Of a DNA stretch of 64,000 nucleotides, positions 1 to 64,000 are shown in pieces. The translations under genes were made by a program, and so were the position numbers. The DNA is from a virus (lineage: Duplodnaviria > Caudoviricetes), in the IMG/VR virus record IMGVR_UViG_3300031949_000018, positions 16,495 through 80,494 of that record; one strand, given 5' to 3'. The notes below the pieces were generated by a model. That model worked only from the letters and a program-made list of their open reading frames with translations, searched no databases and had not been told where the DNA came from. Every line of letters begins with the position of its first letter. Within the stretch, counting starts at the first letter, position 1.

Positions 1-266
1 CTGAAGTCTGCAAATATGACGTCGGAAGACAGGACGTCGTTCCGGTCGCGCCCAACGATTCCCTTTCCACTCGTCATTACGTTATCGTAACCCTTGGCCT
101 TGAGTAGTTCACCCCTTGCCTCGAGCAGGAATATCTTTCCTCGCATCGGACTCAGCGCCTCGACACCCCTGTCCTTGAACAAGGTGACCATTCGCTCTCG
201 CTCGTCAGTCGCCTGCTCGTATGTTAGTCCTGTGATCGGCCCGCACAGATATACTATTTTTGTCAT
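1..266 (-). CDS. Nucleoside 2-deoxyribosyltransferase / dNMP N-glycosidase-like protein (3' end runs off the window; absent from the ORF track)
   Basis: Manual translation from ATG at 266: MTKIVYLCGPITGLTYEQA...SPMRGK...GIVGRDRNDVLSSDVIFADF. The YLxGP and RDxxDVxxSD motifs are typical of this family, and an SD-like AAGGTAGG lies upstream. Confidence 0.7.
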   Translation of the reverse strand, partial: MTKIVYLCGPITGLTYEQATDERERMVTLFKDRGVEALSPMRGKIFLLEARGELLKAKGYDNVMTSGKGIVGRDRNDVLSSDVIFADF

Positions 267-314
267 GATGATCCTACCTTAATGTGTCCGGTGCCTGAAG
301 TAAACGGCGCGGGC

Positions 315-2810
315 CTAGAAAAATGATGCCAAGGTCGCCTTTTTTGTATGACTCCACCCGATGACCGAGAGGATGATGTCGAGTGGCTGAAGGAAAGACT
401 TCTCGAACTGAAGATCGTAGTTGATATACTTCTCCATCCCAAACTCGGCTGGGAGGACGTTGATGCAGGCTAGGACGTTCTCACCCAGGTGGTTGGGCAC
501 CCTCACGTAACAGAATTTGATCTTGTCCCCGTCAGTGATCGAATCATATAACGTGTCTACCTTGTAGTCCTTCAGTGCCTTGTTATAGACGATGGCCGCC
601 CTGGTGTGCTGAGGGGTCCCGAGCTTGTAGACGTCCCTGGCCGATGTGTAATCGGTGATACCGTTTACCCCCCTGGGAAATGCTATCTCCTCGAACCTCA
701 TCCCCATGAACTCAACTCGGAACTCATTGACGAATTTTTGAAGTGAGGCCTCGTCTTCGTTCATTATTATCTCGAGGGCCCGCTTCAGCTTCTTCCGACA
801 GGGCTCGGGTGTCGACGACTTGACCATCTCGAGGCCAGTGGCCTTGATCTCAGGCTTGGCGAGTCGGACGTCCTCGATGTCGTAGGCGTTGAGGGCATAC
901 TTCTTCTTGGCGGTCCAGATGCCCGCTGATGCTATGGTCTCCCTCTTCATCCTCAGTTTTGTATGGTCGTAGGCGTTCACGTAGCGGGCCCAGCGCTTGG
1001 TGATGTCGTCGATCTCCGGCAGGATCTTCGACTTACAGACTTTGTCGATGAAATCTACCACCTCCTGTACGTTTGGCTCACTGTCCTCGTATACCTGATC
1101 GACGAGTGTGGCCAGGGTGACATAGACAGAATCGGTGTCCACGGCTATGACGTAGTCCACCTCCTCGGTCTTCATTATCCGATTGAGGTAGGCGTTGAGA
1201 TTATTCTCCATGTATCGTATGGCGAGCTGGCCAGACATCGTTATCGACTCCGCCAGGCGCATGTCGAACCAAAGAAACCACTCGTTGGCCATGGCACCAT
1301 ACCCGCTATTGAGGGCGTACTTCAGGGCCTTCTGAAGGGCTTCTAGGCTGGCTATGGCGGCATCTATCCTCTTCTTGTGTTCCTCATCGATGGTCGCCTC
1401 CTTGTTCTTCTTCTCGACGATCATCTCCTTCTTATAGATCGTCCTCTCAGAATACATTTTATTCATGAGCTGTGGAAAGAACCCTTGTTTGTCCTTGGAG
1501 AAGAGATGGCACGATCCAGAGATCGAGTTCTTTTCCAGGGTGAGAGCCAAGGCCCCGTCGAGGAGCTCATCTATCGTCAGCGTCCGTGGCAACCTGCCGA
1601 CGACGGTCTCGTTAGATATGTTGAGGGCCATGATGAGGTGTGGGTAAAGCGAATCGAAGTCGAATGATACGACCCACCTGTGCCTGCCGAGCTGGGGAGT
1701 CTTTACGTATCCTCCCTCGAATGGCACCCTGTTCGACGACGTCTTCATCGGCACGACGATCTTCTGTTCCATCAGGTGGTTGTGGACCAGCGTTTCCCAT
1801 GCCTTCACCGTCCCGAACGTGTCCTCGTACGAGACCTTGAAGTAGTAGGCGACCGTGAAGATGAGTTCGAGCAGCTGGAGCTTGTCGTTGAGTTTCTCTA
1901 CGAGCACGATGTCGCGAACGTTGTAGTCGATGAACTTCTGGGGGTCGTTCTCGTAGAGCTTGGCTAGTGTTCCGAACTCGGAGTAATCGAGTTTTTTCCC
2001 CACCTTCTCGGCGTCGCAGACGAAGTCTAGCCGATAGGATTCCCTCTCCTTGTAGGTGAATTTTTTGTACGCCCTCATGTAGTCGATCGTTGAGATGCCG
2101 GCTATGTTGTAGGTGTTGTTGATCCGGCCCATGAGGAATACCTCGCGCGCCTCGACCATGTTCCATGGGGACAACACCTTGCTGGTGCCGGATCCGAAAA
2201 CCCTGTCGATGCGGTTGACGATGTATGGAATGTCAAACATATCGATGAACCATCCTGTGACCACGTCGATAGGCGAGGAGCACCAGAGCTCGAGGAAACG
2301 GTTGAGTAGGTCGCCCTCGTCTGAGCATTTGACGTAGCGGATGTCAGACTTAGAGGCATCGTAATTAATGCATGAAAATACATATGTGGTTCCTTGGATC
2401 TTGATGGCTATGGACAGTATCTCCTGGTCGGCGGCAGCGACGTTCGGCTTGCCGCCGACCATGGCGACCTCGATGTCGAGATACGCTACGCATACCTTAG
2501 TTACGTCGTAGTCTGGCTTGCCTGGATACCTGTCGTTGATGAATGGATAGGTGAAGTTTGTCGCCCCGTAGATCTCCAGCCCGTGGGTGTCCTTGTACTT
2601 TTCTAGAAACTTCCTGGCGTCGGTGACACCGTTGAAGTCCCTGCGCGATACGGGTTTACCGTCGAACGAGGTATAATCCCCATCCTCGTCGGACATGAAC
2701 AGATACGGGCGGCAGCGAATCTTTGAGTTCACGTGGATCCCATCCACGATCTCTCTCAGGTGCACCTCTCCGTGGGTCATGAAAAAGTTGGTGTAGAAGC
2801 GGCCCATCAC
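315..2810 (-). CDS. gp43: Family B DNA polymerase (T4 gp43-like)
   Basis: Exonuclease motif LDIEV, and polymerase motifs SFDFDSLYPH, KYALNSGYG and AVDTDSVYV. Confidence 0.98.
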   Translation of the reverse strand: MMGRFYTNFFMTHGEVHLREIVDGIHVNSKIRCRPYLFMSDEDGDYTSFDGKPVSRRDFNGVTDARKFLEKYKDTHGLEIYGATNFTYPFINDRYPGKPDYDVTKVCVAYLDIEVAMVGGKPNVAAADQEILSIAIKIQGTTYVFSCINYDASKSDIRYVKCSDEGDLLNRFLELWCSSPIDVVTGWFIDMFDIPYIVNRIDRVFGSGTSKVLSPWNMVEAREVFLMGRINNTYNIAGISTIDYMRAYKKFTYKERESYRLDFVCDAEKVGKKLDYSEFGTLAKLYENDPQKFIDYNVRDIVLVEKLNDKLQLLELIFTVAYYFKVSYEDTFGTVKAWETLVHNHLMEQKIVVPMKTSSNRVPFEGGYVKTPQLGRHRWVVSFDFDSLYPHLIMALNISNETVVGRLPRTLTIDELLDGALALTLEKNSISGSCHLFSKDKQGFFPQLMNKMYSERTIYKKEMIVEKKNKEATIDEEHKKRIDAAIASLEALQKALKYALNSGYGAMANEWFLWFDMRLAESITMSGQLAIRYMENNLNAYLNRIMKTEEVDYVIAVDTDSVYVTLATLVDQVYEDSEPNVQEVVDFIDKVCKSKILPEIDDITKRWARYVNAYDHTKLRMKRETIASAGIWTAKKKYALNAYDIEDVRLAKPEIKATGLEMVKSSTPEPCRKKLKRALEIIMNEDEASLQKFVNEFRVEFMGMRFEEIAFPRGVNGITDYTSARDVYKLGTPQHTRAAIVYNKALKDYKVDTLYDSITDGDKIKFCYVRVPNHLGENVLACINVLPAEFGMEKYINYDLQFEKSFLQPLDIILSVIGWSHTKKATLASFF

Positions 2811-2815
2811 TACTC

Positions 2816-2844
2816 AGCATAAGGAAATGGCAATACAACGTCAA
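2816..2844 (-). promoter_or_regulatory. Sigma70-type promoter immediately upstream of gp43
   Basis: TTGACG-N17-TATGCT on the minus strand; the -10 hexamer ends 5 nt before the GTG start. Confidence 0.6.
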
Positions 2845-2857
2845 CGGCACGGGGAGT

Positions 2858-3406
2858 TTATTTTTGGAGCTCTTCGACTGGATTGATTATGTCGAATTCG
2901 ACTCTGGAGTCATCCTGATATAGGTAGCCGCCTTTGCCCTTGCCCTCGACGTCACCTGGGTTGCCGGACGGTTCTTCATTGTTACCTATGGACACCAGCT
3001 GTCCTTCTTCTAGTGCCTTCTTCATGGCGGCGGCCATGTTCGCGTTGTTCTCATTGTATTCGATGCGGTAGGATCTTGGGGCCCGCTCACCGGCATACGT
3101 GAACGACGTGAGGGGATTTATCTTGTCAAGCAATGACGAACCATCCAACTTTCTGGGATTTACCATCCAAAGGAATATGCCGCCCTCGTCAGTCTCAGTC
3201 GGCTCAGCCATCGCCACCCATAAGACGATGCCTGGTTGCAGGATGTCTCGCGTAGGCCATCCCTTGAATGAATCGGTGGAAAACCAGACGGCGGCGGCGA
3301 TGTAGAAGAACAGCGCGATCGACACGGTCTTTATCGCCCATTTCCCGTCGACCCAGTAGAACAGGATCGACATCATGACGGCGTATGCTATGAAGTAGAA
3401 TATCAT
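2858..3406 (-). CDS. Membrane protein (two N-terminal TM segments), third gene of the ExbBD-like cassette
   Basis: Hydrophobic N-terminus; its start overlaps the upstream stop codon. Confidence 0.75.
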   Translation of the reverse strand: MIFYFIAYAVMMSILFYWVDGKWAIKTVSIALFFYIAAAVWFSTDSFKGWPTRDILQPGIVLWVAMAEPTETDEGGIFLWMVNPRKLDGSSLLDKINPLTSFTYAGERAPRSYRIEYNENNANMAAAMKKALEEGQLVSIGNNEEPSGNPGDVEGKGKGGYLYQDDSRVEFDIINPVEELQK

Positions 3407-4050
3407 CAGTGTTGGCTTTCACCCTGTGAGAGGTTGGTCTTCACGAGCTCGATCGCCTCTTCCCAGATCCTGACCGGGTTGCCTGACTGATCTATCGAGA
3501 ACCTAAATGCGTGGGTCTCCTCCCAGGGTTTCTCCATCACTATCTCCTTGAGGTGAACGTCGTTGAACAGAGGGTTTATCTTCGACAGGACGAGCCTCAC
3601 CGGAAGACCGGTCTTCGCGACCATTTGGACACAAGTCGCCCCGACCCTATAGAGGTGGGCGTTGACCACGTATTCACCGGGGACCAGGCTCCTGAGGACC
3701 CAGCGCTCGGTGTTGCTGCGGGTGATGTACGTCTTTCCGTTTATGACTCTAGAGTCGTTGCTCGTTCCGGTATCGTCCCTCTCGAGATGCATGTTGTCGG
3801 CGTCCCTCTGGCGAAACCAAACTATTGTTCCGCTCGGGCCTCTGACCCAGATGTCGACGTCGCAATCTACGTCGTCCGGCCACGTCATCGTTATGATGTA
3901 CTCAGCCTTGGTCTCCACTCCGTCTTTCTTGGCGGTGATGGGGTTTATGAGGACGAGGGCCATCATGAATATCACGAACAGGTTCATCTGTCCACTTATC
4001 AACATGTCGATGAAGCTTGTCCGGGTGTCCCCTCGGTCGAATTGCTTCAT
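3406..4050 (-). CDS. ExbD/TolR/MotB-like single-TM protein with a C-terminal periplasmic beta-rich (YfaP/DUF2135-like) domain
   Basis: TSFIDML followed by a TM helix matches the ExbD/TolR TPLIDV motif with the Asp retained; C-terminal motifs W..DxDxDIWV..P and LERDDTG. Confidence 0.65.
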   Translation of the reverse strand: MKQFDRGDTRTSFIDMLISGQMNLFVIFMMALVLINPITAKKDGVETKAEYIITMTWPDDVDCDVDIWVRGPSGTIVWFRQRDADNMHLERDDTGTSNDSRVINGKTYITRSNTERWVLRSLVPGEYVVNAHLYRVGATCVQMVAKTGLPVRLVLSKINPLFNDVHLKEIVMEKPWEETHAFRFSIDQSGNPVRIWEEAIELVKTNLSQGESQH

Positions 4051-4051
4051 C

Positions 4052-4576
4052 TCAGTCTTGTTCTCTCATGTCTATCGCGTAGTCGGCGATGTAGGTCTCG
4101 AGTGAGAGGATGATCGTCCCGGTGATTCCCGACGCCGTTGCGTAGAGTGCTGCCGCCCAATTCTCACCGACCACCGGGATGAGGGTCGCAAGGATCGAGG
4201 CGTTGGAGAAGTCTTTTCCGACGAAGGCCGCCGCCAACATCGCGATGAACCCGTACGTGGTGCCGGCGAGGCCGAGGTTCAGGAGCTGTGAGGAAGAGAA
4301 CCAACCGAACGTCAGCCGCCGCCGAGACACGGTCAGGAGTCTTTGCGATAGACCCATTCGGATCTCGCTGGAGTTTTTCTCGATGTCTAAACATACGTAG
4401 GCGACAGAGATAGAGGCGATAGAAAACCATCCGAGAATGGTCAGGACGACGTAGAACTTATCGTTTACGTATACGTCGTGGGCGATGCCGTTTTGCCAGA
4501 GCCAGAAAGCCGCGGTGGCCACTAGGGCTTTTATGATCAACCACGATACAAAAGGGCGTCGTCCTACGAGATCCAT
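4052..4576 (-). CDS. MotA/TolQ/ExbB proton-channel family protein
   Basis: LLNLGLAGTTYGFIAML and ALYATASGI match the last two ExbB/TolQ TM helices; likely start is ATG at 4576. Confidence 0.75.
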   Translation of the reverse strand: MDLVGRRPFVSWLIIKALVATAAFWLWQNGIAHDVYVNDKFYVVLTILGWFSIASISVAYVCLDIEKNSSEIRMGLSQRLLTVSRRRLTFGWFSSSQLLNLGLAGTTYGFIAMLAAAFVGKDFSNASILATLIPVVGENWAAALYATASGITGTIILSLETYIADYAIDMREQD

Positions 4577-4595
4577 GAAATGCACTTGTTTATTC

Positions 4596-4913
4596 CTAGT
4601 TAAGAGAATTAGAAACGAGTGCATTAACTTTTTGGTTAAACACCTTGTGGACCGTCTCGGCCATGTGGAACGCGGCCTCGGCGGTTATCATTAGCCCTTC
4701 GTCGGGCTTGTTACGGTCAGAGATATTGACGTAGATGATCCCAGACGCCTTGTCCCTATAGATCGACAGCGACAGGTCGGAGTTCTCGATGAAGCGCTCG
4801 TCCTCGGCGCCTATCACCATCTCCCTCACCGATCCTACTCCGGTGGTGCTCTTCTTGTTCGTCATCAGCATCTTGTGAACCCCCTCGATGATGTTTTTGA
4901 TCTTACCACCCAA
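4596..4913 (-). CDS. Hypothetical protein
   Basis: Track ORF 4596..4961; probable TTG start at 4913 after an AGGAG SD. Confidence 0.55.
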   Translation of the reverse strand: MGGKIKNIIEGVHKMLMTNKKSTTGVGSVREMVIGAEDERFIENSDLSLSIYRDKASGIIYVNISDRNKPDEGLMITAEAAFHMAETVHKVFNQKVNALVSNSLN

Positions 4914-4914
4914 T

Positions 4915-5334
4915 CTACACTCCTGTAAACGGCGTCGGAACTTTTTTCTTTCCGATCTCATATTTAGATCGCAGCGCCCAACTATTTTTTTCCTTAAACG
5001 GCACGACCTTGAATTGATTTGCTGACACCCGCTCCTCTATCTTAGAGGAGTCAACGATCTCACACAGCCCCCATCTATCGAGAAGATAGGCGATCGTGTT
5101 GCGGCGGGCGATGTCTTCCTGGGAAATGTCTGATTCCTTGCCATCTAACATGAACATCTCCTTGAAGTGGGTGATGTAATAGTGTCCGCGCTTGTGCAGT
5201 ATGTGGCAAGTCTGGGTTAGTATCTTCACCCCGTCCTTCTCAGAAGGGATGCCGATTCTTGTAAGCGTTTCCTTGACGACTAGGAAGTCATCGGGATTAA
5301 GTAGTTTCACCTCCACTAAGTCGGTCACGCTCAT
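4915..5334 (-). CDS. regA: RegA translational repressor
   Basis: DFLVVKETLTRIGI, QTCHILHKRGHYYITHFKEMFMLDG and RRNTIAYLL; lies downstream of gp62 as in T4. Confidence 0.95.
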   Translation of the reverse strand: MSVTDLVEVKLLNPDDFLVVKETLTRIGIPSEKDGVKILTQTCHILHKRGHYYITHFKEMFMLDGKESDISQEDIARRNTIAYLLDRWGLCEIVDSSKIEERVSANQFKVVPFKEKNSWALRSKYEIGKKKVPTPFTGV

Positions 5335-5704
5335 CGTCTTGCATTCTTTTTATTATGTCATCGATGTCAGACCGAGGAAGGATTCGTAGAACCTCCCTCG
5401 ACCTGCTACTATTTATCCCGTACCATCTACTAATGGCGCTCACCGCCTCCCTCTCGTCTGGCTTGTGCCACTTAGAGAATCTTTTTTTCGGCCGCAGCGA
5501 ATAGAGATAATAGTCATGCTGGAGCTGCTTGTCGAGCCTGTGCATGCCGTTGACCTCGTTGGCGTACAGGACCGTGTCCACGAACATACCAAACGCCTTG
5601 TTGGTCAACCATGGGTTGTAGCCGGAGATTCCCTCCTCAGAATTCCTGGACAGGTCTCGCTTCTTCTCACCGACGTCGGCTATGTAGTCGAACGGTTTAC
5701 TCAC
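5297..5704 (-). CDS. gp62: Clamp loader small subunit
   Basis: PFDY..YNPWLTNKAF..DTVLYANEVN..LQHDYY..KKRFSKW; synteny with gp44 and regA. Confidence 0.9.
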   Translation of the reverse strand: MSKPFDYIADVGEKKRDLSRNSEEGISGYNPWLTNKAFGMFVDTVLYANEVNGMHRLDKQLQHDYYLYSLRPKKRFSKWHKPDEREAVSAISRWYGINSSRSREVLRILPRSDIDDIIKRMQDDERDRLSGGETT

Positions 5705-6636
5705 TTGAACTCACAGTCCGACATGACCTCGGTGAGGAACGCCGCGAGGTTTATCTCCTGGTCGGCGACCACCGTGGCCCTTTCCTGGTAGCGGCTGATC
5801 GTCACCACGAGAAGTGGGATGGTGTTCTGGACCATGACCTCCATGGCCTGGTCGTAGAAGGACCGCATGATCATCAGCGAGTCGTGGTCTGAGTGCTCGG
5901 CCACCCACTTGATCATCTCTGCGTGGGCCTTGCTCTTTAGGATCTTGATGAGATCGGTGATGTCTGTATTGAACTTGGCGAGGATGCCTGAATCGATCCT
6001 ACCGCTCCTGGAATAATACTGGAGCTCATTGATCACCTTCCGCCAGTCGGGGTAGTACCTGATGATCACCTCGCTAACAACGTCCTTGTCGTACTCGATC
6101 TTCTCCTCGTCGAGGATCCACCTCATCCTCTTAGAGAACTGCATCATCATCGAGGGTTTCTCGTCAGCAACGCAGTCGAAGGATACCTCGACCAGCCGAG
6201 ACTTGAGTGGGGAGATGATCCTGTTCGGATAGTTGCAGGTGAGGATAAAGCCACAGTTCCCTGAATAGGTCTCCATGAAGTTGCGGAGTGAGGGCTGGGT
6301 CGAGTTGGCGTTGAGATAGTCGGCCTCGTCAAGGATGACGTACTTTCGTCCTCCCGACATCGAGACAGTCGAGGCGAACTGGGTGATGTCGTTCCTCAGG
6401 GTGTCGATGTTGCCACTCAGCGACGCGTTGATGACGATGGAGTCGAGCCCCATCTCTGAGAGCATGGCCAGTGCCACGGTCGTCTTGCCGACACCCGGTC
6501 CTCCTGATAACAGGAGGTTAGGAGGCGTCTTCTCGATGACGAATCTCTTGAAGACATCCTTTAACTTGGCCGGAAGTACGCAGTCATCGATCGCCTGTGG
6601 ACGATACTTTTCTGTCCAGAGTGTTTCTTTTCTCAT
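5701..6636 (-). CDS. gp44: Clamp loader large subunit (AAA+)
   Basis: LWTEKYRP, Walker A GGPGVGKT, ILDEAD and PLKSR. Confidence 0.96.
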   Translation of the reverse strand: MRKETLWTEKYRPQAIDDCVLPAKLKDVFKRFVIEKTPPNLLLSGGPGVGKTTVALAMLSEMGLDSIVINASLSGNIDTLRNDITQFASTVSMSGGRKYVILDEADYLNANSTQPSLRNFMETYSGNCGFILTCNYPNRIISPLKSRLVEVSFDCVADEKPSMMMQFSKRMRWILDEEKIEYDKDVVSEVIIRYYPDWRKVINELQYYSRSGRIDSGILAKFNTDITDLIKILKSKAHAEMIKWVAEHSDHDSLMIMRSFYDQAMEVMVQNTIPLLVVTISRYQERATVVADQEINLAAFLTEVMSDCEFK

Positions 6637-6644
6637 GGCTCACC

Positions 6645-7301
6645 TTAGTCGGCGAGCGCCGGGATCCAGTAGGAGACGTCCGGGTTTTCTAACTTGACGT
6701 ATGACGGATGAACGCTGACCACGTAGTCCCGCTCGAGCATCTTGAAAGAGTTCTTAGGAATACGGACGTCTACGTCTGCCACACCTTCCGGGGCGTCGGA
6801 AATCCTGAACGAGTACTTATCCTTGGACGTATTCTTTATGTTTGCCGCCTTGATGAACACCCCCTCGGAGCTCACTGAGAATATGAGCTCAGGAAGTTCT
6901 AGGACACTCAGCGCCTTGGTGGCGTTGTCCAATTCCTCGGCGTTGACCGGGAAGGTCGTGACGGGTTCAGGTACGGCTGGATCTTTGGATGGGGCGCCCT
7001 TGATGAGAGTCTGATCGCTCAGCGTATACTGAATGTTGCGCTTCCCGGTGCTGATCACTGCGTGGGTCGGTGTGAACTCCACGTCTGGGTCGGAACCTTT
7101 GAACAGGGAGAGGATGCTGAGGAACTTCTTGAGATTGTAGATCCCCACCTCGTTCTCGACACTCTCGGTGATCGTCGCCGAGGCAAAGAGATCTAGGTTG
7201 GGCGTACCCGTCCTGACCACGTTTCCTGGGCGAAGGATGATGGACTGATAGATGCTAGAGAAGTTGTTGAGGATCTCTAGGGTCTTGGGACTAATCTTCA
7301 T
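6645..7301 (-). CDS. gp45: Sliding clamp
   Basis: MKISPKTLEILNNFSSI..IYNLKKFL..SYWI; synteny with gp44. Confidence 0.92.
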   Translation of the reverse strand: MKISPKTLEILNNFSSIYQSIILRPGNVVRTGTPNLDLFASATITESVENEVGIYNLKKFLSILSLFKGSDPDVEFTPTHAVISTGKRNIQYTLSDQTLIKGAPSKDPAVPEPVTTFPVNAEELDNATKALSVLELPELIFSVSSEGVFIKAANIKNTSKDKYSFRISDAPEGVADVDVRIPKNSFKMLERDYVVSVHPSYVKLENPDVSYWIPALAD

Positions 7302-7315
7302 GATGAACTCCGTTT

Positions 7316-8182
7316 CTATTCTCTTTTCTTAAGCTTAGATGGATCGGCGGTAGGGGCGGCACCGATCGAAGCCAGTGCCGGCAGGTGCCCGCCGAATATA
7401 TAGGAACCTACGTGCTGCAACCGCATCCACGGGCAGAGCCCCACCTTCGCACCGAACTTCTTGAGGTTCTGACAAAACCAGTAGTCCTCAGAAAGGTAGC
7501 GCTTCGAAGCCGGGTCGATGGCCGCTTGGAAATACATGCCGATCTCCCTGGTACCGTCGAACTCGGCCGACCGAACGTGATCCGGCCGATACATGATGCT
7601 GTCGTTGACCGACTCAAAATACTCGCGATATCTCTCGAAGACTACCCGCTTTATCATCATGAAACCGGTACCGATCTCTAAGACGTGTGCGGGTTCTCCG
7701 AGTGGGATGCTGCTGGGTGCGCCGGGTTCAATAATGGGGTTGAACACGAAGTCACCGACGAAGTCGTCGAGCTTATTCGGGTCCTCGTCGGCGACCCCCT
7801 TGTCGACCGCCATCTTGATCTTTTCCCAGCTAATGTTCTTCTTAGGATAGGCGCCGCCGAGTACGTCGAACTCCGAGTCGTCCCCCATCATGGCTAGGAG
7901 GGCCACCACGTCTTGGGGGTTGAAGCCGATATCCGAGTCGATGAACATGAGGTGCGTCATCCCGCTCCTCAGGAACTCATCGACACAGTAGTTCCGGGCA
8001 CGGGTAATAAGGCTCTCGTTGAAGAGAAAGTAACTCTTCAGCTCTAGGCCCATCTTAACGAACTCGGCGGTTAGGTCGGCGACGGATCTGGTGTACATAC
8101 CCGCACACTGACCGCCGTACATAGGTGTTGCCAGGAAGAGTTTGCGCTTGCGCATCTCCTCTAGGGAAATCTTGATCTCCAT
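7316..8182 (-). CDS. GT-A fold glycosyltransferase-like protein
   Basis: LFLATPMYGG, NESLITRARN, DxD motif FIDSDI, GTGFMMI and LSEDYWFC. Confidence 0.65.
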   Translation of the reverse strand: MEIKISLEEMRKRKLFLATPMYGGQCAGMYTRSVADLTAEFVKMGLELKSYFLFNESLITRARNYCVDEFLRSGMTHLMFIDSDIGFNPQDVVALLAMMGDDSEFDVLGGAYPKKNISWEKIKMAVDKGVADEDPNKLDDFVGDFVFNPIIEPGAPSSIPLGEPAHVLEIGTGFMMIKRVVFERYREYFESVNDSIMYRPDHVRSAEFDGTREIGMYFQAAIDPASKRYLSEDYWFCQNLKKFGAKVGLCPWMRLQHVGSYIFGGHLPALASIGAAPTADPSKLKKRE

Positions 8183-8204
8183 CCGGATGATCCTTTTTTT
8201 CTTG

Positions 8205-8423
8205 TTATTGTTCTTCTATCGACTTCATGATCTCTTCAACGGTTTCGAACGCGTATCGGTAATCTCTGCTCCCGATTTGAACTCTGGTATGATACCCGTC
8301 TTCGTAATTTATATCCAACCTGTCCACTGTCTCAATGATCGTTATCATATTTGGGTTTACGTAGACCAACCGAGTTGGGTCGGGTGGGCCCATCTCAAGT
8401 TGGGTTAGTTTGATGAACCTCAC
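8205..8423 (-). CDS. Hypothetical protein
   Basis: ORF coupled to its neighbours by overlapping start/stop codons. Confidence 0.6.
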   Translation of the reverse strand: MRFIKLTQLEMGPPDPTRLVYVNPNMITIIETVDRLDINYEDGYHTRVQIGSRDYRYAFETVEEIMKSIEEQ

Positions 8424-8695
8424 TTGTTCTTGTCCATCTGCCAGAGCATGAACATGGCATAGTGAATGATCTTGAGTAGGTCCTTCCGATTGAGTCCGTC
8501 CTTCTTCCCAAACCTGAAAGCGTATTTGATGATCGAGCTCGCGGCAAATTGCATTAGCATCCCACCCGCGGCGACCAGGTCGATCGCCTGGAGGTTGTCC
8601 TCCCCGACGTAGTGGGCGCCGTATGTTCCCGCTAGATAGGTCTCCAGTTCTGCGAGGAGTCTGGGCTCGTCATATTTCCACTCGATCTCTGCCAT
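8420..8695 (-). CDS. DUF3310-like small helical protein
   Basis: TYGAHY..QAIDL..IIKYAFRFGKKDG..DLLKIIHY. Confidence 0.65.
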   Translation of the reverse strand: MAEIEWKYDEPRLLAELETYLAGTYGAHYVGEDNLQAIDLVAAGGMLMQFAASSIIKYAFRFGKKDGLNRKDLLKIIHYAMFMLWQMDKNK

Positions 8696-8704
8696 GTGTT
8701 ACAA

Positions 8705-9961
8705 CTAAACTCCGGCCGGCCCGGCGTCAACCGCGTCAAGAAAAAAAGATGACAGCGACGCATTATTTTTCTGTTCTGGCTTCCTAACCTCGAACTTTTT
8801 CGACGTGTTATACGAGAATACCGTCCCCCCAGTCACCCATTCTCGCTCCTCCGGGGTCTCTAGGCAGGTCTTCACCTCGGACGCCATGTCGGCCGCCGTC
8901 TGGACGGGGACATTCTGACAGATGTGGTTGGCGGACCTCTTGGGGTCGAGAAGTTCGAAGTCGTCGGGGAGACCCATGATCGTCATCGCCTCCCGATACG
9001 TGATGTAGCGATCCTCTACTGGGTGGGTGAGCATGCTCGGGTAGTGACCCACGAAGGCACCAATATAGTTCTTTGGTAAGACCGTACCTCTCCGCATGAC
9101 GGAGCCTCCCGCGGCGAGCTTCGCCTCCATCGCCAGGCACCTGTCGGCCTCCTTGATGAAGCCCTTCTTCCTGAGCCAGTCGGACACCTGGCCATAGGTG
9201 TGTCCGGCGTCTTCGATGATGCAGATCACGTCGTTGTTCCTAACGGGCATCCCCTCGTACATGGTGGATACATATTCGCGATGACTTTTACCTCCGGCGA
9301 TGTTCTCGAGTACGTAGGCATACCAGGGATCCTTGGTCGGCGTCTTGGGATTGATCGGTTCCATCTGGAAGTTCGACTTGACCCCGGTGATGAGGTCCTC
9401 TATCGGTTGGTAAGGGCGATCAAAATAGTTGAACACTGGCGCCCTGTCGCCCTTCCAGAAAAAGAAGAAGGCGCGGTTGCGAACCTGAGGAATTCCGTGA
9501 AGGAGCGACCGTGTGCGATAGAAGGACGCAGTATAACCGTTCTTCTCCGCGATCTCGTGAAGCCTCTTCCTGACCCCGTCGCCGAGGCCGCTCATGAGTC
9601 CGGGGGCGTTCTCTCCCCAGTATACACGAGGCTTGACTGCCTCCATGGCGTACTCAGAGGTGGTGAACAGCCACTCGTTAGCGGCCTGGTCAGAACCGGC
9701 GTTGACGTTGAGCTGGGACAGACCTGCACAGGGACAAACGCTAGAAAGTGAGTCGATGTGCGTCGAGAAGGGAGGTGCACCCGTCATGAGGTCGTGATAG
9801 GGAACGTCGAGGCCCCTCTGCCTGTAGTAGTTGACGAGGTGGCTATCGTTCTTGGCGAACGGGGTGTAGGACAGGATGAATTTCGGTGGGGCACCCCACG
9901 CTCTCTCGGCGCCGATGGCCTCCCCGCCAATGAGTGGGATTATTGATGCGTGGTTCGTCAT
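8705..9961 (-). CDS. C5-cytosine DNA methyltransferase-like protein with a divergent motif I
   Basis: Catalytic PC (VCPCAGLS), ENAP (motif VI), GIPQVRNRAFF (motif VIII) and QNVP (motif X); motif I reads IPLIGG instead of FxGxGG. Confidence 0.75.
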   Translation of the reverse strand: MTNHASIIPLIGGEAIGAERAWGAPPKFILSYTPFAKNDSHLVNYYRQRGLDVPYHDLMTGAPPFSTHIDSLSSVCPCAGLSQLNVNAGSDQAANEWLFTTSEYAMEAVKPRVYWGENAPGLMSGLGDGVRKRLHEIAEKNGYTASFYRTRSLLHGIPQVRNRAFFFFWKGDRAPVFNYFDRPYQPIEDLITGVKSNFQMEPINPKTPTKDPWYAYVLENIAGGKSHREYVSTMYEGMPVRNNDVICIIEDAGHTYGQVSDWLRKKGFIKEADRCLAMEAKLAAGGSVMRRGTVLPKNYIGAFVGHYPSMLTHPVEDRYITYREAMTIMGLPDDFELLDPKRSANHICQNVPVQTAADMASEVKTCLETPEEREWVTGGTVFSYNTSKKFEVRKPEQKNNASLSSFFLDAVDAGPAGV

Positions 9962-10126
9962 TTACACCCCGTTACATAGGTTGATGTCGAGCTCATTGTC
10001 CCAGGACCAGACGCCGCCACCACCATCTTCGCACCACATCTTGAAGCGGTTGGGTGGTAGATCGATGTGAACGAAGAGTAGGTAACCCAGGAAGACACCT
10101 AGGATAAAGCCGACGCTGAAGTTCAT
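9962..10126 (-). CDS. Small membrane protein (absent from the ORF track)
   Basis: MNFSVGFILGVFLGYLLFVHIDLPPNRFKMWCEDGGGGVWSWDNELDINLCNGV; fills the gap exactly, with ATGA and TAAATG junctions. Confidence 0.55.
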   Translation of the reverse strand: MNFSVGFILGVFLGYLLFVHIDLPPNRFKMWCEDGGGGVWSWDNELDINLCNGV

Positions 10127-11361
10127 GAGAAAAACGCCTCTAGTGAAGACGCCTTCTGAGGTGGGGCGTGGGCCTGCTTCTTCGCCTCCGAGTACGTCTT
10201 GATGAGTCCGTCGACCACAGCCTTGTTGTTGATCTGCCTCTTCCAGAACTCGAAAGACATCTCCCTCCAGTCCATCCTCATCCCTGGGTCTCCGTTTATC
10301 TTGTCCATGAGCTCAGCGGTTTCCTTCTGGGTGTCTGCCGATAGCCAGACCGTGCCGTTGTTCTCCGTTTCTACCAGGGGCTTACCGGTGACCCGGTCCA
10401 GTACGTGCTGACCGAAGTGCCGGTGAAAGAGGGGGATGGAGCCAACCGAGGCACACTCGGCGTGGCAGTACTCGACGTTCTGGCCATAGAGTTCTGGCTT
10501 GAGGTGATAAAGGTTGCTGGCGAAACCCGAGCGGCTGAGGCGCTCGAGCATCTCGGCGTTGACGTAGGGGGGATAGCAGAATGGTGCTAGCCCGTATCCC
10601 TCCTTGCCTGCGTCGACGTTGCCCTTGAACTTCCTGAAGAAGTCCTGTAGGTCTCGGGGTTGGGTTTTGCCGTGGCCATCGTGATAGAGGACGATGGCGT
10701 ACTGGATCGACGCCTCGAGTCCCTCAAGGATGGTGCGGTATCCTCGTGACCTGAGCTCGTCGTTGTGGAAGTCGATCATGTCGGTTGGGCCCTTCCATTG
10801 GGCCGTGCGACCGATCCACCTCACCGTCTTCCTGTCGATCTCGTCCAGTGGGCGCCAGTACTTTGCCCGAGTCTCATCGAACGCGAACCCCGTCACACAC
10901 ATCTCTATGAAGGGGGTGGTGATCCCGCTCTTCTGCATCCAGTTGAACAGGGCACCCTTCTTCGAGTGTGCGATGACGAGGTCGACGCTGCGAAAGTAGC
11001 GATCGATGTTGGCGTTGTCGTGAAGGGTCTTATAGGAGTGGTCATGATGAACCGCGATCTTCTTGGTCTGGAGCATCTCCACCATCTTGATGAAGTTGTC
11101 CTGGCACTCCTTGGGGTGCTTGCGGTTGGGCATGGAGTAGAAGACAACGGCGTCGAAGGTGTCCAGCTTGTAGACCAGGGCGTCCAACGCCGAATCGTCG
11201 CCCATCATCACCGGCGTGTAGACGAGATCGTTGGGCCGGTGCCACGTCTTGTCGATCGTGGCGAAGACCTCGCAATTCTTGTAGTAGCGGGAAAATTCTA
11301 TGGCGTTCTTGGTGACGCCGCAACCCTCAACACCCTTGCCCAGAAACAGCGCTATCTTCAT
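10123..11361 (-). CDS. agt: DNA alpha-glucosyltransferase (T4 Agt-like)
   Basis: MKIALFLGKGVEGCGVTK, HHDHS, RWIGRTAQWKG, LEGLEAS, NAEMLERLSRSGF and EYCHAE are colinear with T4 Agt as recalled. Confidence 0.88.
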   Translation of the reverse strand: MKIALFLGKGVEGCGVTKNAIEFSRYYKNCEVFATIDKTWHRPNDLVYTPVMMGDDSALDALVYKLDTFDAVVFYSMPNRKHPKECQDNFIKMVEMLQTKKIAVHHDHSYKTLHDNANIDRYFRSVDLVIAHSKKGALFNWMQKSGITTPFIEMCVTGFAFDETRAKYWRPLDEIDRKTVRWIGRTAQWKGPTDMIDFHNDELRSRGYRTILEGLEASIQYAIVLYHDGHGKTQPRDLQDFFRKFKGNVDAGKEGYGLAPFCYPPYVNAEMLERLSRSGFASNLYHLKPELYGQNVEYCHAECASVGSIPLFHRHFGQHVLDRVTGKPLVETENNGTVWLSADTQKETAELMDKINGDPGMRMDWREMSFEFWKRQINNKAVVDGLIKTYSEAKKQAHAPPQKASSLEAFFS

Positions 11362-11797
11362 ACTGAACCTTCTTCTTGCCTGGGGGTCTACCTTTCCTAC
11401 GAAAGGGGACACTTCCATCATGAACTTCTGGGTTATTTATATAGCCCGCGAGATCGGCCAGGAACTTTTCTACGAAGGGCGCGCTGTTGAGTTTCCGGTT
11501 CAATCCGGAAGGGTGTGGGGCCTTGAAGTAGTTGTGGGTATAGCGACTCACGATGGCGTGGGTAACCGACCCCATGACCACTATCTTGCCCTTGTGGAGG
11601 GCCAGAACCGACTGCAGGAAGTCCACCTCCTCATCGGTCGGGGAGAACCTCCCAGGGCGGTGCTGGATATTCACGAATGAGTAGTGGCCCACGCCGACGA
11701 CGTTCATCCATCCCACGACTACCCTCTGGAATTTATTCTTGAACAGAGAGAGCCCCGGCGCCTTAGCCGGATTCATTCCTATGACAAGGACATTCAT
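11327..11797 (-). CDS. Uracil-DNA glycosylase superfamily protein
   Basis: VIGMNP (motif A-like) and APHPSGLNRKLN (motif B-like). Confidence 0.65.
   Translation of the reverse strand: MNVLVIGMNPAKAPGLSLFKNKFQRVVVGWMNVVGVGHYSFVNIQHRPGRFSPTDEEVDFLQSVLALHKGKIVVMGSVTHAIVSRYTHNYFKAPHPSGLNRKLNSAPFVEKFLADLAGYINNPEVHDGSVPFRRKGRPPGKKKVQYEDSAVSGQGC
11434..11441 (-). promoter_or_regulatory. T4-type late promoter upstream of agt
   Basis: TATAAATA on the minus strand. Confidence 0.5.
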
Positions 11798-11966
11798 TTG
11801 TGTTCACACCACCACAGAGGAGCTGGGGCAAACAAATAAGGTGAGACCGGGCCATGGGCCTTAACCAATGCCATCATAACCGTCTTGCACTTTTCTTCTG
11901 TCGCAAATTGCCCTTCTTCTGTGCTACTACAGAATTGGCATAAGACGGCCATCAACACCCAGTTCA

Positions 11967-12620
11967 CTAGTCTTCCTTCACGAACTTGAAAGCCGATTCG
12001 TAGAAGTGGAGACTCCCGGCAAACCACCAGATGTCGCCGGGTTCGACCTGGAGATCCTCGGCGAGCTGCACAAGGACGTGCCTCTGCCAGGCCCAGTCGT
12101 TTCGATACCCGTGATAGGCGTCGTTCGACCTCATGCTGACGTAGGCGCTGAGCACCCCGTAGCGGACGACGTACTGGACCGAGTTGGTGCACATGAAGTC
12201 CTGCATCCCCTCAAAGTTCTGGTCGACGTGCATCGTCGGTCGGGTGTAGATCATGACACCTCGCCTCGATGAGGGGTCCTTGGCGAGCTCGGCCCTGACC
12301 TTCTCGTACTGGTGTCCGTTGCCCTCTGAGTAGATCGCCCAGCCGTAGTTGGAGTTGATCACACCGTCGGGTGTGGCGACCTTCTTCCAGATCGCCGGGA
12401 CCTCTCCCTCGATATCGTTGACGTTGAGGGACATCGACTCGTACCACTTGAGCTCCCTGGCTATGTAGTCGTGATTGATCTCGCCGAATATCGTTGGCTG
12501 GTCGGCCAGGAAGAACGCAGGCGAGATCTCGATCGTCTTGATCCCGCCTGGGAGCACGACGAACGACTTATCCCTCAAGATCGTGGAGAACTTATCACGA
12601 ATGTCTTGAACTCGATTCAT
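11967..12620 (-). CDS. gp42: dCMP hydroxymethylase (thymidylate synthase fold)
   Basis: INSNYGWAI, SRRGVMIYTRP, DFMCTNSVQY, MRSNDAYHGYRNDWAWQ (Asp at the cytosine-specificity site) and GSLHFY; near-colinear with T4 gp42. Confidence 0.92.
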   Translation of the reverse strand: MNRVQDIRDKFSTILRDKSFVVLPGGIKTIEISPAFFLADQPTIFGEINHDYIARELKWYESMSLNVNDIEGEVPAIWKKVATPDGVINSNYGWAIYSEGNGHQYEKVRAELAKDPSSRRGVMIYTRPTMHVDQNFEGMQDFMCTNSVQYVVRYGVLSAYVSMRSNDAYHGYRNDWAWQRHVLVQLAEDLQVEPGDIWWFAGSLHFYESAFKFVKED

Positions 12621-12982
12621 TACCAGTTCACCGGAATTCCCTTGCCGCACTTCACGGAGATCTCACTGTAGTCGTGGTACATGACTTTCACTATGAGTTG
12701 TTTATTGGGAATCCCCGACAAGCTGTCGGACATCGCAAACTTTACGTCTATCCACTTGAGCCCGACGGTCTCCTTGTCCTGACGAGATTTCTTGTTGAAT
12801 ATCTGTACCGCGTCCATCAAGTCGCGAAGCTCGTCGCTGTTGATCGTCGGCAGTCGAGAGCACATGGAAAGGGTCGCGGCGGTTATAGACTCTGGGGTGT
12901 CATACGTCGACTGTGCCAGGGTCGGCACAGGTACGAGGCCTAGGGCCACGATAAACGCCAGCGCTGATATCTGTATCTTCAT
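12620..12982 (-). CDS. Hypothetical exported protein
   Basis: Signal-peptide-like N-terminus; coupled junctions on both sides. Confidence 0.6.
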   Translation of the reverse strand: MKIQISALAFIVALGLVPVPTLAQSTYDTPESITAATLSMCSRLPTINSDELRDLMDAVQIFNKKSRQDKETVGLKWIDVKFAMSDSLSGIPNKQLIVKVMYHDYSEISVKCGKGIPVNW

Positions 12983-13395
12983 TTGTCTGATTCCTCTGTT
13001 AAGATTATGGTCTCGTCAGCGGGTGACTTGGCCGCCTGCTGTGCCCGCGGGATCTTGTTGAAGATGTCACGGTTATCACTCTGGCCGTCCATCCTCCCCC
13101 TGAGATACGATACGGCGAAGCTGAGGTAGTTGATGGCGTCCTTGAGTGAGTCCTCGATCGCCTCGAACTTCGGCTCTTCCCCGAACTCAAACGCCTCTAT
13201 CAGGGATTTATACCTCACCAGCTTCTGGTGGGCCATGTCCATGATCGTCTGGATGCCGTGGGGGTAGTGGTCAGCCTGTTTCACCGAGGACAGTGGATTC
13301 TGATAGTCCCGGCTCTTCGCCGCCTGGATTTCTATGCACTCCAGCAGCACCTTTATCGACTCCCTCGCTGGGACGGTCATCTTTAATTCTGACAT
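12979..13395 (-). CDS. DUF1599 / nucleotide-modification-associated domain 1-like protein
   Basis: KSRDY..K..R....EAIEDSLKDAINY; GGAG SD upstream. Confidence 0.65.
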   Translation of the reverse strand: MSELKMTVPARESIKVLLECIEIQAAKSRDYQNPLSSVKQADHYPHGIQTIMDMAHQKLVRYKSLIEAFEFGEEPKFEAIEDSLKDAINYLSFAVSYLRGRMDGQSDNRDIFNKIPRAQQAAKSPADETIILTEESDK

Positions 13396-14023
13396 GTTTA
13401 CTCCGGTCTAGAAAACGTGGATTAGTGATAGAATTCCAAGGCTGTGCCGCTTCATTGTGTCTCGAATCATGTGCTTGGAGATGAGGGTAAACCATTTCCT
13501 GTCTAAGTTTGCCCGTCCTTCTATCCGTGAGGGTAGAAGGATACGAGTGATTTAGGAATGAATTTACTTCCACCAGCATAGTAAAGTCAACGACGTAGTG
13601 GTCTTCATGTCTAACAAATTTTCCGTAGAGGAGATAGTTCACTAGAAGTCTGTTCTTAATGATCTGGACGAACTGCGGGATCTTCATGGTGACCCAGTTG
13701 TTCACGATGTCGCCGTGGTATTTGCAGTCGAACGCGGCACCACCCGGGTCCTTTGCATCGATCGCAAAAGTCTCTCGCCTATACGGATCGATGTTGATCT
13801 TATAGTCGAACTCGACCCCGAGGGCGTTACACGCAGCGACATCTAAGATCATACATTCTACGTTGAACCAGACCTGTTCCTTAGTGCGTTCCTGTCTTTG
13901 ACGCGAATTGCTACCGATGTTGTGGGCGACTTGAGACATCCAATTTTTAAGCCGAGAGTCGCAAGGAACTATCCATGGCTGAGAAAAAAAAAGGTCGGCG
14001 TATTGTTGCTGGGTCTTTGGCAT
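13271..14023 (-). CDS. Hypothetical protein, lower GC than its flanks, possibly PD-(D/E)xK-like
   Basis: 250-aa ORF containing DAKD..FDCK; its C-terminus overlaps the next gene by 125 nt. Confidence 0.45.
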   Translation of the reverse strand: MPKTQQQYADLFFSQPWIVPCDSRLKNWMSQVAHNIGSNSRQRQERTKEQVWFNVECMILDVAACNALGVEFDYKINIDPYRRETFAIDAKDPGGAAFDCKYHGDIVNNWVTMKIPQFVQIIKNRLLVNYLLYGKFVRHEDHYVVDFTMLVEVNSFLNHSYPSTLTDRRTGKLRQEMVYPHLQAHDSRHNEAAQPWNSITNPRFLDRSKHVRIKDDRPSEGVDKGAAGVHRNPGGEEPGLSESTVLGETG

Positions 14024-14200
14024 GGTGCAAAACTACACCAGCCGCGATCAAGGTGTCAACTACGCCTCAGGATAAAATGCGCTCGGTTATCAGCCAACAC
14101 AGGAAGAGGGACAGAAGCATCACGCCCCATCCTGGGAGAGTCGACGCGGCGACCAGGATCAACACCACGGGAACCGCTAGGACCCAAAGTTTTGAGGGCA

Positions 14201-14677
14201 TCATAACCCCACCAAGAGTTCGGCCATGCGCCCTGAGAACGTGCCCGGTTTCACCTCATCATTAACACCGAGCCTCGGTGGGCTTCCATCATACGGGCGC
14301 TCGATGGGGCGCATGGAAGCCATTTTACATCCTTCGAAATCGCAGCCGAGAACTAGCATGGACTCAGTTTTATCGTCGTAGGAGTTCACCTGGCGATGGG
14401 GATCGCGACTCTTTAGTTCACTGGAATCAAAGGCCCTGGTCCACACCTCAGAGATTTGAACGTAGAAGTCGACACTTTTAGTCTTGAACATCTGCCTCAC
14501 CAAGGTGAGTATAATTTGCTTCTCATTCTCATTGCCCCAAGGAGTAACTGTCATTATAATTTCATTATTAGCCGTATGGGCCATGAACATAGAAGTCGTG
14601 CTGCCGTCCTCCTCAAATTGCTTCTTGGCCGTATCAACGGCATAATCAAAAAGTTCTTTCAACGTAGCTTTGGCCAT
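14201..14677 (-). CDS. Hypothetical protein
   Basis: 158-aa ORF with plausible composition. Confidence 0.65.
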   Translation of the reverse strand: MAKATLKELFDYAVDTAKKQFEEDGSTTSMFMAHTANNEIIMTVTPWGNENEKQIILTLVRQMFKTKSVDFYVQISEVWTRAFDSSELKSRDPHRQVNSYDDKTESMLVLGCDFEGCKMASMRPIERPYDGSPPRLGVNDEVKPGTFSGRMAELLVGL

Positions 14678-14692
14678 GATAACAATTTCCTT

Positions 14693-15268
14693 TCAAAACC
14701 CGAAGTTCTTTGTGGGGCGCCTGCATTTTACCTGCCATCCTGAGTTGGTGCCCTCCCGCCCGCAAAACTCGAGAGTGGCCTCTGGGTTCTTAAGCACGAT
14801 TCCCTCGTCGAGGACAGACCCGACGTGTTCCAGACTATCGTAGAGCCCGGTGAGATCCTGGGTATGGCACTTGGCCATCGACACCTTGTCGGTCCACGCC
14901 CCGATCTTCGATAGGGCGTCCTGACGGGCGCCGAACGTGGTTCCAACCAGGTCGTCACCGGTCAGACGGAGTACGTCGAACACATAGGCGGTGTCGCGAA
15001 CGTCGCCACCCTTGGAGTGGAGGAGCTCAAAGACAAAGTACGAATCCGGGAACGACGAGAAGAATCCAGATACTTCTGGGTGCGGGGTCCAAGCCTTGTG
15101 TGCCTCCCCCTGACGGTTCCAGTACTCCACTTTCCGGTCCGCGTCGATGGCGACGACCGAGCACGTTCCATTCTTCTTGATCTGGGCAATCCACTCGCGG
15201 CGCTCGTAGAACTTTATTAGGTCCCGGGCGATCGCCTTCTCTGGTCGAGGTGGATATACGAAGTTCAT
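14693..15268 (-). CDS. Stand-alone ATP-dependent ligase-type nucleotidyltransferase domain
   Basis: Motif I IKKNG, WNRQG, FELL, YVFDVL, EGIVLK and WQVKCR; no OB-fold follows. Confidence 0.75.
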   Translation of the reverse strand: MNFVYPPRPEKAIARDLIKFYERREWIAQIKKNGTCSVVAIDADRKVEYWNRQGEAHKAWTPHPEVSGFFSSFPDSYFVFELLHSKGGDVRDTAYVFDVLRLTGDDLVGTTFGARQDALSKIGAWTDKVSMAKCHTQDLTGLYDSLEHVGSVLDEGIVLKNPEATLEFCGREGTNSGWQVKCRRPTKNFGF

Positions 15269-15576
15269 GGCCGAAGCGCCAGCTCGAACAGGCCGACGTT
15301 GCAGTCGTGGCGCCGACACCAGACTTGGAGTCCCTTCTCGGTGGCGCCGACCTCATTCATTCCCCACTCCTGGGGAGACTTGTCGGGTGGCTTTTCCTTG
15401 AGACACTTCCCACAGTGGAAGTACATCACGATCTCAAGCGCCGCTCTCATATCTGAGTCGAGTGTGAGGATCGGAGTCGGCTTTGGCACGTCGTCGTTAG
15501 ACGCAGACTCCGGAGAAGACTTGGCGCCGTTATTGGATGAGACCAGCTTTAGCTTGGGAGGTTCATTCTTGTCCAT
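15265..15576 (-). CDS. Hypothetical protein with CxxC/CxxH (putative Zn-binding)
   Basis: HCGKC..WCRRHDC. Confidence 0.6.
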   Translation of the reverse strand: MDKNEPPKLKLVSSNNGAKSSPESASNDDVPKPTPILTLDSDMRAALEIVMYFHCGKCLKEKPPDKSPQEWGMNEVGATEKGLQVWCRRHDCNVGLFELALRP

Positions 15577-16249
15577 CGATGATCTCCTTCACGACCTTGA
15601 TCGATGCCTTGACGTCGGTCTTCTCGAGCTTCGCCTTGATGGCGAGGACGGAGACCATGGTGAAGAATCTGTCGGTCAGCTTCTTCTCATACACCGTGTT
15701 GATCGACTCCTCGGTCACGACGTATTTCTTGCTGCCCTCCTGGAGCTGGATGAAGTCATCGGGCATCCCAGGTATCTTGGCCAGGGCCGCCGATATCTTC
15801 TCGAGCAACTTCTCGTCGCCGGCCCACTTTGGGTTGACGATATAGCGCTGGGGGACCACGTCCAGTGTCTCGTAGGGAATCTCGGCGGCGTCGAACGCCG
15901 CCCGCTCCTCGGTCGTGAGTGGGCTCGAAGACGCCCGCCTGCGCATCTCGCAGGAGGCAGACGCCGTCCCGTCGATGCCGCGGAAGTTGTCCGGGCGCTT
16001 TTCGCCCGTCTTGAATATCTTCTTCATCTTGGTGTTGATGTCCTCCCCGAGCGTCTCCCGGAGGGTCGTGAGGTTCTTTATGACCGCGTCTACGTGGGCG
16101 TAGTCACTGAGGCCCTTGATGGCGTGCTCGATCTTGTCACTCTTGGGGTCTTTTTTCTCGGGGGCCTTTATGACCTCGGCGGTCTTGAAGAAGTTCACGG
16201 GGGCCGACCGGGGCTCGGGGGCCGCGTGGTTCACTACTAGCTTTAGCAT
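15563..16249 (-). CDS. Hypothetical early protein
   Basis: Strong GGAGG SD and a sigma70 promoter directly upstream. Confidence 0.75.
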   Translation of the reverse strand: MLKLVVNHAAPEPRSAPVNFFKTAEVIKAPEKKDPKSDKIEHAIKGLSDYAHVDAVIKNLTTLRETLGEDINTKMKKIFKTGEKRPDNFRGIDGTASASCEMRRRASSSPLTTEERAAFDAAEIPYETLDVVPQRYIVNPKWAGDEKLLEKISAALAKIPGMPDDFIQLQEGSKKYVVTEESINTVYEKKLTDRFFTMVSVLAIKAKLEKTDVKASIKVVKEIIDGQE

Positions 16250-16278
16250 AGGTCTCCTCCTATCACAACTATTTGACT

Positions 16279-16307
16279 AGTATAACACACTCATAACCAG
16301 GTGTCAA
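16279..16307 (-). promoter_or_regulatory. Early sigma70-type promoter
   Basis: TTGACA-N17(..TGTGT)-TATACT. Confidence 0.8.
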
Positions 16308-16321
16308 TGGCCGTCTACAAA

Positions 16322-16359
16322 CAAAGAAAGAGGCCCTGGGTGTAGTCCCCAGGGCCCTC
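16322..16359 (-). terminator. Rho-independent terminator
   Basis: GC-rich stem (GAGGCCCTGGG / CCCAGGGCCCTC) followed by a T-rich tract on the minus strand. Confidence 0.65.
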
Positions 16360-16450
16360 GATGAGACCAGGCGATTTAATGGTAAACGTCTGAACCTCCT
16401 AGGAACCACATCACCTGTTTCTTCCGTTAGTACCCTATGAAAGGCTCCCC

Positions 16451-16840
16451 CTAGGAGGTGGCTAAAGTGATAGAACCGCGCCCATCTTCGACGATGCGCT
16501 TGTGTTGCCGCATCTTTCCGATGGCGGCGTTTCCAGTGTTCCAGGCAAAACCTTCCTTCTTGAGGTAGGACTTGATCTGTTGACTGGTCGCCACGGAGTG
16601 TTTCTTCAGGTATTCCGTGATGAGGTGCTCTGAGGACCCATCAGGATGATAGAAGTGCCTCGTGCCCTTGGCCCTGGTAAGTTTCGGTTTTTGGGTCGTA
16701 GATGGCACGGCGACTTCCTTGTCTTCGTTGGCCATGGGTCTCATCGTGACGACGAATCCCTCGGCTATAAGTTGGTTCATCTGACCCATCAACTTCGGAT
16801 CAGTGAGACTTCCTTTGACGATAAATGCAACTTTGGTCAT
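16451..16840 (-). CDS. Hypothetical protein, possible C-terminal winged helix
   Basis: 129-aa ORF with a basic helical C-terminus. Confidence 0.6.
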   Translation of the reverse strand: MTKVAFIVKGSLTDPKLMGQMNQLIAEGFVVTMRPMANEDKEVAVPSTTQKPKLTRAKGTRHFYHPDGSSEHLITEYLKKHSVATSQQIKSYLKKEGFAWNTGNAAIGKMRQHKRIVEDGRGSITLATS

Positions 16841-16994
16841 GTATTTCCTTTCTGTTCTAGTTCTTCGATCCTCGCTATGAGGCGGCGAACGTCGCCCGCC
16901 GTGGCGTACTGATAGCCGTTGCCTTTCAGCTTGGCTATAGTCTGATTGACGTCGGGGAGCTTAAGTTCTTCCCCGACGTCTGATTCGCTCTTGG

Positions 16995-17258
16995 TCACAG
17001 ACGACCTAGGAAGTCGTCGGCGAAGGCCGAGGCAAATGACTCGGGGACGCCGATCATACTGCAGAAGGCCCTGGCATCCTTCTCGATCGCCTGGCGGACA
17101 TCCACGTCGGAGAGGTTGTCCTCCACGGCGGTCTGATACTCGTCACAGACGGAGTTGAAGAATACGTCGGAAAGTTGGATGGCATTGAGGGTAACCTCCC
17201 CAGGCAGGTTGGCCGAGGTGAGTTCTTCTAGGTTCTGCGTCTTGGCAGCGGTGCCCAT
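16995..17258 (-). CDS. Hypothetical early protein
   Basis: GGAGG SD; promoter at 17283-17311. Confidence 0.65.
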   Translation of the reverse strand: MGTAAKTQNLEELTSANLPGEVTLNAIQLSDVFFNSVCDEYQTAVEDNLSDVDVRQAIEKDARAFCSMIGVPESFASAFADDFLGRL

Positions 17259-17282
17259 GGTGTCCTCCTATGGTTGCCAGAC

Positions 17283-17311
17283 ACCGTAACACACCCAGGT
17301 GTCGATGTCAA
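17283..17311 (-). promoter_or_regulatory. Early sigma70-type promoter
   Basis: TTGACA-N17(..TGTGT)-TACGGT. Confidence 0.65.
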
Positions 17312-17514
17312 TTGGGTCTTTTATCTTCTCGCTCGTTGGGATTGGTTCGGAGTCGCTTCACCTCGTCGATCACCTGGTCCCATTCCTTCTCGTTCATGGC
17401 CGCGCTAAGGACCCACTTGAGGCCGTCGTGCGTCTGTTCCAGGTGAATGTCGTCGCAGTGCTGGCAGCGAAACACGCGGACGTGTTGCGACGTGCCTGAG
17501 ATATGCATCTTCAT
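17308..17514 (-). CDS. Hypothetical protein (CxxC)
   Basis: Short ORF with a GAGGA SD. Confidence 0.55.
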   Translation of the reverse strand: MKMHISGTSQHVRVFRCQHCDDIHLEQTHDGLKWVLSAAMNEKEWDQVIDEVKRLRTNPNEREDKRPN

Positions 17515-17524
17515 TTAGTCCTCC

Positions 17525-18178
17525 TCATAGTGACGGGTGTGGTTCACTAGGGCAGCGCCTCAACATACCCCTCTCGACGGCTTCCTCATACTCGAGAACG
17601 AGGAACACCTGATAATATGACGGGGCGCGATCGTCACGACCCCAGGTGTCGCGCATCCGATACTCCGGGAGAGACTCGCCGTAGTTATCCAGGTAAGTCT
17701 TCAGGGTTGAGGCCATGCCGTCGAGCATCATCTTGGTGGCCAACTCATTGGTGCCCTGGTGGAACTTGAATTGGGCGGTTGGCTCGATGCAGACGTTCTT
17801 CATTTTTGTGTATAAGACACAGGCGCTGGCGCACCCTGCGGTGATGTGCACCGAGATGTTCTCCATCTCTAGCGCTTCGCGAATGGTAAGGAAATACTCG
17901 ATGCTGCCGCCGCCGCTGTCTGGTACCTTGACGACCAGGCGAGACTTTCTCTCGCGGGCCAGATCGGCTTCCACGGAGAGCTTCTCAATGAAATCACCGG
18001 CCCTGATCTGATACTCGTCCTCGTCGTCGGGAGAGTAATCCTTTCCGTCGACAGCAGAATTGGCGACGTAGTCGCCGAGTGATGAATACATGACTGGCTC
18101 AGCGGCTAGGGCCGAGCCAGACAACAAAAGTGCGATGGTGAGGTACTTAAGCGATTCACGTAGGGTTAATGTAGACAT
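17525..18178 (-). CDS. Exported ClpP/crotonase-like protein
   Basis: Signal peptide (LLLSGSALA); SGGGS..CASAC..FKFHQ resembles the ClpP-like oxyanion, Ser and His motifs. Confidence 0.55.
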   Translation of the reverse strand: MSTLTLRESLKYLTIALLLSGSALAAEPVMYSSLGDYVANSAVDGKDYSPDDEDEYQIRAGDFIEKLSVEADLARERKSRLVVKVPDSGGGSIEYFLTIREALEMENISVHITAGCASACVLYTKMKNVCIEPTAQFKFHQGTNELATKMMLDGMASTLKTYLDNYGESLPEYRMRDTWGRDDRAPSYYQVFLVLEYEEAVERGMLRRCPSEPHPSL

Positions 18179-18203
18179 GGAATCCTCCTCTATCTCAAGA
18201 AGA

Positions 18204-18232
18204 ACTATATCACAATCCTGGCCAGATGTAAA
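18204..18232 (-). promoter_or_regulatory. Early sigma70-type promoter
   Basis: TTTACA-N17(..TGTGA)-TATAGT. Confidence 0.7.
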
Positions 18233-18268
18233 TAGCCTAGTTTTATTCTTTTAGGTCAATGGCTTGCA

Positions 18269-18937
18269 TTACCAGAGGAGATCGAAATAGCCCTGCATTA
18301 CCTTAGAAGCCCTGGCGCGACGGCCATTCCGGTGATCCTCTACGGCGTCGTCGCGAAACCGGTATGTCCTGACCTTGTCGCCCCTCATCCCAGATCCGAC
18401 CTGGGCACTCCTCACCTCATTGGACGCGGTGTTCGCCTCCCTCGACGCCATGTCGTGAAGACGGCGGCGCAGCTCGGTCGTGGCCTCGGCGACGTTCGCC
18501 TCCTTGCTGCGTGACTGAACGGTGACGACTATGTTGGTGGGGGTGTGCGTCATTCTAACCGAGCACTGCTTCTTGTTGCGGTGCTGGCCTCCGGCGCCCG
18601 TCCCAGAGAAGAACTCGACGCGGACATCCTCGGGTCGATACTGAAACTGGACAGACGACGCCTTGACCACCGCCACGGTAACGGTGGAGGTATGGGCCCT
18701 TCCAGATCTCTCGCTGTCTGGGATCCTCTGGATGCGATGGCCGCCAGCCTCGAACTCTATGCGGGGATCTGCGTCTATGATGGTGGACCAATAACCTGGA
18801 CGGCGCTCGGAGCGCTGGCACTCTCAGCCGAATCGGGTGAACATCCTCGAGTAGGCGTCGGCCAACTCAGCCACGAACGCCTTGCTGTCGTCGCCACCCT
18901 CGGCGGCTCGTATCTCGATGGAATATCTCGTCCTCAT
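18269..18937 (-). CDS. Class I peptide chain release factor homolog (RF1-like, lacking domain 1) with an in-frame UGA at codon 38
   Basis: AGGAG SD then ATG at 18937: MRTRYSIEIRAAEGGDDSKAFVAELADAYSRMFTRFG*ECQ...EAGGHRIQRIPDSERSGRAHTSTVTVAV...GAGGQHRNK...RGDKVRTYRF...TAA. The TGA is at 18824-18826 and both halves are in one frame. Confidence 0.85.
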
Positions 18938-18953
18938 GGCCACTCCTAGAAAT

Positions 18954-19027
18954 TGGCAGGTGATGGGGGAATCGAACCCGCATATTCCGTTTTGGAGACG
19001 GACGCTCTACCATTGAGCTAAACACCT
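18954..19027 (-). tRNA. tRNA-Trp(CCA)
   Basis: Cloverleaf with anticodon arm TCCGT-CTCCAAA-ACGGA, T-loop TTCGATT, G73 and encoded CCA; U6:U67 and C50:C64 mismatches. Confidence 0.92.
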
Positions 19028-19028
19028 A

Positions 19029-19120
19029 TGGCGGAAGAGTGAGGCCTTGATCCCCAGACGTGGTATCAGCACGTCCCAATCGCTTTCGAGGCGATGCCCA
19101 CCCGAGTGAGTTACTCTTCC
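19029..19120 (-). tRNA. tRNA-Ser(CGA)
   Basis: ATCGC-CTCGAAA-GCGAT, long variable arm, G73-CCA; T-loop ATCAAGG. Confidence 0.88.
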
Positions 19121-19175
19121 AATAATAACCCCGTTGGGGGCCTCTCGGCCAAGTCCAACGGGGAGTAAATCTACG

Positions 19176-19254
19176 TGGCTCCCGGGCCTGGAGTCGAACC
19201 AAGATCTTCCCTCCTTTCAAGGGGAGGGATGCTCTGGCATTGAGCTACCCAGGA
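19176..19254 (-). tRNA. Atypical tRNA-like gene (7-bp anticodon stem, 8-nt loop CCTTGAAA, no GG in the D-loop); identity unresolved
   Basis: Acceptor TCCTGGG/CCCGGGA, G73-CCA, D-stem GCTC/GAGC, T-loop TTCGACT. Confidence 0.7.
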
Positions 19255-19288
19255 ACACCATTCATATTTATCACGCCTCCCGCATGTG

Positions 19289-19516
19289 TCAATGGCCGAC
19301 CCACTGTTTTTTCCTGCGGGAGACGTCTTTCCAGCTGCGGACGTACCAACCTCTGGATCTGTTACGGTGGTCGACGTTCATCTTTTCACCCTCGAACCAC
19401 TTGACGTGGCGATAGTAGTTGCCCCACCCGTGCTCGTAGGCGATCCCGCCTCGCTTGCCCCAGAGCCAGTGCCAGACGCCACCTACGTCCCTGTACTGGC
19501 GCTTTATCTTCTTCAT
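19289..19516 (-). CDS. Small basic Trp-rich hypothetical protein
   Basis: ORF between tRNA blocks. Confidence 0.55.
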   Translation of the reverse strand: MKKIKRQYRDVGGVWHWLWGKRGGIAYEHGWGNYYRHVKWFEGEKMNVDHRNRSRGWYVRSWKDVSRRKKQWVGH

Positions 19517-19555
19517 CAGTCACTCCATAAGTTGTTAGCTTACGTCATGACTGCC

Positions 19556-19765
19556 TCACCAGATGTCTGCACATGCTATTCTCCTCCTCATTCCTCCGTG
19601 CGCGGTCTTCATCATGATCACCGCGTATGACTGAGTGCGCGGCAGGTATATGATCTTTCGGTGCCACGACGCATGCCGGATTGGATTCGGGTCGTGCGCC
19701 TCATCCACTTCCCATCCGTCCCCTCCGGGCGAATAGGTTTCATTTTTTAAAGTGAACCCGTACAT
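19556..19765 (-). CDS. Hypothetical protein
   Basis: ORF within the tRNA-array insert. Confidence 0.5.
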   Translation of the reverse strand: MYGFTLKNETYSPGGDGWEVDEAHDPNPIRHASWHRKIIYLPRTQSYAVIMMKTAHGGMRRRIACADIW

Positions 19766-20057
19766 GGGTGGTCCCGTCCTGCTGTGTCTTCGTCATCGTC
19801 GTCACGTCCTTAATCCACTTTGCCTGAGGGTGATACTTGCAGAAGAAGGTGTTCGGAAACTTACTCTTTCCAAAGACGGCGATCACCGGATTCTTCTTAT
19901 CGATGACCGTATGGAAGTACAGAGAACCCGGGTTTCTCAGCCCTTTCTCCAGTAATTCGAAGCACTCATTCTCTGTGTTCATGATGAGTTCATCCCTGGG
20001 CTTTTTGGTTTCCCAAATGAAATTCACCCTGGCTCGGTCGTATGGGTTGTTCCACAT
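19740..20057 (-). CDS. Hypothetical protein, paralog of the adjacent ORF
   Basis: Shares MWNNPYDRARV and CxYHP with 20057..20299. Confidence 0.6.
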   Translation of the reverse strand: MWNNPYDRARVNFIWETKKPRDELIMNTENECFELLEKGLRNPGSLYFHTVIDKKNPVIAVFGKSKFPNTFFCKYHPQAKWIKDVTTMTKTQQDGTTHVRVHFKK

Positions 20058-20293
20058 TACGGATGGTACTCACAGATGAAGATTTGTTCTCCTGATCGTA
20101 CATGTCGTTCTCGGGGAAACGACATGCGCATCGTTATGCGTCTGTCATACATGGTCACGCTGACGACTACGCCGGTGGTGTCGGCTATCTTCTGCATCAT
20201 CTTATCTTCGGCTCCCATTTTAAGTTCATACGGAGGTTGCATAGTCCTCCATAGGAAGGTCACCCTGGCTCGGTCGTATGGGTTGTTCCACAT
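20024..20293. repeat. Identical 34-nt direct repeat (20024-20057 and 20260-20293)
   Basis: TCACCCTGGCTCGGTCGTATGGGTTGTTCCACAT occurs twice and encodes the shared N-termini. Confidence 0.9.
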
Positions 20294-20299
20294 GTTCAT
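20057..20299 (-). CDS. Hypothetical protein, paralog of the adjacent ORF
   Basis: MWNNPYDRARV...ICEYHP. Confidence 0.6.
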   Translation of the reverse strand: MNMWNNPYDRARVTFLWRTMQPPYELKMGAEDKMMQKIADTTGVVVSVTMYDRRITMRMSFPRERHVRSGEQIFICEYHP

Positions 20300-20301
20300 C
20301 C

Positions 20302-20395
20302 TGGCGGAGGAGTGAGGTCTCGATCCCCAGACGTGGTCTTAGCACGTCCCAAACGCTTTCCAGGCGTTGCCGACACCCCGGTCGGTTACTACTCC
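20302..20395 (-). tRNA. tRNA-Ser(GGA)
   Basis: AACGC-CTGGAAA-GCGTT, long variable arm, T-loop ATCGAGA, G73-CCA. Confidence 0.88.
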
Positions 20396-20534
20396 AATTA
20401 GCTCTAGGTGGCCGGACGCTGCCCCGGCACTTGCTATGTCTCCTATCGAAGACGTTGCTACTGAATTCTCAATATCTGGATGCGTTCCAATCACCAGTGC
20501 ACCAGTGATCAGTTTACCAGCATACACCTATCTC

Positions 20535-21083
20535 TTACGCGTACTTCCTACGCCTCTTTAGCTTGGCGGCACTGAGGTGCCGTATCTTCCTGTCCTGAGA
20601 CTCAGACCGCTGACGGATCTCCGCGAAGCGATCGGCGCAGAACGTCGCGGCCGGGCTATTCGGCTTGACCATCGGGATCACGTTGCAAGTCCCGGTGATG
20701 TAGCCGATGGCCTCCTTGATGACGATGTTCGAACCCGCTGACTTGTCGGAGTTGATGTCGAGGTGAACCTCGCTGTGTCGATCCCCGAGTGCGTCGGCGA
20801 TGCGCAGGTACATGTCCGCGATCTTGTAGACCTCGTTCATGAGTCGCATCGTCGGCCTGTTCTTGACCTGGTCGAAGTCCCTCTCGCGAGTGACCTCACC
20901 GAATATCTTGCATCCGCGGCAGCCGTCGTAGTGAACGACGACGCAGATGGCGTAGTCAGCGACCCACTGGCCCCCGACCTTGTGGCGCTCGCTGTCGCCG
21001 CCGACGTAGATCTTCGTCTCGGCGCTCTGGGCGCTAATGAAGGCCTTCACGGCCTCTATGTCCATCTTCCGTCTAAAGTCCAT
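20535..21083 (-). CDS. RNase H-like protein (DUF458/YkuK-like)
   Basis: KIYVGGDS..VVVH..RLMNEV..EVHLDIN..VKP.S.AA..CAD. Confidence 0.75.
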   Translation of the reverse strand: MDFRRKMDIEAVKAFISAQSAETKIYVGGDSERHKVGGQWVADYAICVVVHYDGCRGCKIFGEVTRERDFDQVKNRPTMRLMNEVYKIADMYLRIADALGDRHSEVHLDINSDKSAGSNIVIKEAIGYITGTCNVIPMVKPNSPAATFCADRFAEIRQRSESQDRKIRHLSAAKLKRRRKYA

Positions 21084-21086
21084 GAC

Positions 21087-21248
21087 TCACCTCGGTACTT
21101 TCATATCATAGTCTACCCTATGTGACTCGAGCTTCCGCCGATCCGACTGGGTGTATCTCTCCTTCTGGGGAGTGAGTTTACCTTTCCAGGGCTTGCACAT
21201 CAGGCACCCTGATCTTCGTCTTTTCGGTCGGCCTCTCTTGTGGTTCAC
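21087..21248 (-). CDS. Small basic CxxC protein (absent from the ORF track)
   Basis: GTG start: MNHKRGRPKRRRSGCLMCKPWKGKLTPQKERYTQSDRRKLESHRVDYDMKVPR. Confidence 0.5.
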   Translation of the reverse strand: MNHKRGRPKRRRSGCLMCKPWKGKLTPQKERYTQSDRRKLESHRVDYDMKVPR

Positions 21249-21398
21249 ACAGAGTCCTTCTTAAAAAAATAGCGCCCGGGCTCACGTACGCTTAACTTCT
21301 TGCCCGGGAGGCGTAAGGTGGGACCGCGTTACGGGATGGTCGATCACCGATACCTGCATCTTGCATCCCACTCGACGTGGGGTAGCTCAGCCACTAAC

Positions 21399-21490
21399 TG
21401 GCGGAGAGCTGAGGTCTCGATCCCCAGGCGGGTTTTAACCGCCCCAAGGGTTTAGCAAACCCCGGTCGCACCCCGGCGACTTAACTCTCC
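21399..21490 (-). tRNA. tRNA-Ser(GCT)
   Basis: GGGGT-TTGCTAA-ACCCT, long variable arm, T-loop ATCGAGA, G73-CCA. Confidence 0.88.
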
Positions 21491-21503
21491 GTATCTGTGT
21501 GGA

Positions 21504-21532
21504 TATTTATACAGTCTGGTGACGGATGTCAA
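21504..21532 (-). promoter_or_regulatory. Composite promoter for the tRNA block (TTGACA plus overlapping TATAAATA)
   Basis: TTGACA-N15-TATAAATA; a similar TTGACA..GATAAATA lies at about 19265-19292. Confidence 0.55.
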
Positions 21533-21538
21533 ATGGAA

Positions 21539-21619
21539 TGGCGCGCACGACAGGACTCGAACCTGCATCTGCCTCCAATTACCTCACTCAGGCTTCGCAA
21601 GCCTGGGGGTTACGTGCGC
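21539..21619 (-). tRNA. D-armless tRNA-Arg(GCG)-like gene with a 22-nt variable region
   Basis: Acceptor GCGCACG/CGTGCGC, 7-nt linker TAACCCC, CAGGC-TTGCGAA-GCCTG, T-arm GCAGG-TTCGAGT-CCTGT, G73-CCA. Confidence 0.75.
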
Positions 21620-21621
21620 AT

Positions 21622-21704
21622 TGGACCTCCCGACAGGATTCGAACCCGCGTTTTCAGCTCCGTCTACGTATGATGCGTTCGAAGCGCACCTCGGCTACGG
21701 GAGG
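21622..21704 (-). tRNA. D-armless tRNA-Arg(TCG)-like gene with a 23-nt variable region
   Basis: Acceptor CCTCCCG/CGGGAGG, 8-nt linker TAGCCGAG, GTGCG-CTTCGAA-CGCAT, T-arm GCGGG-TTCGAAT-CCTGT, U73-CCA. Confidence 0.75.
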
Positions 21705-21708
21705 ATCT

Positions 21709-21783
21709 TGGTGGAGACGAGGGGAGTCGAACCCCTGACTTACCCGTGCGAGGGGTGAGTTTTCCCGGTTAAACTACGTCCCC
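21709..21783 (-). tRNA. tRNA-Ala(CGC)
   Basis: G3:U70, A73-CCA, anticodon loop CTCGCAC. Confidence 0.9.
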
Positions 21784-21971
21784 GGAATTCGTGTTCATTT
21801 CATCTAGTATCTTTTGGATACGCTTAAGATCTTTCATAACGCACCAGCCGATGGCGAAAAATGCACCGCTAAGAAATGATAATGCGTTTGAGGCGATCCA
21901 AAGAAGCATCATCGTGTAATCTATGTTTGCCTGTATCTCACTAATCGCTTCGTTCATTGCCATACCTAGTT

Positions 21972-22046
21972 TGGTGGAGAAGCCGGGTGTCGAACCCGGG
22001 TCCTTGCACTGCCAGCGCAAAGCTTTCCCAGTTAAGCTACTTCCCC
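21972..22046 (-). tRNA. tRNA-Ala(GGC)
   Basis: G3:U70, A73-CCA, TTGCG-CTGGCAG-TGCAA. Confidence 0.92.
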
Positions 22047-22295
22047 TTTGTCTTCTTCGCCGCCCTCTTCAAGATTGCCATGAGGCCCTCCTTCACGAGA
22101 ACATTCCTGGCCTCCTCGTCGATCTCAAAATTTATAGTAGCCCCGCCATCCGGCTCATCTACTATCGATATGACTTCTATCTTCATAACTAATTGTCTCC
22201 CATGGACCTTCGGACCTTAGAATCGAACCGTGCCGTGCCCTACCGGAGTCGAACCGGATTCCCGGGAGACACCCCACGCCAGTGAGGCCTTGACT

Positions 22296-22371
22296 TGGAG
22301 TGCTGGGAGGGAATCGAACCCCCGTAAACCGAGTTGCAGTCGGGTGCGTCGAACCATTCCGCCACCAGCAC
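22296..22371 (-). tRNA. tRNA-Cys(GCA)
   Basis: U73-CCA, anticodon loop CTGCAAC. Confidence 0.9.
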
Positions 22372-22476
22372 GAATATTGTGGCCTAGAGAACCTTTAGGG
22401 TCCTAGCACCGGTTGGTTTCCTTACCGCCACACACCCCAGGCTGAGATCTCAGCAAAGAGACTAGGTCATAAACTT

Positions 22477-22552
22477 TGGCGCCCACGACAGGACTCGAAC
22501 CTGCATATAATCGCTTAGAAGGCGACAGCTCATCCGATTGAACCACGTGGGC
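22477..22552 (-). tRNA. tRNA-Arg(TCT)
   Basis: Canonical cloverleaf, GTCGC-CTTCTAA-GCGAT. Confidence 0.93.
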
Positions 22553-22592
22553 AATTCATACCTTCTATATATGGTGTTGCCGGTCGTGTCAA

Positions 22593-22835
22593 CTATTTTA
22601 TTATGTCTGTCGGTAGCTTGACGTACGGCCCCGTGACCTTGACCGCGTTGCGACGGGCCATCTCTATGAGGATCCTGATGTCAGACCCCACTATGTGGTA
22701 GTGCCAGTCGTCCCTAACCGCGTGGTTCCACATCCACTCTAGCCACTCCGACGAACCCGGCGTTGGTGGTTCAGCGTTATATTCGCGATCGACTTTTTTC
22801 GCCTTCACGAGTTCGTATCCAAAATCCTCAGCCAT
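22593..22835 (-). CDS. Hypothetical protein
   Basis: ORF coupled to the upstream MazG-like gene. Confidence 0.6.
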   Translation of the reverse strand: MAEDFGYELVKAKKVDREYNAEPPTPGSSEWLEWMWNHAVRDDWHYHIVGSDIRILIEMARRNAVKVTGPYVKLPTDIIK

Positions 22836-23244
22836 CTATTTTCCTTCCTGGCAGGGTGCCGTGATTTCCCGTGTGACTAGGCGCCTGCCAGTCGGCAGGT
22901 TTAACGAGATCGGGCAGCCCTAGTGGGTTAGGTCTCGATTCCTTAACGCCGAGCTGCTTATTCATATTCGCTGCATGAACCCGATCCCAGGCCTTCTCCG
23001 AATCGATACCGAAGAGATCTAGTGTCCCGATCGCGACTACACAGATATCGATGAGTGCGTCTACCACCTCCTCGGCGTCTTTGTCCTCGACGGCGTCGCC
23101 CATTTCATTCAACTCCTCGAATATGAAGTTGAGTCGAAACTCAAGGAGCATTTGCTTCTTCTCGTCGTCAAAGTCTGCAACCTTCTCGTGAAAGCCGTAG
23201 TGGACGTGCATGTCGTGAATGTCTTTTACCCAGTCCGTCGTCAT
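22828..23244 (-). CDS. MazG-like NTP pyrophosphohydrolase (candidate dCTPase or pool sanitiser)
   Basis: FIFEELNEM..EEVVDALID..VHAANMNK..LVKP.DW.AP. Confidence 0.8.
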   Translation of the reverse strand: MTTDWVKDIHDMHVHYGFHEKVADFDDEKKQMLLEFRLNFIFEELNEMGDAVEDKDAEEVVDALIDICVVAIGTLDLFGIDSEKAWDRVHAANMNKQLGVKESRPNPLGLPDLVKPADWQAPSHTGNHGTLPGRKIDG

Positions 23245-23870
23245 CTCTTCGCTATTCCTTTCATTTTCTCGCCGGCCTTGTCGTTGGCCTCGCGCACCTT
23301 GTTCTCGATGCTCAGCTGGGCCTCCGCCGCGGAGATCATGTCCACCATCTCTGGTTGAAACTTTATCCTAACGCCTCCGTCGAGCGCCACGATCTTCGCC
23401 CACTTCTTCTTGGCGAAGCTCCTTTTCAATCCCTCTTGTTTCCCGATGATGGTTATTCCATCGAGGTGGTCTATTTCGTGCTGCATAACTCGAGAGGTGA
23501 AATCGCTGAACTGCTTCGTCATCGTCGACCCGTTAGGAAGGGTATACCTGAGCCTGATGATGCGGTGTCTCTTTATCTTCAGGAAGAGCCCTGGGAATGT
23601 TAGGCATCCCTCGACGAGTTCAGTCGTGGCCTCGGACGACGATACGATCTTCGGGTTGTAGAACACCCCGCACGGGTCGGATGCCACCGAGAACACCCTG
23701 TATGGTATTCCGACCTGCGGTCCCGAGAGGCCTAGGCCTCTCCTGGCCAGCATGGTCTCCACCAGGTTGTTGGCGAACTCTATCGGGTCAAACGGAGGAT
23801 GGGCGAAGTCGAAGCCCTGGGCCGCCCGGTAGAGTACTGGATCCGAGTGCGTGACGAGGTCCAGGATCAC
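23241..23870 (-). CDS. def: Peptide deformylase
   Basis: GLGLSGPQVG, EGCLT and QHEIDHLDG. Confidence 0.93.
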   Translation of the reverse strand: MILDLVTHSDPVLYRAAQGFDFAHPPFDPIEFANNLVETMLARRGLGLSGPQVGIPYRVFSVASDPCGVFYNPKIVSSSEATTELVEGCLTFPGLFLKIKRHRIIRLRYTLPNGSTMTKQFSDFTSRVMQHEIDHLDGITIIGKQEGLKRSFAKKKWAKIVALDGGVRIKFQPEMVDMISAAEAQLSIENKVREANDKAGEKMKGIAKR

Positions 23871-24115
23871 CCGGCATTGCTTTCCGAACTTACAGGAACC
23901 GGAGAAAAGTCTATGTAATAGTATTTGCCGAGCTCGAACTGGGTGAGTGCCGCCTCGTTATCTACCTGCATGTCGATGTGCCCCGTCGGGGTCGCCTTCA
24001 TGAAGCGCTGATCCTCAGGAATCGACGGATCGTACATCGCCGAGAACCGGAGGGTCTTGCCTCCCCACGCGGACTTGGTCTCTGAGGTTAGTTGCATCTT
24101 AGCTCTTACCGTCAT
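23867..24115 (-). CDS. Hypothetical protein
   Basis: MTVRAKM...ATP.G.I.M.VDN..A..QF..GK.YY.DF. Confidence 0.65.
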   Translation of the reverse strand: MTVRAKMQLTSETKSAWGGKTLRFSAMYDPSIPEDQRFMKATPTGHIDMQVDNEAALTQFELGKYYYIDFSPVPVSSESNAG

Positions 24116-24125
24116 GTCTGTCTCC

Positions 24126-24440
24126 TTAGTCTTGATATGAATCGTATAGAAGATCGTAGGTCATCTCGAAGACGTCTGGGCTACACGGATAGTACTCCGC
24201 CTTCACCCCTCTTATTATCCAGTCGCCCTGGACGGCGGTCTGAGTGCCTGAGGACGTCTCGATCTCTAGGTCATTTATACCCGCCGTGGAGGGCATCTTT
24301 AGGTGGCCGTCGCTCATCATGGCCTCTGCTATGGTCGCGTAGGTCTCGTTCTCTCCGTCCCATAGGATGGCCTTGACGATGACGGGCTTCTTGACGTAGT
24401 TCAGGAACATCATTCTCTCCTTATCGCGGCGACCAGGCAC
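24126..24440 (-). CDS. Conserved phage protein (PGDYG-like)
   Basis: YVKKPVIVKA..GDWIIRGVKAEYYPCSPDVFEMTY. Confidence 0.7.
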   Translation of the reverse strand: MPGRRDKERMMFLNYVKKPVIVKAILWDGENETYATIAEAMMSDGHLKMPSTAGINDLEIETSSGTQTAVQGDWIIRGVKAEYYPCSPDVFEMTYDLLYDSYQD

Positions 24441-24940
24441 CTGGCCTGGTGCTTAGAGTCGTCCAAGGCCGAGTGATACGTGCCCTGTCTCCCCACAGAG
24501 TCAGCGTCGAACCCAAGGACGTGGTACGCGGTTCGAGTGTCTCGGCACTCCCTAAAGTTCCACGGGGGTTTCTTCCCGAGGAATTCATAGGCCGTCGTTA
24601 GGATGGGAAAGTCGAACGCGGCGCCCTGGCACCATATCGTCTTGGCGCCCGTCTGGTGCCACCACCTGGATAGCTGATCGAGGGCATCTGGCAATGGTTT
24701 CTGGTCAACCTCGACGGCGTCTCTGGCGGCCTGTGACTGCTTCGTCCACCATTCCTCCACTCTCTTCTCGACGACTAGGCCCGCTTCCTCGCAGGAGGAC
24801 CTGGTGACGTTGGAATAGAACTCGTGCTTGAATTCTAGGGGACCGGAGGAGAAGGGATTGAACGACGCGGCCCCGATCGACCTTATGACCGACCAGGGCC
24901 TGACGCCAAGCGTCTCAATATCAATCATCACGTGAAGCAT
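24410..24940 (-). CDS. DEDDh 3'-5' exonuclease/exoribonuclease
   Basis: MIDIETLG..FDFPIL..RDTRT..HSALDD. Confidence 0.85.
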   Translation of the reverse strand: MLHVMIDIETLGVRPWSVIRSIGAASFNPFSSGPLEFKHEFYSNVTRSSCEEAGLVVEKRVEEWWTKQSQAARDAVEVDQKPLPDALDQLSRWWHQTGAKTIWCQGAAFDFPILTTAYEFLGKKPPWNFRECRDTRTAYHVLGFDADSVGRQGTYHSALDDSKHQARCLVAAIRRE

Positions 24941-24989
24941 AATAAAATTCCTATAACAGCGGGCCTGAAACTAACAGGCCGGCGTCGAT

Positions 24990-25202
24990 TTATTTTCCGG
25001 CGAGTTTAGTTATCGCGTCGCGGATGAACATCATGCCTACGCCGGTCGTGATGAGCACGTCCGGAGTGAGGTTAGGCCAGATCATCTTGGCAAAGTCGAC
25101 AACGAATGGGACCCCGATGGCTTCCGCCACACCGGCCGCGACCATCGCGACACCCATCCAGAACGTCTTAGAATTGAAGTTAAACATGGTAGTAAAATTC
25201 AT
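24990..25202 (-). CDS. Small two-TM protein, candidate holin
   Basis: Two hydrophobic segments; directly downstream of the endolysin, with a late promoter at 25232-25239. Confidence 0.5.
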   Translation of the reverse strand: MNFTTMFNFNSKTFWMGVAMVAAGVAEAIGVPFVVDFAKMIWPNLTPDVLITTGVGMMFIRDAITKLAGK

Positions 25203-25234
25203 CTTATTGCTCCTATTGGTATACCTGGGGCTAT

Positions 25235-25762
25235 TTATACCGGCGGCAGCAGGAAGAGGCTGGCGTCGTCGATCCTGCGGAGCTGAAGGCCCAGATATAC
25301 CCTCTGCTGCTGGGTGACTACGTCGGTCGAGGTATCCAACTTAGTGAACACTGGATATTCAGGCCCCTCGTAGTAGTGGACAAAGGCGTTGGCCGCCAGC
25401 TTCCGATAGTTCTTGACCTCAGGCTGGTTGAGCCAGTAGATGATGGCAGAGTTCCTCAGGGTGCCAGGGCCCCTGTTGTAGGCCACGTCCCAGAGGGCAC
25501 AAAACTCGTTGTCGTTGACCTCGACCTTGAGCATCTTCTCAATGATCGGGACCAGATACTGCAGGTCTGCCTCGAGGATGGCCAGGGCTTCCGCCTCGTC
25601 CTTGAGCACGGTGAATTCATCTACGAAGGGGAGGACCCCGGCGGCGTTGCCGTGGCCGAAACCTACGTGCCAGGAACCGTCCTTGTCCTTGTAGGCATTC
25701 TGCATGTAGAGTTCCCATCTCTTGATGAACTCCACCATGCGGGGAACCATAGCCCTAGCCAT
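25235..25762 (-). CDS. GH24 lysozyme (endolysin) with E-x8-D-x5-H triad
   Basis: FIKRWE-LYMQNAYK-D-KDGSW-H-VGFGH; EF.AL..VAYN.G.G. Confidence 0.8.
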   Translation of the reverse strand: MARAMVPRMVEFIKRWELYMQNAYKDKDGSWHVGFGHGNAAGVLPFVDEFTVLKDEAEALAILEADLQYLVPIIEKMLKVEVNDNEFCALWDVAYNRGPGTLRNSAIIYWLNQPEVKNYRKLAANAFVHYYEGPEYPVFTKLDTSTDVVTQQQRVYLGLQLRRIDDASLFLLPPV

Positions 25763-25918
25763 CTATCAGTTGTCCCTCGTCTGTGTAGCGCTTGATGACT
25801 GGATCGATGACGCGCATCATTCCACTCTCGGCTTCGATCAAGGTGTCAAAGTCCCCCATCAAGACATCATCCTTGGTCAGGCGCCACTTGCTATTGGGTC
25901 TCTGCTGGATCTGGAACA

Positions 25919-26422
25919 TCAGAGCCTGACATACTTTCCGAAGGCGTACTTGGCACCAGGGAGCCCCACAGACTTGGCCCAAGGGCCCGCGTCGAAGCAC
26001 GGGCACTCCTTCATGTACTCATTTTTCTCGATGAGCCCATCGTGATCGAGGTCCGGTGATAGGTCCCGGTGGCCGAGGATGACCGCGTTCGGATACCTCT
26101 TCAGAAGTCTCTTCAACACAATGATCAACGACGCCGTCTGTTCCGGGGTTCGAGTATCCTCAGGCTTGGCGGTGACGCTGTTGAGTCCTCCGACATAGGA
26201 TATGCCCATCGTGGTGTTGTTGAAGTCCTTGGCGTGGGCACCCACAGAGTCCAGCGGACGACGACCATCCCATATCTCACCTTTTATGCCGATGAGGTAG
26301 TGATAGCCGATGTCGCTGAACCCGCGGGCCTTGTGCATCTGACGAATGCTCGCGACGTTATACGCCTGCTTGGCCAAGGTGGCGGTGCAGTGCACTACGA
26401 TCGCGTCTGTTCGAACCCTCAC
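25919..26422 (-). CDS. N-acetylmuramoyl-L-alanine amidase (Amidase_2, T7 lysozyme-like)
   Basis: IVVHCTAT, DIGYHY, GAHAK, GISYVGG, ILGHRD and KECPCFD. Confidence 0.9.
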   Translation of the reverse strand: MRVRTDAIVVHCTATLAKQAYNVASIRQMHKARGFSDIGYHYLIGIKGEIWDGRRPLDSVGAHAKDFNNTTMGISYVGGLNSVTAKPEDTRTPEQTASLIIVLKRLLKRYPNAVILGHRDLSPDLDHDGLIEKNEYMKECPCFDAGPWAKSVGLPGAKYAFGKYVRL

Positions 26423-26703
26423 TTAATATCTTCCACGATTCCGGCGAGGCTTCCACCGACGTCTTCCGGGATGGCCAGATCAACCGCCGCCGAGACGTCT
26501 TCTACCGCCTTCTCAAAGTCAGCGAGTTGCTGCCCCAGATCTGCAACCTGGGCATTGAGGGTCACGATCATCTCTCCCCTCTTGTTGTACGCCGGAATGA
26601 GGCGGCTGATGATTGATTCGATAAGGCTAACTGTCTTCGGTGTCACTGGTTTTGTCTCCTTCTTGGGTTCAACTTTATGCTTATTCTTTCGCTTTAACCA
26701 CAT
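26419..26703 (-). CDS. Hypothetical coiled-coil protein
   Basis: Coupled to the amidase gene. Confidence 0.55.
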   Translation of the reverse strand: MWLKRKNKHKVEPKKETKPVTPKTVSLIESIISRLIPAYNKRGEMIVTLNAQVADLGQQLADFEKAVEDVSAAVDLAIPEDVGGSLAGIVEDIK

Positions 26704-27163
26704 CGGCTATGTTTCCTTCCTTTATCCTCTCGGCCTTGGCTACCCGCTGCCTGAGGTTGGTGCTACTCCACGAGTGCTCCCGTGGGGTGTACATCAGTTT
26801 CCTGTCTGTCAGTAATTCGGGTCCTCCCGTCAGAGGATCATTGTAAAGATTCTTGCCAGTGAAGTATTTATCCACGTACTCATATCCAACGAAGCGAATA
26901 TGAGGGATCGGGAGGGTGACCAGCAAATTTATTAAGTCGTCCTCTGACTCGTAGGGAATAATCTTATGAACCCTCTTTAGGCATTCGAGCTGGATGTATC
27001 TCTCGTAGACGGTCTGGATCGGGGCGTTCTTCTCAGGGCGGTCCGGGACCTGCGTCTGGAGCCCGACCCAGAGTGAGTCGCAGTGTTGGGCCGCGTACTC
27101 GAGCATCTTAACATGGCCGGCATGGAGTAGATCGAAGGTAGAGCAGGTGAATCCTATTAGCAT
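26681..27163 (-). CDS. Cytidylyltransferase (TagD-like, HxGH)
   Basis: FTCSTFDLLHAGH..LWVGLQ..RY..L..IIPY..R.H.WSSTNLR. Confidence 0.85.
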   Translation of the reverse strand: MLIGFTCSTFDLLHAGHVKMLEYAAQHCDSLWVGLQTQVPDRPEKNAPIQTVYERYIQLECLKRVHKIIPYESEDDLINLLVTLPIPHIRFVGYEYVDKYFTGKNLYNDPLTGGPELLTDRKLMYTPREHSWSSTNLRQRVAKAERIKEGNIADVVKAKE

Positions 27164-27176
27164 GATGAACTCTTTA

Positions 27177-27491
27177 CTAGCTGTTTCTCTTCTTCTTGGG
27201 AATAGCGGCGGTGAACTCCGACAGGTTCTTAGTCTTTACCCCGACCACCTCTGAGAGGAAGTTGTCCGTCACCGCGTCGGTAAACTCGGAAAGATTCTCC
27301 TTCTTGGCAGGCTTCTCGAGCACGGCCAGGATCTCATCGTGTGTGACTTCTTTCATGGAATTCCCTTCACATGGTAAGTGATTCTTGTTGAAGAATGTCT
27401 TGCTGCAGTAGTCGCAGAAGAAGGTGCCGTCTTCCCAACCCTTACTTATCCTGCAGGCAACTCGTCCATCGATCATAGCTGGCATCAGCAA
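27177..27491 (-). CDS. Hypothetical protein
   Basis: CDYC motif; repeated NLSEFT.A. Confidence 0.5.
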   Translation of the reverse strand: MLMPAMIDGRVACRISKGWEDGTFFCDYCSKTFFNKNHLPCEGNSMKEVTHDEILAVLEKPAKKENLSEFTDAVTDNFLSEVVGVKTKNLSEFTAAIPKKKRNS

Positions 27492-27506
27492 TCTCCTTTG
27501 GGGTAT

Positions 27507-28172
27507 TTATGCAAAGAAGTTGCCCAAGGTCTGGGTCGGCGACTCCCGTTCCTTCCACTGGCGGAACATCTCCTTGCCGTCTATCCACTTAAGCTCGGTT
27601 GGGCCGACGTGTTTCTTGTCCCAGACGTACCATGCATAGGGTATCATCCCGCCGGCCTCGGGCTCGGTGAGGAAGCGGTTTTCATCGGCGCTGAACCGGG
27701 TTGAGAGGACAAACACACGGGAAGGAGGTATCTCGGTAAACATCTTATATCTACCCTGGCTCTCCATGAACGCCAGGCGGCAGATGACTGCGACGTAGGG
27801 TTTCTGGTGAACCTGGACGGCGTGGCGGATGAAGGCCTCCGCCAGGTTCTTGGCGTATGGTGGATTAGTAATGATGGCCGTGGTTGGTTCTCCTTCCTGC
27901 TTCTCAGTCTGCAGGAAATCTATTCCGACGACGCAGCGATTGAAGTCGTACTTATAGAGGTCCGTGGCTATGACGTTCCTGTCGTGTTTCTCGAGTTCCT
28001 TAACCATCCATCCGTTGCCGCAGGCGGGCTCCCAGATCGTCTTTGGGATGTTGTGGCCGTCAGTCTTCATCAGGGCATAGGTGACCCACGGCGCGGTGGC
28101 GTAGTGATCGTTCTCATTACGCCCGTTGTCGTGGGAGCGATGATACATCGTGGCAAAGCCTTTGAGTGTCAT
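27507..28172 (-). CDS. Amino (N6A/N4C-type) DNA methyltransferase-like protein
   Basis: IWEPACGNG (SAM-binding) and IITNPPY. Confidence 0.8.
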   Translation of the reverse strand: MTLKGFATMYHRSHDNGRNENDHYATAPWVTYALMKTDGHNIPKTIWEPACGNGWMVKELEKHDRNVIATDLYKYDFNRCVVGIDFLQTEKQEGEPTTAIITNPPYAKNLAEAFIRHAVQVHQKPYVAVICRLAFMESQGRYKMFTEIPPSRVFVLSTRFSADENRFLTEPEAGGMIPYAWYVWDKKHVGPTELKWIDGKEMFRQWKERESPTQTLGNFFA

Positions 28173-29863
28173 ATCATCCTACTGAAGTTCTTGTGCTTCT
28201 CGAAGTGTATGATCCGATCGAACTTGTCGCTGATCTGATCGTTCCTGTGGCTTATGATGATGGCATTGGTGTCCTCGGTCAGCTTCCCAAGGAGCTTGGT
28301 GAAATCCTCCGCCCCAGCGGTGTCGAGTGAGCTGTCAAAGATCTCGTCCATTATGACTATGTTGGTGGCGGCGGAGTTCCGCATCTTAGCTATCGCCCTC
28401 CAGGTGAACAGGATGGCGAGGTCGATTCTCTGCTTCTCCCCCTCGCTAAACGAGTGATAGGTGAAGTCGTCGCGGTGACGGGCAAGGATCCTCTCGTTGA
28501 ACTCCTCGTCCAGCTCGAAAGACGTGAAGAAGTCCAGCGCGGCGAGGTACTTGTTGATGAGCTTGTTGATGATGGGGATATATTGCCTGACGATCATCGC
28601 CTTGACCCCAGAGTCCTTCAAGAGGCCTGAGACCATGGCCTCTACCTCCCTTGACTTCATCAGCTCGCCCCTGTTCTTGTCGAGGAGCTCTAGGTTGGTC
28701 TTGAGCTCGGCGAGATCCGAGTTAGCCCTGTTGGTGACCTTGGACGCGGCGGCCATCTCTTTCCTGGCGTATGCTATGTCCGAGTCGATACCCGTCATCA
28801 TCCTCTTCGCCATCGCCACGTCGGACACTATCTGCTGAAGCCTATGGGTCTTCTTGATGTTCTCGTCGACAAGGATCTTGAGCTCAGCAATCTTCTTGGT
28901 GAGTTCCGTGCCCTCGACGGTGAGCAGTTCGATCTCTAGCCGATAGCCCTCGAGCGAGGTATGCTTATGGTCAGCGGTGATGTCCTGCTCACACGTAGGA
29001 CACGAGTTGTTCTTCTCGAAGAACCCGAGTCGATCCGTGGCGTGGGACTTAGATGAGCGTACCCCAGCTAGTTTATCCTTAGCCGCCTCGTACTCCTTGG
29101 CGTAGGCGTCTGTGACGAGCAGCTTAAGACTCGCCGATTCCTCCATCAGCTTCAACCCGTCGGCCGCGGTCTTCGTCTTCTTATCCTCAAGCTCGGCGAT
29201 GCGATCCTCTATCTGCTTTATCCTCTCCTTGCGATCCTCCTCCATCACCCGATCAAACCCCTCCTGCATGGTGATCATCTCCACGAGGGGAACCCTCTTG
29301 CTGTCTGCCTCCCTGAGCTCCCTGGTGGTTGCCTCGGCACGGCCCTTGAGGAGGTTGTTCATGGCGCTGATGAACTTGATGTCTAGGATGTCCTCGAGTA
29401 TCTCCCGGCGGTGGCCCGCCGGCAGGTCCATGAACTGAACGAACGTTGCCCCGAGGACGACGACCTGCATGCAGGCACGGTGGTTGATCTTGAGGATGTT
29501 CCTCTCTAGGTATTCCTGAAGATCCGTCATGGAGCCGTGTTGGTCGAGCATCAATCCATCCTGCCACACCTCGAACACATTAGGCTTCATTCCCCTCCTG
29601 ACGAGATAGGCGACGTCGCCGATGGTGAATTCACACTCGACGAGCATGTCTTTCTTGTTGATGGAGTTGGGGAGCTGGGGCTTCGTCACCTTGCGGAACG
29701 GCTTGCCGTAGAGGACAAACGATAGGGCATCGAGGAGGGTCGATTTTCCTCCTCCGTTGTAGCCGATGATGAGGGTGGTACCCCTCGCGGCCAGGTCGAT
29801 CTCTGTGAAGACGTTTCCTGTCGATAACAAATTTTTCCATCTAATCAGCCCAAACTTAAGCAC
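28169..29863 (-). CDS. gp46: Recombination endonuclease ATPase subunit (Rad50/SbcC-like)
   Basis: GYNGGGKST, CPTC hook, FSEGEKQRI and IVIMDEIFD. Confidence 0.96.
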   Translation of the reverse strand: MLKFGLIRWKNLLSTGNVFTEIDLAARGTTLIIGYNGGGKSTLLDALSFVLYGKPFRKVTKPQLPNSINKKDMLVECEFTIGDVAYLVRRGMKPNVFEVWQDGLMLDQHGSMTDLQEYLERNILKINHRACMQVVVLGATFVQFMDLPAGHRREILEDILDIKFISAMNNLLKGRAEATTRELREADSKRVPLVEMITMQEGFDRVMEEDRKERIKQIEDRIAELEDKKTKTAADGLKLMEESASLKLLVTDAYAKEYEAAKDKLAGVRSSKSHATDRLGFFEKNNSCPTCEQDITADHKHTSLEGYRLEIELLTVEGTELTKKIAELKILVDENIKKTHRLQQIVSDVAMAKRMMTGIDSDIAYARKEMAAASKVTNRANSDLAELKTNLELLDKNRGELMKSREVEAMVSGLLKDSGVKAMIVRQYIPIINKLINKYLAALDFFTSFELDEEFNERILARHRDDFTYHSFSEGEKQRIDLAILFTWRAIAKMRNSAATNIVIMDEIFDSSLDTAGAEDFTKLLGKLTEDTNAIIISHRNDQISDKFDRIIHFEKHKNFSRMI

Positions 29864-30333
29864 TTCTTGCCCTTCCTAACATTATCAACCCAAGGGATCA
29901 CTTGAAGGTTTTCCTTTTTCGCAAGTTCAGATGGGGCTATCTTGTTATCAAAACCATATCGTATAGAAATTTTATGATCTAAGTGATAGGCATTAAGCGT
30001 TCCGGCCACAGCTCTTGTATATCTATTAGGATTGATCTCATTTTCATAAAGTGCATACGTTTTTTTCGTTAGCCGATGCACTTTTCCAGCATAAACCCTA
30101 AGCTCTGGCATATCATCTTTTCTTAGAGACTTACTATAAGCCTCTGTTTTCATATAAGATTTGTCGATAGCTTTCAATTTTTTGATATAAGCCGGATTCT
30201 TATACATACACTTTCTTGAACACGTTTGTCTACAAGAAGGAGAGGCTGGAACCAACCAGAAGGGTTTGCCACACACTAAACACGCCACATATCTTCCAGT
30301 TTTTATTCCTGGTATGCCTTTAGGTCTAGCCAC
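29845..30333 (-). mobile_element. HNH homing endonuclease-like gene (low GC)
   Basis: CxxC..CSRKC zinc finger; HLDHKI..NLQ..DNVRKG. Confidence 0.7.
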
Positions 30334-30686
30334 TATTCCGTCTTAACTGTCACCGTGAATATGTCGTCGATGGAGACTCCGAGCAAGGTCGCCATCTTCC
30401 TCATGAACTCTACCTTGTCATCCATCTCGCAGTGGGGCTCGTTGTTCTGCTCATCGTAGATCTTAGCCCTCTTCAACAGAGCCTTCATGTCGATGAACTC
30501 CTTCTTGAGCTGTTCCATCAGCTCCTTGTTCGCCTCGATCTGCTTCTTGAGCTCATCAAACTCGTAGCGATTAATCGTCGCGTTGGGATAATAATACGGT
30601 AACGTATAACCCCCGGCGGCGCCGGGGCCTGGCAGCGTCGTCCACTTATCTTTGTAGTGATCGGTTATCATAGATACTGTGCACAT
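30333..30686 (-). CDS. Hypothetical protein
   Basis: MCTVSMI.DHY..; coiled coil. Confidence 0.65.
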   Translation of the reverse strand: MCTVSMITDHYKDKWTTLPGPGAAGGYTLPYYYPNATINRYEFDELKKQIEANKELMEQLKKEFIDMKALLKRAKIYDEQNNEPHCEMDDKVEFMRKMATLLGVSIDDIFTVTVKTE

Positions 30687-30694
30687 TGTATTTC

Positions 30695-31765
30695 CTATTC
30701 TAGAGACATCGCCTCTGCATATAAATTACGGGCCAGGACCTTTGCCGCATCCGCGAGGTCAGGCCTACCTTCTCTATCTATCAGGTTTTCTATGAGGGCC
30801 ATCGTATCACCTAGGTCGACCGTGAGGTCCGCATCGGCGACGTCGTCGGCGTGGTAGTGATCATCCACCACCTGTAGATCCTTTATCCCCGCCGACTCGA
30901 GCCTATCAACGACGCGGTCGAACAATAGCGCGTCTGTTTTCTCCCGCACTATCAGCTTGACGAACTTGCCCGAGGCATCCACCTCCTCTATGGCCCTCAT
31001 GATCTTGTCGGCAGAGTCGACCTTGTCGTCGTAGTGAATCTTGCAGTGGGTCTCAAAGGGGTTACGGATGAATTCCAGGTCTAGGCTCTCGGTGTCGAAT
31101 ATACTGAAGCCGCGATCATCGTCAAAGTCGCTCCAGGTATATTGGCCCGTGGCACCGACGTAGGTAATGTTGCCTTTCTGGGACCTCGTGTGATAGTGCC
31201 CGCTGAGCACGGTATCGAACTTGTCGAAATCCCTTGGGTCGAGGCCGCCGTGGCCGACCACCCCACGGTACATATTAAAGCCGGTGAACTCGAGGTGGCC
31301 CATGCATATCTTGGACTTCGAGGCGGCTGTGATCGCCATGGCCGAGGTCTTCTTGTTCTTGTCGTCGGGGATCCATGGCATCATAAGCACCCTGAGCCCG
31401 TAGAGCTCGATCTCCCTGGGTTCGGGATAGATGTGGAATCCATCGACGGAACCGTAGAACGTCTCGACCGAGTTAAGGGCGTTGGTATTCTTGTGATACG
31501 AGTCGTGGTTGCCGACTAGGGTATGAACATCGAGCTTCCTGTCGATGAGTGGTTGGGTCATCTCCTCCCAGGCGACGTTGACCGTGTTGATGTTGGCGTA
31601 CTTCTTTCGGTCGAATACATCCCCGAGGTGGACCACCGTCTTGATCCCTCTCGCGTCGATCTCTGGAAAAAACACCTTCCTGAAGAACATCACCTGGGAC
31701 TCTAGCATCGCCGGGTGATCGTTGCGACTTCCCCAGTGGGTGTCGGCGATAATCGCTACCTTCAT
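30695..31765 (-). CDS. gp47: Recombination endonuclease nuclease subunit (Mre11/SbcD-like)
   Basis: IADTHWG, HLGDVFD, GNHD, GHLE and SGHYH. Confidence 0.96.
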   Translation of the reverse strand: MKVAIIADTHWGSRNDHPAMLESQVMFFRKVFFPEIDARGIKTVVHLGDVFDRKKYANINTVNVAWEEMTQPLIDRKLDVHTLVGNHDSYHKNTNALNSVETFYGSVDGFHIYPEPREIELYGLRVLMMPWIPDDKNKKTSAMAITAASKSKICMGHLEFTGFNMYRGVVGHGGLDPRDFDKFDTVLSGHYHTRSQKGNITYVGATGQYTWSDFDDDRGFSIFDTESLDLEFIRNPFETHCKIHYDDKVDSADKIMRAIEEVDASGKFVKLIVREKTDALLFDRVVDRLESAGIKDLQVVDDHYHADDVADADLTVDLGDTMALIENLIDREGRPDLADAAKVLARNLYAEAMSLE

Positions 31766-32322
31766 AGTGCCTCGTCTCCCCAGACATCCCATCCATCAAT
31801 GGCGCCTCTTGCAAACATCTCTAATCGCGGTACGTTACCAAATAGAATCTCAATTCTCTTTCTGACTTCTTCTGGTTTGCGGCTATGCTCAATGCGTTTA
31901 TCTATAACCAGTTGACGAACATTTTTGGCTAATCGCTTTGGTGAACCCCTCGTTCCCAAGAGGCAAAGTTCTACGTTACCCATCGTCCATTGGCCCAAAT
32001 TAGCAACTTCTTTTCCAGTAACGGTAATCTTGGACCAACAAAACGCAACGGTCTTAAATCTAAATCCCCATGATTTCATAACATCTAAAGCATCAGGCAA
32101 AAACGGTGAAGTCGCCCACATCAACAATACACAATCCTTAGAAGAAATTTGTTTAACGGGAAGCAACTTTATTGCTTCCAGCGTCATAGTCTCATATCTA
32201 CCTGCCTCAGGGGCAAACGATCCCTTGATAGAGATCTTATTTGGGTTTTTGCCAAATCCTTTATCAGAATATGACCAAGGAGGATCTGCATAGATGACGT
32301 TATATTTTTTATCGCTAATCAT
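31762..32322 (-). CDS. MT-A70 family adenine methyltransferase (low-GC insert)
   Basis: YADPPW, YETM, LMWAT, HSRKP and EMFAR. Confidence 0.9.
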   Translation of the reverse strand: MISDKKYNVIYADPPWSYSDKGFGKNPNKISIKGSFAPEAGRYETMTLEAIKLLPVKQISSKDCVLLMWATSPFLPDALDVMKSWGFRFKTVAFCWSKITVTGKEVANLGQWTMGNVELCLLGTRGSPKRLAKNVRQLVIDKRIEHSRKPEEVRKRIEILFGNVPRLEMFARGAIDGWDVWGDEAL

Positions 32323-32753
32323 GCCCCGCTCTTGAACTTGCACCAGTCAATCATGGACTTGATGATGAAGTTGCGATTGCTCACCGCCCTCACTATGTTA
32401 TCTAGGACGTCCACCTTCTCTTGCTGGATGGCTATGCGGAGCTTCATCTCGATGATGTCTTTATCCGCCTTCAGTGCCTGGAAGATCTGTTCCTTCATAT
32501 ACTTCCTCGGCTCTGGTTGCCAACCCCACTTGGCGAGATCCTCCTGGGTCATCTTCCCGGAGAGTCGATCAATCTTGGCGTTCTCCAGTTCGTCGTGTTC
32601 GTGCTGAATCTTCTTCAGCTGCATCCGCTCGTCACTCATGTAGCGAAGATACTTGGCATGGAGAAGTGGGATGTTCCTGGCGACCGTGTCGAGTTCCGTC
32701 TGGTCGATCACGGCATCCGCCGCCCATTCCCGATGGATGTCTTCCAGCTTCAC
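32319..32753 (-). CDS. uvsY: UvsY recombination mediator
   Basis: W..D..ID..ELD..A.NIP.LHAKY..R.F.IK.MIDW.KF..G; probable GTG start at 32753. Confidence 0.85.
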   Translation of the reverse strand: MKLEDIHREWAADAVIDQTELDTVARNIPLLHAKYLRYMSDERMQLKKIQHEHDELENAKIDRLSGKMTQEDLAKWGWQPEPRKYMKEQIFQALKADKDIIEMKLRIAIQQEKVDVLDNIVRAVSNRNFIIKSMIDWCKFKSGA

Positions 32754-33316
32754 TTCTGCACCCCAGCCTTGACCCTGGCCTTCTTGGTTCGCCACGTCCC
32801 GATGGGTTTCTTTCCGGCTTCAACAGGGTTCTCGATGGAGTTAACGAGACTCATCATGTATGGGTTGGTGAGTATGTCGTCGAGGGGCATCGTCTCCTCC
32901 CCACCCTGCATCTGGAACTCGATCGATGGCTTCATCATCTCGGCCAGCTTGTACTTGATGTAGAGGCCCTTCTTTTCCTTCTGGATGCGGCGGATGAAGG
33001 CATAGTATATGACTATGGAAAAGTAGCCGAAGGGGTTGGAGGTCTTCTCTGTGTTGAAGCTGTAGACCGCCGCCGTGGCGTTCTCCAGGGCGTCCGCCAC
33101 CATCTCGTCATTATATGAATAGTGGGCGAAGTTATACTTCGTGGCCATCCGGGTGGCTATGTAGAAGAGGCATTCCCCGATATACTCTGGGATCCGGGGC
33201 TTCTCCTTGCCCGCCACCTCGGCATCTTCACACTCGGTTCGCCACTTCACCAGGGCGGTGTACATGGCCTTGTTATCAATATAATAGTTCTTCTGTGGCT
33301 TGGTCATCCGACTCAC
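32750..33316 (-). CDS. gp55: Late-transcription sigma factor
   Basis: NYYIDNK..IPEYIGEC..NF..YSY..EMVAD..NPF.YF..I.Y.AF.RRI.KEKK. Confidence 0.93.
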   Translation of the reverse strand: MSRMTKPQKNYYIDNKAMYTALVKWRTECEDAEVAGKEKPRIPEYIGECLFYIATRMATKYNFAHYSYNDEMVADALENATAAVYSFNTEKTSNPFGYFSIVIYYAFIRRIQKEKKGLYIKYKLAEMMKPSIEFQMQGGEETMPLDDILTNPYMMSLVNSIENPVEAGKKPIGTWRTKKARVKAGVQK

Positions 33317-33367
33317 GCTATCCGACCAATCCTGGTCTCACTACCATTTAGGCACTAGGGCGATACA

Positions 33368-33613
33368 ATGTCAAAGCCACCGGAAGATTTATTTTTCAAG
33401 AAGGAGATAGGTAGGTGGGTCTGCGGCTACTATTCTGTTTGCACCCAATTCAGCCCAAGCCACTGGCAAGATTATTGGTTGGTGAAGATCCTTCCAGACG
33501 CACCTGGAAAGTCAGGGATGGGGATGGTCGTTCTTCTATATGAACTGACGGATCGGCGAGACGTCGAATATCGTCAAATCCCGTGTAGCACTTTTTTCTC
33601 GCGCTGGCCTTGA
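33368..33613 (+). CDS. Hypothetical protein, paralog A of a plus-strand triplet
   Basis: W-x11-SPSHW...IPCSTF motif shared with the two following ORFs. Confidence 0.6.
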   Translation: MSKPPEDLFFKKEIGRWVCGYYSVCTQFSPSHWQDYWLVKILPDAPGKSGMGMVVLLYELTDRRDVEYRQIPCSTFFSRWP

Positions 33614-33706
33614 CACCTGCCTAAAACTGTGGTACTAAGAAAAGAGTCCTTCGGGCATATAGATATACCCTCCGGGCCGGTCAGTGTATTCTAGAGGGAG
33701 GAGACA

Positions 33707-33967
33707 GTGGGCCAGAAGCGGTACCAACTGGGTCAGCGCAGCATAGACAAAGATATCTTCATGATAGAGCGATGACAAGTCCTGATCGAGAGGGAGGATT
33801 GGCATGGCATCTATGGGGACATCAACTACGAGTATAGTCCTGAACACTATCTGGAGCTCTGTAAATTTTGGCACCAGACCTTCCATGAGGGGAGAATCGT
33901 CCACGTGCGCCGCAATGCCACCTTAGATAGTGAGGTTCGGCGCTTGCCGTGTGAGGACTTCCTATGA
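33707..33967 (+). CDS. Paralog B, interrupted by an in-frame UGA at codon 23 (readthrough candidate or pseudogene)
   Basis: GGAGG SD 5 nt before GTG 33707; TGA at 33773-33775; same frame continues QVLIEREDWHG..YSPEHY..LPCEDFL to a TGA overlapping the ATG of paralog C. Confidence 0.55.
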
Positions 33968-34215
33968 TGTTTCGTAAGAAGTGCCAAGAATGGGAACTCC
34001 ACGACATGGCCTTCGGTTGCCGGTTGAGTCCTCAGGAGTGGCTCGAGATGATTGAAGATTTTGAGATCTTTCACATCAACCTCGAGCACGCCGTCTTCGG
34101 CAACCTGGTGAAGAGTGAACTGGTGATTCTCCTCCACCTCCCGTGTGAAAACTTCATATCTCAATTTCCCGCCATGAATATTCGAACCCCTCTGCATCGT
34201 AGATCTGGCACCTGA
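33964..34215 (+). CDS. Hypothetical protein, paralog C
   Basis: W-x11-SPQEW...LPCENF. Confidence 0.55.
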   Translation: MMFRKKCQEWELHDMAFGCRLSPQEWLEMIEDFEIFHINLEHAVFGNLVKSELVILLHLPCENFISQFPAMNIRTPLHRRSGT

Positions 34216-35659
34216 TCATGGCGTGTTTCCAGAGATGATTGTCACGCCGCTTCCATCGAAGGTCATCGACTATGTCGTAAAAGCGACACGTCTCTTTTCC
34301 AACCATCTTTCTCAGCCCGCGCCCTATAGATTGAAGGAGTCGAACCTGGCCCTTCATGGGCCACGTAAAGATGACGTTGCGGATGTTATCGACGCTCATT
34401 CCCTCCGAGAAAGTGCCGAGCGATGCCTGTGCGATGACGTTGTCTTTTTCCTCCATGAGACGCTGGACCGCGATCCGATCCTCGACGTCGGTGGCCCCAT
34501 AGACCAACCTGCACTCGCGATCAGCTGCCTTACGCTTGAGCTCCTCGAAGAGAGGGATCCCGTATTTCTCGTTACGGTTGAACAGGACCAGGGTGTTGCC
34601 CTTCAGGCTGGCACAGAGCTCGACGACGACATCCCTCCTAGCCTTGGAGGCAATGATGTGCTCTATCTCCTGGCCGTACCGCATCGGGACCCGTTTCCCC
34701 TGTTCATTGGTTCCGAACTTCGCCGCCAGCTTCTTTTCCTCACTAGGGTAAATCAGGCGGATGCACGTTATCCGCGGTTTTGCGACGTCCCCAGCGTCGA
34801 CTCGTTCCTTGTTTGTGGACACTGTTATGACAGGACCAAAGAGCCCCGTAAGTACCATCCGATTTACCTTGGAACCATCCAGGGTTCCGGTAAAGCCAAA
34901 TCTATACTTGACGGTGTTGGCCCTTTCGGCGATCTTGACGAACGCACCTGAATCCCACGAGTGAGCCTCGTCGGCAATGATCGCCCCAAACTTGGCGAAC
35001 CACTTCTTCTCTGCCCTGAGCGCTGATTGCCAGGTGCACACTACGAGGTCGTTGGAGTCTGCGACCGCGTCTCTTATGGAACCCTCGACCACCTTTCCGA
35101 CTCGCACCTCGACCTTCCCAGCCGAGTACTTGGCGAAGTCAAGTGCGGCCTGGGCCACCAGGTTGGTCCTCGTCGTCAGCATCAAGGATGGCTTCTCGAG
35201 TTCCTCAGAATAGAACAGCATTAGCCGATAGATCATCAGGGTCTTACCCGACGAGGTACTGGAGAGGAACACGCCGCGATCCATCTGGAGCGCCTCGGTG
35301 AAGGCGTTGAGTTGGTATTCCCTGTCCTCGAATACGTCCGCGGTGATCTCCGAGGCCCACGACTTCTCGACCTCGTGGCTCTTTGGTGCCACCCCCGGCG
35401 CCACGGAAAGCCGATACCCGTTCTTGACACAGAATTTATAGAGCTCCGTGACCAAGCCCTTGTAGAAGACCGGGCGATAGATGCTGAAGAGGGCGATCTT
35501 TCCGTCCCAGAGGCCGGCCTGGAAGCGGGGCGTGAACCTCGCGCCCGGCACCTCGTAGGTGAAGGCGTCTGCTATCTCTTGTGCTATGGAGGGTTCGGCG
35601 GCGACCCGGACGTAGACCTCGTCTACGGGCTCCACCCTCACTACGTCGCTCATTACCAT
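34154..35659 (-). CDS. uvsW: UvsW SF2 DNA helicase
   Basis: REYQ, STSSGKT, IADEAH, GFTGT, GTFSEG and QSIGRGLR. Confidence 0.95.
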   Translation of the reverse strand: MVMSDVVRVEPVDEVYVRVAAEPSIAQEIADAFTYEVPGARFTPRFQAGLWDGKIALFSIYRPVFYKGLVTELYKFCVKNGYRLSVAPGVAPKSHEVEKSWASEITADVFEDREYQLNAFTEALQMDRGVFLSSTSSGKTLMIYRLMLFYSEELEKPSLMLTTRTNLVAQAALDFAKYSAGKVEVRVGKVVEGSIRDAVADSNDLVVCTWQSALRAEKKWFAKFGAIIADEAHSWDSGAFVKIAERANTVKYRFGFTGTLDGSKVNRMVLTGLFGPVITVSTNKERVDAGDVAKPRITCIRLIYPSEEKKLAAKFGTNEQGKRVPMRYGQEIEHIIASKARRDVVVELCASLKGNTLVLFNRNEKYGIPLFEELKRKAADRECRLVYGATDVEDRIAVQRLMEEKDNVIAQASLGTFSEGMSVDNIRNVIFTWPMKGQVRLLQSIGRGLRKMVGKETCRFYDIVDDLRWKRRDNHLWKHAMIRCQIYDAEGFEYSWREIEI

Positions 35660-35666
35660 GAGCTAT

Positions 35667-36041
35667 TTAGTGTTTGATGACGAGGCCCTCGTAGATCATC
35701 GTCGCAACGGCCCGCATCTTCTGCCTGGCGGTGTCGGGTTCTACCTCCTGGATCATCTTAGGGATGTAGACCGCCAGCCCGACCAAGAGCCCCTTCAGTG
35801 ACTTGTAGCGTATCGTCTTCTTTCCATCCTCACTGATCTCATTGAGCATTTCGACCATGATGGCTATCGGCCCGAGCACGTCGGCGACCCCGTCCTTGAA
35901 GAACTGAAGTGAATCCTCCGGCATCTCCCCTTCTACGTCGTCTGCAAATATCGTCGCTAGCTCGAGGATCTTAACGCGCGCCCACTTGATGTACGCGTCG
36001 TCCCGCTCGTCTGCCAGCATTTGCCTCAGATTGTTTAACAT
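35667..36041 (-). CDS. Hypothetical helical protein
   Basis: ORF in an early operon. Confidence 0.6.
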   Translation of the reverse strand: MLNNLRQMLADERDDAYIKWARVKILELATIFADDVEGEMPEDSLQFFKDGVADVLGPIAIMVEMLNEISEDGKKTIRYKSLKGLLVGLAVYIPKMIQEVEPDTARQKMRAVATMIYEGLVIKH

Positions 36042-36264
36042 CGCCGTCTCCCCTATGCACTCCTATGGTTTCACAGCCGACCGGAACGTAGTCGTTGGCT
36101 ATAATCTTCGGGCCGCCCAAGATCAAGAGCCGTCCGGTGTTATTCATGTAGATCAAAGCTCTCCTCTTCTTCCAGAAGATAAAATCGTCCGGACTTAGCT
36201 CGTCATGATCGAAGACGAACCCTTGCCACTCATGGCACTCCTTCCAGTAGAATATGCCCATCAA
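35971..36264 (-). CDS. Hypothetical protein
   Basis: Coupled ATGA start; the 3' part overlaps the next gene. Confidence 0.45.
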   Translation of the reverse strand: MMGIFYWKECHEWQGFVFDHDELSPDDFIFWKKRRALIYMNNTGRLLILGGPKIIANDYVPVGCETIGVHRGDGDVKQSEANAGRRAGRRVHQVGAR

Positions 36265-36662
36265 TGAAGCACCTTTTCTGGGGGTGTCCTCGGGTCTGAG
36301 TTGTGAAGGTTCTCGTAGTAATCGAGCGAAGCCCGCACGATGTAGTCGATGACGTTCAGATCAGGGATCTTTATCGCTTCGTCGAGGACCACCAGGAAGT
36401 CATCGAGGTCGTGAAGCATCTTGACGTAGGTCTCGTCGGTTTTCTCTTGGGCGTTGACACCATCGAGCGCCGGGATGAGGCTGTTGATCAGGACATCTCG
36501 GATGATCAACACGAGTTGCTTCATCCTGTTGCCCTGATCGGCTACCTTTGGTGCCTGGGACAACATGTAGGATAGGTTGCCCAGGTGCAGGGTGAACACC
36601 CTTGCCATTTCTCTGGCGTCTTTTATCCCGGTGACCCTTGGCGGCATCTTTGGTACGTCCAT
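36261..36662 (-). CDS. Hypothetical helical protein
   Basis: Coupled junctions. Confidence 0.65.
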   Translation of the reverse strand: MDVPKMPPRVTGIKDAREMARVFTLHLGNLSYMLSQAPKVADQGNRMKQLVLIIRDVLINSLIPALDGVNAQEKTDETYVKMLHDLDDFLVVLDEAIKIPDLNVIDYIVRASLDYYENLHNSDPRTPPEKVLH

Positions 36663-37036
36663 CAGTGTATCGTCCTCTTCATGAAGTCGAGCGATTCGAC
36701 GAGTTTCTTACCGATATCGGCTATGACCGGGAGAACCTCCTTGCCCTCTATCTTCTGGGCCGTCTCGAGATCAGTGGCCAGTTCCCTTATGACCTTTACG
36801 TACTCGTCGGCCTCCTCGCGCTCGTCAAGTTCGATCTCATCTGGGCCGTCGGTGAACAATTCGATCATCACCTCCATGGCCACCCTGGTCTCGCGGATGG
36901 TCCTGGATATGAACTCATAGCCATCGGGCGCGTTCTTTATATCCTCATCGTCGGGCACCCTAGTAAATAGATCACCCAGGGTGTGCAGGTTCTGGTGCAC
37001 CATCGACAGCAGGTGTGTGATCTCTTTGTTCATCAC
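36662..37036 (-). CDS. Hypothetical acidic helical protein
   Basis: Coupled junctions. Confidence 0.65.
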   Translation of the reverse strand: MMNKEITHLLSMVHQNLHTLGDLFTRVPDDEDIKNAPDGYEFISRTIRETRVAMEVMIELFTDGPDEIELDEREEADEYVKVIRELATDLETAQKIEGKEVLPVIADIGKKLVESLDFMKRTIH

Positions 37037-37305
37037 AACATCCCGTACGCAGACATCCTGACCGCCGCGGACACAGGCCGATTGGCGTCCCGGAGTATCT
37101 CCCTGGCCACCTTGACGTCGTTGAGGGACGCCGCCAGGATGACGCCGGAAGGGCTGGTCTTCTCCCTCCTGTACACGTAGACGACGATGTCGCTATCGTC
37201 GTAGACATGGCCGCTGAGGCGCCAGGAGCGCTCTCGCGAATGGCTGAAGTCCGGTGATCTCGCCGCGTCGTCGAACTTAAGAAGTTGTTCCTTCAAGGCT
37301 CCCAT
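37033..37305 (-). CDS. Hypothetical protein
   Basis: Coupled junctions. Confidence 0.6.
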   Translation of the reverse strand: MGALKEQLLKFDDAARSPDFSHSRERSWRLSGHVYDDSDIVVYVYRREKTSPSGVILAASLNDVKVAREILRDANRPVSAAVRMSAYGML

Positions 37306-38272
37306 GGCGCTTTCTCCTCAGTTCAGGTTGATATAACTTGTTGTTGATGGCCCAAGTGCGCATCGCGTTTGGGCGAATCTGATAACCCTCCACCTTGGCG
37401 ACGAGCTCGGCTATGTTCTTCCAGCTCTCGCCGACGGGCAGCATCTTCTTTATGATCTTGGTCCTGGGTGAGCGGACGTCGCCCCAGCGCCCGTGTGTGG
37501 TCTTGACGTGGGGGTGGTGCCTCTTGATCCACCGCCCGAAGATCGACTCGTCGTTTCTGTCCCCGCCGCACAGGATCGTGGCGTTTCTAAATGATTCCCC
37601 GGCCTCGACCTTCTCGAGGATATTGTTCATGAGTTCTTCCTTGCCGAACCCGATACCCTGTAACCTAGTGGCGAAGCCGAGGATACCTTTGGCTACGATG
37701 ACGGCGGTGGCGTTGACCCCGGCCTTCTTGGCGGTCTCCTTCACTGTGAGACTACCGTCGCCGGCCGCCTCCTGTATCCTGAGTTCTCGCTCGTGCTTGC
37801 GCTTTCCCATGGTGATTCTCCGCGGGATCACGCCTCTGCGCTCGACTATCTGGCGGCAGCGCTCCCGGGTTATGCCGAAAGTCTTGCCGATCTCCTCCAG
37901 GGTCTTGTTGTCGTTGAACATGGCAACTATCCGATCGTTTCGATCGGGATACGTCTCGGTATATTTCTTATTGAATTTTACCTTCATCGCCTTGGCGATC
38001 TGATACATTCGTGAGAGCTTTAAATCAAAGAATATTGCGACCGCTTCCGGAGAGTCGTTCCCTTCCTTGACCATGGCGGCGAGCTTGGCGTCTCGATCCG
38101 GGTCGGCGCTGCGTCTTTGGTCGTTGAGTCGGATGCCCCGGGCCCTGGCTATCTGTTGGATGCGTATCCTGCTAAGGAAGAAGCGTCCCATGATTTCTTC
38201 CATGGGTGTCCTACCCTCGTTGATCATGGCAATCACCGCGTCGTCGCGGTCGGTCATCTTTCTTCGGCCCAT
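37277..38272 (-). CDS. Tandem multi-HTH protein (sigma70 region 4-like repeats)
   Basis: Repeated DRD/DRN..(I/L)..M helices followed by HTH; TLEEIGKTFGITRERCRQI; probable start MGRRK after a GGAGG SD. Confidence 0.7.
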   Translation of the reverse strand: MGRRKMTDRDDAVIAMINEGRTPMEEIMGRFFLSRIRIQQIARARGIRLNDQRRSADPDRDAKLAAMVKEGNDSPEAVAIFFDLKLSRMYQIAKAMKVKFNKKYTETYPDRNDRIVAMFNDNKTLEEIGKTFGITRERCRQIVERRGVIPRRITMGKRKHERELRIQEAAGDGSLTVKETAKKAGVNATAVIVAKGILGFATRLQGIGFGKEELMNNILEKVEAGESFRNATILCGGDRNDESIFGRWIKRHHPHVKTTHGRWGDVRSPRTKIIKKMLPVGESWKNIAELVAKVEGYQIRPNAMRTWAINNKLYQPELRRKRHGSLEGTTS

Positions 38273-38297
38273 GTGGGTCCTCCATATCAATCTATAC

Positions 38298-38326
38298 ACT
38301 TTAACACATCATTGTTCTAGTGTCAA
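38298..38326 (-). promoter_or_regulatory. Early sigma70-type promoter
   Basis: TTGACA-N17(..TGTGT)-TAAAGT. Confidence 0.75.
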
Positions 38327-38354
38327 ACAAAAAGGGGGAACCGAAGTTCCCCCT
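38327..38354 (-). terminator. Rho-independent terminator with a UUCG loop
   Basis: AGGGGGAAC-TTCG-GTTCCCCCT followed by a T tract. Confidence 0.8.
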
Positions 38355-38364
38355 CTTATAGACC

Positions 38365-38703
38365 TTATTCGCCAGGCCCGGTGTAGTCACCACCGTACTG
38401 GTCGTAGTCTTGCTTGTCCATCTCCTTTTCGATCTCGTTCTGGAGGTCGTTGGCCTTGTCGATTATCTTCTTGGTGATTAAGAAGTCTTTCAGCTTCCTC
38501 ATCTTCGTGGCGTGGAGGGTGCCGAATTCATCTACGTAGGCATCCTTTGTCACGTATCTGACGTACACCTTCACCTCTGACAGGAGGTGTCCCTCCTTGC
38601 AGGCACCGACTATCGTCTCCACGAAGGTGGGGCGCTTGGCCCAGGCGTTGCCGGCAACCACCAGCCACTGGGTAGGGGACGCGGGGGTTTTCTCGTCGCT
38701 CAT
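38365..38703 (-). CDS. Hypothetical early protein
   Basis: GAGGAG SD; promoter at 38759-38787. Confidence 0.65.
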   Translation of the reverse strand: MSDEKTPASPTQWLVVAGNAWAKRPTFVETIVGACKEGHLLSEVKVYVRYVTKDAYVDEFGTLHATKMRKLKDFLITKKIIDKANDLQNEIEKEMDKQDYDQYGGDYTGPGE

Positions 38704-38758
38704 GTTTTCTCCTCACATTTTCAATTAGCGTCGCAGACATGGATATGCCTACTATGCT

Positions 38759-38787
38759 ATTATATCACACTTTGAGGTAGATGTCAA
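38759..38787 (-). promoter_or_regulatory. Early sigma70-type promoter (consensus)
   Basis: TTGACA-N17(..TGTGA)-TATAAT. Confidence 0.85.
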
Positions 38788-39324
38788 CTACTCTTCTGAG
38801 TTGGCGTCGTGCACCGTGAAGTGCCGGAAGCGAAAGTTCACCTCTACGTCGAGAGGCGTGGCCTCCCCGTCCCGGGTCGTGAACCGTAGTCCGGATATCG
38901 CCACGGGAAATGCGTCCTGGAACCGGAATTCCATGTTAGGGCGCTGGGCGCTGTTGGAGAGCATGACCATGACGTCGGAGAACACGCCCTCCCCCGCCAT
39001 CTTTACCGTTCTGGGAGTGAGGCTGGCGTACTGGGAGTAGTTGTCTGGCGACGCAAGCTTTACCATCCAGTTCCAGATCTCCATGTAGTTGGTCAGGTCC
39101 TCATCGACCTTGAACATCACGTCGAGTGTTCCCCGCGCCAGGGAGTCGCCTGGCCATGGGATCAGGTCGAGCTGGGTGTGGAAATTGGCCACCCCGAGCT
39201 GCATCGGCGGAATGGACACGTCCTGGATGAAGAAATTCGTCGTCGGCGCCCGTTTGAGCACGAGCCGACCGACGTGCTGGTTAAGCATGTTGATGTTGTC
39301 GGGCTGACGCTGGAGGATAGCCAT
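38788..39324 (-). CDS. gp3: Tail tube terminator / tail completion protein
   Basis: NFFIQDVSIP..F.VDEDL.NY.EI.NW..F.DAFP..ISGL.F. Confidence 0.85.
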   Translation of the reverse strand: MAILQRQPDNINMLNQHVGRLVLKRAPTTNFFIQDVSIPPMQLGVANFHTQLDLIPWPGDSLARGTLDVMFKVDEDLTNYMEIWNWMVKLASPDNYSQYASLTPRTVKMAGEGVFSDVMVMLSNSAQRPNMEFRFQDAFPVAISGLRFTTRDGEATPLDVEVNFRFRHFTVHDANSEE

Positions 39325-39328
39325 TAAC

Positions 39329-39550
39329 TTACTCTCCCTCGTACGGGATAGTTGCAGTAGCGTCTGACTCAGTCATTTTCTTGAGAATCATCACGCCCGG
39401 CGGTCTTATCTCTGTCTCTATCTGTTTCTTGACGTTGGCCTGTTCTTCTATAATCTTTACCCTATGAAATAGACCATTCCACACGAAGGCTACGACGATT
39501 AGCACAAGGAAGATTATCAAGTAATCAATCAGAGAAGATTTGATCATCAT
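39329..39550 (-). CDS. Small membrane-anchored protein
   Basis: N-terminal TM segment. Confidence 0.55.
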   Translation of the reverse strand: MMIKSSLIDYLIIFLVLIVVAFVWNGLFHRVKIIEEQANVKKQIETEIRPPGVMILKKMTESDATATIPYEGE

Positions 39551-39556
39551 CTTCTA

Positions 39557-39832
39557 TTATCCTCTAAACCAGAACACGGTATTTTTGAGAAAGTCAATGT
39601 TGGATGCTATCCATCCGACGAAACCGCCGAATGTTAGGACGGTGATGAATCCACCGCGATAGCGGGTGGCCATGTCCTCGATCACCTTGATGCGGGTGCC
39701 GAGTGCGTCCACAGATCGACGGATCTCGTCGAGATCTTGGTTCTCTGCCCTGACGTTCTGGTCTATCGACACCTTGAGGGCACTGAGGCGCTCGTCGATC
39801 CTGGCCACGATCACATCAATAGAATCTGCCAT
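39557..39832 (-). CDS. Coiled-coil protein with a C-terminal TM segment
   Basis: ARIDERL..RIKVIED..TM. Confidence 0.55.
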   Translation of the reverse strand: MADSIDVIVARIDERLSALKVSIDQNVRAENQDLDEIRRSVDALGTRIKVIEDMATRYRGGFITVLTFGGFVGWIASNIDFLKNTVFWFRG

Positions 39833-39844
39833 CCATGCTCCACG

Positions 39845-39872
39845 AAAAAAGGGGAGGGATCGCTCCCTCCCC
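39845..39872 (-). terminator. Terminator downstream of gp23
   Basis: GGGGAGGGA/TCCCTCCCC stem followed by T6. Confidence 0.8.
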
Positions 39873-39897
39873 AATGGGTTTTAGTGTTCCTCCTTGC

Positions 39898-41262
39898 TTA
39901 GAGGATATTGTCGACCATTATGCGCCTGTAGTAGACGTTGCTGTCCTTGACCAGGGTGAGGGACATGCCGCCGACGGCGCCGTTGACGATTCCGCGGGAG
40001 AATGGGTTCTGCCCCATCGCGTAGCGGGTCTTGAAGGCGATGTTCGGCTGGTGGGTGTTAGGATCGACCACCCTGCTGAACTGCAGTGGAACGTATGGGC
40101 AGTAGTAGACGCCCGCGTCCATCGGTCCAGTTCCCTTGAAACCAAGGGTGAGGTAGTTGCCCGTGGTGTATGGGTCGATGTAGACCCTGTAGCGCTTCAT
40201 CGCGATTCCTGCGAAGGTGTTGCCGGTGTCGTCTACCGCCAGCCCCTCGTTGTTGAGGGCCGGTGTGTAGTCGAGGACACCTGCCATCTGGAGTGCAGAT
40301 GCTACGTTCGAGGAGCAGATGATGATGTTTGCCTTGCCGCGCCTGGTCTCCTTGGCTACCTGGTTCGCCTCGAGGTCGAGGAAGAAGCAGAGACCCTTGA
40401 GCTTTTCACCAAGCCACCTGCCGTTCGCATCGGTGTCGAGATCGAAGCGTCCGACGGTCGTGGTACCGGAAGCGGCGCCCCTGACTGCGGTGATGTTGAT
40501 GGTGCGGATGAGTTCCCTGTTGATGTCCGCCACGATTTCCGTCGAGAGGATCTCGGAGAGGAGCTTCTCGGCGTCCATTCCGTGGGTCTTCTGAAGGTCG
40601 TGTGCGAGTTCCACAGAGTACTGGGCCTTCAGTGCTCGGCCGCCTGGGCTGATGCTGAGGCGATCGATGGTGAATGCCATCTCTGGGAATGCGTTGTTGC
40701 CAGACGAACCGAGAGACTCGAGCTGGGTGGTGGTCATCGCGTCACCGTAGTTGTAGATGCCGGTTTCTGCGAGGTTGGCGGTGCCGGTGGTCGAGTTACC
40801 TGGGAAGGTACCTACTGACTTGTCACCGAGTGTGTTGGCACCGGCCACGATGGTGGAGAATGCGGTGTTCGGCTCGTTATAGAAGGCCTCGTTGCCCGCG
40901 TTGTTGGAGTACAGGGCCCTGAGTGCGAAGACGAGGCCCGTAGGTCCCGACATCGGCTGGACGCCTGCGACTTCGTAGGCCATGAGGTTAGGCATGGAAC
41001 GACGAAGCATGGAGATGAGGATCGGATCCTGGAACTGGACCTGGCCACTGCCGAAGTTGTTGGAGGGAGAATCCTCGAACAGGGAGTGGGGAGCGAAGCC
41101 GCGCTGCGTCTTCATCTCGTCTACCGTGTTCTCGATCATCTGGGCTAGGCCGCCGCGGATCCACTCGTCGCGAATCGGTGGGAGACCCTTGGCATCGATG
41201 ATGTCCTTCCACTTCTCAACGAGCTTGCCGTTGATCCCATACTTCATTTGCTCTTCGCCCAT
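39898..41262 (-). CDS. gp23: Major capsid protein
   Basis: DPILISMLRRSMPNLMAYEVAGVQPMSGPTGLVFALR, RALKAQYSVELAHDL, GVYYCPYVPL and FKTRY. Confidence 0.98.
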   Translation of the reverse strand: MGEEQMKYGINGKLVEKWKDIIDAKGLPPIRDEWIRGGLAQMIENTVDEMKTQRGFAPHSLFEDSPSNNFGSGQVQFQDPILISMLRRSMPNLMAYEVAGVQPMSGPTGLVFALRALYSNNAGNEAFYNEPNTAFSTIVAGANTLGDKSVGTFPGNSTTGTANLAETGIYNYGDAMTTTQLESLGSSGNNAFPEMAFTIDRLSISPGGRALKAQYSVELAHDLQKTHGMDAEKLLSEILSTEIVADINRELIRTINITAVRGAASGTTTVGRFDLDTDANGRWLGEKLKGLCFFLDLEANQVAKETRRGKANIIICSSNVASALQMAGVLDYTPALNNEGLAVDDTGNTFAGIAMKRYRVYIDPYTTGNYLTLGFKGTGPMDAGVYYCPYVPLQFSRVVDPNTHQPNIAFKTRYAMGQNPFSRGIVNGAVGGMSLTLVKDSNVYYRRIMVDNIL

Positions 41263-41300
41263 CGTCTTCTCCCTTAGGGTAGTATTCTTCTTGTTAATGT

Positions 41301-41308
41301 TATTTATA
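41301..41308 (-). promoter_or_regulatory. T4-type late promoter for gp23
   Basis: TATAAATA. Exact copies at 25232, 55009 and 62689; NATAAATA variants precede gp22 (42121), gp19 (50493), gp14 (60609) and gp13 (62167). Confidence 0.85.
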
Positions 41309-41320
41309 GTAGCGTTATTC

Positions 41321-42094
41321 TTAGAGGAACCTGTTGAATCCCTCTAGGACGTGCTGGACCATCGGATCCGGATTTACCGGCTTCGTGTCCTTGCCCTTGG
41401 TGTCCTCGTCGAGTGGTCCGCCGTCGACAGGATCTTTGTTCTGGTCGACTACGGGCTCCTTGAAGAGTGTCTGCTTGAGGCCGTCGAGTTTCTTCGAGAA
41501 GTCCGCGGCATCTGAATACTTGACGTTCTCGGCGAGCTCCTTGAGCTTGGATGCCTTGGTGTCTGGCAGACCCTTGGATGCGCTGGCGAGGATGTCTTGG
41601 ACTTCCCTGAGCTCATCCTTCTCCTGGAGGAGGATGACCGTCTGGGTCTGCTCGTTGAGCTGTTCCTTGAGTTCCTCGTTGCGGGCCATGAGGCCCTCGA
41701 GGACTCCCTCGGCGTCGTCAGGAAGGTCGATGTTGTGGGTAGACACCAGGTCTACCAGGCCCTCCATGAGGGACTCAGCGATCTCTACCTTCATCGAAGA
41801 CTCGACCGCGATCTCGTTGTCCTCGAGCCACTTCTCGGCCACGTAGGATACGTAGCGGTCGAAGGACTCTTCTAGCTCCTCGACGGCTTCCGCGAGTTGC
41901 TCGGCCACCATCTCGTCGATCTGCTCCTGTCGAGCCTCATCGAGTTTCTGAGCCTTAACCTCAACGGCAGCGTCGAAGATGGTCTTGATGCGCTCCTTGA
42001 CGTCGTCGGTGGTCTCCTCCGTGAAGAGGATTGAGATGTCGGCTTCCACCGCCTCTTCGACCTTCTTGACCTTTGTCTTCTTTTCGTCAGCCAT
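41321..42094 (-). CDS. gp22: Prohead scaffold protein
   Basis: Acidic coiled coil; IFDAAV..YV.Y.AE.W..DN..AVE; synteny. Confidence 0.9.
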   Translation of the reverse strand: MADEKKTKVKKVEEAVEADISILFTEETTDDVKERIKTIFDAAVEVKAQKLDEARQEQIDEMVAEQLAEAVEELEESFDRYVSYVAEKWLEDNEIAVESSMKVEIAESLMEGLVDLVSTHNIDLPDDAEGVLEGLMARNEELKEQLNEQTQTVILLQEKDELREVQDILASASKGLPDTKASKLKELAENVKYSDAADFSKKLDGLKQTLFKEPVVDQNKDPVDGGPLDEDTKGKDTKPVNPDPMVQHVLEGFNRFL

Positions 42095-42148
42095 TGTTAG
42101 AATCTCCTTGAGTATGTTGTTATTTATCTGGTGGTGATCTTCGAGATC

Positions 42149-42472
42149 TTACTTCTTTAGGCTATCCCGGGATGCTCGGTATTTAGCCATGGTCTTCTTC
42201 ATGTACTCGAGACGACCGGCTGGGCGGTCGTCAGGATCAAATCTATCGACGTGGCCTCTCCTCTCCGATGTCTTAGAGAGTGCCTTGGCAACCCCTGATT
42301 TGAGGGCGAAATGTTCACGCCTCTTGTGGGCTGCTATGACACCAGGTTTCTTACTTTTCTTACCCGGCATACCGTGGGTGGCAAACGCGGCCTCCCTAGC
42401 GTTGTCTCTCTCGATGTCATAGAGCTTACCCTTGCCGGTTATCTCGGTTATGAACTCTGCGAAGGTCTTCAT
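42149..42472 (-). CDS. Internal head protein with a capsid-targeting sequence
   Basis: N-terminal MKTFAEFITE resembles the T4 IP CTS; basic. Confidence 0.7.
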   Translation of the reverse strand: MKTFAEFITEITGKGKLYDIERDNAREAAFATHGMPGKKSKKPGVIAAHKRREHFALKSGVAKALSKTSERRGHVDRFDPDDRPAGRLEYMKKTMAKYRASRDSLKK

Positions 42473-43131
42473 GTCATCTTCCTCATGTACTTCTGGAACA
42501 TCTCGATCGCCCGTTCCTGTAGTTCGTTCTTGTTCATCTTCTTAACTTCCTCGACGATCTCGCCGACCAGCTGCCAGTTACCAGATGGATTCATCACCCA
42601 CTCAGCACCCTCCATGATGCCGTTAACGAAGGCGTCGGGGGCAGACGGATCCGCCACGATGTCCGCCGCCGCGGCTAGCCTGAAGTCCTTCTGGACCTCC
42701 ATGATTCCGGCCTGGTTGGGCTTCAGCGAGCCGAGCCCCCTCGAGGATACTCCGAGGCGCGCCCCCGATTCCATGAGTCCCTTGGCGATGTTTCCATACG
42801 GGGTGTCCGCGATGCGGGCCTTTCCGATGAAGTTATTGCCGTCCTGCTTGATCGATTGGGTGATGTGGCTGACCCGCTCGAGGTTGATCATCGGGCCGGA
42901 CGGGTGTCCGAGCTCCCCGTAGCCCTGGCCCTTGCCGATGCGCTCCTTGACGTAGCGATTGACTTCTCCGGCTAGGATCTCGGTCGGATAGATGCGCTGG
43001 TTGCGGTTGACGACGCCGGCTTGCAGGAAGACACCCTCGATGAAGAGATTCTTCTTCTTGGTGCCATCTTCGAGCACGACTTCTTCTGTCGTGTACTTGA
43101 CGTCTTCCTGGAGTTCCGTGATGAGTAGCAT
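42469..43131 (-). CDS. gp21: Prohead protease
   Basis: IEGVFLQA..NRNQRIY..GELGHP..GVSSRGLGS..DIVADPSAPDAFV. Confidence 0.96.
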   Translation of the reverse strand: MLLITELQEDVKYTTEEVVLEDGTKKKNLFIEGVFLQAGVVNRNQRIYPTEILAGEVNRYVKERIGKGQGYGELGHPSGPMINLERVSHITQSIKQDGNNFIGKARIADTPYGNIAKGLMESGARLGVSSRGLGSLKPNQAGIMEVQKDFRLAAAADIVADPSAPDAFVNGIMEGAEWVMNPSGNWQLVGEIVEEVKKMNKNELQERAIEMFQKYMRKMT

Positions 43132-43133
43132 TT

Positions 43134-44048
43134 CTATCCCCTAAACTTATCTCGGTCGTCAGACTTGACGTATCCGAGCTTTTTCTTGCCACCGGCGGCT
43201 TTGTAGATCTTTCCTGCTGCTTTTGATAACTGGGTGTGGCGCTTCACAGAGTGTTCAGCTTTTTCTCTATATCGTGGATCATTTCGATCTAACCCAGTAG
43301 AATATCCTCCGGCATCACGACCAAGATCGGTCTTTATCTCTCTAGCGCGTAGTTTGGCGGCTTCCCTATTATTTAGAGTGTGTTTTAATTTTCTCGTTGT
43401 CGTGGTGTTATTTGGATTCGACTTTCCCTTGTACTTAGCACCACCTAGGGTAGCCTCTTCGACGCTCTCTCTATAATCTTTTCTCTTGTACATTACATTG
43501 TCACGCATTGTACCGGCTACATATTCTGCGTCATACCGTCGATTTGATCGGCTGATTTCTTTGTTATAAGCCTTGCCGTGTAACTCAAGACTTCTATCGT
43601 CATCTGCCTTGCGAAGGATGCGATCACCGGCCGCCCTGTGCTTACGCTTGGCGTTGTTCAGCTCGTCCCTAGTGTGCCTCTTATTCGGATTCTCTTTGCC
43701 AGCATACTTAGCACCACCGAGGCGTGCCTCATCGACGCTCTCTCCAGTGACTATCTTCCGATGATTGTAGTAGTTGAGCGCGTGCTTCTTATGCTTCCCA
43801 ACAAATACTTCGTCACGAGCGTCGGTGTCCATGTTGTAGAAGTGCTTCTCGGCGGAGCGCTTATCGTTCTTTTGGATCTTCTGGGCGATGGCGATGTGAT
43901 CGTCGGCGTCCTTGTTGAACATCCGCTTCATACCGTTGTCGTGGGCCCATCGCGGGTGCTTTGCCATGGCGCGCCGCCTCTTGGCCGCGGCCATGTGGGC
44001 CTGGATCATGTCCATGTCTTCGTTGATGAACTGACTAAGCGTCTTCAT
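43134..44048 (-). CDS. Modular internal head protein (CTS)
   Basis: MKTLSQFINE; repeated ESV(D/E)EA(R/T)LGGAKY.GK.NPN. Confidence 0.7.
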   Translation of the reverse strand: MKTLSQFINEDMDMIQAHMAAAKRRRAMAKHPRWAHDNGMKRMFNKDADDHIAIAQKIQKNDKRSAEKHFYNMDTDARDEVFVGKHKKHALNYYNHRKIVTGESVDEARLGGAKYAGKENPNKRHTRDELNNAKRKHRAAGDRILRKADDDRSLELHGKAYNKEISRSNRRYDAEYVAGTMRDNVMYKRKDYRESVEEATLGGAKYKGKSNPNNTTTTRKLKHTLNNREAAKLRAREIKTDLGRDAGGYSTGLDRNDPRYREKAEHSVKRHTQLSKAAGKIYKAAGGKKKLGYVKSDDRDKFRG

Positions 44049-44049
44049 G

Positions 44050-44613
44050 TTACACCTGGTTCAGGTTGTTGGATGTGCGGGACTTCTTCGAGAACTCGAC
44101 GACCAGGGTGCCCGTGGCCGCGGCCGAGTGGGTGATGACAACCGATCCGGTATGATCGTCGGTGATCGACTGACCGTCGTGGGCAAAGTTGAACTTGTCG
44201 GTGCCGTGGAGCACCAGGACAGTATTGGACCCCCTGGCGATCGTCCAGCTTCCGTTGGAGGTGAAGGTGACCCCCGGGATGTCGATGAAGTCGATGGTCT
44301 CCGACTTGGTATAGGTCGTAGCCGAGTTTGCTGCGGTGAAGGTGGCAGTGACGTTGAGGAACGTAGTGTTGACTACCTGGTTGATGACCCTGGCCTCGGA
44401 GAGTGACGAGTTGACCACTGCATAGACGAAGTCCCCGTTGGCAAACGCCGTGGTGAAAGTGGTGCTGGTTCCTATCAGGTTTGAACCTTGGATCTGAACC
44501 GTGCCTGTCTGGTTCCCATCGTAGCTGATCGAGAAGTCAGTGATCGCCAGGGTCACGTTGGCCGTGGTCCTATACGTGGCGTTTCGCCCAAACTTATTTG
44601 ATGTGAATGGCAT
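44050..44613 (-). CDS. Beta-rich putative virion structural protein
   Basis: Thr/Asn/Gly-rich; located in the head module. Confidence 0.55.
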   Translation of the reverse strand: MPFTSNKFGRNATYRTTANVTLAITDFSISYDGNQTGTVQIQGSNLIGTSTTFTTAFANGDFVYAVVNSSLSEARVINQVVNTTFLNVTATFTAANSATTYTKSETIDFIDIPGVTFTSNGSWTIARGSNTVLVLHGTDKFNFAHDGQSITDDHTGSVVITHSAAATGTLVVEFSKKSRTSNNLNQV

Positions 44614-44616
44614 TAC

Positions 44617-45558
44617 TTACCTTCCGTAGAATATCTTGCTGGCTTTCTTTTCGTGCTTCTTATGAACTGTGAACATCGTGTGGTTCTCAAAGTGAGATTG
44701 ACCTTGTTCAAACGGGATCCCGGCATCTGTTAGGTTAGCCTTGTAGTCCTTAATGGTGCGATAATCATTATGGGCACCAGGACGATTTATCGGAACGTGA
44801 AAGATCCCAGAACCAGGCACTGCCCTTCGCAGAGCTTCTCCTATAAATTCTGCGAACGTCCTCATCTCTTCTTCCCTTATCCGGCTCATCTGGCGCCCGA
44901 CGACCTCGCTCGACGCCGTGTTCTTCCTGCGCATAGAGGCGATCTGGGCGTTGAGCCGCGCAATCTTGGCCCGCTTGACTTCCTGCGGATCCCGGCTCTT
45001 CTCGATTCGATCGATCTTCCCCTTGACGTCGCTGAGTGCCTTTCCGAGGCGGTGCGCGAGCCTCATGGATGAGGCTCCTGAGCGTCCTGCCCTGATTGCC
45101 GCGCCACTCGATTCTTGCACCCGTTGTTCTTTAGCCGTCTTGGCGTTCAGGTACTTGCTGAGTGCCGGGAATGCCTTGAGATCAAACTTCTTTCCTGTCG
45201 CTTTTCCAGAGGTAGGCTTCTTCTCTTTTTCCGTGTCGTAGGGTGCCTCAGAGATTCGCCTATAGTTCTTTGGATCGCCTCCCGTCGAGTAAGTCGCCTC
45301 TCCCTGTCTCTTCCACCGCTCCTGTCCCTCTGGGGTTGACATATTGATGGTGCCGTGGATGGTGGATCGGTGACCCATCTTACTCCTGGCTTCACGGGCG
45401 TCCTTGGCTTCTACGTCGTGCCAGTTAGTCCTGGCATTGCGCTTCTGCCCGTAACTACCCCACCTCTTGGCGTGCACCTTGAACTTGTCCTCAGACAACG
45501 ACTGATCCTGCCGCGATTCGTGCAGCTGGGCCAGGAGGTTGTACTTGGACTCGTGCAT
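44617..45558 (-). CDS. Modular internal head polyprotein
   Basis: Basic modules separated by xxE sites; internal MRTFAEFIGE at 44865. Confidence 0.65.
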   Translation of the reverse strand: MHESKYNLLAQLHESRQDQSLSEDKFKVHAKRWGSYGQKRNARTNWHDVEAKDAREARSKMGHRSTIHGTINMSTPEGQERWKRQGEATYSTGGDPKNYRRISEAPYDTEKEKKPTSGKATGKKFDLKAFPALSKYLNAKTAKEQRVQESSGAAIRAGRSGASSMRLAHRLGKALSDVKGKIDRIEKSRDPQEVKRAKIARLNAQIASMRRKNTASSEVVGRQMSRIREEEMRTFAEFIGEALRRAVPGSGIFHVPINRPGAHNDYRTIKDYKANLTDAGIPFEQGQSHFENHTMFTVHKKHEKKASKIFYGR

Positions 45559-45568
45559 CAGGCCTCTT

Positions 45569-47473
45569 CTACTTCCTCTTCATCATTCGATTAAGGTGTC
45601 TCTTGGCTTTTCGACGGTCATCAAAAGTGTGTGACGCCTGCTGTGGGCCTGGATTCTCGTTTCCAATGGTCATCCATTTTGTAGGCTTATCCTTCTTACC
45701 GAGTTTGTTATTTACGACCCAGAGACCTTTCTTTTTCATCGGTTGGCTAATATTGTTTCCCCACTTCTCATCGATCTCTTCGTCCTCGTCCTCGTCCTCA
45801 GGGAACAGGACGGGCATGATCTTGGCCCTGATGGCCGCGTCGAACGTACGCTCGAGCTCCACCGCGTCGTCGTTGACTACCGCGGCTACCGGAGATACGA
45901 ACTCTGGTTCATTGTCGTCGATCATCTCTTCTTCTCCTTCAACGTCTTCCTTGTACAATGGGTCCCACTTGCCATTCTTGATGGCGTCCATCTTGGGCTT
46001 GGTCTTGCCGAAGTATTTCATCGGGGAGACAGAGCTTCCGGCCGCTCCCTTGCCCTTCGGATCGGATAGGCCCGCCTTGGCTACTTTAGTCGCGTTGCCG
46101 TAGAGGGGGTTGTTCTTCTTCTTTAGGCCGGCGTCGATCGGCTCGTTCTTGCCGAAGTTCTTGTCTGTGTCTTCGTTCATCTCTGTCTCTTCTCTTACTC
46201 GCTTGTTTAGTAGTTGGGTTCCCGGCATCAGCTTGGCCGTTAATGCGTGCAGGAACGCCGGAGGGGCCTTGTCCCTCGCCATCTTCCTAGCGTCGCCGTG
46301 ATTCCTGGCCCTGACGGACACCTCTACGTGCTCGCTCTTTTTATCTGGAGCCTTGTGCACCTTGACCTTCCAGTCGTGGTATGTCTCGTCCATCTCGGTT
46401 TCTTCCTTGGTAAGCTTCTTAGTAGCGTTGGCGATGCCGGTTATGCGCTTCCACGATGTGTGAGTGTTTTTCATAGATACGTCACGAATCGCGTCGTCAT
46501 CGTCTTTAGACTTGTCACCGTATTTGCCGAGTTTGGAGGATGGCAGTCTGGCCCCGGTGTGGTGTTCAACGTCATTCTTGGCTCGGCGGAGACTGTCTAG
46601 GTGATAGTCTGCCATCACTCTCTTAGAGTGTGATCGGGCCGCACTATCAGCTGCCTTGTTGATATAGCTGCCGAGCGTCTTCTTTGAGAGCTCGTTGACT
46701 TCGGTCTCCTCCTTTGCAATTCTTTTACCAGCGAGCTTTAAACCTTTTTGGCGCCGCATTGCTTTGCTGAGAGAGGGCTTAATATCTGTATCGAAGTCCA
46801 TATCTCTGGACGCCCACTTTTGACCTGCTTTAAAGCCATGATTGCTGAGATCGTCGGCTGCCTTGTTGATATAGCTGCCGAGCGTCTTCTTTGAGAGCTC
46901 GTTGATCGTCTTGCCTGCCATTTTCGTCTCCTCGTTCCTGTCGTACCTGTCGTGTACGTATACGTCGTGATACGCGCCGTGTTGCCTCTTTATCGAGGCG
47001 GGGTTGTGAATCGCATTAGGCCCGTGATAGAGGACCGAGTAGGGGTTTTTCTTGCCCAGTCGAGACTGGACCGACACCCTCTTCTTGGTCTTGTTGTTCG
47101 GGTCCTTGTTGTGTGCCTTGATCTCTGCCTTCAGTGCCTCGAGTTTCTTATCGTCTTCCTCGGTGCCGCGGTGCCTGAATTTCCATGGACCCTCGTGATA
47201 TCCGTCTTCCTTCTTGTGGGTCTTGAAATACTCGTCCTTCCTGGCCTTGTTGGCGTCCTTGTACTTCTTATCTTGTCTCTTGTCCTCGCGCTTGACTGAC
47301 CTATCAGCCGCGTCCATCCCTTTGATTCGCTTGATGGCCTTGTGGGATGAGATGGTAGGACCGATGCCGCGATCTCCCCAGCTGTCGCCATCTGCGTATT
47401 GCTTAACCTGATCCCTAGCCTTGCCCTTGTAATCCAGGGCGAGCTTATTAGAGATCTCGGTGATGGTCTTCAC
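45569..47473 (-). CDS. Modular internal head polyprotein
   Basis: MKTITEIS; EET(E/K)(M/V) linkers; two NELSKKTLGSYINKAA copies. Confidence 0.7.
   Translation of the reverse strand: MKTITEISNKLALDYKGKARDQVKQYADGDSWGDRGIGPTISSHKAIKRIKGMDAADRSVKREDKRQDKKYKDANKARKDEYFKTHKKEDGYHEGPWKFRHRGTEEDDKKLEALKAEIKAHNKDPNNKTKKRVSVQSRLGKKNPYSVLYHGPNAIHNPASIKRQHGAYHDVYVHDRYDRNEETKMAGKTINELSKKTLGSYINKAADDLSNHGFKAGQKWASRDMDFDTDIKPSLSKAMRRQKGLKLAGKRIAKEETEVNELSKKTLGSYINKAADSAARSHSKRVMADYHLDSLRRAKNDVEHHTGARLPSSKLGKYGDKSKDDDDAIRDVSMKNTHTSWKRITGIANATKKLTKEETEMDETYHDWKVKVHKAPDKKSEHVEVSVRARNHGDARKMARDKAPPAFLHALTAKLMPGTQLLNKRVREETEMNEDTDKNFGKNEPIDAGLKKKNNPLYGNATKVAKAGLSDPKGKGAAGSSVSPMKYFGKTKPKMDAIKNGKWDPLYKEDVEGEEEMIDDNEPEFVSPVAAVVNDDAVELERTFDAAIRAKIMPVLFPEDEDEDEEIDEKWGNNISQPMKKKGLWVVNNKLGKKDKPTKWMTIGNENPGPQQASHTFDDRRKAKRHLNRMMKRK
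46650..46905. repeat. Identical 49-nt direct repeat (46650-46698 and 46857-46905)
   Basis: GCTGCCTTGTTGATATAGCTGCCGAGCGTCTTCTTTGAGAGCTCGTTGA occurs twice. Confidence 0.9.
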
Positions 47474-47479
47474 GCCACC

Positions 47480-49207
47480 TTACTCCTCGGTTTCATCTTC
47501 GTTCTGGCTATTTATCTGCTGGGGTCCTGCGGGCGCCGACGGTTGTCCTGGCTGAGGCATCGGCATACCTGGGGCTCCAGGCATCATCCCCGGTTGCGGA
47601 AACATGCTTCCTGGATCACCACCACCGAACGTCGGGTCCATGACCTGGACGCCGTTGCCTCCCATCGGGGCTGGCGGATACCTCGGATCATCCTTCTCCT
47701 CCTCGATCTTCTCGTCGAGTGCCTCGATGTCGTCGTCCGTCTGCCTGAGAATCTTCTTGCGGACGAAATCGTGGCTGAAGTACTTGCCCACGAAGTCCTG
47801 GATGTCCTTCGCGACCTCGATGCGCCTGGACAGGATCTCGTTGTCCTTGACCTCGGTGAAGTGGTTGTCCGAGGCAAACTCGAACCAGCCGCCGCGGTAA
47901 AGCTCGGGGATCTCCTCCTTGGCCATGACCTGCTTGAGGATCAGCTGCTTCGACAGCGCCTCGAAGAGAAGCATGGAGAAGCGGCGTCGCAGCCTGTCGA
48001 TGAAGCGGGAGAACTTGACCTCGTCCCTGCTGATCTCTGCCGCCTTGGAGAAGGTGAAGCCCGAGGTCTCTGGGTTCATGCGGGATATAGGAACGCTGAG
48101 TGCACGGTAGAGCTTCTGCTGGAAGTACTCGACGTCCGTCAGCTCGCCGAGGTTCTGGCCGCCGGGAAGCGTCTCGATCTGGGTGCCCTTGTTGCCTTCG
48201 CGGCGAGGAAGCCAATAGTCCTCGAACATGGTCATGAAGCGCCGGTCGTCGCGGATCGTTCCGCTCGACTGGTCATAGACCAGCTTGTTCTTGTGCTTGA
48301 TCATCATGTCGTTCATGTACTGCTCGACCTTCTGGCGAGGCAGGTTACCGACGTCGATGTAGAAGATGCGCCGCTCCGGGGCGCGGGTGAAGCGATAGAT
48401 GACCAGGGAGTCTTCCAAAGCCTTGAGTGAGTTGAGGACCCTGATCGCCTTGTGCAGGTACGACAGGATCATGTTCCCATTGGGGTCCAGCAGGCCGGAG
48501 TGACAGTAGATGACCGAGTCCTTGGCGATCTTGAGGCCGTAGGCCGTCATGTCGAGGCTGTTCATCTGGGAACCGGGGGGCATCTTGCCGAAGCCGGCGC
48601 TGGAATAGACGTAGTACTCGGACTTGAGCTGGTTGAGCTGCATCGCGACCCGCTGGGGATCCTGGACGCGCTTGACCTCCTTGATCTTTCTGATCTTGCG
48701 TGGGTCGATGTAGCGGAGTTCCTTGATGCCCTCTTCCGGCACCTTGTCGTCGATGATAACGTGATAGTAGAGTCGGCCGTCGACGTACCAGCGCTTGAAG
48801 ATCTCGTAGGCGTTGTTGTTGAAGTCGAGGAGCTCGATGACCTTCTTGAACTCCTCGGAGACTTTCTCCTGGATGTCCTCCTTGGCGAAGACCGAGTCCT
48901 CCTCAAAGGAGTCCATGTTGAAGGCGACCACGTCGTTCTCGCCGTCGAGGTTGACCGCCTCGTTGACGATGTCGTCGATGGCGTACTCCACGTCTGGGTA
49001 GAGTGCCATCTCTCTGTACTTGGTGATGAGCTCGGCCTCGGAGGATATTGATCCGTTGAGGTCGAAGTAGGTGCCGTAGAAGTTGCCTTCCGCGACGACG
49101 AGGGAGCCATCGTCGTTTGGGGGTGGAACAAATGAAGGACGCTTTTCTTTTTCCTCAAGAGCGGCGTCTCTTCTTTGGATTTCAAACCCAAAAAGTGTCC
49201 AAGCCAT
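47480..49207 (-). CDS. gp20: Portal vertex protein
   Basis: LFGF, LITKYREMA, FKRWYVDGR, LEDSLVIYR..RAPERRIFYIDVGNLP and EDYWLPRREG. Confidence 0.98.
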   Translation of the reverse strand: MAWTLFGFEIQRRDAALEEKEKRPSFVPPPNDDGSLVVAEGNFYGTYFDLNGSISSEAELITKYREMALYPDVEYAIDDIVNEAVNLDGENDVVAFNMDSFEEDSVFAKEDIQEKVSEEFKKVIELLDFNNNAYEIFKRWYVDGRLYYHVIIDDKVPEEGIKELRYIDPRKIRKIKEVKRVQDPQRVAMQLNQLKSEYYVYSSAGFGKMPPGSQMNSLDMTAYGLKIAKDSVIYCHSGLLDPNGNMILSYLHKAIRVLNSLKALEDSLVIYRFTRAPERRIFYIDVGNLPRQKVEQYMNDMMIKHKNKLVYDQSSGTIRDDRRFMTMFEDYWLPRREGNKGTQIETLPGGQNLGELTDVEYFQQKLYRALSVPISRMNPETSGFTFSKAAEISRDEVKFSRFIDRLRRRFSMLLFEALSKQLILKQVMAKEEIPELYRGGWFEFASDNHFTEVKDNEILSRRIEVAKDIQDFVGKYFSHDFVRKKILRQTDDDIEALDEKIEEEKDDPRYPPAPMGGNGVQVMDPTFGGGDPGSMFPQPGMMPGAPGMPMPQPGQPSAPAGPQQINSQNEDETEE

Positions 49208-49872
49208 TAGCTATTCTCCTCATATCGCATTGAGCTTATGAAGGAATAATCCTTATAGCAATTCCACCTGGGCTTAAAATAACCATTGTGTGATTGACAA
49301 TTTCCAAAGATCGTATAAACACGAGACATTGGAATATCATATGTTCTGCCGAACTCACAAATGCTTCCAAATCTAATGTTTCGACCTTTTATATCGACCA
49401 TGATAGGTTTAGCATTATTATTGTCATTTCCAAACTGGGTTATCTTCATTGTGGTTGACTGCTTTTCACGAGAATCTACAGATCGAACATGCCCTATCTT
49501 AGATCGAGAAAGTTTCTGTCTAGTTTCTAGAGAATGATGTTTTCCCCATCTCCAATTTTTTGGTCCTTTTGGAGAACCACCAAAAGGAGTTGATCTGCCG
49601 TCGTATAGATTTAGAAAATCATTTCTAGTTCGAGCTTTTATTCGACGTAGAACTCGATGTTCCCAATTCGCTGCTTTTTCTTTTGTTGAAAACGTTCGGC
49701 GAATCTGGACAACATCAGGTTCACCTAATTTTTTTCTAATCCTTTTTACGTGTTTAGAAGACGTGAAATATGTATTCCATAAGTCATTAGGGTTACAATG
49801 ATTAGCCCACCTGGCGCCATAATACCAGATTGAGTGTGTCGACCAACCGATTAGATAAGTGTATGGGATCAT
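49207..49872 (-). mobile_element. GIY-YIG (Seg-like) homing endonuclease with NUMOD3 (low GC)
   Basis: PYTYLIG..WYYGAR..YFTSS; WGKHHSLETRQKLS. Confidence 0.85.
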
Positions 49873-49894
49873 GATGAAATTCCTCAGCCGCCGT

Positions 49895-50473
49895 CTAGCC
49901 GAGGGCCGATGCCGCTCCGTCTGATGCCAGGATGTCTGCATCATTATCCCAATAATCATACTGCATGGTGACCTGGAACTCGGTGAGCCGATCCCTGTCT
50001 CCCCAGTTGAGCTCGATCGGGGCGACCACGGAGGGCCAGCATCCGACGAGTCGGTATGTCCTCAGGAGGCTGCCGTCCTTGCCCATCTTGTAGACGTAGG
50101 CGTCTGTCTTATAGGTCACTGGGTTGGAGCCGAAGGGCGCCACCGTGGTGTTCCTACGGACTGCGTTCATGCCGTGCTGCCAGTGCTCGAGGGTCCTGCG
50201 GACCAGGTGGTCCTCGTCGTTGATGATCGTCAGCGACCACTCTGGGAAGACCCTATCTCCTACGACCGGGATGTCCCTGCCGAAGTAGGGAACCCGGATA
50301 ACGCCGGTGATCAGCGGCGGGATGGACGAGCCTACGCACGTCATGGTGAACTTCTCGTTCGCCGACGCGTCTCCAGCCGCCACCCCTGGGATGGTCATCC
50401 GCACCTCGAACTTCGAAGGACGGTCTCCGCCTCCGGTGAGTGCAGCCTTCATTTGTTCGATATCAAAGGACAT
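49895..50473 (-). CDS. gp19: Tail tube protein
   Basis: RPSKFEV..YFGR.I.V.GDR.F..W.LTIINDED..IEL.W..EF.VT.QYDYW. Confidence 0.95.
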   Translation of the reverse strand: MSFDIEQMKAALTGGGDRPSKFEVRMTIPGVAAGDASANEKFTMTCVGSSIPPLITGVIRVPYFGRDIPVVGDRVFPEWSLTIINDEDHLVRRTLEHWQHGMNAVRRNTTVAPFGSNPVTYKTDAYVYKMGKDGSLLRTYRLVGCWPSVVAPIELNWGDRDRLTEFQVTMQYDYWDNDADILASDGAASALG

Positions 50474-50491
50474 ATGTGTTCTCCTGTTGGG

Positions 50492-52387
50492 CTATTTATT
50501 GGTTTTCTTTGTGTAAACCCGCTTCAATGCTCGCTTGATCCCTTGCTTGCGATTAGCATATTGAAGATCAACATCCGGAGGTGTATGCCTCTGTTCGTCC
50601 TTAGCTTTTCTTAGGTAACTTTTCAGGGTCTTCTTCGAGAGCTCGTTGATCACCGATTCAGTTGCGTGAACTTTAGCGTTTCCAGTGAGTTTATCTAATG
50701 CTACTTTTCGGCCAGCAGCTCTTGAATGCTTCGGGCTGTAGAGCTTACGGTCCATGGGGGTCCCGACGTTCATTCCAGTCCTCTTGCGAATTTCATCTCG
50801 CAAAGCTATGCCGTTTTCTCTTCTCTTTTTTTCGTCATTGGACGACTTGTGGATGTATGAACCCAGAGTCTTAGCAGATACCTCGTTGACGTCCTCACGG
50901 GCGATCTTGTTCGCGTCGAATGCTGCCCTGGTAAGGTCCTGTGCGGGCTGGGCATCGAACGTCGCCTGCACCTTCTTGACCGTGTACCTCTTCTGGGCCC
51001 GCTGAAGGAGCGAATCCTGGGCGGGGTTGTTGCCTGGGCTGCCGGACGCAGTCGGGGTGCTGATGCCCTTGCCCTCGTGGACCGCGACGCCCTGATCGGG
51101 CTTCATCTTCCACATCAGGTTGCGGGCGACCTCAGCCGCCCTCTGGTGCTTGCGGGCGAGTGTCTCGTTGCGGTAGACCTCGCCGTCGGCCTCGCTCTCG
51201 CCCTTCCAGTTCCTGTTCTCGAGGTGCTTCACCGACTTCCTGAGGTGGTGCAGCGCCTGGGAGGTGTGTTCAGTCTCTTGGCTGGCGTGGAAGTCGGCGG
51301 CGTTCTTCGCCTGGCGGTAGGTATGGCCCTCGTCGACGGACTCGGTAGCAGGAACTTTAGACCAATAGGGTCTTCCGTAGTGCTTATCCTTTGCTGACGG
51401 GTGATCCCCGGCAATCTTCGACGCAGCCCTCTGGATTCCGGCTGAACGTCTACCGTGTTTATGATTGGCCCTGTCTATAGCTTTCTTAGTATCATCGGAA
51501 TGGTCTCCGGCCAAACGGTTTCTAGTCTGCCAGACGGAATCCTGCGCCTTGATTGACTTGTCGATGGAGGCCCCCTGGATGTAGCTGAGGAGCTTGCCCT
51601 TCGAGATCTCGTTGACCTCTGCTGCCTCGTAGTACTTGGCGAAGAACGCGTCGCGGTTTAGCTTACCCATCGGTGTCTTTTTTTTCACTGAATACGTCTT
51701 TCCGTTCTTACCGTGTTTGCCTTCCTTGACACGGAAGGGGTGCATCTCCATCGCGTGGGCGTGCTGGACCACGGCGTACTTGCTCGGGCCCTTGATGTGG
51801 AAGTGAGTCCTCTCGTCTCCGTCGGAATGGATAACGGTGAAGTGCTTCAGCTCCTTGCCCTCGTCGATCATTGTTTCCTCTGTTTTTTCCCCAGGCATAC
51901 ACTTCTCCAGTTCTCTATAGTAGTGCTTATTTTTCCTCAGGTGATCCCGTGCGATCTTCTTTGCCGTCCCACGAGAGTTCGTATGCTCCATCTCGTGATC
52001 CGTGCCACGAGAAATCTCTGAGGCTTTCTTTGCCTCGTTAACGTCTTCCTTCACCGTTTCTTTCTTCCGATTACGGTGCATCTTTATGTGGGCCAGGCCG
52101 ATGAGCTTGCTCCTCGTGGACTTCGTCGCTCTCTTCGGGTCGTAGGCCGCCTTCGCGGTGTACGCCTTGAGGGTGTTGGTGGAGAGTTCGTTGACTTCAA
52201 CTTCTTCTTTGAGTTTCTTGTACTTCTTAGTAGAGTGATCGTAGACATAGTGCTTATCCATGACACCGGGTCCCGAGTACGCCTTAGTGTACTTCTTACC
52301 CTTCTCAGTGCCAGTACGAAAAGTCACATGCTGATGCATGTTTCTCATCTTATCTTTCCAGCGATTGAGATGATCGTCATTAACCAT
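50492..52387 (-). CDS. Modular internal head polyprotein
   Basis: Four (V/I)NE(L/I/V)S..(T/K)L.(S/A)Y headers; ESVDE/EETMIDE linkers; basic and His-rich. Confidence 0.7.
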   Translation of the reverse strand: MVNDDHLNRWKDKMRNMHQHVTFRTGTEKGKKYTKAYSGPGVMDKHYVYDHSTKKYKKLKEEVEVNELSTNTLKAYTAKAAYDPKRATKSTRSKLIGLAHIKMHRNRKKETVKEDVNEAKKASEISRGTDHEMEHTNSRGTAKKIARDHLRKNKHYYRELEKCMPGEKTEETMIDEGKELKHFTVIHSDGDERTHFHIKGPSKYAVVQHAHAMEMHPFRVKEGKHGKNGKTYSVKKKTPMGKLNRDAFFAKYYEAAEVNEISKGKLLSYIQGASIDKSIKAQDSVWQTRNRLAGDHSDDTKKAIDRANHKHGRRSAGIQRAASKIAGDHPSAKDKHYGRPYWSKVPATESVDEGHTYRQAKNAADFHASQETEHTSQALHHLRKSVKHLENRNWKGESEADGEVYRNETLARKHQRAAEVARNLMWKMKPDQGVAVHEGKGISTPTASGSPGNNPAQDSLLQRAQKRYTVKKVQATFDAQPAQDLTRAAFDANKIAREDVNEVSAKTLGSYIHKSSNDEKKRRENGIALRDEIRKRTGMNVGTPMDRKLYSPKHSRAAGRKVALDKLTGNAKVHATESVINELSKKTLKSYLRKAKDEQRHTPPDVDLQYANRKQGIKRALKRVYTKKTNK

Positions 52388-52907
52388 TGTAGCCCACGAT
52401 CATGATCGTGTCCTCTATCTTCTTGTTCTCCCTCGAGTGGGTCTTTCGACCTCCGACGGATCTAGGATCTATCCATACCGGCTCCTTCGAGTGCCAGCCA
52501 TAGACGAATACGCCCTTCATCTTCACCAGCCTCTGCCAGACCCTCACGGCCCCGGCCGAGTGTGATTTCCCGGCGAGGCCCTTGACCTGTCTAGTCTTGA
52601 GGAGAAAGTAGTACAGGTCGTGTGCCCTGACCGCCCCTCCCTTGACCTTATATAGCTCGGAGATATTTAGGATGTCCCCGGCGTCGTCGAAGAACCCGTT
52701 GACGTATACCTGACTCACCTGAGTCTTCTCGTCGACGGCGTGCCATTCCCACTCATTCGGCCCCTTCCGGAACCTCCAGATGACGAACCGACCGATCTTA
52801 CCGACCTTCCGGAGCGATCTCTTGACCGCCCCGTCGAGGATCTCGATCGTGTCCATCTGGGAGACGGACTTGGCGGAGGACTTCCTGATCGAATTGAGGG
52901 CGACCAT
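52380..52907 (-). CDS. Hypothetical protein, possibly GNAT-like
   Basis: A.DLY.FLL..S.GA..VW..L pattern; weak assignment. Confidence 0.5.
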   Translation of the reverse strand: MVALNSIRKSSAKSVSQMDTIEILDGAVKRSLRKVGKIGRFVIWRFRKGPNEWEWHAVDEKTQVSQVYVNGFFDDAGDILNISELYKVKGGAVRAHDLYYFLLKTRQVKGLAGKSHSAGAVRVWQRLVKMKGVFVYGWHSKEPVWIDPRSVGGRKTHSRENKKIEDTIMIVGYNG

Positions 52908-52927
52908 GAGAGTTCTCCGCCATTAGT

Positions 52928-54976
52928 TTAGAAGCGTCCGATGACCTCGTCGAACTCTACCCCGGTGCGAACTGCAACGAAGCGGAGGGTGATGAAGTTG
53001 ATCGAGCGCGCCGGCTTGACGTAGATGTCACCGATGAACTCGTTCCTGTCGATGACCTCGTCCGTGTTGTTGGTCGAGTTGCAGACCACCCTGAAGTCGA
53101 AGATGCCTCTCCTTCCCTGCACGTCTCGCAGGTAGGGCTCCACCATGCTCCTGAAGGAGGCACGGGTGAACTCGTCGTTGAACTCGAAGAGGGTGAACTT
53201 CGCCGCGGTGGCGATTGCCTTCTCGAGCACGATGAAGAGTCGTCGGACGTTGATCCTGTCGAAGGCGCTCGGCTTGTTGAGCAGGGTCTTGTCACCGAAG
53301 AGGATGGTGCCCTCCCCAGGGAACGTGACCACTGGATTGACGCCGGCCTTGTAGAGGATGTCCCTGTTCGCCTTGTTCGGGTTGTACGCGATCCGGACGA
53401 TGTTCTTGATCTGGCCGCGGTTGAAGCCACCCGGGGACCACCAGGCGTCTCTGACCTCGTCAGTTCGTACGATCAGGCCCGCCACGTCGCCGTTCAGCGG
53501 CACCCAGCGATAGGCGTCGTTGTAGCGATCGTACATGTACTTGTGGCCGGAGTCCATGACCCCGTAGCTCGAGGAGCGCAGGGCGTTCCTGAATGCCACG
53601 ATGTCCTCGGATACTCCGAAGGCGTTGTTGACGGTGTCGTTGACGTCTGGAGAGATCAGGACGATGCAGTCCTTCCTGGTCTCGCAAATGTTGTCGATGA
53701 TGTAGTTGGCCAGTTGCTCGCCGTGGACACCTCCGCGGGCCTTGCCCTGGAGGATGAGGCTCACGTCTACGTCTTCCGCGGACATGAACTGGTCGTATGC
53801 CCGTGCCAGTGACGAGATCGAGATCGCCGACTCGGTATCGGGCTGGGTTCCGCCGGTGAAGCTCGCAGAGAACGGGATGGTGTTCGTCTGCGGTGCAACT
53901 AGGGTCGAGTTGGCAGAAGATGCCCCCGCCCTGTCGTGTGCCCACCAGATGAACTTGGATCCGTGCTGGAGGACGTCCTTGTAGTAGTTGGAGCCTCCCT
54001 GCTCGCCCTTGGCATCTGATGCTCGTGACATGTTCTTCCAGACTTCCAGGATGGTTCCCGTTGTTCCGGTGAAGAAGCCGTCCTCGTCGGCCACGACCAC
54101 GTGGAGCTCGTCGCCGGAGTTGACTCCGTTGGCGTTCCTGGCCTCGACGTAGACGGACGCGCCGGGTGCGGCATCGACGGAGTCGTAGTACTCCCAGAAC
54201 CTCTGGATCCTCGACGTGGTGGTGTTGGTGGTGTTCGCCACCGTGTTCTCGGAGAGGAAGTAGCGGGTCGCCAGGGTGATGTTGGCCGTCGAGGTGGCGT
54301 TGGCGGAGGTCGCCGGCGCACCCTTCGAGACGATCTTCATATACTGGGTGCCGACCGAGTCGTTTCCCGCGAGCAGGTAGTCGCCTACGCTGAGCTGTGC
54401 CAGGAGGGTGTTCGCCGTGGTGTTGACCACGGTGTTCGACTCTGTCGGGGAGCTCGCGGTCAGGACGCCCGTATTAGAGCCGACCGACCAGGCGATGGTG
54501 ACCAGGACGTTGGAGTCCGCGGTGAAGACGTTGCTGGTGAATGCGTTGGCAGAGTCGCAGACCGACACCTTCAGCGAGTTGCCGAGAGTTCCCGGCCACT
54601 TGGCGTAGTAGTAGGAGTTCGCGTTGAAGGTGTCGACCAGGTTGACGTAGTCGTTGTCGTTCTTGATCTGGGCGTTGGTGCCCGTGGTGACGTAGGCCAC
54701 CGCGTTGTTTGCCGTGTTTGAGGCAGCCCTGGATACGTAGAGCTTGTTGCCGTAGGCGAGGAAGGAGGCCGCCGCCATCCAGGTCTCGAAGTTAGAAGAG
54801 GTCGGTCGACCGAAGCGAAGGACCAGCTCTTCCTCGTTGGATACGAGTTCCCTGTCCTCTACTGGACCCCAGGCGAAGACGCCTCCGATCGCTCCCTCCG
54901 TGGTTGATACGGCTGGAATGATCGTGGTGAGGTCGATCTCCTGGATCTGAACGCCTGGCGATACTTGGAAACCCAT
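52928..54976 (-). CDS. gp18: Tail sheath protein
   Basis: SPGVQIQEIDLT..WGPV..WVPLNGDVAG..WWSPGGFNRG..RINVRRLF..KPARSINFITL.F.A.RTG. Confidence 0.98.
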   Translation of the reverse strand: MGFQVSPGVQIQEIDLTTIIPAVSTTEGAIGGVFAWGPVEDRELVSNEEELVLRFGRPTSSNFETWMAAASFLAYGNKLYVSRAASNTANNAVAYVTTGTNAQIKNDNDYVNLVDTFNANSYYYAKWPGTLGNSLKVSVCDSANAFTSNVFTADSNVLVTIAWSVGSNTGVLTASSPTESNTVVNTTANTLLAQLSVGDYLLAGNDSVGTQYMKIVSKGAPATSANATSTANITLATRYFLSENTVANTTNTTTSRIQRFWEYYDSVDAAPGASVYVEARNANGVNSGDELHVVVADEDGFFTGTTGTILEVWKNMSRASDAKGEQGGSNYYKDVLQHGSKFIWWAHDRAGASSANSTLVAPQTNTIPFSASFTGGTQPDTESAISISSLARAYDQFMSAEDVDVSLILQGKARGGVHGEQLANYIIDNICETRKDCIVLISPDVNDTVNNAFGVSEDIVAFRNALRSSSYGVMDSGHKYMYDRYNDAYRWVPLNGDVAGLIVRTDEVRDAWWSPGGFNRGQIKNIVRIAYNPNKANRDILYKAGVNPVVTFPGEGTILFGDKTLLNKPSAFDRINVRRLFIVLEKAIATAAKFTLFEFNDEFTRASFRSMVEPYLRDVQGRRGIFDFRVVCNSTNNTDEVIDRNEFIGDIYVKPARSINFITLRFVAVRTGVEFDEVIGRF

Positions 54977-55058
54977 GGGTTGCTCCCTAATTCTTAATTG
55001 TTATGAGATATTTATAGAATGAAGGTTCCCACGAAGTAGCCGTTTGACTATATAAGTC

Positions 55059-55307
55059 ATGGTCAAGAGACACACGATAGAGGCGCGGTTTAATATGAGA
55101 GGATCTCGAAACGTCGGCACCAACAATCCCATGTTCGGACACCGGCATACTCCTGAGGCGAGACTAATCATGGCGTCGGCGAAGAAGGGCACTGTCTGGA
55201 TAAAACAGGGAATGAAGTCGAAGAGGATACGCCTGGACGAACTGGAGAGCTACGTCCTCAGCGGTTGGGAGCTAGGGAGAGCTAAGTTCCATAGGAGGGT
55301 CCTCTAA
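55059..55307 (+). CDS. Small NUMOD3-containing protein coupled to the endonuclease
   Basis: NPMFGHRHTPEAR..M; TAATG junction. Confidence 0.65.
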   Translation: MVKRHTIEARFNMRGSRNVGTNNPMFGHRHTPEARLIMASAKKGTVWIKQGMKSKRIRLDELESYVLSGWELGRAKFHRRVL

Positions 55308-55876
55308 TGTCTGGTTTTATCTATATCTGGCGCGACAACAAAACAAAGCGTTATTACGTCGGATCTCACTGGGGTCACGAAGAAGATGGATATGTCTGTT
55401 CATCTCCATGGGTAAATAAGGCTTATAAGAAAAGACCCGAGGATTTTAAGAGAAGGATTCTTGAACGCTTTAATGATCGAACGAAGATTGATGAAATAGA
55501 GCACAGATGGCTTCAGATGATGAAGCCTGAGGAACTCAAAGGAAAGCGATATTACAATTTCCACAATTTTCGATTTGGGCACTGGTCAACAGACGAACAT
55601 TCGCGGCTCTCAGTAAGGCAAAAAATTTCAGCGGCGAAAAAGAATCCAACACAAGAAACACGAGATAAGATATCAGCGGCATTCAAAGGAAAACCCAGAT
55701 CCCAAGAGACGCGAGATAAGATCTCGGCCGCCTTTAAAGGAAAACCTTGGTCTCAAGAACATCGCAATAAAGCTTCTATGGCAACTAGAGGAAAGATCGT
55801 GTCTCAGGAAACACGAGACAAGATCTCAGCAACACTTAGAAGCAAAAAATTAAGACCCATCGTAGAATCCAGATGA
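55307..55876 (+). mobile_element. GIY-YIG homing endonuclease with about four NUMOD3 repeats, antisense orientation
   Basis: GFIYIW..YYVGSH; repeated (S/T)QE(T/H)R.K.S.A..GK. Confidence 0.88.
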
Positions 55877-57523
55877 GACGTCCCTGAGTTCACCGTCGGT
55901 TTCGACCCTCCCATCGCTGACCACACCGAACGGAGTGAGGTCAGACTCGTCCCACGAGTCCCCTGCCGACGACAGGAACGCCTTGCGGATGTCAGTCTCG
56001 ATCGACTCCTTGAAGAACTTCTGGTCGGTCATCCACGCAAGGAGGACCAGGCACATCACCAGGTCGTCATGGGAACCGGCCTCGGCCTCGTATTTCCCGT
56101 TCTTGCCGGAGAACCTTGAGAGTTCCCAGATGATGTTCTTGTCATTGATGATCAGCTGATCCCGCTCCACCAGCTGCTTCAGGACGGTGCACCCGATCTT
56201 CTTCACCTGCGGGCTTGTCTTGACGCCCATGCGGCTGTTCTGGGCGTGTCCTGCGCCGAGTCTGGTGCCGTACTTCGCCTTCACGGTAGTCATTACCACG
56301 TATTCATATTCGTCCACCTGCAGCAGGTCCTCGGCCACCCTGAGGCCAACGTCGTTGGACTCGACCAGCACCAGCGCCTTGTTGTAGTGCTGGGCCGCGT
56401 TGTAGACCACCTCGTGAAGGAGGGACGGAGGCAGGACGTTGTTTCTGTATGACGCGCAGACGCGATAGGGCATGGCCGTGACGTCGGTGCAGACGAAGGC
56501 CTGATAGTCGAGGCCCAGTCCTCTGGACACGTCCACGGTGATGATGTAAGTGTGTCCGTCGACCGGAGGCTCGAAGATGGAGATTCCCGCGCCGAGCATC
56601 TCTATCGGGGTCGCCGGGATCAGTCGGCTGAGGGTTCGCCCGTTGATGAGTGTGCCCGAGGACCCGAGGAACTCGCAGTTGAACTCTTGGTCGAAGCCTT
56701 CTACCCCGAGTCGCTCGAGCTCCTTCTTGGCCCACTGGTCGTCCCTGCCCGGCTTGGCCGACCAGTGAGAGTCTACCCTCTGGAAGTCGTTCTTCCCCAG
56801 TTCGCTGTCGTGCCAGATGTCGTAGAACATCTCTAGCCCGTTCGGCGTGCTGGTCATGAAGAGCTTGGTTTTCTTACCGGCGGTGATCGCCGGATAGACT
56901 GAGTTGTAGAACTTTCGCTGCTGGTTGGGATGGATGTGGGCGACCTCGTCCATGTAGATGATGGCATAGGACTGTCCGCGGACGCCGCTCATGCTGGTAG
57001 CCGAGGCGTTGATCATCGACTTGTTCTCGAAGGAGATTCTCTGGCCCCTCCAGACCCTGATGCCCTGCTGCATCCAGATCGGAACCCACTCGAGCATCAG
57101 CTTGATGCGGTCGAGGATCTCGATCGCCTGCATCAGTTTGTTCGCGGTGATGGCGATCTTATAGCGTCGGTTGAATATGGAGTACCACAGGAGGATTGCT
57201 GCGACTACGGTAGTCTTTCCCGCCTGGCGCGCCAACTTGGCGATGACGAACCTGTTCTTGTTCGCCTTCCTGATGAAGTCCAGCTGATAGGAGTAGGGTT
57301 CGAACTTGATGAGCTCTCCGTCGGGGGTCTCCACCTTGATGTAGCGGTCGATGAAGTACTCCAGGCCGGTATCCGGGTCGGCGCAGCGCACGTACTCGTC
57401 GAAGTGCTCCTTAGTGAACGCGAACTGCACACCGAGCCCCCTGAGGAAGTCGTTGTTGTTGAAGCCGAGTTCTCCGGCCACTACTTCTGGGTTGGGGAGA
57501 TACACTAGTCGTGGTGCTCCCAT
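55850..57523 (-). CDS. gp17: Terminase large subunit
   Basis: YSYQ, ARQAGKTT, IYMDEVA, TSTPNG, QEFNCEF, VDVSRG and HDDLVM; actual start possibly GTG at 57505. Confidence 0.97.
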   Translation of the reverse strand: MGAPRLVYLPNPEVVAGELGFNNNDFLRGLGVQFAFTKEHFDEYVRCADPDTGLEYFIDRYIKVETPDGELIKFEPYSYQLDFIRKANKNRFVIAKLARQAGKTTVVAAILLWYSIFNRRYKIAITANKLMQAIEILDRIKLMLEWVPIWMQQGIRVWRGQRISFENKSMINASATSMSGVRGQSYAIIYMDEVAHIHPNQQRKFYNSVYPAITAGKKTKLFMTSTPNGLEMFYDIWHDSELGKNDFQRVDSHWSAKPGRDDQWAKKELERLGVEGFDQEFNCEFLGSSGTLINGRTLSRLIPATPIEMLGAGISIFEPPVDGHTYIITVDVSRGLGLDYQAFVCTDVTAMPYRVCASYRNNVLPPSLLHEVVYNAAQHYNKALVLVESNDVGLRVAEDLLQVDEYEYVVMTTVKAKYGTRLGAGHAQNSRMGVKTSPQVKKIGCTVLKQLVERDQLIINDKNIIWELSRFSGKNGKYEAEAGSHDDLVMCLVLLAWMTDQKFFKESIETDIRKAFLSSAGDSWDESDLTPFGVVSDGRVETDGELRDVSSGFYDGS

Positions 57524-57900
57524 TCTTTCTTGAAGTGATCCACGTGGGTTATTCTCGGGAAGTCAGATTTTCTATCGAACTGGCGATGGGTGAAGTCGAC
57601 CACATGGTGTCCAACCTGGACGGCAGTGTGGTGTCCGCTGTTTCCTTCGTCGTCAACTGCTTTGTCCCAGTGTTTAGGCTTTGGACCATGGACGCTGAGG
57701 ACCTTGTGTTTGATCCCGTGCTTGGTGAGGTGCTTAGAGAAGTTATTGCTGATCATCGAGCAGTTTCCAGGTTCGTGGCAGATATGGCTCAGCTTACCGC
57801 CATACTCCTTCTCACCGTGTTCTTCACCGTGCTTCTTGAAGGCCTCAATGTGGTGATGGAGATCGTGCTCTTCTGATAAGAACTGCCCAAACGTCTTCAT
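57505..57900 (-). CDS. CTS-bearing protein with a putative Cys-His-Asp (papain/transglutaminase-like) triad
   Basis: MKTFGQFLSEE; GNCS..GHHTAV.VG..VVDFT.RQFD. Confidence 0.55.
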   Translation of the reverse strand: MKTFGQFLSEEHDLHHHIEAFKKHGEEHGEKEYGGKLSHICHEPGNCSMISNNFSKHLTKHGIKHKVLSVHGPKPKHWDKAVDDEGNSGHHTAVQVGHHVVDFTHRQFDRKSDFPRITHVDHFKKEWEHHD

Positions 57901-58340
57901 CGCTCCAACTCATCCTCTCCGTCCGACTCTCCGCGGTTCTTCTTGATCACCCTGAACATGTCGTCGGTAGATCCGACCATCATGATATTCTGAGTGTTGT
58001 TGACCACCTTGTCGGTGCCGGGTGCCTTGGCGAGGCTCTCCCGCTTCTTGTCTCCGATGACGACCAGTCGCTCGTTAGCCACCACCAATTTATCTATTAG
58101 GGTGGCCACGACTTCGAACGCACGGGGCGCTTCTGACGACGCGGCGACCTCCTGCACCAGTTCCAGTGACTCCTTTCCCGAGTTGATCAGCTCACGAATG
58201 TTTCTTCGGGCGAACTCGAAGTCGTCCTCAGAGTCGACGGTGGTCATGTCCTGGCGATCCTGCTGGGTCAGCAGCTGGACCTGTGGGAATGCCTCGCCCG
58301 GTCCCAGATCGAGCGCCTCGTCTATCTTGTCCTTACTCAC
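57897..58340 (-). CDS. gp16: Terminase small subunit
   Basis: DDFEFARRN..PRAFEV.ATL..NN..GST..M. Confidence 0.9.
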   Translation of the reverse strand: MSKDKIDEALDLGPGEAFPQVQLLTQQDRQDMTTVDSEDDFEFARRNIRELINSGKESLELVQEVAASSEAPRAFEVVATLIDKLVVANERLVVIGDKKRESLAKAPGTDKVVNNTQNIMMVGSTDDMFRVIKKNRGESDGEDELER

Positions 58341-58593
58341 CGTAGTGGTATTCCTTTCCTGTCCAGACTGGTTCTACGTCTGGGTTCGGGTCGGCGCAGT
58401 ACTCACAGCACTCGACCTTAAATACGTCCGAGTAATCGTGCTCGTTCGGGTTGGTGTATCCTCCCTCGTCGTCCCTCTCGAAGGAGTGGCTCACGTAGTT
58501 GTTGTACCACGCCGTGTAGGAGTGTGGCTTGACCCAGCAGCGAAACCCCTCGAAGAACTTGTGCTTGTAGAAGCCGCCGTCGTATTTAGCCAT
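58333..58593 (-). CDS. Hypothetical protein
   Basis: Coupled ORF with CEYC. Confidence 0.55.
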   Translation of the reverse strand: MAKYDGGFYKHKFFEGFRCWVKPHSYTAWYNNYVSHSFERDDEGGYTNPNEHDYSDVFKVECCEYCADPNPDVEPVWTGKEYHYGE

Positions 58594-58918
58594 TCTTTGG
58601 TTTCCTCACCATCGAGTCAGAATTTGCACGACCCTTGAAACCGTGCTTCCTATAGAAATTCACCAGTCGCTTCCTGTCCATGTGGTCCCCGTAGGGCACG
58701 GCGTAGAGCCACCCCTCCATGTGTCTGTCGTCGAGGTGCTTGGTGATCTGCTTCATGACCTCGTGTGCCCCACCCTTGCCTCGGTGCTCTGGAGGAGTCT
58801 CTATCCCAGTGACGGTCTTGCCGATGAGCTTTCCCGTGGATCCCGTCGGCTCGTGCCTGAAGTGGTGCGTCGTGAAACCACTCAGCTTCAAGGTTATCTC
58901 CCGTATAGTCTTCATCAC
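58586..58918 (-). CDS. GNAT acetyltransferase with a CTS-like N-terminus
   Basis: MMKTIREI; TPPEHRGKGGA (motif A); LVNFYRKHGF (motif B). Confidence 0.7.
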   Translation of the reverse strand: MMKTIREITLKLSGFTTHHFRHEPTGSTGKLIGKTVTGIETPPEHRGKGGAHEVMKQITKHLDDRHMEGWLYAVPYGDHMDRKRLVNFYRKHGFKGRANSDSMVRKPKNG

Positions 58919-59721
58919 GGGTTTTCTTCATAGGTAACAACGTAGCCCCAGTCGTCGTCCTCCTCGACGAGGAGCGGGTCGATGGCGAGGGACGCGTTGG
59001 AAGTAGGCTCCCCGTTGGCAGTGAGTCCTGGGTAGATGGTGACCGTCACGTCGGGAACAGTTCCCGTGGTGTTGGCGTAGAGGTTGGTCTTGGCGATCTT
59101 GATGATCTTGCTGTCACTCGTCGGTCCAAACAGGTACGTCTTGACGACGAACCTGAGGCGCCACATGACCGCCCGTCTCTTCTCGAAGTCGCCCTCGTAC
59201 TGGTCGTCGGGTGTGATCGAGTCGAGTTGGATGTGGATGTCTGTGACCACCTCCGGCATGTCGTCGAGGAGCTTGACCGTGGCGCACCAGGTAGGCGTGA
59301 AGAAGGGGACGATCTGCTCTACTATGCGGGCCCCGTCCTCGATCCCGCCGGCGTAGACGTTGACCTCGTATTCGATGTTGTAGGGGACCGGGTTATATAC
59401 CGCGTTGTAGATCTCGGTGTTTGCCGCCGCCCGCGAGTAAACTTTGCCCAGCGTCGGAAGCTTGCGGTTCCCGTCGTAATACATACCCGTCATCTCGAAG
59501 GAGATCATCGGGAGATTGATCGCGGTTTTCTGGTCGAGGCTAGGGTCGCGTTCGAGCCTGGCGAGATACTTTTCCCTTGGTCCATAGATGATGGGCACGC
59601 TGATCAGCTGGGCCTCCGACCCATCCGTCGCCTTCCTTGACACCATGATGTCATTGAAGAGCGTGCCGACCAGGGCGGTGGCCTTCCTTATCGATGCGTT
59701 GTAGAAATCATGACCGAACAT
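58915..59721 (-). CDS. gp15: Tail sheath stabiliser / completion protein
   Basis: MFG..FYN.SIRK..GTLFN.I..VP..YGP..K..LP..SFE. Confidence 0.93.
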   Translation of the reverse strand: MFGHDFYNASIRKATALVGTLFNDIMVSRKATDGSEAQLISVPIIYGPREKYLARLERDPSLDQKTAINLPMISFEMTGMYYDGNRKLPTLGKVYSRAAANTEIYNAVYNPVPYNIEYEVNVYAGGIEDGARIVEQIVPFFTPTWCATVKLLDDMPEVVTDIHIQLDSITPDDQYEGDFEKRRAVMWRLRFVVKTYLFGPTSDSKIIKIAKTNLYANTTGTVPDVTVTIYPGLTANGEPTSNASLAIDPLLVEEDDDWGYVVTYEENP

Positions 59722-59875
59722 TATTTTTCCTTACATCTTGAGCGTCTTCATCTAGTTTTCCACCAATCCGCGACCAGGCAGAATAGCCCAATGCATACCT
59801 CGATCGCGACGTATGCGCCGAGCCCCCAAAGCATGATGATGGGTATGATCATAAAAGGCATCTGATCTAGCAGGG

Positions 59876-60601
59876 TCAGAACGTGCCTCCTTCGGAGAAC
59901 GGATCCGTTTCCGTCCAATCGATGATGGTATCGGCCTCGTCCTCGATGACGACGTTCTGTGAGTTGTCGATCTGATCCTCAGCGGTCTGGTAGAGGAGGA
60001 TCCAGTCCTCCCCGTCGTCGTGAAGCTCGAAGCCGTCCTCCGTCGTCAGAGCAAAGGAGTGCACGTCGACCGTGATCGGTTGATAGATGGCGTCGATGAG
60101 TGGCACGCCTGTGGCGAACACCGCGCTGGTCCCCTCGTAGAGTTCCAGAGTCATGTCGTAGGCCTGGAGGTCGCCGAGCTGATAGAAGAATGCTTTCTTA
60201 TCGACGTATGTGACGGTGAACATCGCTCCGATCATCGGGATGAACACCAGGTCTCCTTCCCGAGGCCGGAGTATATCTGGACGAGAATCCAGTACCTCCT
60301 CCTGGAAGGTCTTCTTGGCGACCGTGAGCACCAGTTCGTCCCTGAGCTCTACGTTGAACTTAGAGAGGAGTGCCCCCTCCCCGCCCATCTGGGACGTAGT
60401 CTTGACGTAGAACTCTAGGAAGTAGGCTGAGTTGAAGGAGTGATACTCGGCCTCGGTGAACAGGGCGTCCCTGTTCTCGACCGTGCGCGGGACGTACCAG
60501 CAGTCGTGTCCACTAATCTGGATCGCCTCCTGGACGAGATCGGAGAGCAGTTCCTGCTCGATTGACTCAGTGAAGAAGTCAAATAGGACGTTCGTGGCCA
60601 T
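59876..60601 (-). CDS. gp14: Neck protein
   Basis: E.IQI.G....YVPR..RP.EGDL.F.P..FYQLG. Confidence 0.92.
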   Translation of the reverse strand: MATNVLFDFFTESIEQELLSDLVQEAIQISGHDCWYVPRTVENRDALFTEAEYHSFNSAYFLEFYVKTTSQMGGEGALLSKFNVELRDELVLTVAKKTFQEEVLDSRPDILRPREGDLVFIPMIGAMFTVTYVDKKAFFYQLGDLQAYDMTLELYEGTSAVFATGVPLIDAIYQPITVDVHSFALTTEDGFELHDDGEDWILLYQTAEDQIDNSQNVVIEDEADTIIDWTETDPFSEGGTF

Positions 60602-60642
60602 GGTCCAGTATTTATGGAACCATGGCCTCTAGTTGTGGGGGA

Positions 60643-60867
60643 CTACTTCTCCCAGGAGAGCTTCTTGGGACCCCAGAGCCTGATGTTCTTTGACCATGTC
60701 CGGGTCCAGAGCGAGACGCTGAGGCGGCGTTCAGGTTTGTAGAACAAGAGGGCTATACCACTTACAGGATAGAGCGTTCCCGGGATGGTTTCATGTTGGA
60801 GCGTGGTCTGGATTGCTCTCGTCCATGATCCCTGTAGGTCTGGGCCGATTCTTGATGTCGTAAGCAT
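60643..60867 (-). CDS. Small hypothetical protein with its own sigma70-like promoter
   Basis: AGGAG SD; TTGACA-N15-TATACT at 60898-60924. Confidence 0.5.
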   Translation of the reverse strand: MLTTSRIGPDLQGSWTRAIQTTLQHETIPGTLYPVSGIALLFYKPERRLSVSLWTRTWSKNIRLWGPKKLSWEK

Positions 60868-61180
60868 AGTGGTGGTTCTCCTATCTTTAGTCAGAATAGT
60901 ATAACACACCTTGCCGAATGTCAATAGATCACTCAAAAGTGGTCTATTGCAGCAAAAATGGCCAAAAGGCCATTTTTTAGATGTACTTTTCTTCTTCGTT
61001 ATGATATACTGGAGGTGTTGCAATGGAGGTAGAAATATGACACTATCGACAAATGAACTCGACTATTTCATACAAATCCAACACATATGGGAACTCTACG
61101 AAAAAAAGAAAATAAGCGCTTCGACCCGAGAAAAAATGTTGGAACCATATCGCCAACAACTCTATAAATCCCAGACCTAA

Positions 61181-61399
61181 TCAATCTCCCTTATAACCCT
61201 TGTCTATCTTTGATGGAGAATCATATCGCTTCTGCATGTCAGCGTGATAGCTCCTCTCGGCCGCGGTCCTCTTCTTGGGTTTGGGGGGAAGCTGATGCAG
61301 ACCCTGCACCTTCCGGGAGTCGGCCAGGCGGCGGCGCATGTCGCGAACCCCCTTCTCGAACTCGCTCTCCTCACCGAGGAACTCAGAGAGAGTCTTCAT
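61181..61399 (-). CDS. Small internal head protein (CTS)
   Basis: MKTLSEFLGEE, coupled to the gp13 stop by ATGA. Confidence 0.65.
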   Translation of the reverse strand: MKTLSEFLGEESEFEKGVRDMRRRLADSRKVQGLHQLPPKPKKRTAAERSYHADMQKRYDSPSKIDKGYKGD

Positions 61400-62151
61400 C
61401 CGATCATGTCGCTCGAGATCGGGCTCCAGGTGTCGATCAACTCTCGATCTAATTTCTCGATGGCGGCATCGGCCTCGTCGATCATCCGGATCCCATTGAC
61501 CACGATGCCTCCCGGGAGAGCCGCGCCGGCGAACTTGGAGAGGTTCTGCCCCCACTGCTTGCGGCAGAGCTCGGTGGCATACTTCTGAAGCCAGATGTCC
61601 GACCACACGTCTGAATAATCCGCCGGGTCGTTCTTCCGGTACGCCTCGATGATGATGTAGTTCCCCTCGAGTAGCTTTGATGGGTTGCAGTCGAGAAAGA
61701 GCTCGTCTGTCCGCTCGTTGTAGCGGACCGGGAACCTTCCGACGAGAAACTCAGAAATGGTGTTGAGGGACACCCGCATGACCACGTAGTCGGAGACCTG
61801 GGTCGTCGCGCCCCCGGATCCAAAGATTACGTCGGAGAGGAGAACCTGCCATGCCATACCGTCGAGTGTCCCGACGTTGCCGGCACTCGAGAAACCCACT
61901 TGGAACACGCCGACGACCCCGATGATCGTGTCGTCGAGAGTGACCTTCTTCTCTGAGACCTCGAGCGCGGTCAGCTGATGGGCGAGATAGACCTTCTCGC
62001 TTCCACCGTAGTGCTGCTCGATGTACTTGTGCACGGCGTCGTCGACGCGATCTTCGAACTGCTCGTCGGTAACGTTCACCCTGAGCGCCGGATAACCCAG
62101 GCGCCTCTTGATGTAGGCTATGAACTCTGATCTCGTGGTCGGGATGGCCAT
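61396..62151 (-). CDS. gp13: Neck protein
   Basis: RLG.P...VNVT.EQ..DR..WL..YAT...K.QWG.NL.KF....LPGG...NG. Confidence 0.94.
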   Translation of the reverse strand: MAIPTTRSEFIAYIKRRLGYPALRVNVTDEQFEDRVDDAVHKYIEQHYGGSEKVYLAHQLTALEVSEKKVTLDDTIIGVVGVFQVGFSSAGNVGTLDGMAWQVLLSDVIFGSGGATTQVSDYVVMRVSLNTISEFLVGRFPVRYNERTDELFLDCNPSKLLEGNYIIIEAYRKNDPADYSDVWSDIWLQKYATELCRKQWGQNLSKFAGAALPGGIVVNGIRMIDEADAAIEKLDRELIDTWSPISSDMIG

Positions 62152-62257
62152 GACGTACTCCTGGCCTATTTATGGTGGCCAATCACTCCTTAACTCGTCG
62201 TAAATAGGAACTGTGTGCGGCCTTCGTTGAAGGCCCTGTACGCCGTGTAGGCGGGCG

Positions 62258-62533
62258 TCACAGGGCCATCAAGCGGTTCAGTACCAATACACCTTGGGCT
62301 CGCCGTGGAACTCTGGCTTCACATGGGGGATTGCCGATCAATGCTTCTAAAGTGTCTAGGTAACCGGCTTGAGTTGTTAGTAGAGTCGCTAGAGCCTTTA
62401 GTCGATCGGCCAAGGTATTGGCGGTAGGGCTTCCCTGGACCTCTCCTAGGATAGCCGCTATTGCCGTTAGCGTCGCGACGTCGCGATCAATATCATTAGC
62501 ATCTCTAACGGTGATCTCTGGTACTTGCACCAT
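62258..62533 (-). CDS. Hypothetical protein
   Basis: ORF resembling a phage structural repeat (TLA.L.A.LGEV). Confidence 0.45.
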   Translation of the reverse strand: MVQVPEITVRDANDIDRDVATLTAIAAILGEVQGSPTANTLADRLKALATLLTTQAGYLDTLEALIGNPPCEARVPRRAQGVLVLNRLMAL

Positions 62534-62710
62534 TTAGATTATTTGTCCTATGTATAGGCTATTATTTTGTTTAGAGAAATTAAGATTTGATACTGTTATA
62601 TCATCGACTATAAAGAAACGCAGAACGCGGTCCCAAAATCTTTGCCAGAAATTGCGCACGTAATTCCCCTACCTAACGATTGTCTGCTTATTTATATCAA
62701 TGATGATCGT

Positions 62711-64000
62711 CTAATGATGGGTCACCGAGATTCTATCCTGGTTGTGGGTCACCGAGATTCTATCCTGGGTGGTCATCTCGATCTTTCCGTCAGCCCCAGC
62801 CACCTGGGAGATCCTCATGGTGTCTGTCCTCGGCGTGATGTTCACCTTCATCAGAGGAGGTGCCGACGAGGTGATGAACGAGATGAACTCGGCTTCTCCG
62901 ATGCCTGGCGCGTCCCCGACGGCCATCGCCGTGGAGGATCCGATGAACTCTAGAATACCTATGCCATCAGCCTGGCCCGCTCCTCCTGAGATCGCCGAGC
63001 CGATCGACGCCGCGGTTCCTGCACCGGCCGACGCCGCGGCCCCAGTTGTTATTCCTGTTCCTACGACGATCGACGCCCCTGTCCCTGCCGACGCACCTGC
63101 ACCAACCGCGGTGGATTCCCCAACACCGGCACTAGTTCCTGTCCCTGCCGAGGCGCCTACACCGGTTCCGATGGCCGCACCCGTCGCAGACGCCGCCCCA
63201 GTTCCATCAGATGCCGCGGTCGCTGCCGCGGTCGCTGCCCCGACGACGGACGAGGCTCCGATTCCTGTAGACGCGGCCACCGTAGTAGCGGTTGATGAAC
63301 CTACTCCAGTCGATGACCCGATTCCGTCCGCCGCTCCAGCGGCGGACTGAATTCCGCCGTCTGCCGTCGTCCCGTCGGCGAGCGCCTCCCCAGTTCCGGC
63401 TGCCGCTCCCGTAGAAGCCGCCGTTGATATTCCCGTTCCAGACACATCGCCTACGCCGGCTGCCGTTCCCGTAGAAGCCGCCGTCGATATGCCTGTTCCT
63501 GATGCCGCGCCTACGCCTGCAGATGCTCCCGTAGAAGCCGCGGTCGATGATCCTGTTCCTAGTGCCGCTCCGGTTCCCGACGCCGCCCCAGCCGACGCCG
63601 CCGTGGATGCCCCGACTACCACGGAGGCACCAGTTCCGGTTGCCGCTCCCGCAGAAGCCGCCGTTGAGATTCCTACGGAGGCTGCCGCTCCTACTCCGGC
63701 CGCGCTGGCGACTCCGTCGGTGATCGCGGTTCCCACGACGACCGAGGCTCCAGTTCCCGCCGTGTCGCCGGCCGATGCCGCGGTAGAGATACCTACCCCG
63801 GACGCGTCTCCTACGCCTGCGGCAGCACCTGCAGACGCGGCCGTGCTGGAGCCTATGGCTAGGGCTTCTCCTATTCCTGTTGATGTTCCTGCCGACGCCG
63901 CCGTAGATGAACCTACGGCCGCCGCTGCTCCGACGCCGGACGCTGCTCCTACCGCAGCTGAGAATCCTACCCCCACGGCTGTCGCTGTGCCTGCCCCGGC
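62711..64000 (-). CDS. Ala/Gly/Ser/Thr-rich 20-aa repeat protein (putative beta-solenoid virion protein); 5' end outside the window
   Basis: STAAS(A/T)G recurs every 20 aa; 60-nt DNA periodicity at 63411, 63471 and 63531; the frame is open to the window end. Confidence 0.75.
   Translation of the reverse strand, partial: AGAGTATAVGVGFSAAVGAASGVGAAAAVGSSTAASAGTSTGIGEALAIGSSTAASAGAAAGVGDASGVGISTAASAGDTAGTGASVVVGTAITDGVASAAGVGAAASVGISTAASAGAATGTGASVVVGASTAASAGAASGTGAALGTGSSTAASTGASAGVGAASGTGISTAASTGTAAGVGDVSGTGISTAASTGAAAGTGEALADGTTADGGIQSAAGAADGIGSSTGVGSSTATTVAASTGIGASSVVGAATAAATAASDGTGAASATGAAIGTGVGASAGTGTSAGVGESTAVGAGASAGTGASIVVGTGITTGAAASAGAGTAASIGSAISGGAGQADGIGILEFIGSSTAMAVGDAPGIGEAEFISFITSSAPPLMKVNITPRTDTMRISQVAGADGKIEMTTQDRISVTHNQDRISVTHH

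Follow-up and report, generated by a model that had tools for sequence, protein, structure and literature searches.

Our analysis indicates that a phage release factor (RF) of the RF1 type, made up of domains 2–4, is probably synthesized under the control of programmed readthrough at a UGA in codon 38 of its own gene. The gene lies in a 64,000-nucleotide stretch of the IMG/VR virus record IMGVR_UViG_3300031949_000018 (positions 16,495 to 80,494 of that record), which is referred to below as the window. The recoding site is genuine: it is conserved and shows selection, in a phage that otherwise uses UGA as a stop. The residue inserted at the UGA is probably Trp, and the quantity that is sensed appears to be RF2. 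From the resulting factor, the phage's own translation module would gain extra capacity for termination at UAA/UAG or for rescue. A readthrough switch of this kind had been suggested from the sequence of the window. The conserved, selected gate at the Trp site of RF1 bears that suggestion out, but two features thought to assist readthrough, an adjacent tRNA-Trp and a hairpin after the UGA, do not.

Results

Organization of the locus

The RF gene stands at the end of a tRNA array, near genes for peptide deformylase and MazG, and all the features described here are on the minus strand. It is preceded by a gene for tRNA-Trp(CCA) with an encoded CCA end (18954–19027). ARAGORN detects this tRNA, and it is the top-scoring tRNA of the array in Rfam (RF00005, 62.9 bits). 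Its fold has a 5-bp anticodon stem, a GCUC/GAGC D stem that gives the pair C11:G24, and U6·U67 and C50·C64 mismatches. A spacer of 16 nt (18938–18953) separates the 3' end of the tRNA from the start codon and contains the Shine-Dalgarno (SD) sequence AGGAG (18947–18943). From the ATG at 18937, codons 1–37 (18827–18937) encode the first strand and helix of RF1 domain 2, starting IEIRAAEGGDDSKAF. An in-frame TGA follows at codon 38 (18824–18826) in the context GGC TGA G, or RFG*ECQR in the protein, and a 5-bp hairpin, GCGCU-CCG-AGCGC (18803–18815), begins 8 nt 3' of it. Codons 39–222 (18272–18823) complete domain 2, which includes the recognition loop PDS (18721–18713), and encode domain 3, with GGQ at residues 116–118 (18592–18584), and domain 4. 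The gene ends with TAA (18269–18271), which is the terminal stop in most relatives too.

When the TGA of codon 38 is read as Trp, the frame is unchanged down to the TAA and the product has 222 residues. The first in-frame start after the TGA is at codon 88. The layout of the locus given in the original prediction is confirmed: ARAGORN and Rfam agree on the tRNA-Trp(CCA) 16 nt upstream of the ATG on the same strand, and reading of the sequence gives the same SD, ATG, internal TGA, terminal TAA and length. Table-11 ORF lists split the gene into a 39-aa piece and a 135-aa 3' piece, in keeping with the observation that the ORF track displayed the 3' half only. A promoter scan found none between the tRNAs and the RF gene, where the 16-nt spacer is too short to hold one. 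A promoter-like site 3' of the RF gene (TTTACA-17-TATAGT with TG, 18204–18232), identified by consensus match only, is likely to mark the 3' boundary of the tRNA/RF transcription unit.

Genetic code and phage context

The phage is a T4-like myovirus with a Gp23 capsid protein, portal, sheath, TerL, UvsW and PolB. Among 71 non-overlapping minus-strand ORFs, which cover 82% of the window under table 11, 28 end with TGA, 24 with TAA and 19 with TAG, and TGA is therefore the commonest ordinary stop. No tRNA with a UCA anticodon is present among the 15 ARAGORN tRNAs and one more Rfam match in the 80.5-kb record. A code-4 or otherwise stop-recoded phage was rejected on these two grounds, the 28 of 71 ORFs ending with TGA and the lack of a suppressor tRNA(UCA).

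A MazG-like pyrophosphatase, a peptide deformylase and an Rv2179c-like 3'-5' exoribonuclease adjoin the tRNA array (22828–23870 and 24410–24940, minus strand) and form a translation/RNA module with it. A tRNA-like gene missed by ARAGORN lies at 21542–21619 (minus strand); it scores 35.5 bits with the Rfam tRNA model and has the anticodon GCG, an almost absent D arm and a long insertion after the anticodon arm. Two adjacent paralogous ORFs of 105 aa (19740–20057) and 80 aa (20057–20299), both on the minus strand, are interleaved with the tRNA genes. They share the start motif MWNNPYDRARV. The 80-aa ORF starts MNMWNNPYDRARV, and the 105-aa ORF has no match in Pfam. A ligase-like ORF of ~190 aa (14693–15319, minus strand) contains a nucleotidyltransferase domain only (PF01068, E = 2.4e-7). 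Together with 14201–14677 it was considered as a second TGA-joined gene and rejected. The second ORF starts at an ATG of its own shortly (a few codons) past the stop, and no domain crosses the junction, so the pair was judged to be two genes.

The encoded factor

The Pfam PCRF domain (PF03462, residues 6–88, E = 2.8e-16) spans the codon-38 stop and is followed by the RF-1 domain (PF00472, residues 96–203, E = 1.3e-22). NCBIfam models rank the product as RF1 (prfA, 188 bits), RF2 (prfB, 107 bits) and PrfH (52 bits), with every score below its cut-off. The RF1 profile (NF001859/TIGR00019) has a cut-off of 400 bits and is matched at positions 107–332 of 347 only. RF1 domain 1, of ~105 N-terminal residues, is absent, and no upstream coding is possible with the ATG 16 nt after the tRNA. 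Comparison with sequences of solved structures gave the same order (RF1 E = 2e-37, RF2 1e-23, PDB PrfH 3e-7). In this alignment the TGA of codon 38 falls on a Trp of E. coli RF1 ('arrW'), as expected from the earlier proposal that the UGA occupies a Trp-type position.

An AlphaFold (AF2) model with Trp at residue 38 reached a pLDDT of 88, and the readthrough product is predicted to fold as complete RF1 domains 2–4. The best Foldseek matches of the model are ribosome-bound RF1 chains (TM 0.85–0.88). In the model the first 37 residues form the first strand and helix of domain 2. The product is thus best described, on its profiles and predicted fold, as an RF1-type factor without domain 1, which is the class first suggested for it. 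A resemblance to PrfH does not extend beyond size. TIGR03072 gave 51.6 bits against a cut-off of 166.65, through the GGQ domain only, and the 49%-complete record contains no RtcB; the assignment to PrfH was rejected.

The recognition loop carries P-D-S in place of the family consensus PPT, and its Ser retains a hydroxyl. Other members of the window's clade also depart from PPT, with PAN in the nearest relative (locus L002) and PSG, PKN and PRN in the nearest proteins. The codon specificity of the window's factor may therefore differ from that of the family. The RF1-type sequence predicts reading of UAA and UAG by the short factor, with a specificity made uncertain by the PDS loop.

Conservation of the internal UGA

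A protein search found a large family of relatives of ~222 aa with 45–55% identity, and DNA was retrieved for 80 IMG/VR loci and 80 metagenome loci (44–58% identity). All 160 loci have exactly one internal stop, which is always TGA and always at the aligned codon 38. Among 74 unique genes the synonymous sites are saturated (pS about 0.78) and the TGA is still invariant. In 58 unsaturated pairs, dN/dS was 0.08 upstream of the TGA and 0.14 downstream, which indicates that both parts are translated in this frame. The stop is thus a conserved and selected gate, neither a mutation nor a read error. Homologs with TGG at this codon and a neutrally evolving downstream half had been named as outcomes that would speak against a gate, and neither was found.

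In 154 genes the gate is followed by A, C or G and not once by T, whereas 9 of the 28 ordinary TGA stops of the window have T next to them. In the window's own gate this base is G. SD sequences are strong throughout the family, so low output is not set at initiation. In databases the gene appears as pieces of 35 aa and ~166 aa on long contigs, and a 'whole' protein containing W is found only on contigs of ~1 kb; such entries look like code-4 gene calls, not TGG alleles. There is no close relative in the records of cultured phages, where the best match has 38% identity.

Two loci carry additional copies. A 3.9-kb metagenome contig (L115) has two TGA-gate contexts (1036–1110 and 3007–3081), which suggests two gated gene copies ~2 kb apart. 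In Pararhizobium sp. BT-229 (L164, 2501–4594), one UGA-gated short RF is followed within 2 kb by two more matches to the GGQ half (query 117–222, 42–43% identity), an arrangement suggestive of RF-like genes in tandem.

Bacterial copies and the sister clade

UGA-gated copies also occur in bacterial assemblies of Alphaproteobacteria, namely Pararhizobium, Thalassospira, Kiloniella, Jiella, Gemmobacter and Sphingomonas, and the Gemmobacter copy is situated in a tRNA array. Cultured strains with such copies in their assemblies include Gemmobacter caeni DSM 21823, Thalassospira xianhensis MCCC 1A02616, Pararhizobium sp. BT-229 and Jiella sp. LLJ827. In a second deep clade, mostly from Myxococcota, the gene is read in two frames. 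The junctions of this sister clade consist of an SD-like GGAGG or GGGGG, 3 nt, CTT TGA C and then the +1 frame, an arrangement that corresponds to the RF2-sensing cassette of prfB in the same region of the protein. Some members of the second clade instead have an in-frame TGA beside the other Trp of the window's protein (W50), or at a further site. A maximum-likelihood tree separated the codon-38 type from the rest with 100/100 support, placed the window's copy on a long branch and showed frameshift and readthrough gates intermixed in the second clade. The prfB cassette is confined to the sister clade; in the window, frame 0 continues through GGC TGA G.

The gate is always UGA and always early, yet it has several constructions. 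We take this as our strongest reason to think that a codon read by RF2 is what matters, and it leads us to prefer a mechanism based on competition between RF2 and Trp-tRNA. The occurrence of the exact prfB cassette at the same place likewise agrees with the proposed role of the UGA as the sensing codon.

The tRNA-Trp gene, the hairpin and readthrough

A role of the phage tRNA-Trp was part of the original prediction, and its adjacency to the RF gene was to be sought in relatives. It is not a family feature. The gene sits in a tRNA array in 57 of 81 loci, and about 6 of the 81 have a tRNA-Trp within 3 kb. Other tRNAs take its place: four other loci have a tRNA for Leu, Asp, Ser or Ala 17–21 nt upstream. 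In L002, the nearest relative (58% identity), Ser-Ser-Trp tRNAs stand on the opposite side of the RF gene. In that locus a gene for an RNaseH-like protein (PF04308, phrog_11311; 3669–4211) comes directly after the RF gene, and it has 69% identity to a gene at 20535–21083 (minus strand) in the window. The RF gene, the RNaseH-like gene and the Ser/Ser/Trp tRNAs thus make up a rearranged module common to the window and L002.

The structure of the window's tRNA-Trp gives the proposed role no support either. The tRNA does not have the Hirsh-like A24 in the D arm, where the pair is C11:G24. Its ordinary 5-bp anticodon stem also differs from the UGA-reading type with a 4-bp stem (PMC13092985).

The hairpin that had been pointed out after the UGA is present (GCGCU/AGCGC, 18815–18803), but it is no more stable than dinucleotide shuffles of the sequence (z = +0.5; 143 of 200 fold at least as well). 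RNAalifold found no common structure in 133 TGA contexts. The largest clade has a stem-loop that begins at or next to the UGA, where 59.5% of cells are paired as compared with about 30% for slid controls; this stem was derived from the clade's own sequences and has no bearing on the window. The minimum free energy in sliding windows dips after the TGA, and equally deep dips occur elsewhere in the gene. With G as the +4 base and a hairpin that is not significant, nothing in the window's copy visibly boosts readthrough.

Neighbouring genes

In many relatives the next gene downstream codes for a phosphatase of the DSP/PTP-like type (71 loci) or for a phosphoesterase of the calcineurin-like type (38 loci), and a PNK-like P-loop kinase is found beside the short RF in 15 loci. 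An ORF of about 76 aa belonging to no known family lies directly upstream in 84 loci. Examples and clusters of these conserved neighbours are L072:3621–4235, L150:3338–3976 and L150:679–1440. The phosphatase, phosphoesterase and kinase genes hint at RNA end-healing and rescue. None of these enzymes flanks the window's copy. A check of the record for phosphoesterase-like or PNK-like neighbours gave a weak match to a gp47/Mre11-like nuclease only and no PNK, and RtcB did not turn up in the 80.5-kb record (49% complete).

Discussion

Our data are best explained by readthrough of the codon-38 UGA in competition with RF2. The RF gene is probably co-transcribed with the tRNA array and would be released by 3' processing of the tRNA. 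Initiation at the strong SD and ATG would be efficient, and host RF2 would halt most ribosomes at the UGA, releasing a useless 37-residue peptide. A minority of ribosomes would accept the near-cognate Trp-tRNA(CCA), insert the native Trp and complete the 222-aa factor. Insertion of Trp by a near-cognate Trp-tRNA appears to be the most economical reading of the site. Because the two would compete for the A site, output should scale with Trp-tRNA versus RF2. It would increase when RF2 activity drops or when Trp-tRNA rises, and a phage tRNA-Trp gene lies immediately upstream. The benefit to the phage is a matter of conjecture: an RF1-type factor placed behind a codon of RF2 makes no obvious feedback loop. 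The sequence data would also be compatible with a steady leak at a low level.

Such a leak is the essence of a fixed attenuator, in which the UGA only holds a potentially toxic RF at a low level, at a few per cent of initiations, and nothing is sensed. Strong SDs combined with an early stop would yield a low and constant amount of product, and no stimulatory RNA structure is conserved across the family. However, a weak ribosome binding site does the same and is easier to evolve. The gate has instead been retained over deep divergence and re-invented at other codons and as an RF2-sensing frameshift cassette, and T is avoided at the +4 position. We therefore consider an attenuator improbable. 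Autoregulation like that of prfB has a somewhat better chance and is still unlikely. Here the short factor itself would read UGA, being omnipotent, RF2-like or codon-independent, and would terminate its own mRNA at codon 38 and keep its level constant. Readthrough and frameshift gates alike invariably use UGA, with no case of UAG or UAA, and this is consistent with prfB logic, in which the product reads the gate. The third residue of the recognition loop is also variable (T, N, S or G): the window has PDS, and two loci (L043 and L137) have SPT, which in the tripeptide swaps of Ito and colleagues (2000) was reportedly an omnipotent combination. On the other hand, the product matches RF1 better than RF2 both in E-value and in bit score. 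As in RF1, the loop has Pro in its first position and Gln70 is invariant, and most members of the family have PPT.

The remaining explanations have little left to recommend them. If the gene did not work, through a nonsense mutation or an assembly error, or if it came from a code-4 phage or encoded two polypeptides, its splitting by gene callers and the divergent PDS loop and long branch of the window's copy would be accounted for. We regard this as very improbable, since TGA is found in 160 of 160 loci with purifying selection on both sides and is the commonest ordinary stop in the phage. Two polypeptides would require a start that does not come until codon 88, and the N-terminal 37 residues belong to one domain with what follows; a split or internally initiated product is accordingly unlikely. 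The least probable proposal, with hardly any chance, is that the UGA is a selenocysteine codon, which an in-frame UGA and the stem-loop of the largest clade at or next to it might suggest. The site is a structural Trp in RF1, and no Cys occurs there in 240 loci, whereas selenocysteine families usually have Cys homologues. No structure is shared by the family and none is significant in the window, and other clades move the UGA elsewhere or use a frameshift. Selenocysteine, a split protein and a pseudogene were all rejected on this evidence, and a non-working gene is largely refuted by the conservation of the codon, dN/dS and stop usage.

Competition between RF2 and Trp-tRNA at the UGA, the reading we prefer, has parallels in known systems. 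Bacterial prfB (RF2) is also a class-I RF gene with an early in-frame UGA, in which the frequency of bypass sets the amount of factor. Unlike prfB, the window's gene stays in frame, is of the RF1 type, has no domain 1 and is carried by a phage, and its gate codon is not the one that the product is predicted to read. According to the review of Atkins (2016), no bacterial RF gene with an early UGA and a same-frame ORF2 is known (PMC5009743). The closest precedent is the RF gene of Mimivirus (R726) and Megavirus (mg280), which needs UGA readthrough; a viral tRNA-Trp is proposed to read the codon and to insert Trp (PMC3521657). That factor is of the eRF1 type and also needs a frameshift, and the D arm of the viral tRNA-Trp contains a Hirsh-like A (PMC3521657). 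In contrast to the system of Jeudy et al. (2012), the phage factor is of the bacterial RF1 type and has one gate, and the tRNA-Trp has C11:G24. The phage protein shares with canonical RF1 (prfA) the PCRF and RF-1 domains, GGQ, the loop context Q..P..E, HTS and the fold. It differs in the missing domain 1, in its score (188 bits against the cut-off of 400), in having PDS rather than PxT and in the internal UGA.

Phage RF1 and RF2 genes within translation or tRNA modules have been reported by Borges et al. (10.1101/2021.08.26.457843) and Al-Shayeb (2020; PMC7162821), and these papers make a conceptual link between RF1 and states with UGA reading as Trp. The RF genes that they describe in recoded and huge phages are in the standard code with no mention of an internal stop, and suppressor tRNAs and genome-wide recoding are involved. 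This phage, by contrast, is not recoded and has no suppressor tRNA. A UGA-gated short phage RF is not described in reviews of recoding and RF evolution or in the papers on huge and recoded phages.

PrfH (RFH), of the PrfH-RtcB2 ribosome repair system, is a class-I RF paralogue of similar size that also lacks domain 1, and many members of the present family lie beside enzymes of the RNA-end-processing type (phosphatase, phosphoesterase and PNK-like kinase). It is conceivable, though rather doubtful, that the short factor is a phage ribosome-rescue or backup RF that also acts on UGA-stalled or blocked ribosomes and that is sensor-controlled and self-limiting through its own UGA. With the phage tRNA array and the RNA-end-healing-type enzymes found beside it in many relatives, it would then form a counter-defence module against attacks by the host on tRNA, rRNA or RF2. 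If true, such a module would be a phage analogue of PrfH-RtcB.

The textbooks describe how the bacterial RF2 gene is gated by a signal of its own kind, and to our knowledge the gating of an RF gene has been shown once in viruses, in Mimivirus. Here, hundreds of phage and prophage loci follow the same gating logic, which uses several codons and at least two mechanisms, in-frame UGA readthrough and +1 frameshift. These repeated forms of the gate argue that termination capacity is monitored or tuned by phages in the course of infection. The family would also provide a natural, conserved bacterial example of UGA-to-Trp readthrough for dissection. The gate explains a systematic misannotation of these genes, either as pieces of 35 aa and ~166 aa or as proteins 'rescued' by wrong code-4 calls. 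The RF1 factors without domain 1 form an unstudied class, and they may matter in phage takeover, ribosome rescue and counter-defence.

What the first reader, a model, noticed from the sequence alone, without database searches (positions are those of the whole stretch)
21539..21704. Tandem D-armless tRNA-Arg-like genes with a D-loop-like motif relocated 3' of the anticodon arm
Seen in sequence: both genes have perfect 7-bp acceptor stems, canonical T-arms, 5-bp anticodon stems and encoded CCA, but only a 7-8-nt linker where the D-arm should be. Each has a 22-23-nt variable region containing a shared TA-xxx-GGAG motif (GTAATTGGAGGC and GTAGACGGAGCT). The GCG gene shares its acceptor and T-arm almost base for base with the canonical tRNA-Arg(TCT) at 22477. 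GCG plus TCG together could read all four CGN codons. Established: D-armless tRNAs are known mainly from mitochondria; G18-G19 docks on the T-loop and A20 is the ArgRS identity element; most bacteria read CGN through TadA-made ICG. Inference: the displaced GGA may restore the elbow and A20 in a rearranged fold, giving TadA-independent tRNA-Arg that resists anticodon nucleases, or these may be decoys.
Basis: partly seen in the sequence, partly recalled or inferred. Interest (0 to 1): 0.8.

Follow-up and report, generated by a model that had tools for sequence, protein, structure and literature searches.

The report
Rewired phage arginine tRNA pair
The two odd genes are almost certainly working arginine tRNAs of a T4-like soil phage whose D-arm is rebuilt from separated pieces around the anticodon arm, a conserved non-cloverleaf design found in many phages that gene finders miss and that I found in no paper.

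Summary
On the minus strand, 21704-21622 (anticodon UCG) and 21619-21539 (GCG) have intact acceptor, anticodon and T arms plus CCA, but no D hairpin.

They are not decayed copies. A covariance model built here scores them 90.6 and 51.5 bits, against 34 bits or less for ordinary tRNAs (one tRNA-Gly reached 40.9). It finds about 90 distinct relatives in viral contigs. Unannotated copies occur in cultured Rhizobium, Xanthomonas and Microbacterium phages. Of 126 gene instances, 125 carry arginine anticodons.

Covariation shows the D-arm is rewired, not absent:
- Bases right after U8-A9 pair with two short segments that flank a D-loop-like bulge, U-A-R-N-Y-G-G-A.
- The anticodon arm sits inside this split stem.
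- Bulge base R15 covaries with the last base before the T stem (A:U 73, G:C 8, one exception), like the canonical Levitt pair. This implies a tRNA-like core.

Most likely they are charged by host ArgRS and read CGN codons; with the canonical tRNA-Arg(UCU) all six arginine codons are covered. Charging, use in translation and the benefit of the rewiring are inferred, not shown.

The UCG+GCG tandem recurs in four other contigs.

This scan reached the same family verdict before on other phage DNA.

The parts
21622..21704 (-). Gene A: rewired tRNA-Arg(UCG), 80 nt plus CCA, the 8-nt-linker 'type 1' form
   Evidence: Sequence. CM R1 scores it 90.6 bits, E 8.5e-25. It is a member of alignment A2, where 98.7% of cells are paired.
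21698..21704 (-). A: acceptor 5' strand, pairs with 21626-21632
   Evidence: 7 Watson-Crick pairs. All 7 acceptor pairs covary across the family.
21694..21697 (-). A: U8 A9 G10 C11, 5' strand of the junction-proximal helix; pairs with GCUG at 21655-21658
   Evidence: Pairs 10:48 (GC 16, AU 5, CG 1) and 11:47 (CG 16, AU 2, UA 2, UG 2) covary. U8-G and A9-U never vary, so that part of the pairing is possible but unproven.
21692..21693 (-). A: C12 G13; pairs with CG at 21667-21668, just 5' of the D-loop-like bulge
   Evidence: Pair 13:37 is GC 19, AU 3. In the larger type-1 set it is GC 27, AU 3, CG 1, UA 1.
21673..21689 (-). A: anticodon arm, loop CUUCGAA, anticodon UCG at 21680-21682
   Evidence: 5 bp, plus G15:C33 as a sixth pair. 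All pairs covary. U33 and A37 are present.
21659..21666 (-). A: D-loop-like 8-nt bulge UAGACGGA (A14, G15, G18, G19, A20 equivalents)
   Evidence: Family consensus is U-A-R-N-Y-G-G-A. G15 here matches C at 21650, following the Levitt-type covariation.
21650..21654 (-). A: 5-nt connector AAAAC (variable-loop equivalent); the last base pairs with R15
   Evidence: Positions 15 and 48 across 82 members: A:U 73, G:C 8, G:G 1.
21633..21649 (-). A: T arm GCGGG-UUCGAAU-CCUGU
   Evidence: covariation.
21539..21619 (-). Gene B: rewired tRNA-Arg(GCG), 78 nt plus CCA, the 7-nt-linker 'type 2' form
   Evidence: CM R1 scores it 51.5 bits, E 1.5e-12. Rfam tRNA scores it 35.5 bits with the D-arm deleted and a 19-nt insert. 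It is a member of alignment A4, where 94.2% of cells are paired.
21606..21609 (-). B: C11 C12 C13 C14. C11 and C12 pair with GG at 21582-21583; C14 pairs with G at 21587
   Evidence: Pair 12:37 is CG 32, GC 3. Pair 14:33 is CG 19, GC 6, AU 2, UA 2. Other members show UG/CA, CU/AG and GC/GC at 11-12.
21589..21605 (-). B: anticodon arm, loop UUGCGAA, anticodon GCG at 21596-21598
   Evidence: The stem differs from the L257 and L094 orthologues by compensated changes.
21574..21581 (-). B: D-loop-like bulge UAAUUGGA
   Evidence: A15 here matches U at 21567.
21567..21573 (-). B: connector GGCAGAU. In this gene A10 and the first connector base G do not pair
   Evidence: Pair 10:47 forms in only 58% of type-2 members.
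21550..21566 (-). B: T arm, identical to that of the canonical tRNA-Arg(UCU) at 22477-22552
22477..22552 (-). Canonical cloverleaf tRNA-Arg(UCU) of the same array, which completes arginine decoding
   Evidence: ARAGORN and Rfam, 57.1 bits. CM R1 scores it only 28.8 bits.

Best explanation
Genes A and B are functional elongator tRNAs for arginine (anticodons UCG and GCG) of an uncultured T4-like phage. They belong to a widespread phage family with a rewired core.

Shown by covariation:
- The bases after U8-A9 form a short helix with two separated 3' segments.
- Those segments bracket an 8-nt D-loop-like bulge, U-A14-R15-N-Y-G18-G19-A20.
- The anticodon arm is nested inside this split helix, where the D-loop would normally be.
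- R15 covaries with the last base of a 5-7-nt connector before the T arm, as the Levitt pair 15:48 does.

Inferred:
- The bulge docks on the T-loop and rebuilds a tRNA-like elbow and core.
- The inner helix plus anticodon stem gives a composite arm of about ten stacked layers, which would keep the normal elbow-to-anticodon distance.
- In effect the D/anticodon domain is circularly permuted.
- The transcripts are cut out of the polycistronic array Ala(CGC) - A - B.
- Host ArgRS charges them through C35 and the retained A20.
- They read CGA/CGG (UCG) and CGC/CGU (GCG) during infection, next to the canonical tRNA-Arg(UCU) for AGR.

Not established: why the rewired body is kept. My best guess is that it changes recognition by some factor that reads the canonical D-arm, such as a host tRNA-directed nuclease, turnover or a modification enzyme. 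Neutral persistence of a working variant is equally possible.
For: Family and conservation:
- A pattern scan of viral contigs gave 105 stretches.
- CM R1 separates family members (41-97 bits) from canonical tRNAs (34 bits or less, with one tRNA-Gly at 40.9).
- There are 92 distinct sequences.

Structure:
- Type-1 alignment A2: 98.7% of cells paired, 21 pairs with double changes, 0 of 500 shuffles as good, slid controls below 45%.
- Type-2 alignment A4: 94.2% paired, 0 of 500 shuffles as good.
- New helices covary: 10:y2, 11:y1, 13:x1, 12:x1, 14:var2.
- A mutual-information scan ranks these pairs and 15:48 at the top.
- Levitt-type pair: A:U 73, G:C 8, one exception.

Arginine identity:
- 125 of 126 instances carry ACG, UCU, UCG, CCU or GCG.
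- The one exception (CUU) has also lost the A after GG and has stem mismatches.

Translation role:
- Anticodon loops are the canonical 7 nt with U33 and A37.
- Most members (71 of the 82 tabulated) have CCA encoded.
- Only 8 of 126 have a canonical tRNA with the same anticodon in the same locus.
- Window codon use includes all CGN codons (CGC 24% of Arg codons).
- No other CGN-reading tRNA was found on the 80-kb contig.

This lineage:
- The same UCG+GCG tandem occurs in L003, L094, L097 and L257, with compensated stem changes.

Isolates:
- Unannotated members occur in Rhizobium phage RHph_I1_18, Xanthomonas phage XacN1 and Microbacterium phage Zooman.

Plausibility:
- E. coli aminoacylation, EF-Tu and ribosome accept a D-arm-less tRNA without adaptation (PMC11551756).
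Against: - There are no expression, processing, aminoacylation or decoding data for any member.
- Single-sequence folding does not prefer the proposed fold. A: -24.6 against an MFE of -27.8 kcal/mol. B: -24.8 against -29.9. Z-scores are near zero.
- The U8-G and A9-U pairs are invariant and so unproven.
- In gene B the junction-proximal helix is essentially absent (A10 opposite G). In type 2 generally it forms in only 58% of members.
- The 3D arrangement is reasoned from connectivity only.
- The invariance of GUA and GGA is partly imposed by my search pattern. Only 16 members were found independently of it.
- Most relatives of this phage (about 75 of 80 loci anchored on the neighbouring RNase H-like gene) carry no member within 6 kb, so the genes are dispensable for the group.
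Confidence: 0.8

Rival explanations
1. Decaying pseudo-tRNAs: remnants of tRNA-Arg genes that lost the D-arm through deletion or rearrangement and are no longer used.
For: Gene finders reject or mislabel them. Single-sequence folding z-scores are unremarkable. One relative (L121:11003-11080) does look decayed.
Against: About 90 distinct sequences keep every helix through compensatory changes, and no shuffle matches the observed pairing. Anticodons are restricted to arginine. The same tandem module is conserved across divergent phages. The family occurs in phages of Proteobacteria and Actinobacteria.
Confidence: 0.02
2. tRNA-like decoys or regulators: processed, tRNA-shaped RNAs that are not used for decoding. 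They would instead soak up a host tRNA-Arg-directed nuclease, toxin or modification enzyme, or sense ArgRS or arginine status.
For: The unusual body could serve a binding role. Phage tRNAs have been proposed to counter tRNA-targeting defences (PMC10264068, abstract seen). Nothing here measures decoding.
Against: A decoy need not keep five different arginine anticodons distributed in a complementary way among arrays: only 8 of 126 duplicate a canonical copy. It also need not keep encoded CCA, U33/A37 loops and an A20-type ArgRS element. In this contig A and B are the only CGN readers found.
Confidence: 0.08
3. Functional tRNAs whose rewired body specifically escapes an arginine-tRNA-targeting defence, or the phage's own shut-off of host tRNA. 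The phage would then keep a private CGN/AGR decoding channel. This is an adaptive version of the best explanation.
For: The restriction of the rewiring to one amino acid across many unrelated phages suggests an arginine-specific pressure. The family coexists with canonical tRNA-Arg of other anticodons in the same arrays. Zooman carries an RtcB-like RNA ligase near its array.
Against: The anticodon stem-loops are canonical (CUACGAA, CUUCGAA, CUUCUAA). Nucleases that read the anticodon loop should therefore still cut. From memory, colicin D cuts tRNA-Arg in the anticodon loop. No nuclease gene was found linked to the genes. A single origin followed by anticodon switching within the C35 family would also explain the restriction to arginine.
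Confidence: 0.2
4. tRNAs charged with an amino acid other than arginine, that is, recoding of CGN or AGR codons.
For: The non-standard body could alter synthetase recognition. The discriminator base varies (U 35, G 22, A 14).
Against: C35 and the A after G18-G19 match the main ArgRS identity elements known from E. coli (established knowledge). The only member without that A also lacks C35. Arginine codons in the window's genes show ordinary usage.
Confidence: 0.02

Closest known systems
Canonical bacterial and phage tRNA-Arg (class I cloverleaf, Rfam RF00005), for example this phage's own tRNA-Arg(UCU) at 22477-22552
   Same: 7-bp acceptor, T arm (identical to gene B's), 5-bp anticodon stem with a 7-nt loop, C35, a G18-G19-A20-type D-loop sequence, a 5-nt variable-loop-like connector with an R15:Y48 pair, and CCA.
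   Different: There is no D hairpin between positions 9 and 26. The anticodon arm lies inside a D-stem-like helix whose 3' strand is split by the D-loop-like bulge. The order of D-loop and anticodon arm along the chain is inverted.
Metazoan mitochondrial D-armless tRNA-Ser(AGY) and the engineered E. coli 'mini HisT' (PMC9427863, PMC11551756)
   Same: A short linker joins the acceptor and anticodon stems. The cloverleaf cannot form. They show that translation can use such RNAs.
   Different: Those RNAs truly lack D-loop and D-stem elements and, according to the papers, adopt a Y shape without the D/T-loop contact. The phage RNAs keep a D-loop-like element, rebuilt stem pairs and a Levitt-type covarying pair.
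tRNA-Sec and allo-tRNAs with 8/4 or 9/3 acceptor/T configurations (PMC5389517)
   Same: Natural, conserved departures from the standard tRNA layout that were found in genomes and metagenomes and missed by standard finders.
   Different: Those change helix lengths but keep the cloverleaf topology. Here the topology itself changes while the 7/5 acceptor/T configuration is standard.
Circularly permuted tRNA genes of the red alga Cyanidioschyzon (from memory: Soma et al., Science 2007)
   Same: The usual order of tRNA segments along the gene is rearranged.
   Different: In the alga the 3' half precedes the 5' half and processing restores a normal cloverleaf. Here the acceptor strands are in normal order with a terminal CCA. 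No processing that I can see would give a cloverleaf, so the permutation concerns the mature D/anticodon domain.
Viral tRNA-like structures such as the tymovirus TLS (Rfam RF00233; from memory)
   Same: A tRNA-like shape reached through non-standard connectivity.
   Different: Those are 3'-UTR elements with a pseudoknotted acceptor. The phage RNAs are discrete genes in tRNA arrays with ordinary acceptor stems. The RF00233 match in the searched stretch (22.1 bits, gathering score 40, on the neighbouring tRNA-Ala) is noise.

Membership tests
Canonical cloverleaf tRNA (Rfam RF00005) | 7-bp acceptor stem with discriminator and 3' CCA | tested here: met
Canonical cloverleaf tRNA (Rfam RF00005) | T arm: 5-bp stem and a UUCRANY loop | tested here: met
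   UUCGAAU in A and UUCGAGU in B.
Canonical cloverleaf tRNA (Rfam RF00005) | Anticodon arm: 5-bp stem and a 7-nt loop with U33 and R37 | tested here: met
   CUUCGAA and UUGCGAA; the stem covaries.
Canonical cloverleaf tRNA (Rfam RF00005) | D-arm hairpin (stem 10-13:22-25 closing the D-loop) between position 9 and the anticodon arm | tested here: not met
   Only 7-8 nt lie between the acceptor and anticodon stems. Rfam aligns B with the D-arm deleted.
Canonical cloverleaf tRNA (Rfam RF00005) | Score at or above Rfam's gathering threshold (29 bits) | tested here: inconclusive
   B scores 35.5 bits. A is not reported even at E up to 10.
tRNA-Arg identity (bacterial ArgRS substrates) | Arginine anticodon with C35 | tested here: met
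   UCG and GCG here; 125 of 126 family instances carry arginine anticodons.
tRNA-Arg identity (bacterial ArgRS substrates) | A20 in the D-loop, next to G18-G19 (identity element known from E. coli; established knowledge) | tested here: met
   The GGA is present but displaced 3' of the anticodon arm. It is kept in 15 of 16 members found independently of the pattern. The exception has a Lys anticodon.
tRNA-Arg identity (bacterial ArgRS substrates) | Aminoacylation with arginine | not testable with these tools
   This needs ArgRS assays or charged-tRNA sequencing.
Rewired phage tRNA-Arg family (defined here by CM R1) | Score well above canonical tRNAs with the family covariance model | tested here: met
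   A scores 90.6 bits (it was in the seed alignment). B scores 51.5 bits (not in the seed). Canonical tRNAs score 34 bits or less, with one Gly at 40.9.
Rewired phage tRNA-Arg family (defined here by CM R1) | Linker bases pair with the segments on both sides of a UA-nnn-GGA bulge, and R15 pairs with the last connector base | tested here: met
   A: 8-11 with GCUG, 12-13 with CG, G15:C48. B: 11-12 with GG, C14:G, A15:U48, but no 10:y1 pair.
Mitochondrial-type D-armless tRNA | D-arm replaced by a short unpaired loop, with no D-loop element | tested here: not met
   A D-loop-like bulge and rebuilt stem pairs are present and covary.
Class II tRNA (long variable arm) | The long variable region forms its own hairpin | tested here: not met
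   The 22-23-nt regions are not self-complementary. Their bases pair with the 5' linker instead.
Circularly permuted tRNA gene (algal type) | The 3' half is encoded upstream of the 5' half | tested here: not met
   The acceptor 5' strand comes first, and the acceptor 3' strand plus CCA comes last.

The most novel reading that the evidence does not exclude
These are natural cytosolic elongator tRNAs with a circularly permuted D/anticodon domain that still builds an L-shaped core. They would be the first conserved non-cloverleaf tRNA class working on bacterial ribosomes. Phages would keep them because the altered body makes arginine decoding independent of a host factor that acts on canonical tRNA-Arg, such as a defence nuclease, turnover or a modification enzyme.
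Probability: 0.2. Interest if true: 0.92.

Novelty: new variant of a known kind. Interest (0 to 1): 0.85.

Why it matters
[quoted passage not shown] A conserved, covarying, arginine-specific tRNA class with a different strand topology would contradict that statement.

Consequences if it holds:
- Phage tRNA inventories are systematically undercounted. ARAGORN called 7 of 126 instances and mislabelled 5 of them. GenBank records of the three cultured phages I inspected leave the genes blank.
- It offers a natural test of which features ArgRS, RNase P, EF-Tu and the ribosome really need.
- It may offer a new scaffold for orthogonal tRNAs.

Carriers exist in culture (Rhizobium, Xanthomonas, Stenotrophomonas and Microbacterium phages), so the question can be tested directly.

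Tried and rejected
- ARAGORN's reading of A as tRNA-Met(CAU) was rejected. The CAU lies in a linker that varies freely among relatives (CAUACG, UAAACG, UAUCCG).
- A long variable arm (class II) was rejected because the region is not self-complementary.
- A simple extended anticodon stem, as in RNAfold's MFE for B, is only partly right. The covarying pairs are 11-12 with x and 14 with var2, not the full MFE helix.
- Tertiary signals other than 15:48 were sought by mutual information. Nothing rose above lineage noise.
- A third family copy on the contig (C1:4910-4980, 40.9 bits) turned out to be a canonical tRNA-Gly(UCC).
- BLAST of the 1.4-kb array and of a type-1 member against cultured phages gave no family hit. 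A type-2 ACG member did.
- Native cellular copies were sought in one genome per prokaryote species. Of 113 pattern matches, about 18 are true members. Of the 15 I inspected, 11 lie in arrays of 12-27 tRNA genes on MAG contigs, which is typical of large phages that have been mis-binned. Four sit beside only 1-3 tRNA genes. Pfam on ORFs of L256 and L216 was uninformative, so native cellular copies are not excluded.
- No sigma-70-type promoter was found on the coding strand.
- Eight literature searches and two full-text look-ups found no description of this family.
Full report
**Setting.** The window is part of an 80.5-kb IMG/VR virus record, estimated about 49% complete.
- Its genes run almost entirely on the minus strand.
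- They include T4-type functions (UvsW-like helicase, SMC/Rad50-like ATPase, lysozyme), a peptide deformylase, a short RF-1-domain protein and an RNase H-like protein.
- The T4 late-promoter word TATAAATA occurs six times against 0.32 expected, always on the minus strand.
- Between about 18.9 and 22.6 kb lies a tRNA array on that strand.

**The observation.**
- Each has a perfect 7-bp acceptor stem, a T arm with a UUCGA loop, a 5-bp anticodon stem and a 7-nt loop with U33 and A37. The anticodons are UCG and GCG.
- Each ends in a discriminator base plus CCA.
- Only 8 nt (A) or 7 nt (B) stand where the D-arm should be, and a 23- or 22-nt stretch precedes the T arm.
- A begins 4 nt after tRNA-Ala(CGC), and B begins 2 nt after A.
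- Gene B's T arm is identical to that of the canonical tRNA-Arg(UCU) at 22477-22552. Its acceptor differs by one compensated base pair.
- A strict descriptor for this layout matches nothing else in the window.
- ARAGORN calls A a tRNA-Met and misses B. Rfam reports B at 35.5 bits with the D-arm deleted and does not report A.

**A large family, not chance or decay.**
- Loci anchored on the neighbouring RNase H-like gene gave 80 related phage contigs. Only two of them (L003, L020) carry the same layout within 6 kb.
- A DNA pattern built from the T arm and the GUA-nnn-GGA motif matched 105 stretches of viral contigs.
- A covariance model (R1) built from 22 equal-length members scores family members at 41-97 bits and canonical tRNAs at 34 bits or less. 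The one overlap is a tRNA-Gly at 40.9 bits.
- There are 92 distinct sequences.
- Of 126 gene instances, 125 have arginine anticodons: ACG 51, UCU 43, UCG 15, CCU 7, GCG 5, plus four that a quick parser mis-read and I checked by eye.
- The anticodon was not part of any search pattern.
- The single exception (L121:11003-11080) reads CUU. It has GGU in place of GGA and a mismatch in each of two stems, so it looks like a decaying copy or an identity switch.

**The structure.** Two length classes exist. Gene A belongs to type 1 (8-nt linker) and gene B to type 2 (7-nt linker).

Type 1 (alignment A2):
- 98.7% of cells form standard pairs, and 21 of 25 pairs show double changes.
- No shuffle out of 500 reaches the observed values, and sliding the partners drops pairing below 45%.
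- Positions 10 and 11 pair with the two bases immediately 3' of GGA (GC/AU/CG and CG/AU/UA/UG).
- Positions 12 and 13 pair with the two bases immediately 5' of the UA (pair 13:37 is GC or AU).
- Position 15 extends the anticodon stem.
- U8 and A9 face an invariant U-G. They could add two pairs, but because nothing varies this is unproven.

Type 2 (alignment A4):
- Positions 11-12 pair with the two bases 5' of the bulge. The combinations seen are CC/GG, CG/CG, CU/AG, UG/CA, CA/UG and GC/GC.
- Position 14 pairs with the second base after the anticodon stem (CG, GC, AU, UA).
- Position 10 pairs with the first base after GGA in only 58% of members, and not in gene B.

So the D-arm is not missing. 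Its stem is rebuilt from the 5' linker and two 3' segments. These segments bracket an 8-nt (sometimes 7-nt) bulge, U-A-R-N-Y-G-G-A, and the anticodon arm is nested inside.

**A tertiary signal.**
- The third bulge base (R15 by analogy) covaries with the last base before the T stem: A with U 73 times, G with C 8 times, one G:G. One G:U case appears in a MAG-borne copy.
- Neither position was fixed by the search pattern.
- This is the signature of the Levitt pair 15:48 of ordinary tRNAs. It is among the top mutual-information signals once the helices are set aside.
- Together with the UA...GG...A spacing, it argues that the bulge plays the D-loop's part in a tRNA-like core.
- Caveat: the invariance of GUA and GGA is partly imposed by my pattern. 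Among 16 members found independently of it (extra copies in fetched loci, cultured phages, one MAG contig), 15 keep GGA. The exception is the CUU copy.

**How the strands could be arranged (inference).**
- Canonical order: D 5' strand, D-loop, D 3' strand, anticodon arm, variable loop.
- Order here: D 5' strand, anticodon arm, half of the D 3' strand, D-loop, the other half, variable-like connector.
- The inner pairs, the small internal loop and the anticodon stem make about ten stacked layers. That equals the D-stem plus base 26 plus the anticodon stem in a normal tRNA.
- The strand that rises from this arm runs straight into U-A14-R15...G18-G19, with the same polarity as canonical 10-13 into 14-19.
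- I therefore read the molecule as a circular permutation of the D/anticodon domain. The normal ends (10 and 43) are joined. New ends open next to A21/22 and are held by a short clamp helix.
- That clamp is strong in type 1 and weak or absent in type 2, including gene B.
- Single-sequence thermodynamics neither supports nor excludes this fold. The proposed folds lie 3-5 kcal/mol above the MFE.

**Function.** The evidence points to decoding rather than decoy or debris:
- Anticodon loops are canonical. ACG members carry CUACGAA, which from memory is the loop of E. coli tRNA-Arg(ICG).
- CCA is encoded.
- The A that follows G18-G19 corresponds to A20, which with C35 is the main ArgRS identity element known from E. 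coli.
- Members occupy isoacceptor slots that canonical genes in the same locus mostly leave empty; only 8 of 126 are duplicated.
- Canonical tRNA-Arg genes of other anticodons often sit beside them.

In this contig the tRNA-Arg set is canonical UCU plus rewired UCG and GCG, with no ACG or CCG gene. The window's genes use all six arginine codons: AGG 29%, CGC 24%, AGA 15%, CGG 13%, CGA 11.5%, CGU 8%.

The phage's tRNA set is generally rich in G34 and C34 anticodons (Ala GGC/CGC, Leu GAG/CAG, Ser GGA/GCU/CGA). This matches its C-ending codon bias. GCG is therefore explained at least as well by codon matching as by independence from TadA.

The UCG+GCG tandem is a recurrent module: window, L003, L094, L097 and a 160-kb contig binned with an actinobacterial MAG (L257). 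L257 shares the local gene order Arg(UCU) ... Ala(CGC) - UCG - GCG. Its GCG copy differs from gene B by compensated anticodon-stem changes.

**Distribution.**
- Type-2 ACG members lie unannotated in Rhizobium phage RHph_I1_18, where a locus tag is skipped at that very spot, in Xanthomonas phage XacN1 and in Microbacterium phage Zooman.
- BLAST matches also occur in Stenotrophomonas phages CM1 and RAS14 and in Xanthomonas phage Xoo-sp13.
- In one genome per prokaryote species, 113 pattern matches contained about 18 true members.
- Of the 15 loci I inspected, 11 are arrays of 12-27 tRNA genes on MAG contigs, so they are probably large phages binned with cells. Four loci sit beside only 1-3 tRNA genes and remain unresolved.

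**Literature and earlier notes.**
- Eight full-text searches and two look-ups found no description.
- A 2024 NAR paper states that all known bacterial tRNAs are cloverleaves. It also shows that E. coli's machinery accepts a D-arm-less tRNA, limited by PNPase (PMC11551756).
- This scan's notebook holds at least eight earlier follow-ups on other phage DNA that reached the same 'rewired phage tRNA-Arg' verdict. I reached the structure independently before reading them, and every claim above rests on my own calls.

**Verdict.**
- Shown: conservation, arginine specificity, the rewired secondary structure and the 15:48-type covariation.
- Inferred: charging by ArgRS, use on the ribosome, the 3D arrangement and any selective advantage.

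Noticed in passing
window 19029-19120 (-): A 92-nt Ser-like tRNA gene (anticodon CGA, long variable arm, T-loop AUCAAGG, CCA) that ARAGORN and Rfam both miss. Its siblings at 20302-20395 (GGA) and 21399-21490 (GCU) have the T-loop AUCGAGA, with A where T54 normally is. The GCU copy hits the tRNA-Sec model weakly (33.6 bits).
   Followed up: no
window 19176-19254 (-): A tRNA-like gene with a 7-bp anticodon stem and an 8-nt loop CCUUGAAA. ARAGORN calls it Ser(UGA), and Rfam aligns it with an insertion in the anticodon loop.
   Followed up: no
window 21504-21511 (-) and five other sites: TATAAATA, the T4 late-promoter consensus, occurs 6 times against 0.32 expected, always on the coding (minus) strand. 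One copy lies between gene B and tRNA-Ser(GCU), so A and B must be transcribed from further upstream.
   Followed up: partly
L304:4736-4814 and L304:5035-5113 (-) (same contig, outside the window): Two 79-nt tRNA-Leu-like genes (CAG and GAG, A73) with only a 5-nt variable loop and a D-loop of about 13 nt. They have leucine anticodons but lack the long variable arm expected of tRNA-Leu.
   Followed up: no
L121:11003-11080 (-): The only family member with a non-arginine anticodon (CUU, Lys). It has also lost the A after GG (GGU) and has one mismatch each in the acceptor and anticodon stems. It is either a decaying copy or an identity switch.
   Followed up: partly
L187:2498-2575 (Rhizobium phage RHph_I1_18, MN988519.1 about 15122-15199): An unannotated rewired tRNA-Arg(ACG) lies exactly where locus tag EVB91_035 is skipped between tRNA-Ile and tRNA-Phe. 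This suggests a call that was made and then dropped during annotation.
   Followed up: partly
L189:4234-5058 (Microbacterium phage Zooman): An ADP-ribosyltransferase and an RtcB-like RNA ligase gene lie 1.7-2.4 kb downstream of the tRNA-Arg block that holds the unannotated rewired copy (L189:2494-2569).
   Followed up: no
L228, L237, L240, L247, L205 (MAG-binned arrays): The canonical tRNA-Arg genes next to the rewired ones have unusually long D-loops (11-14 nt; anticodon at position 37-39 in ARAGORN's count).
   Followed up: no
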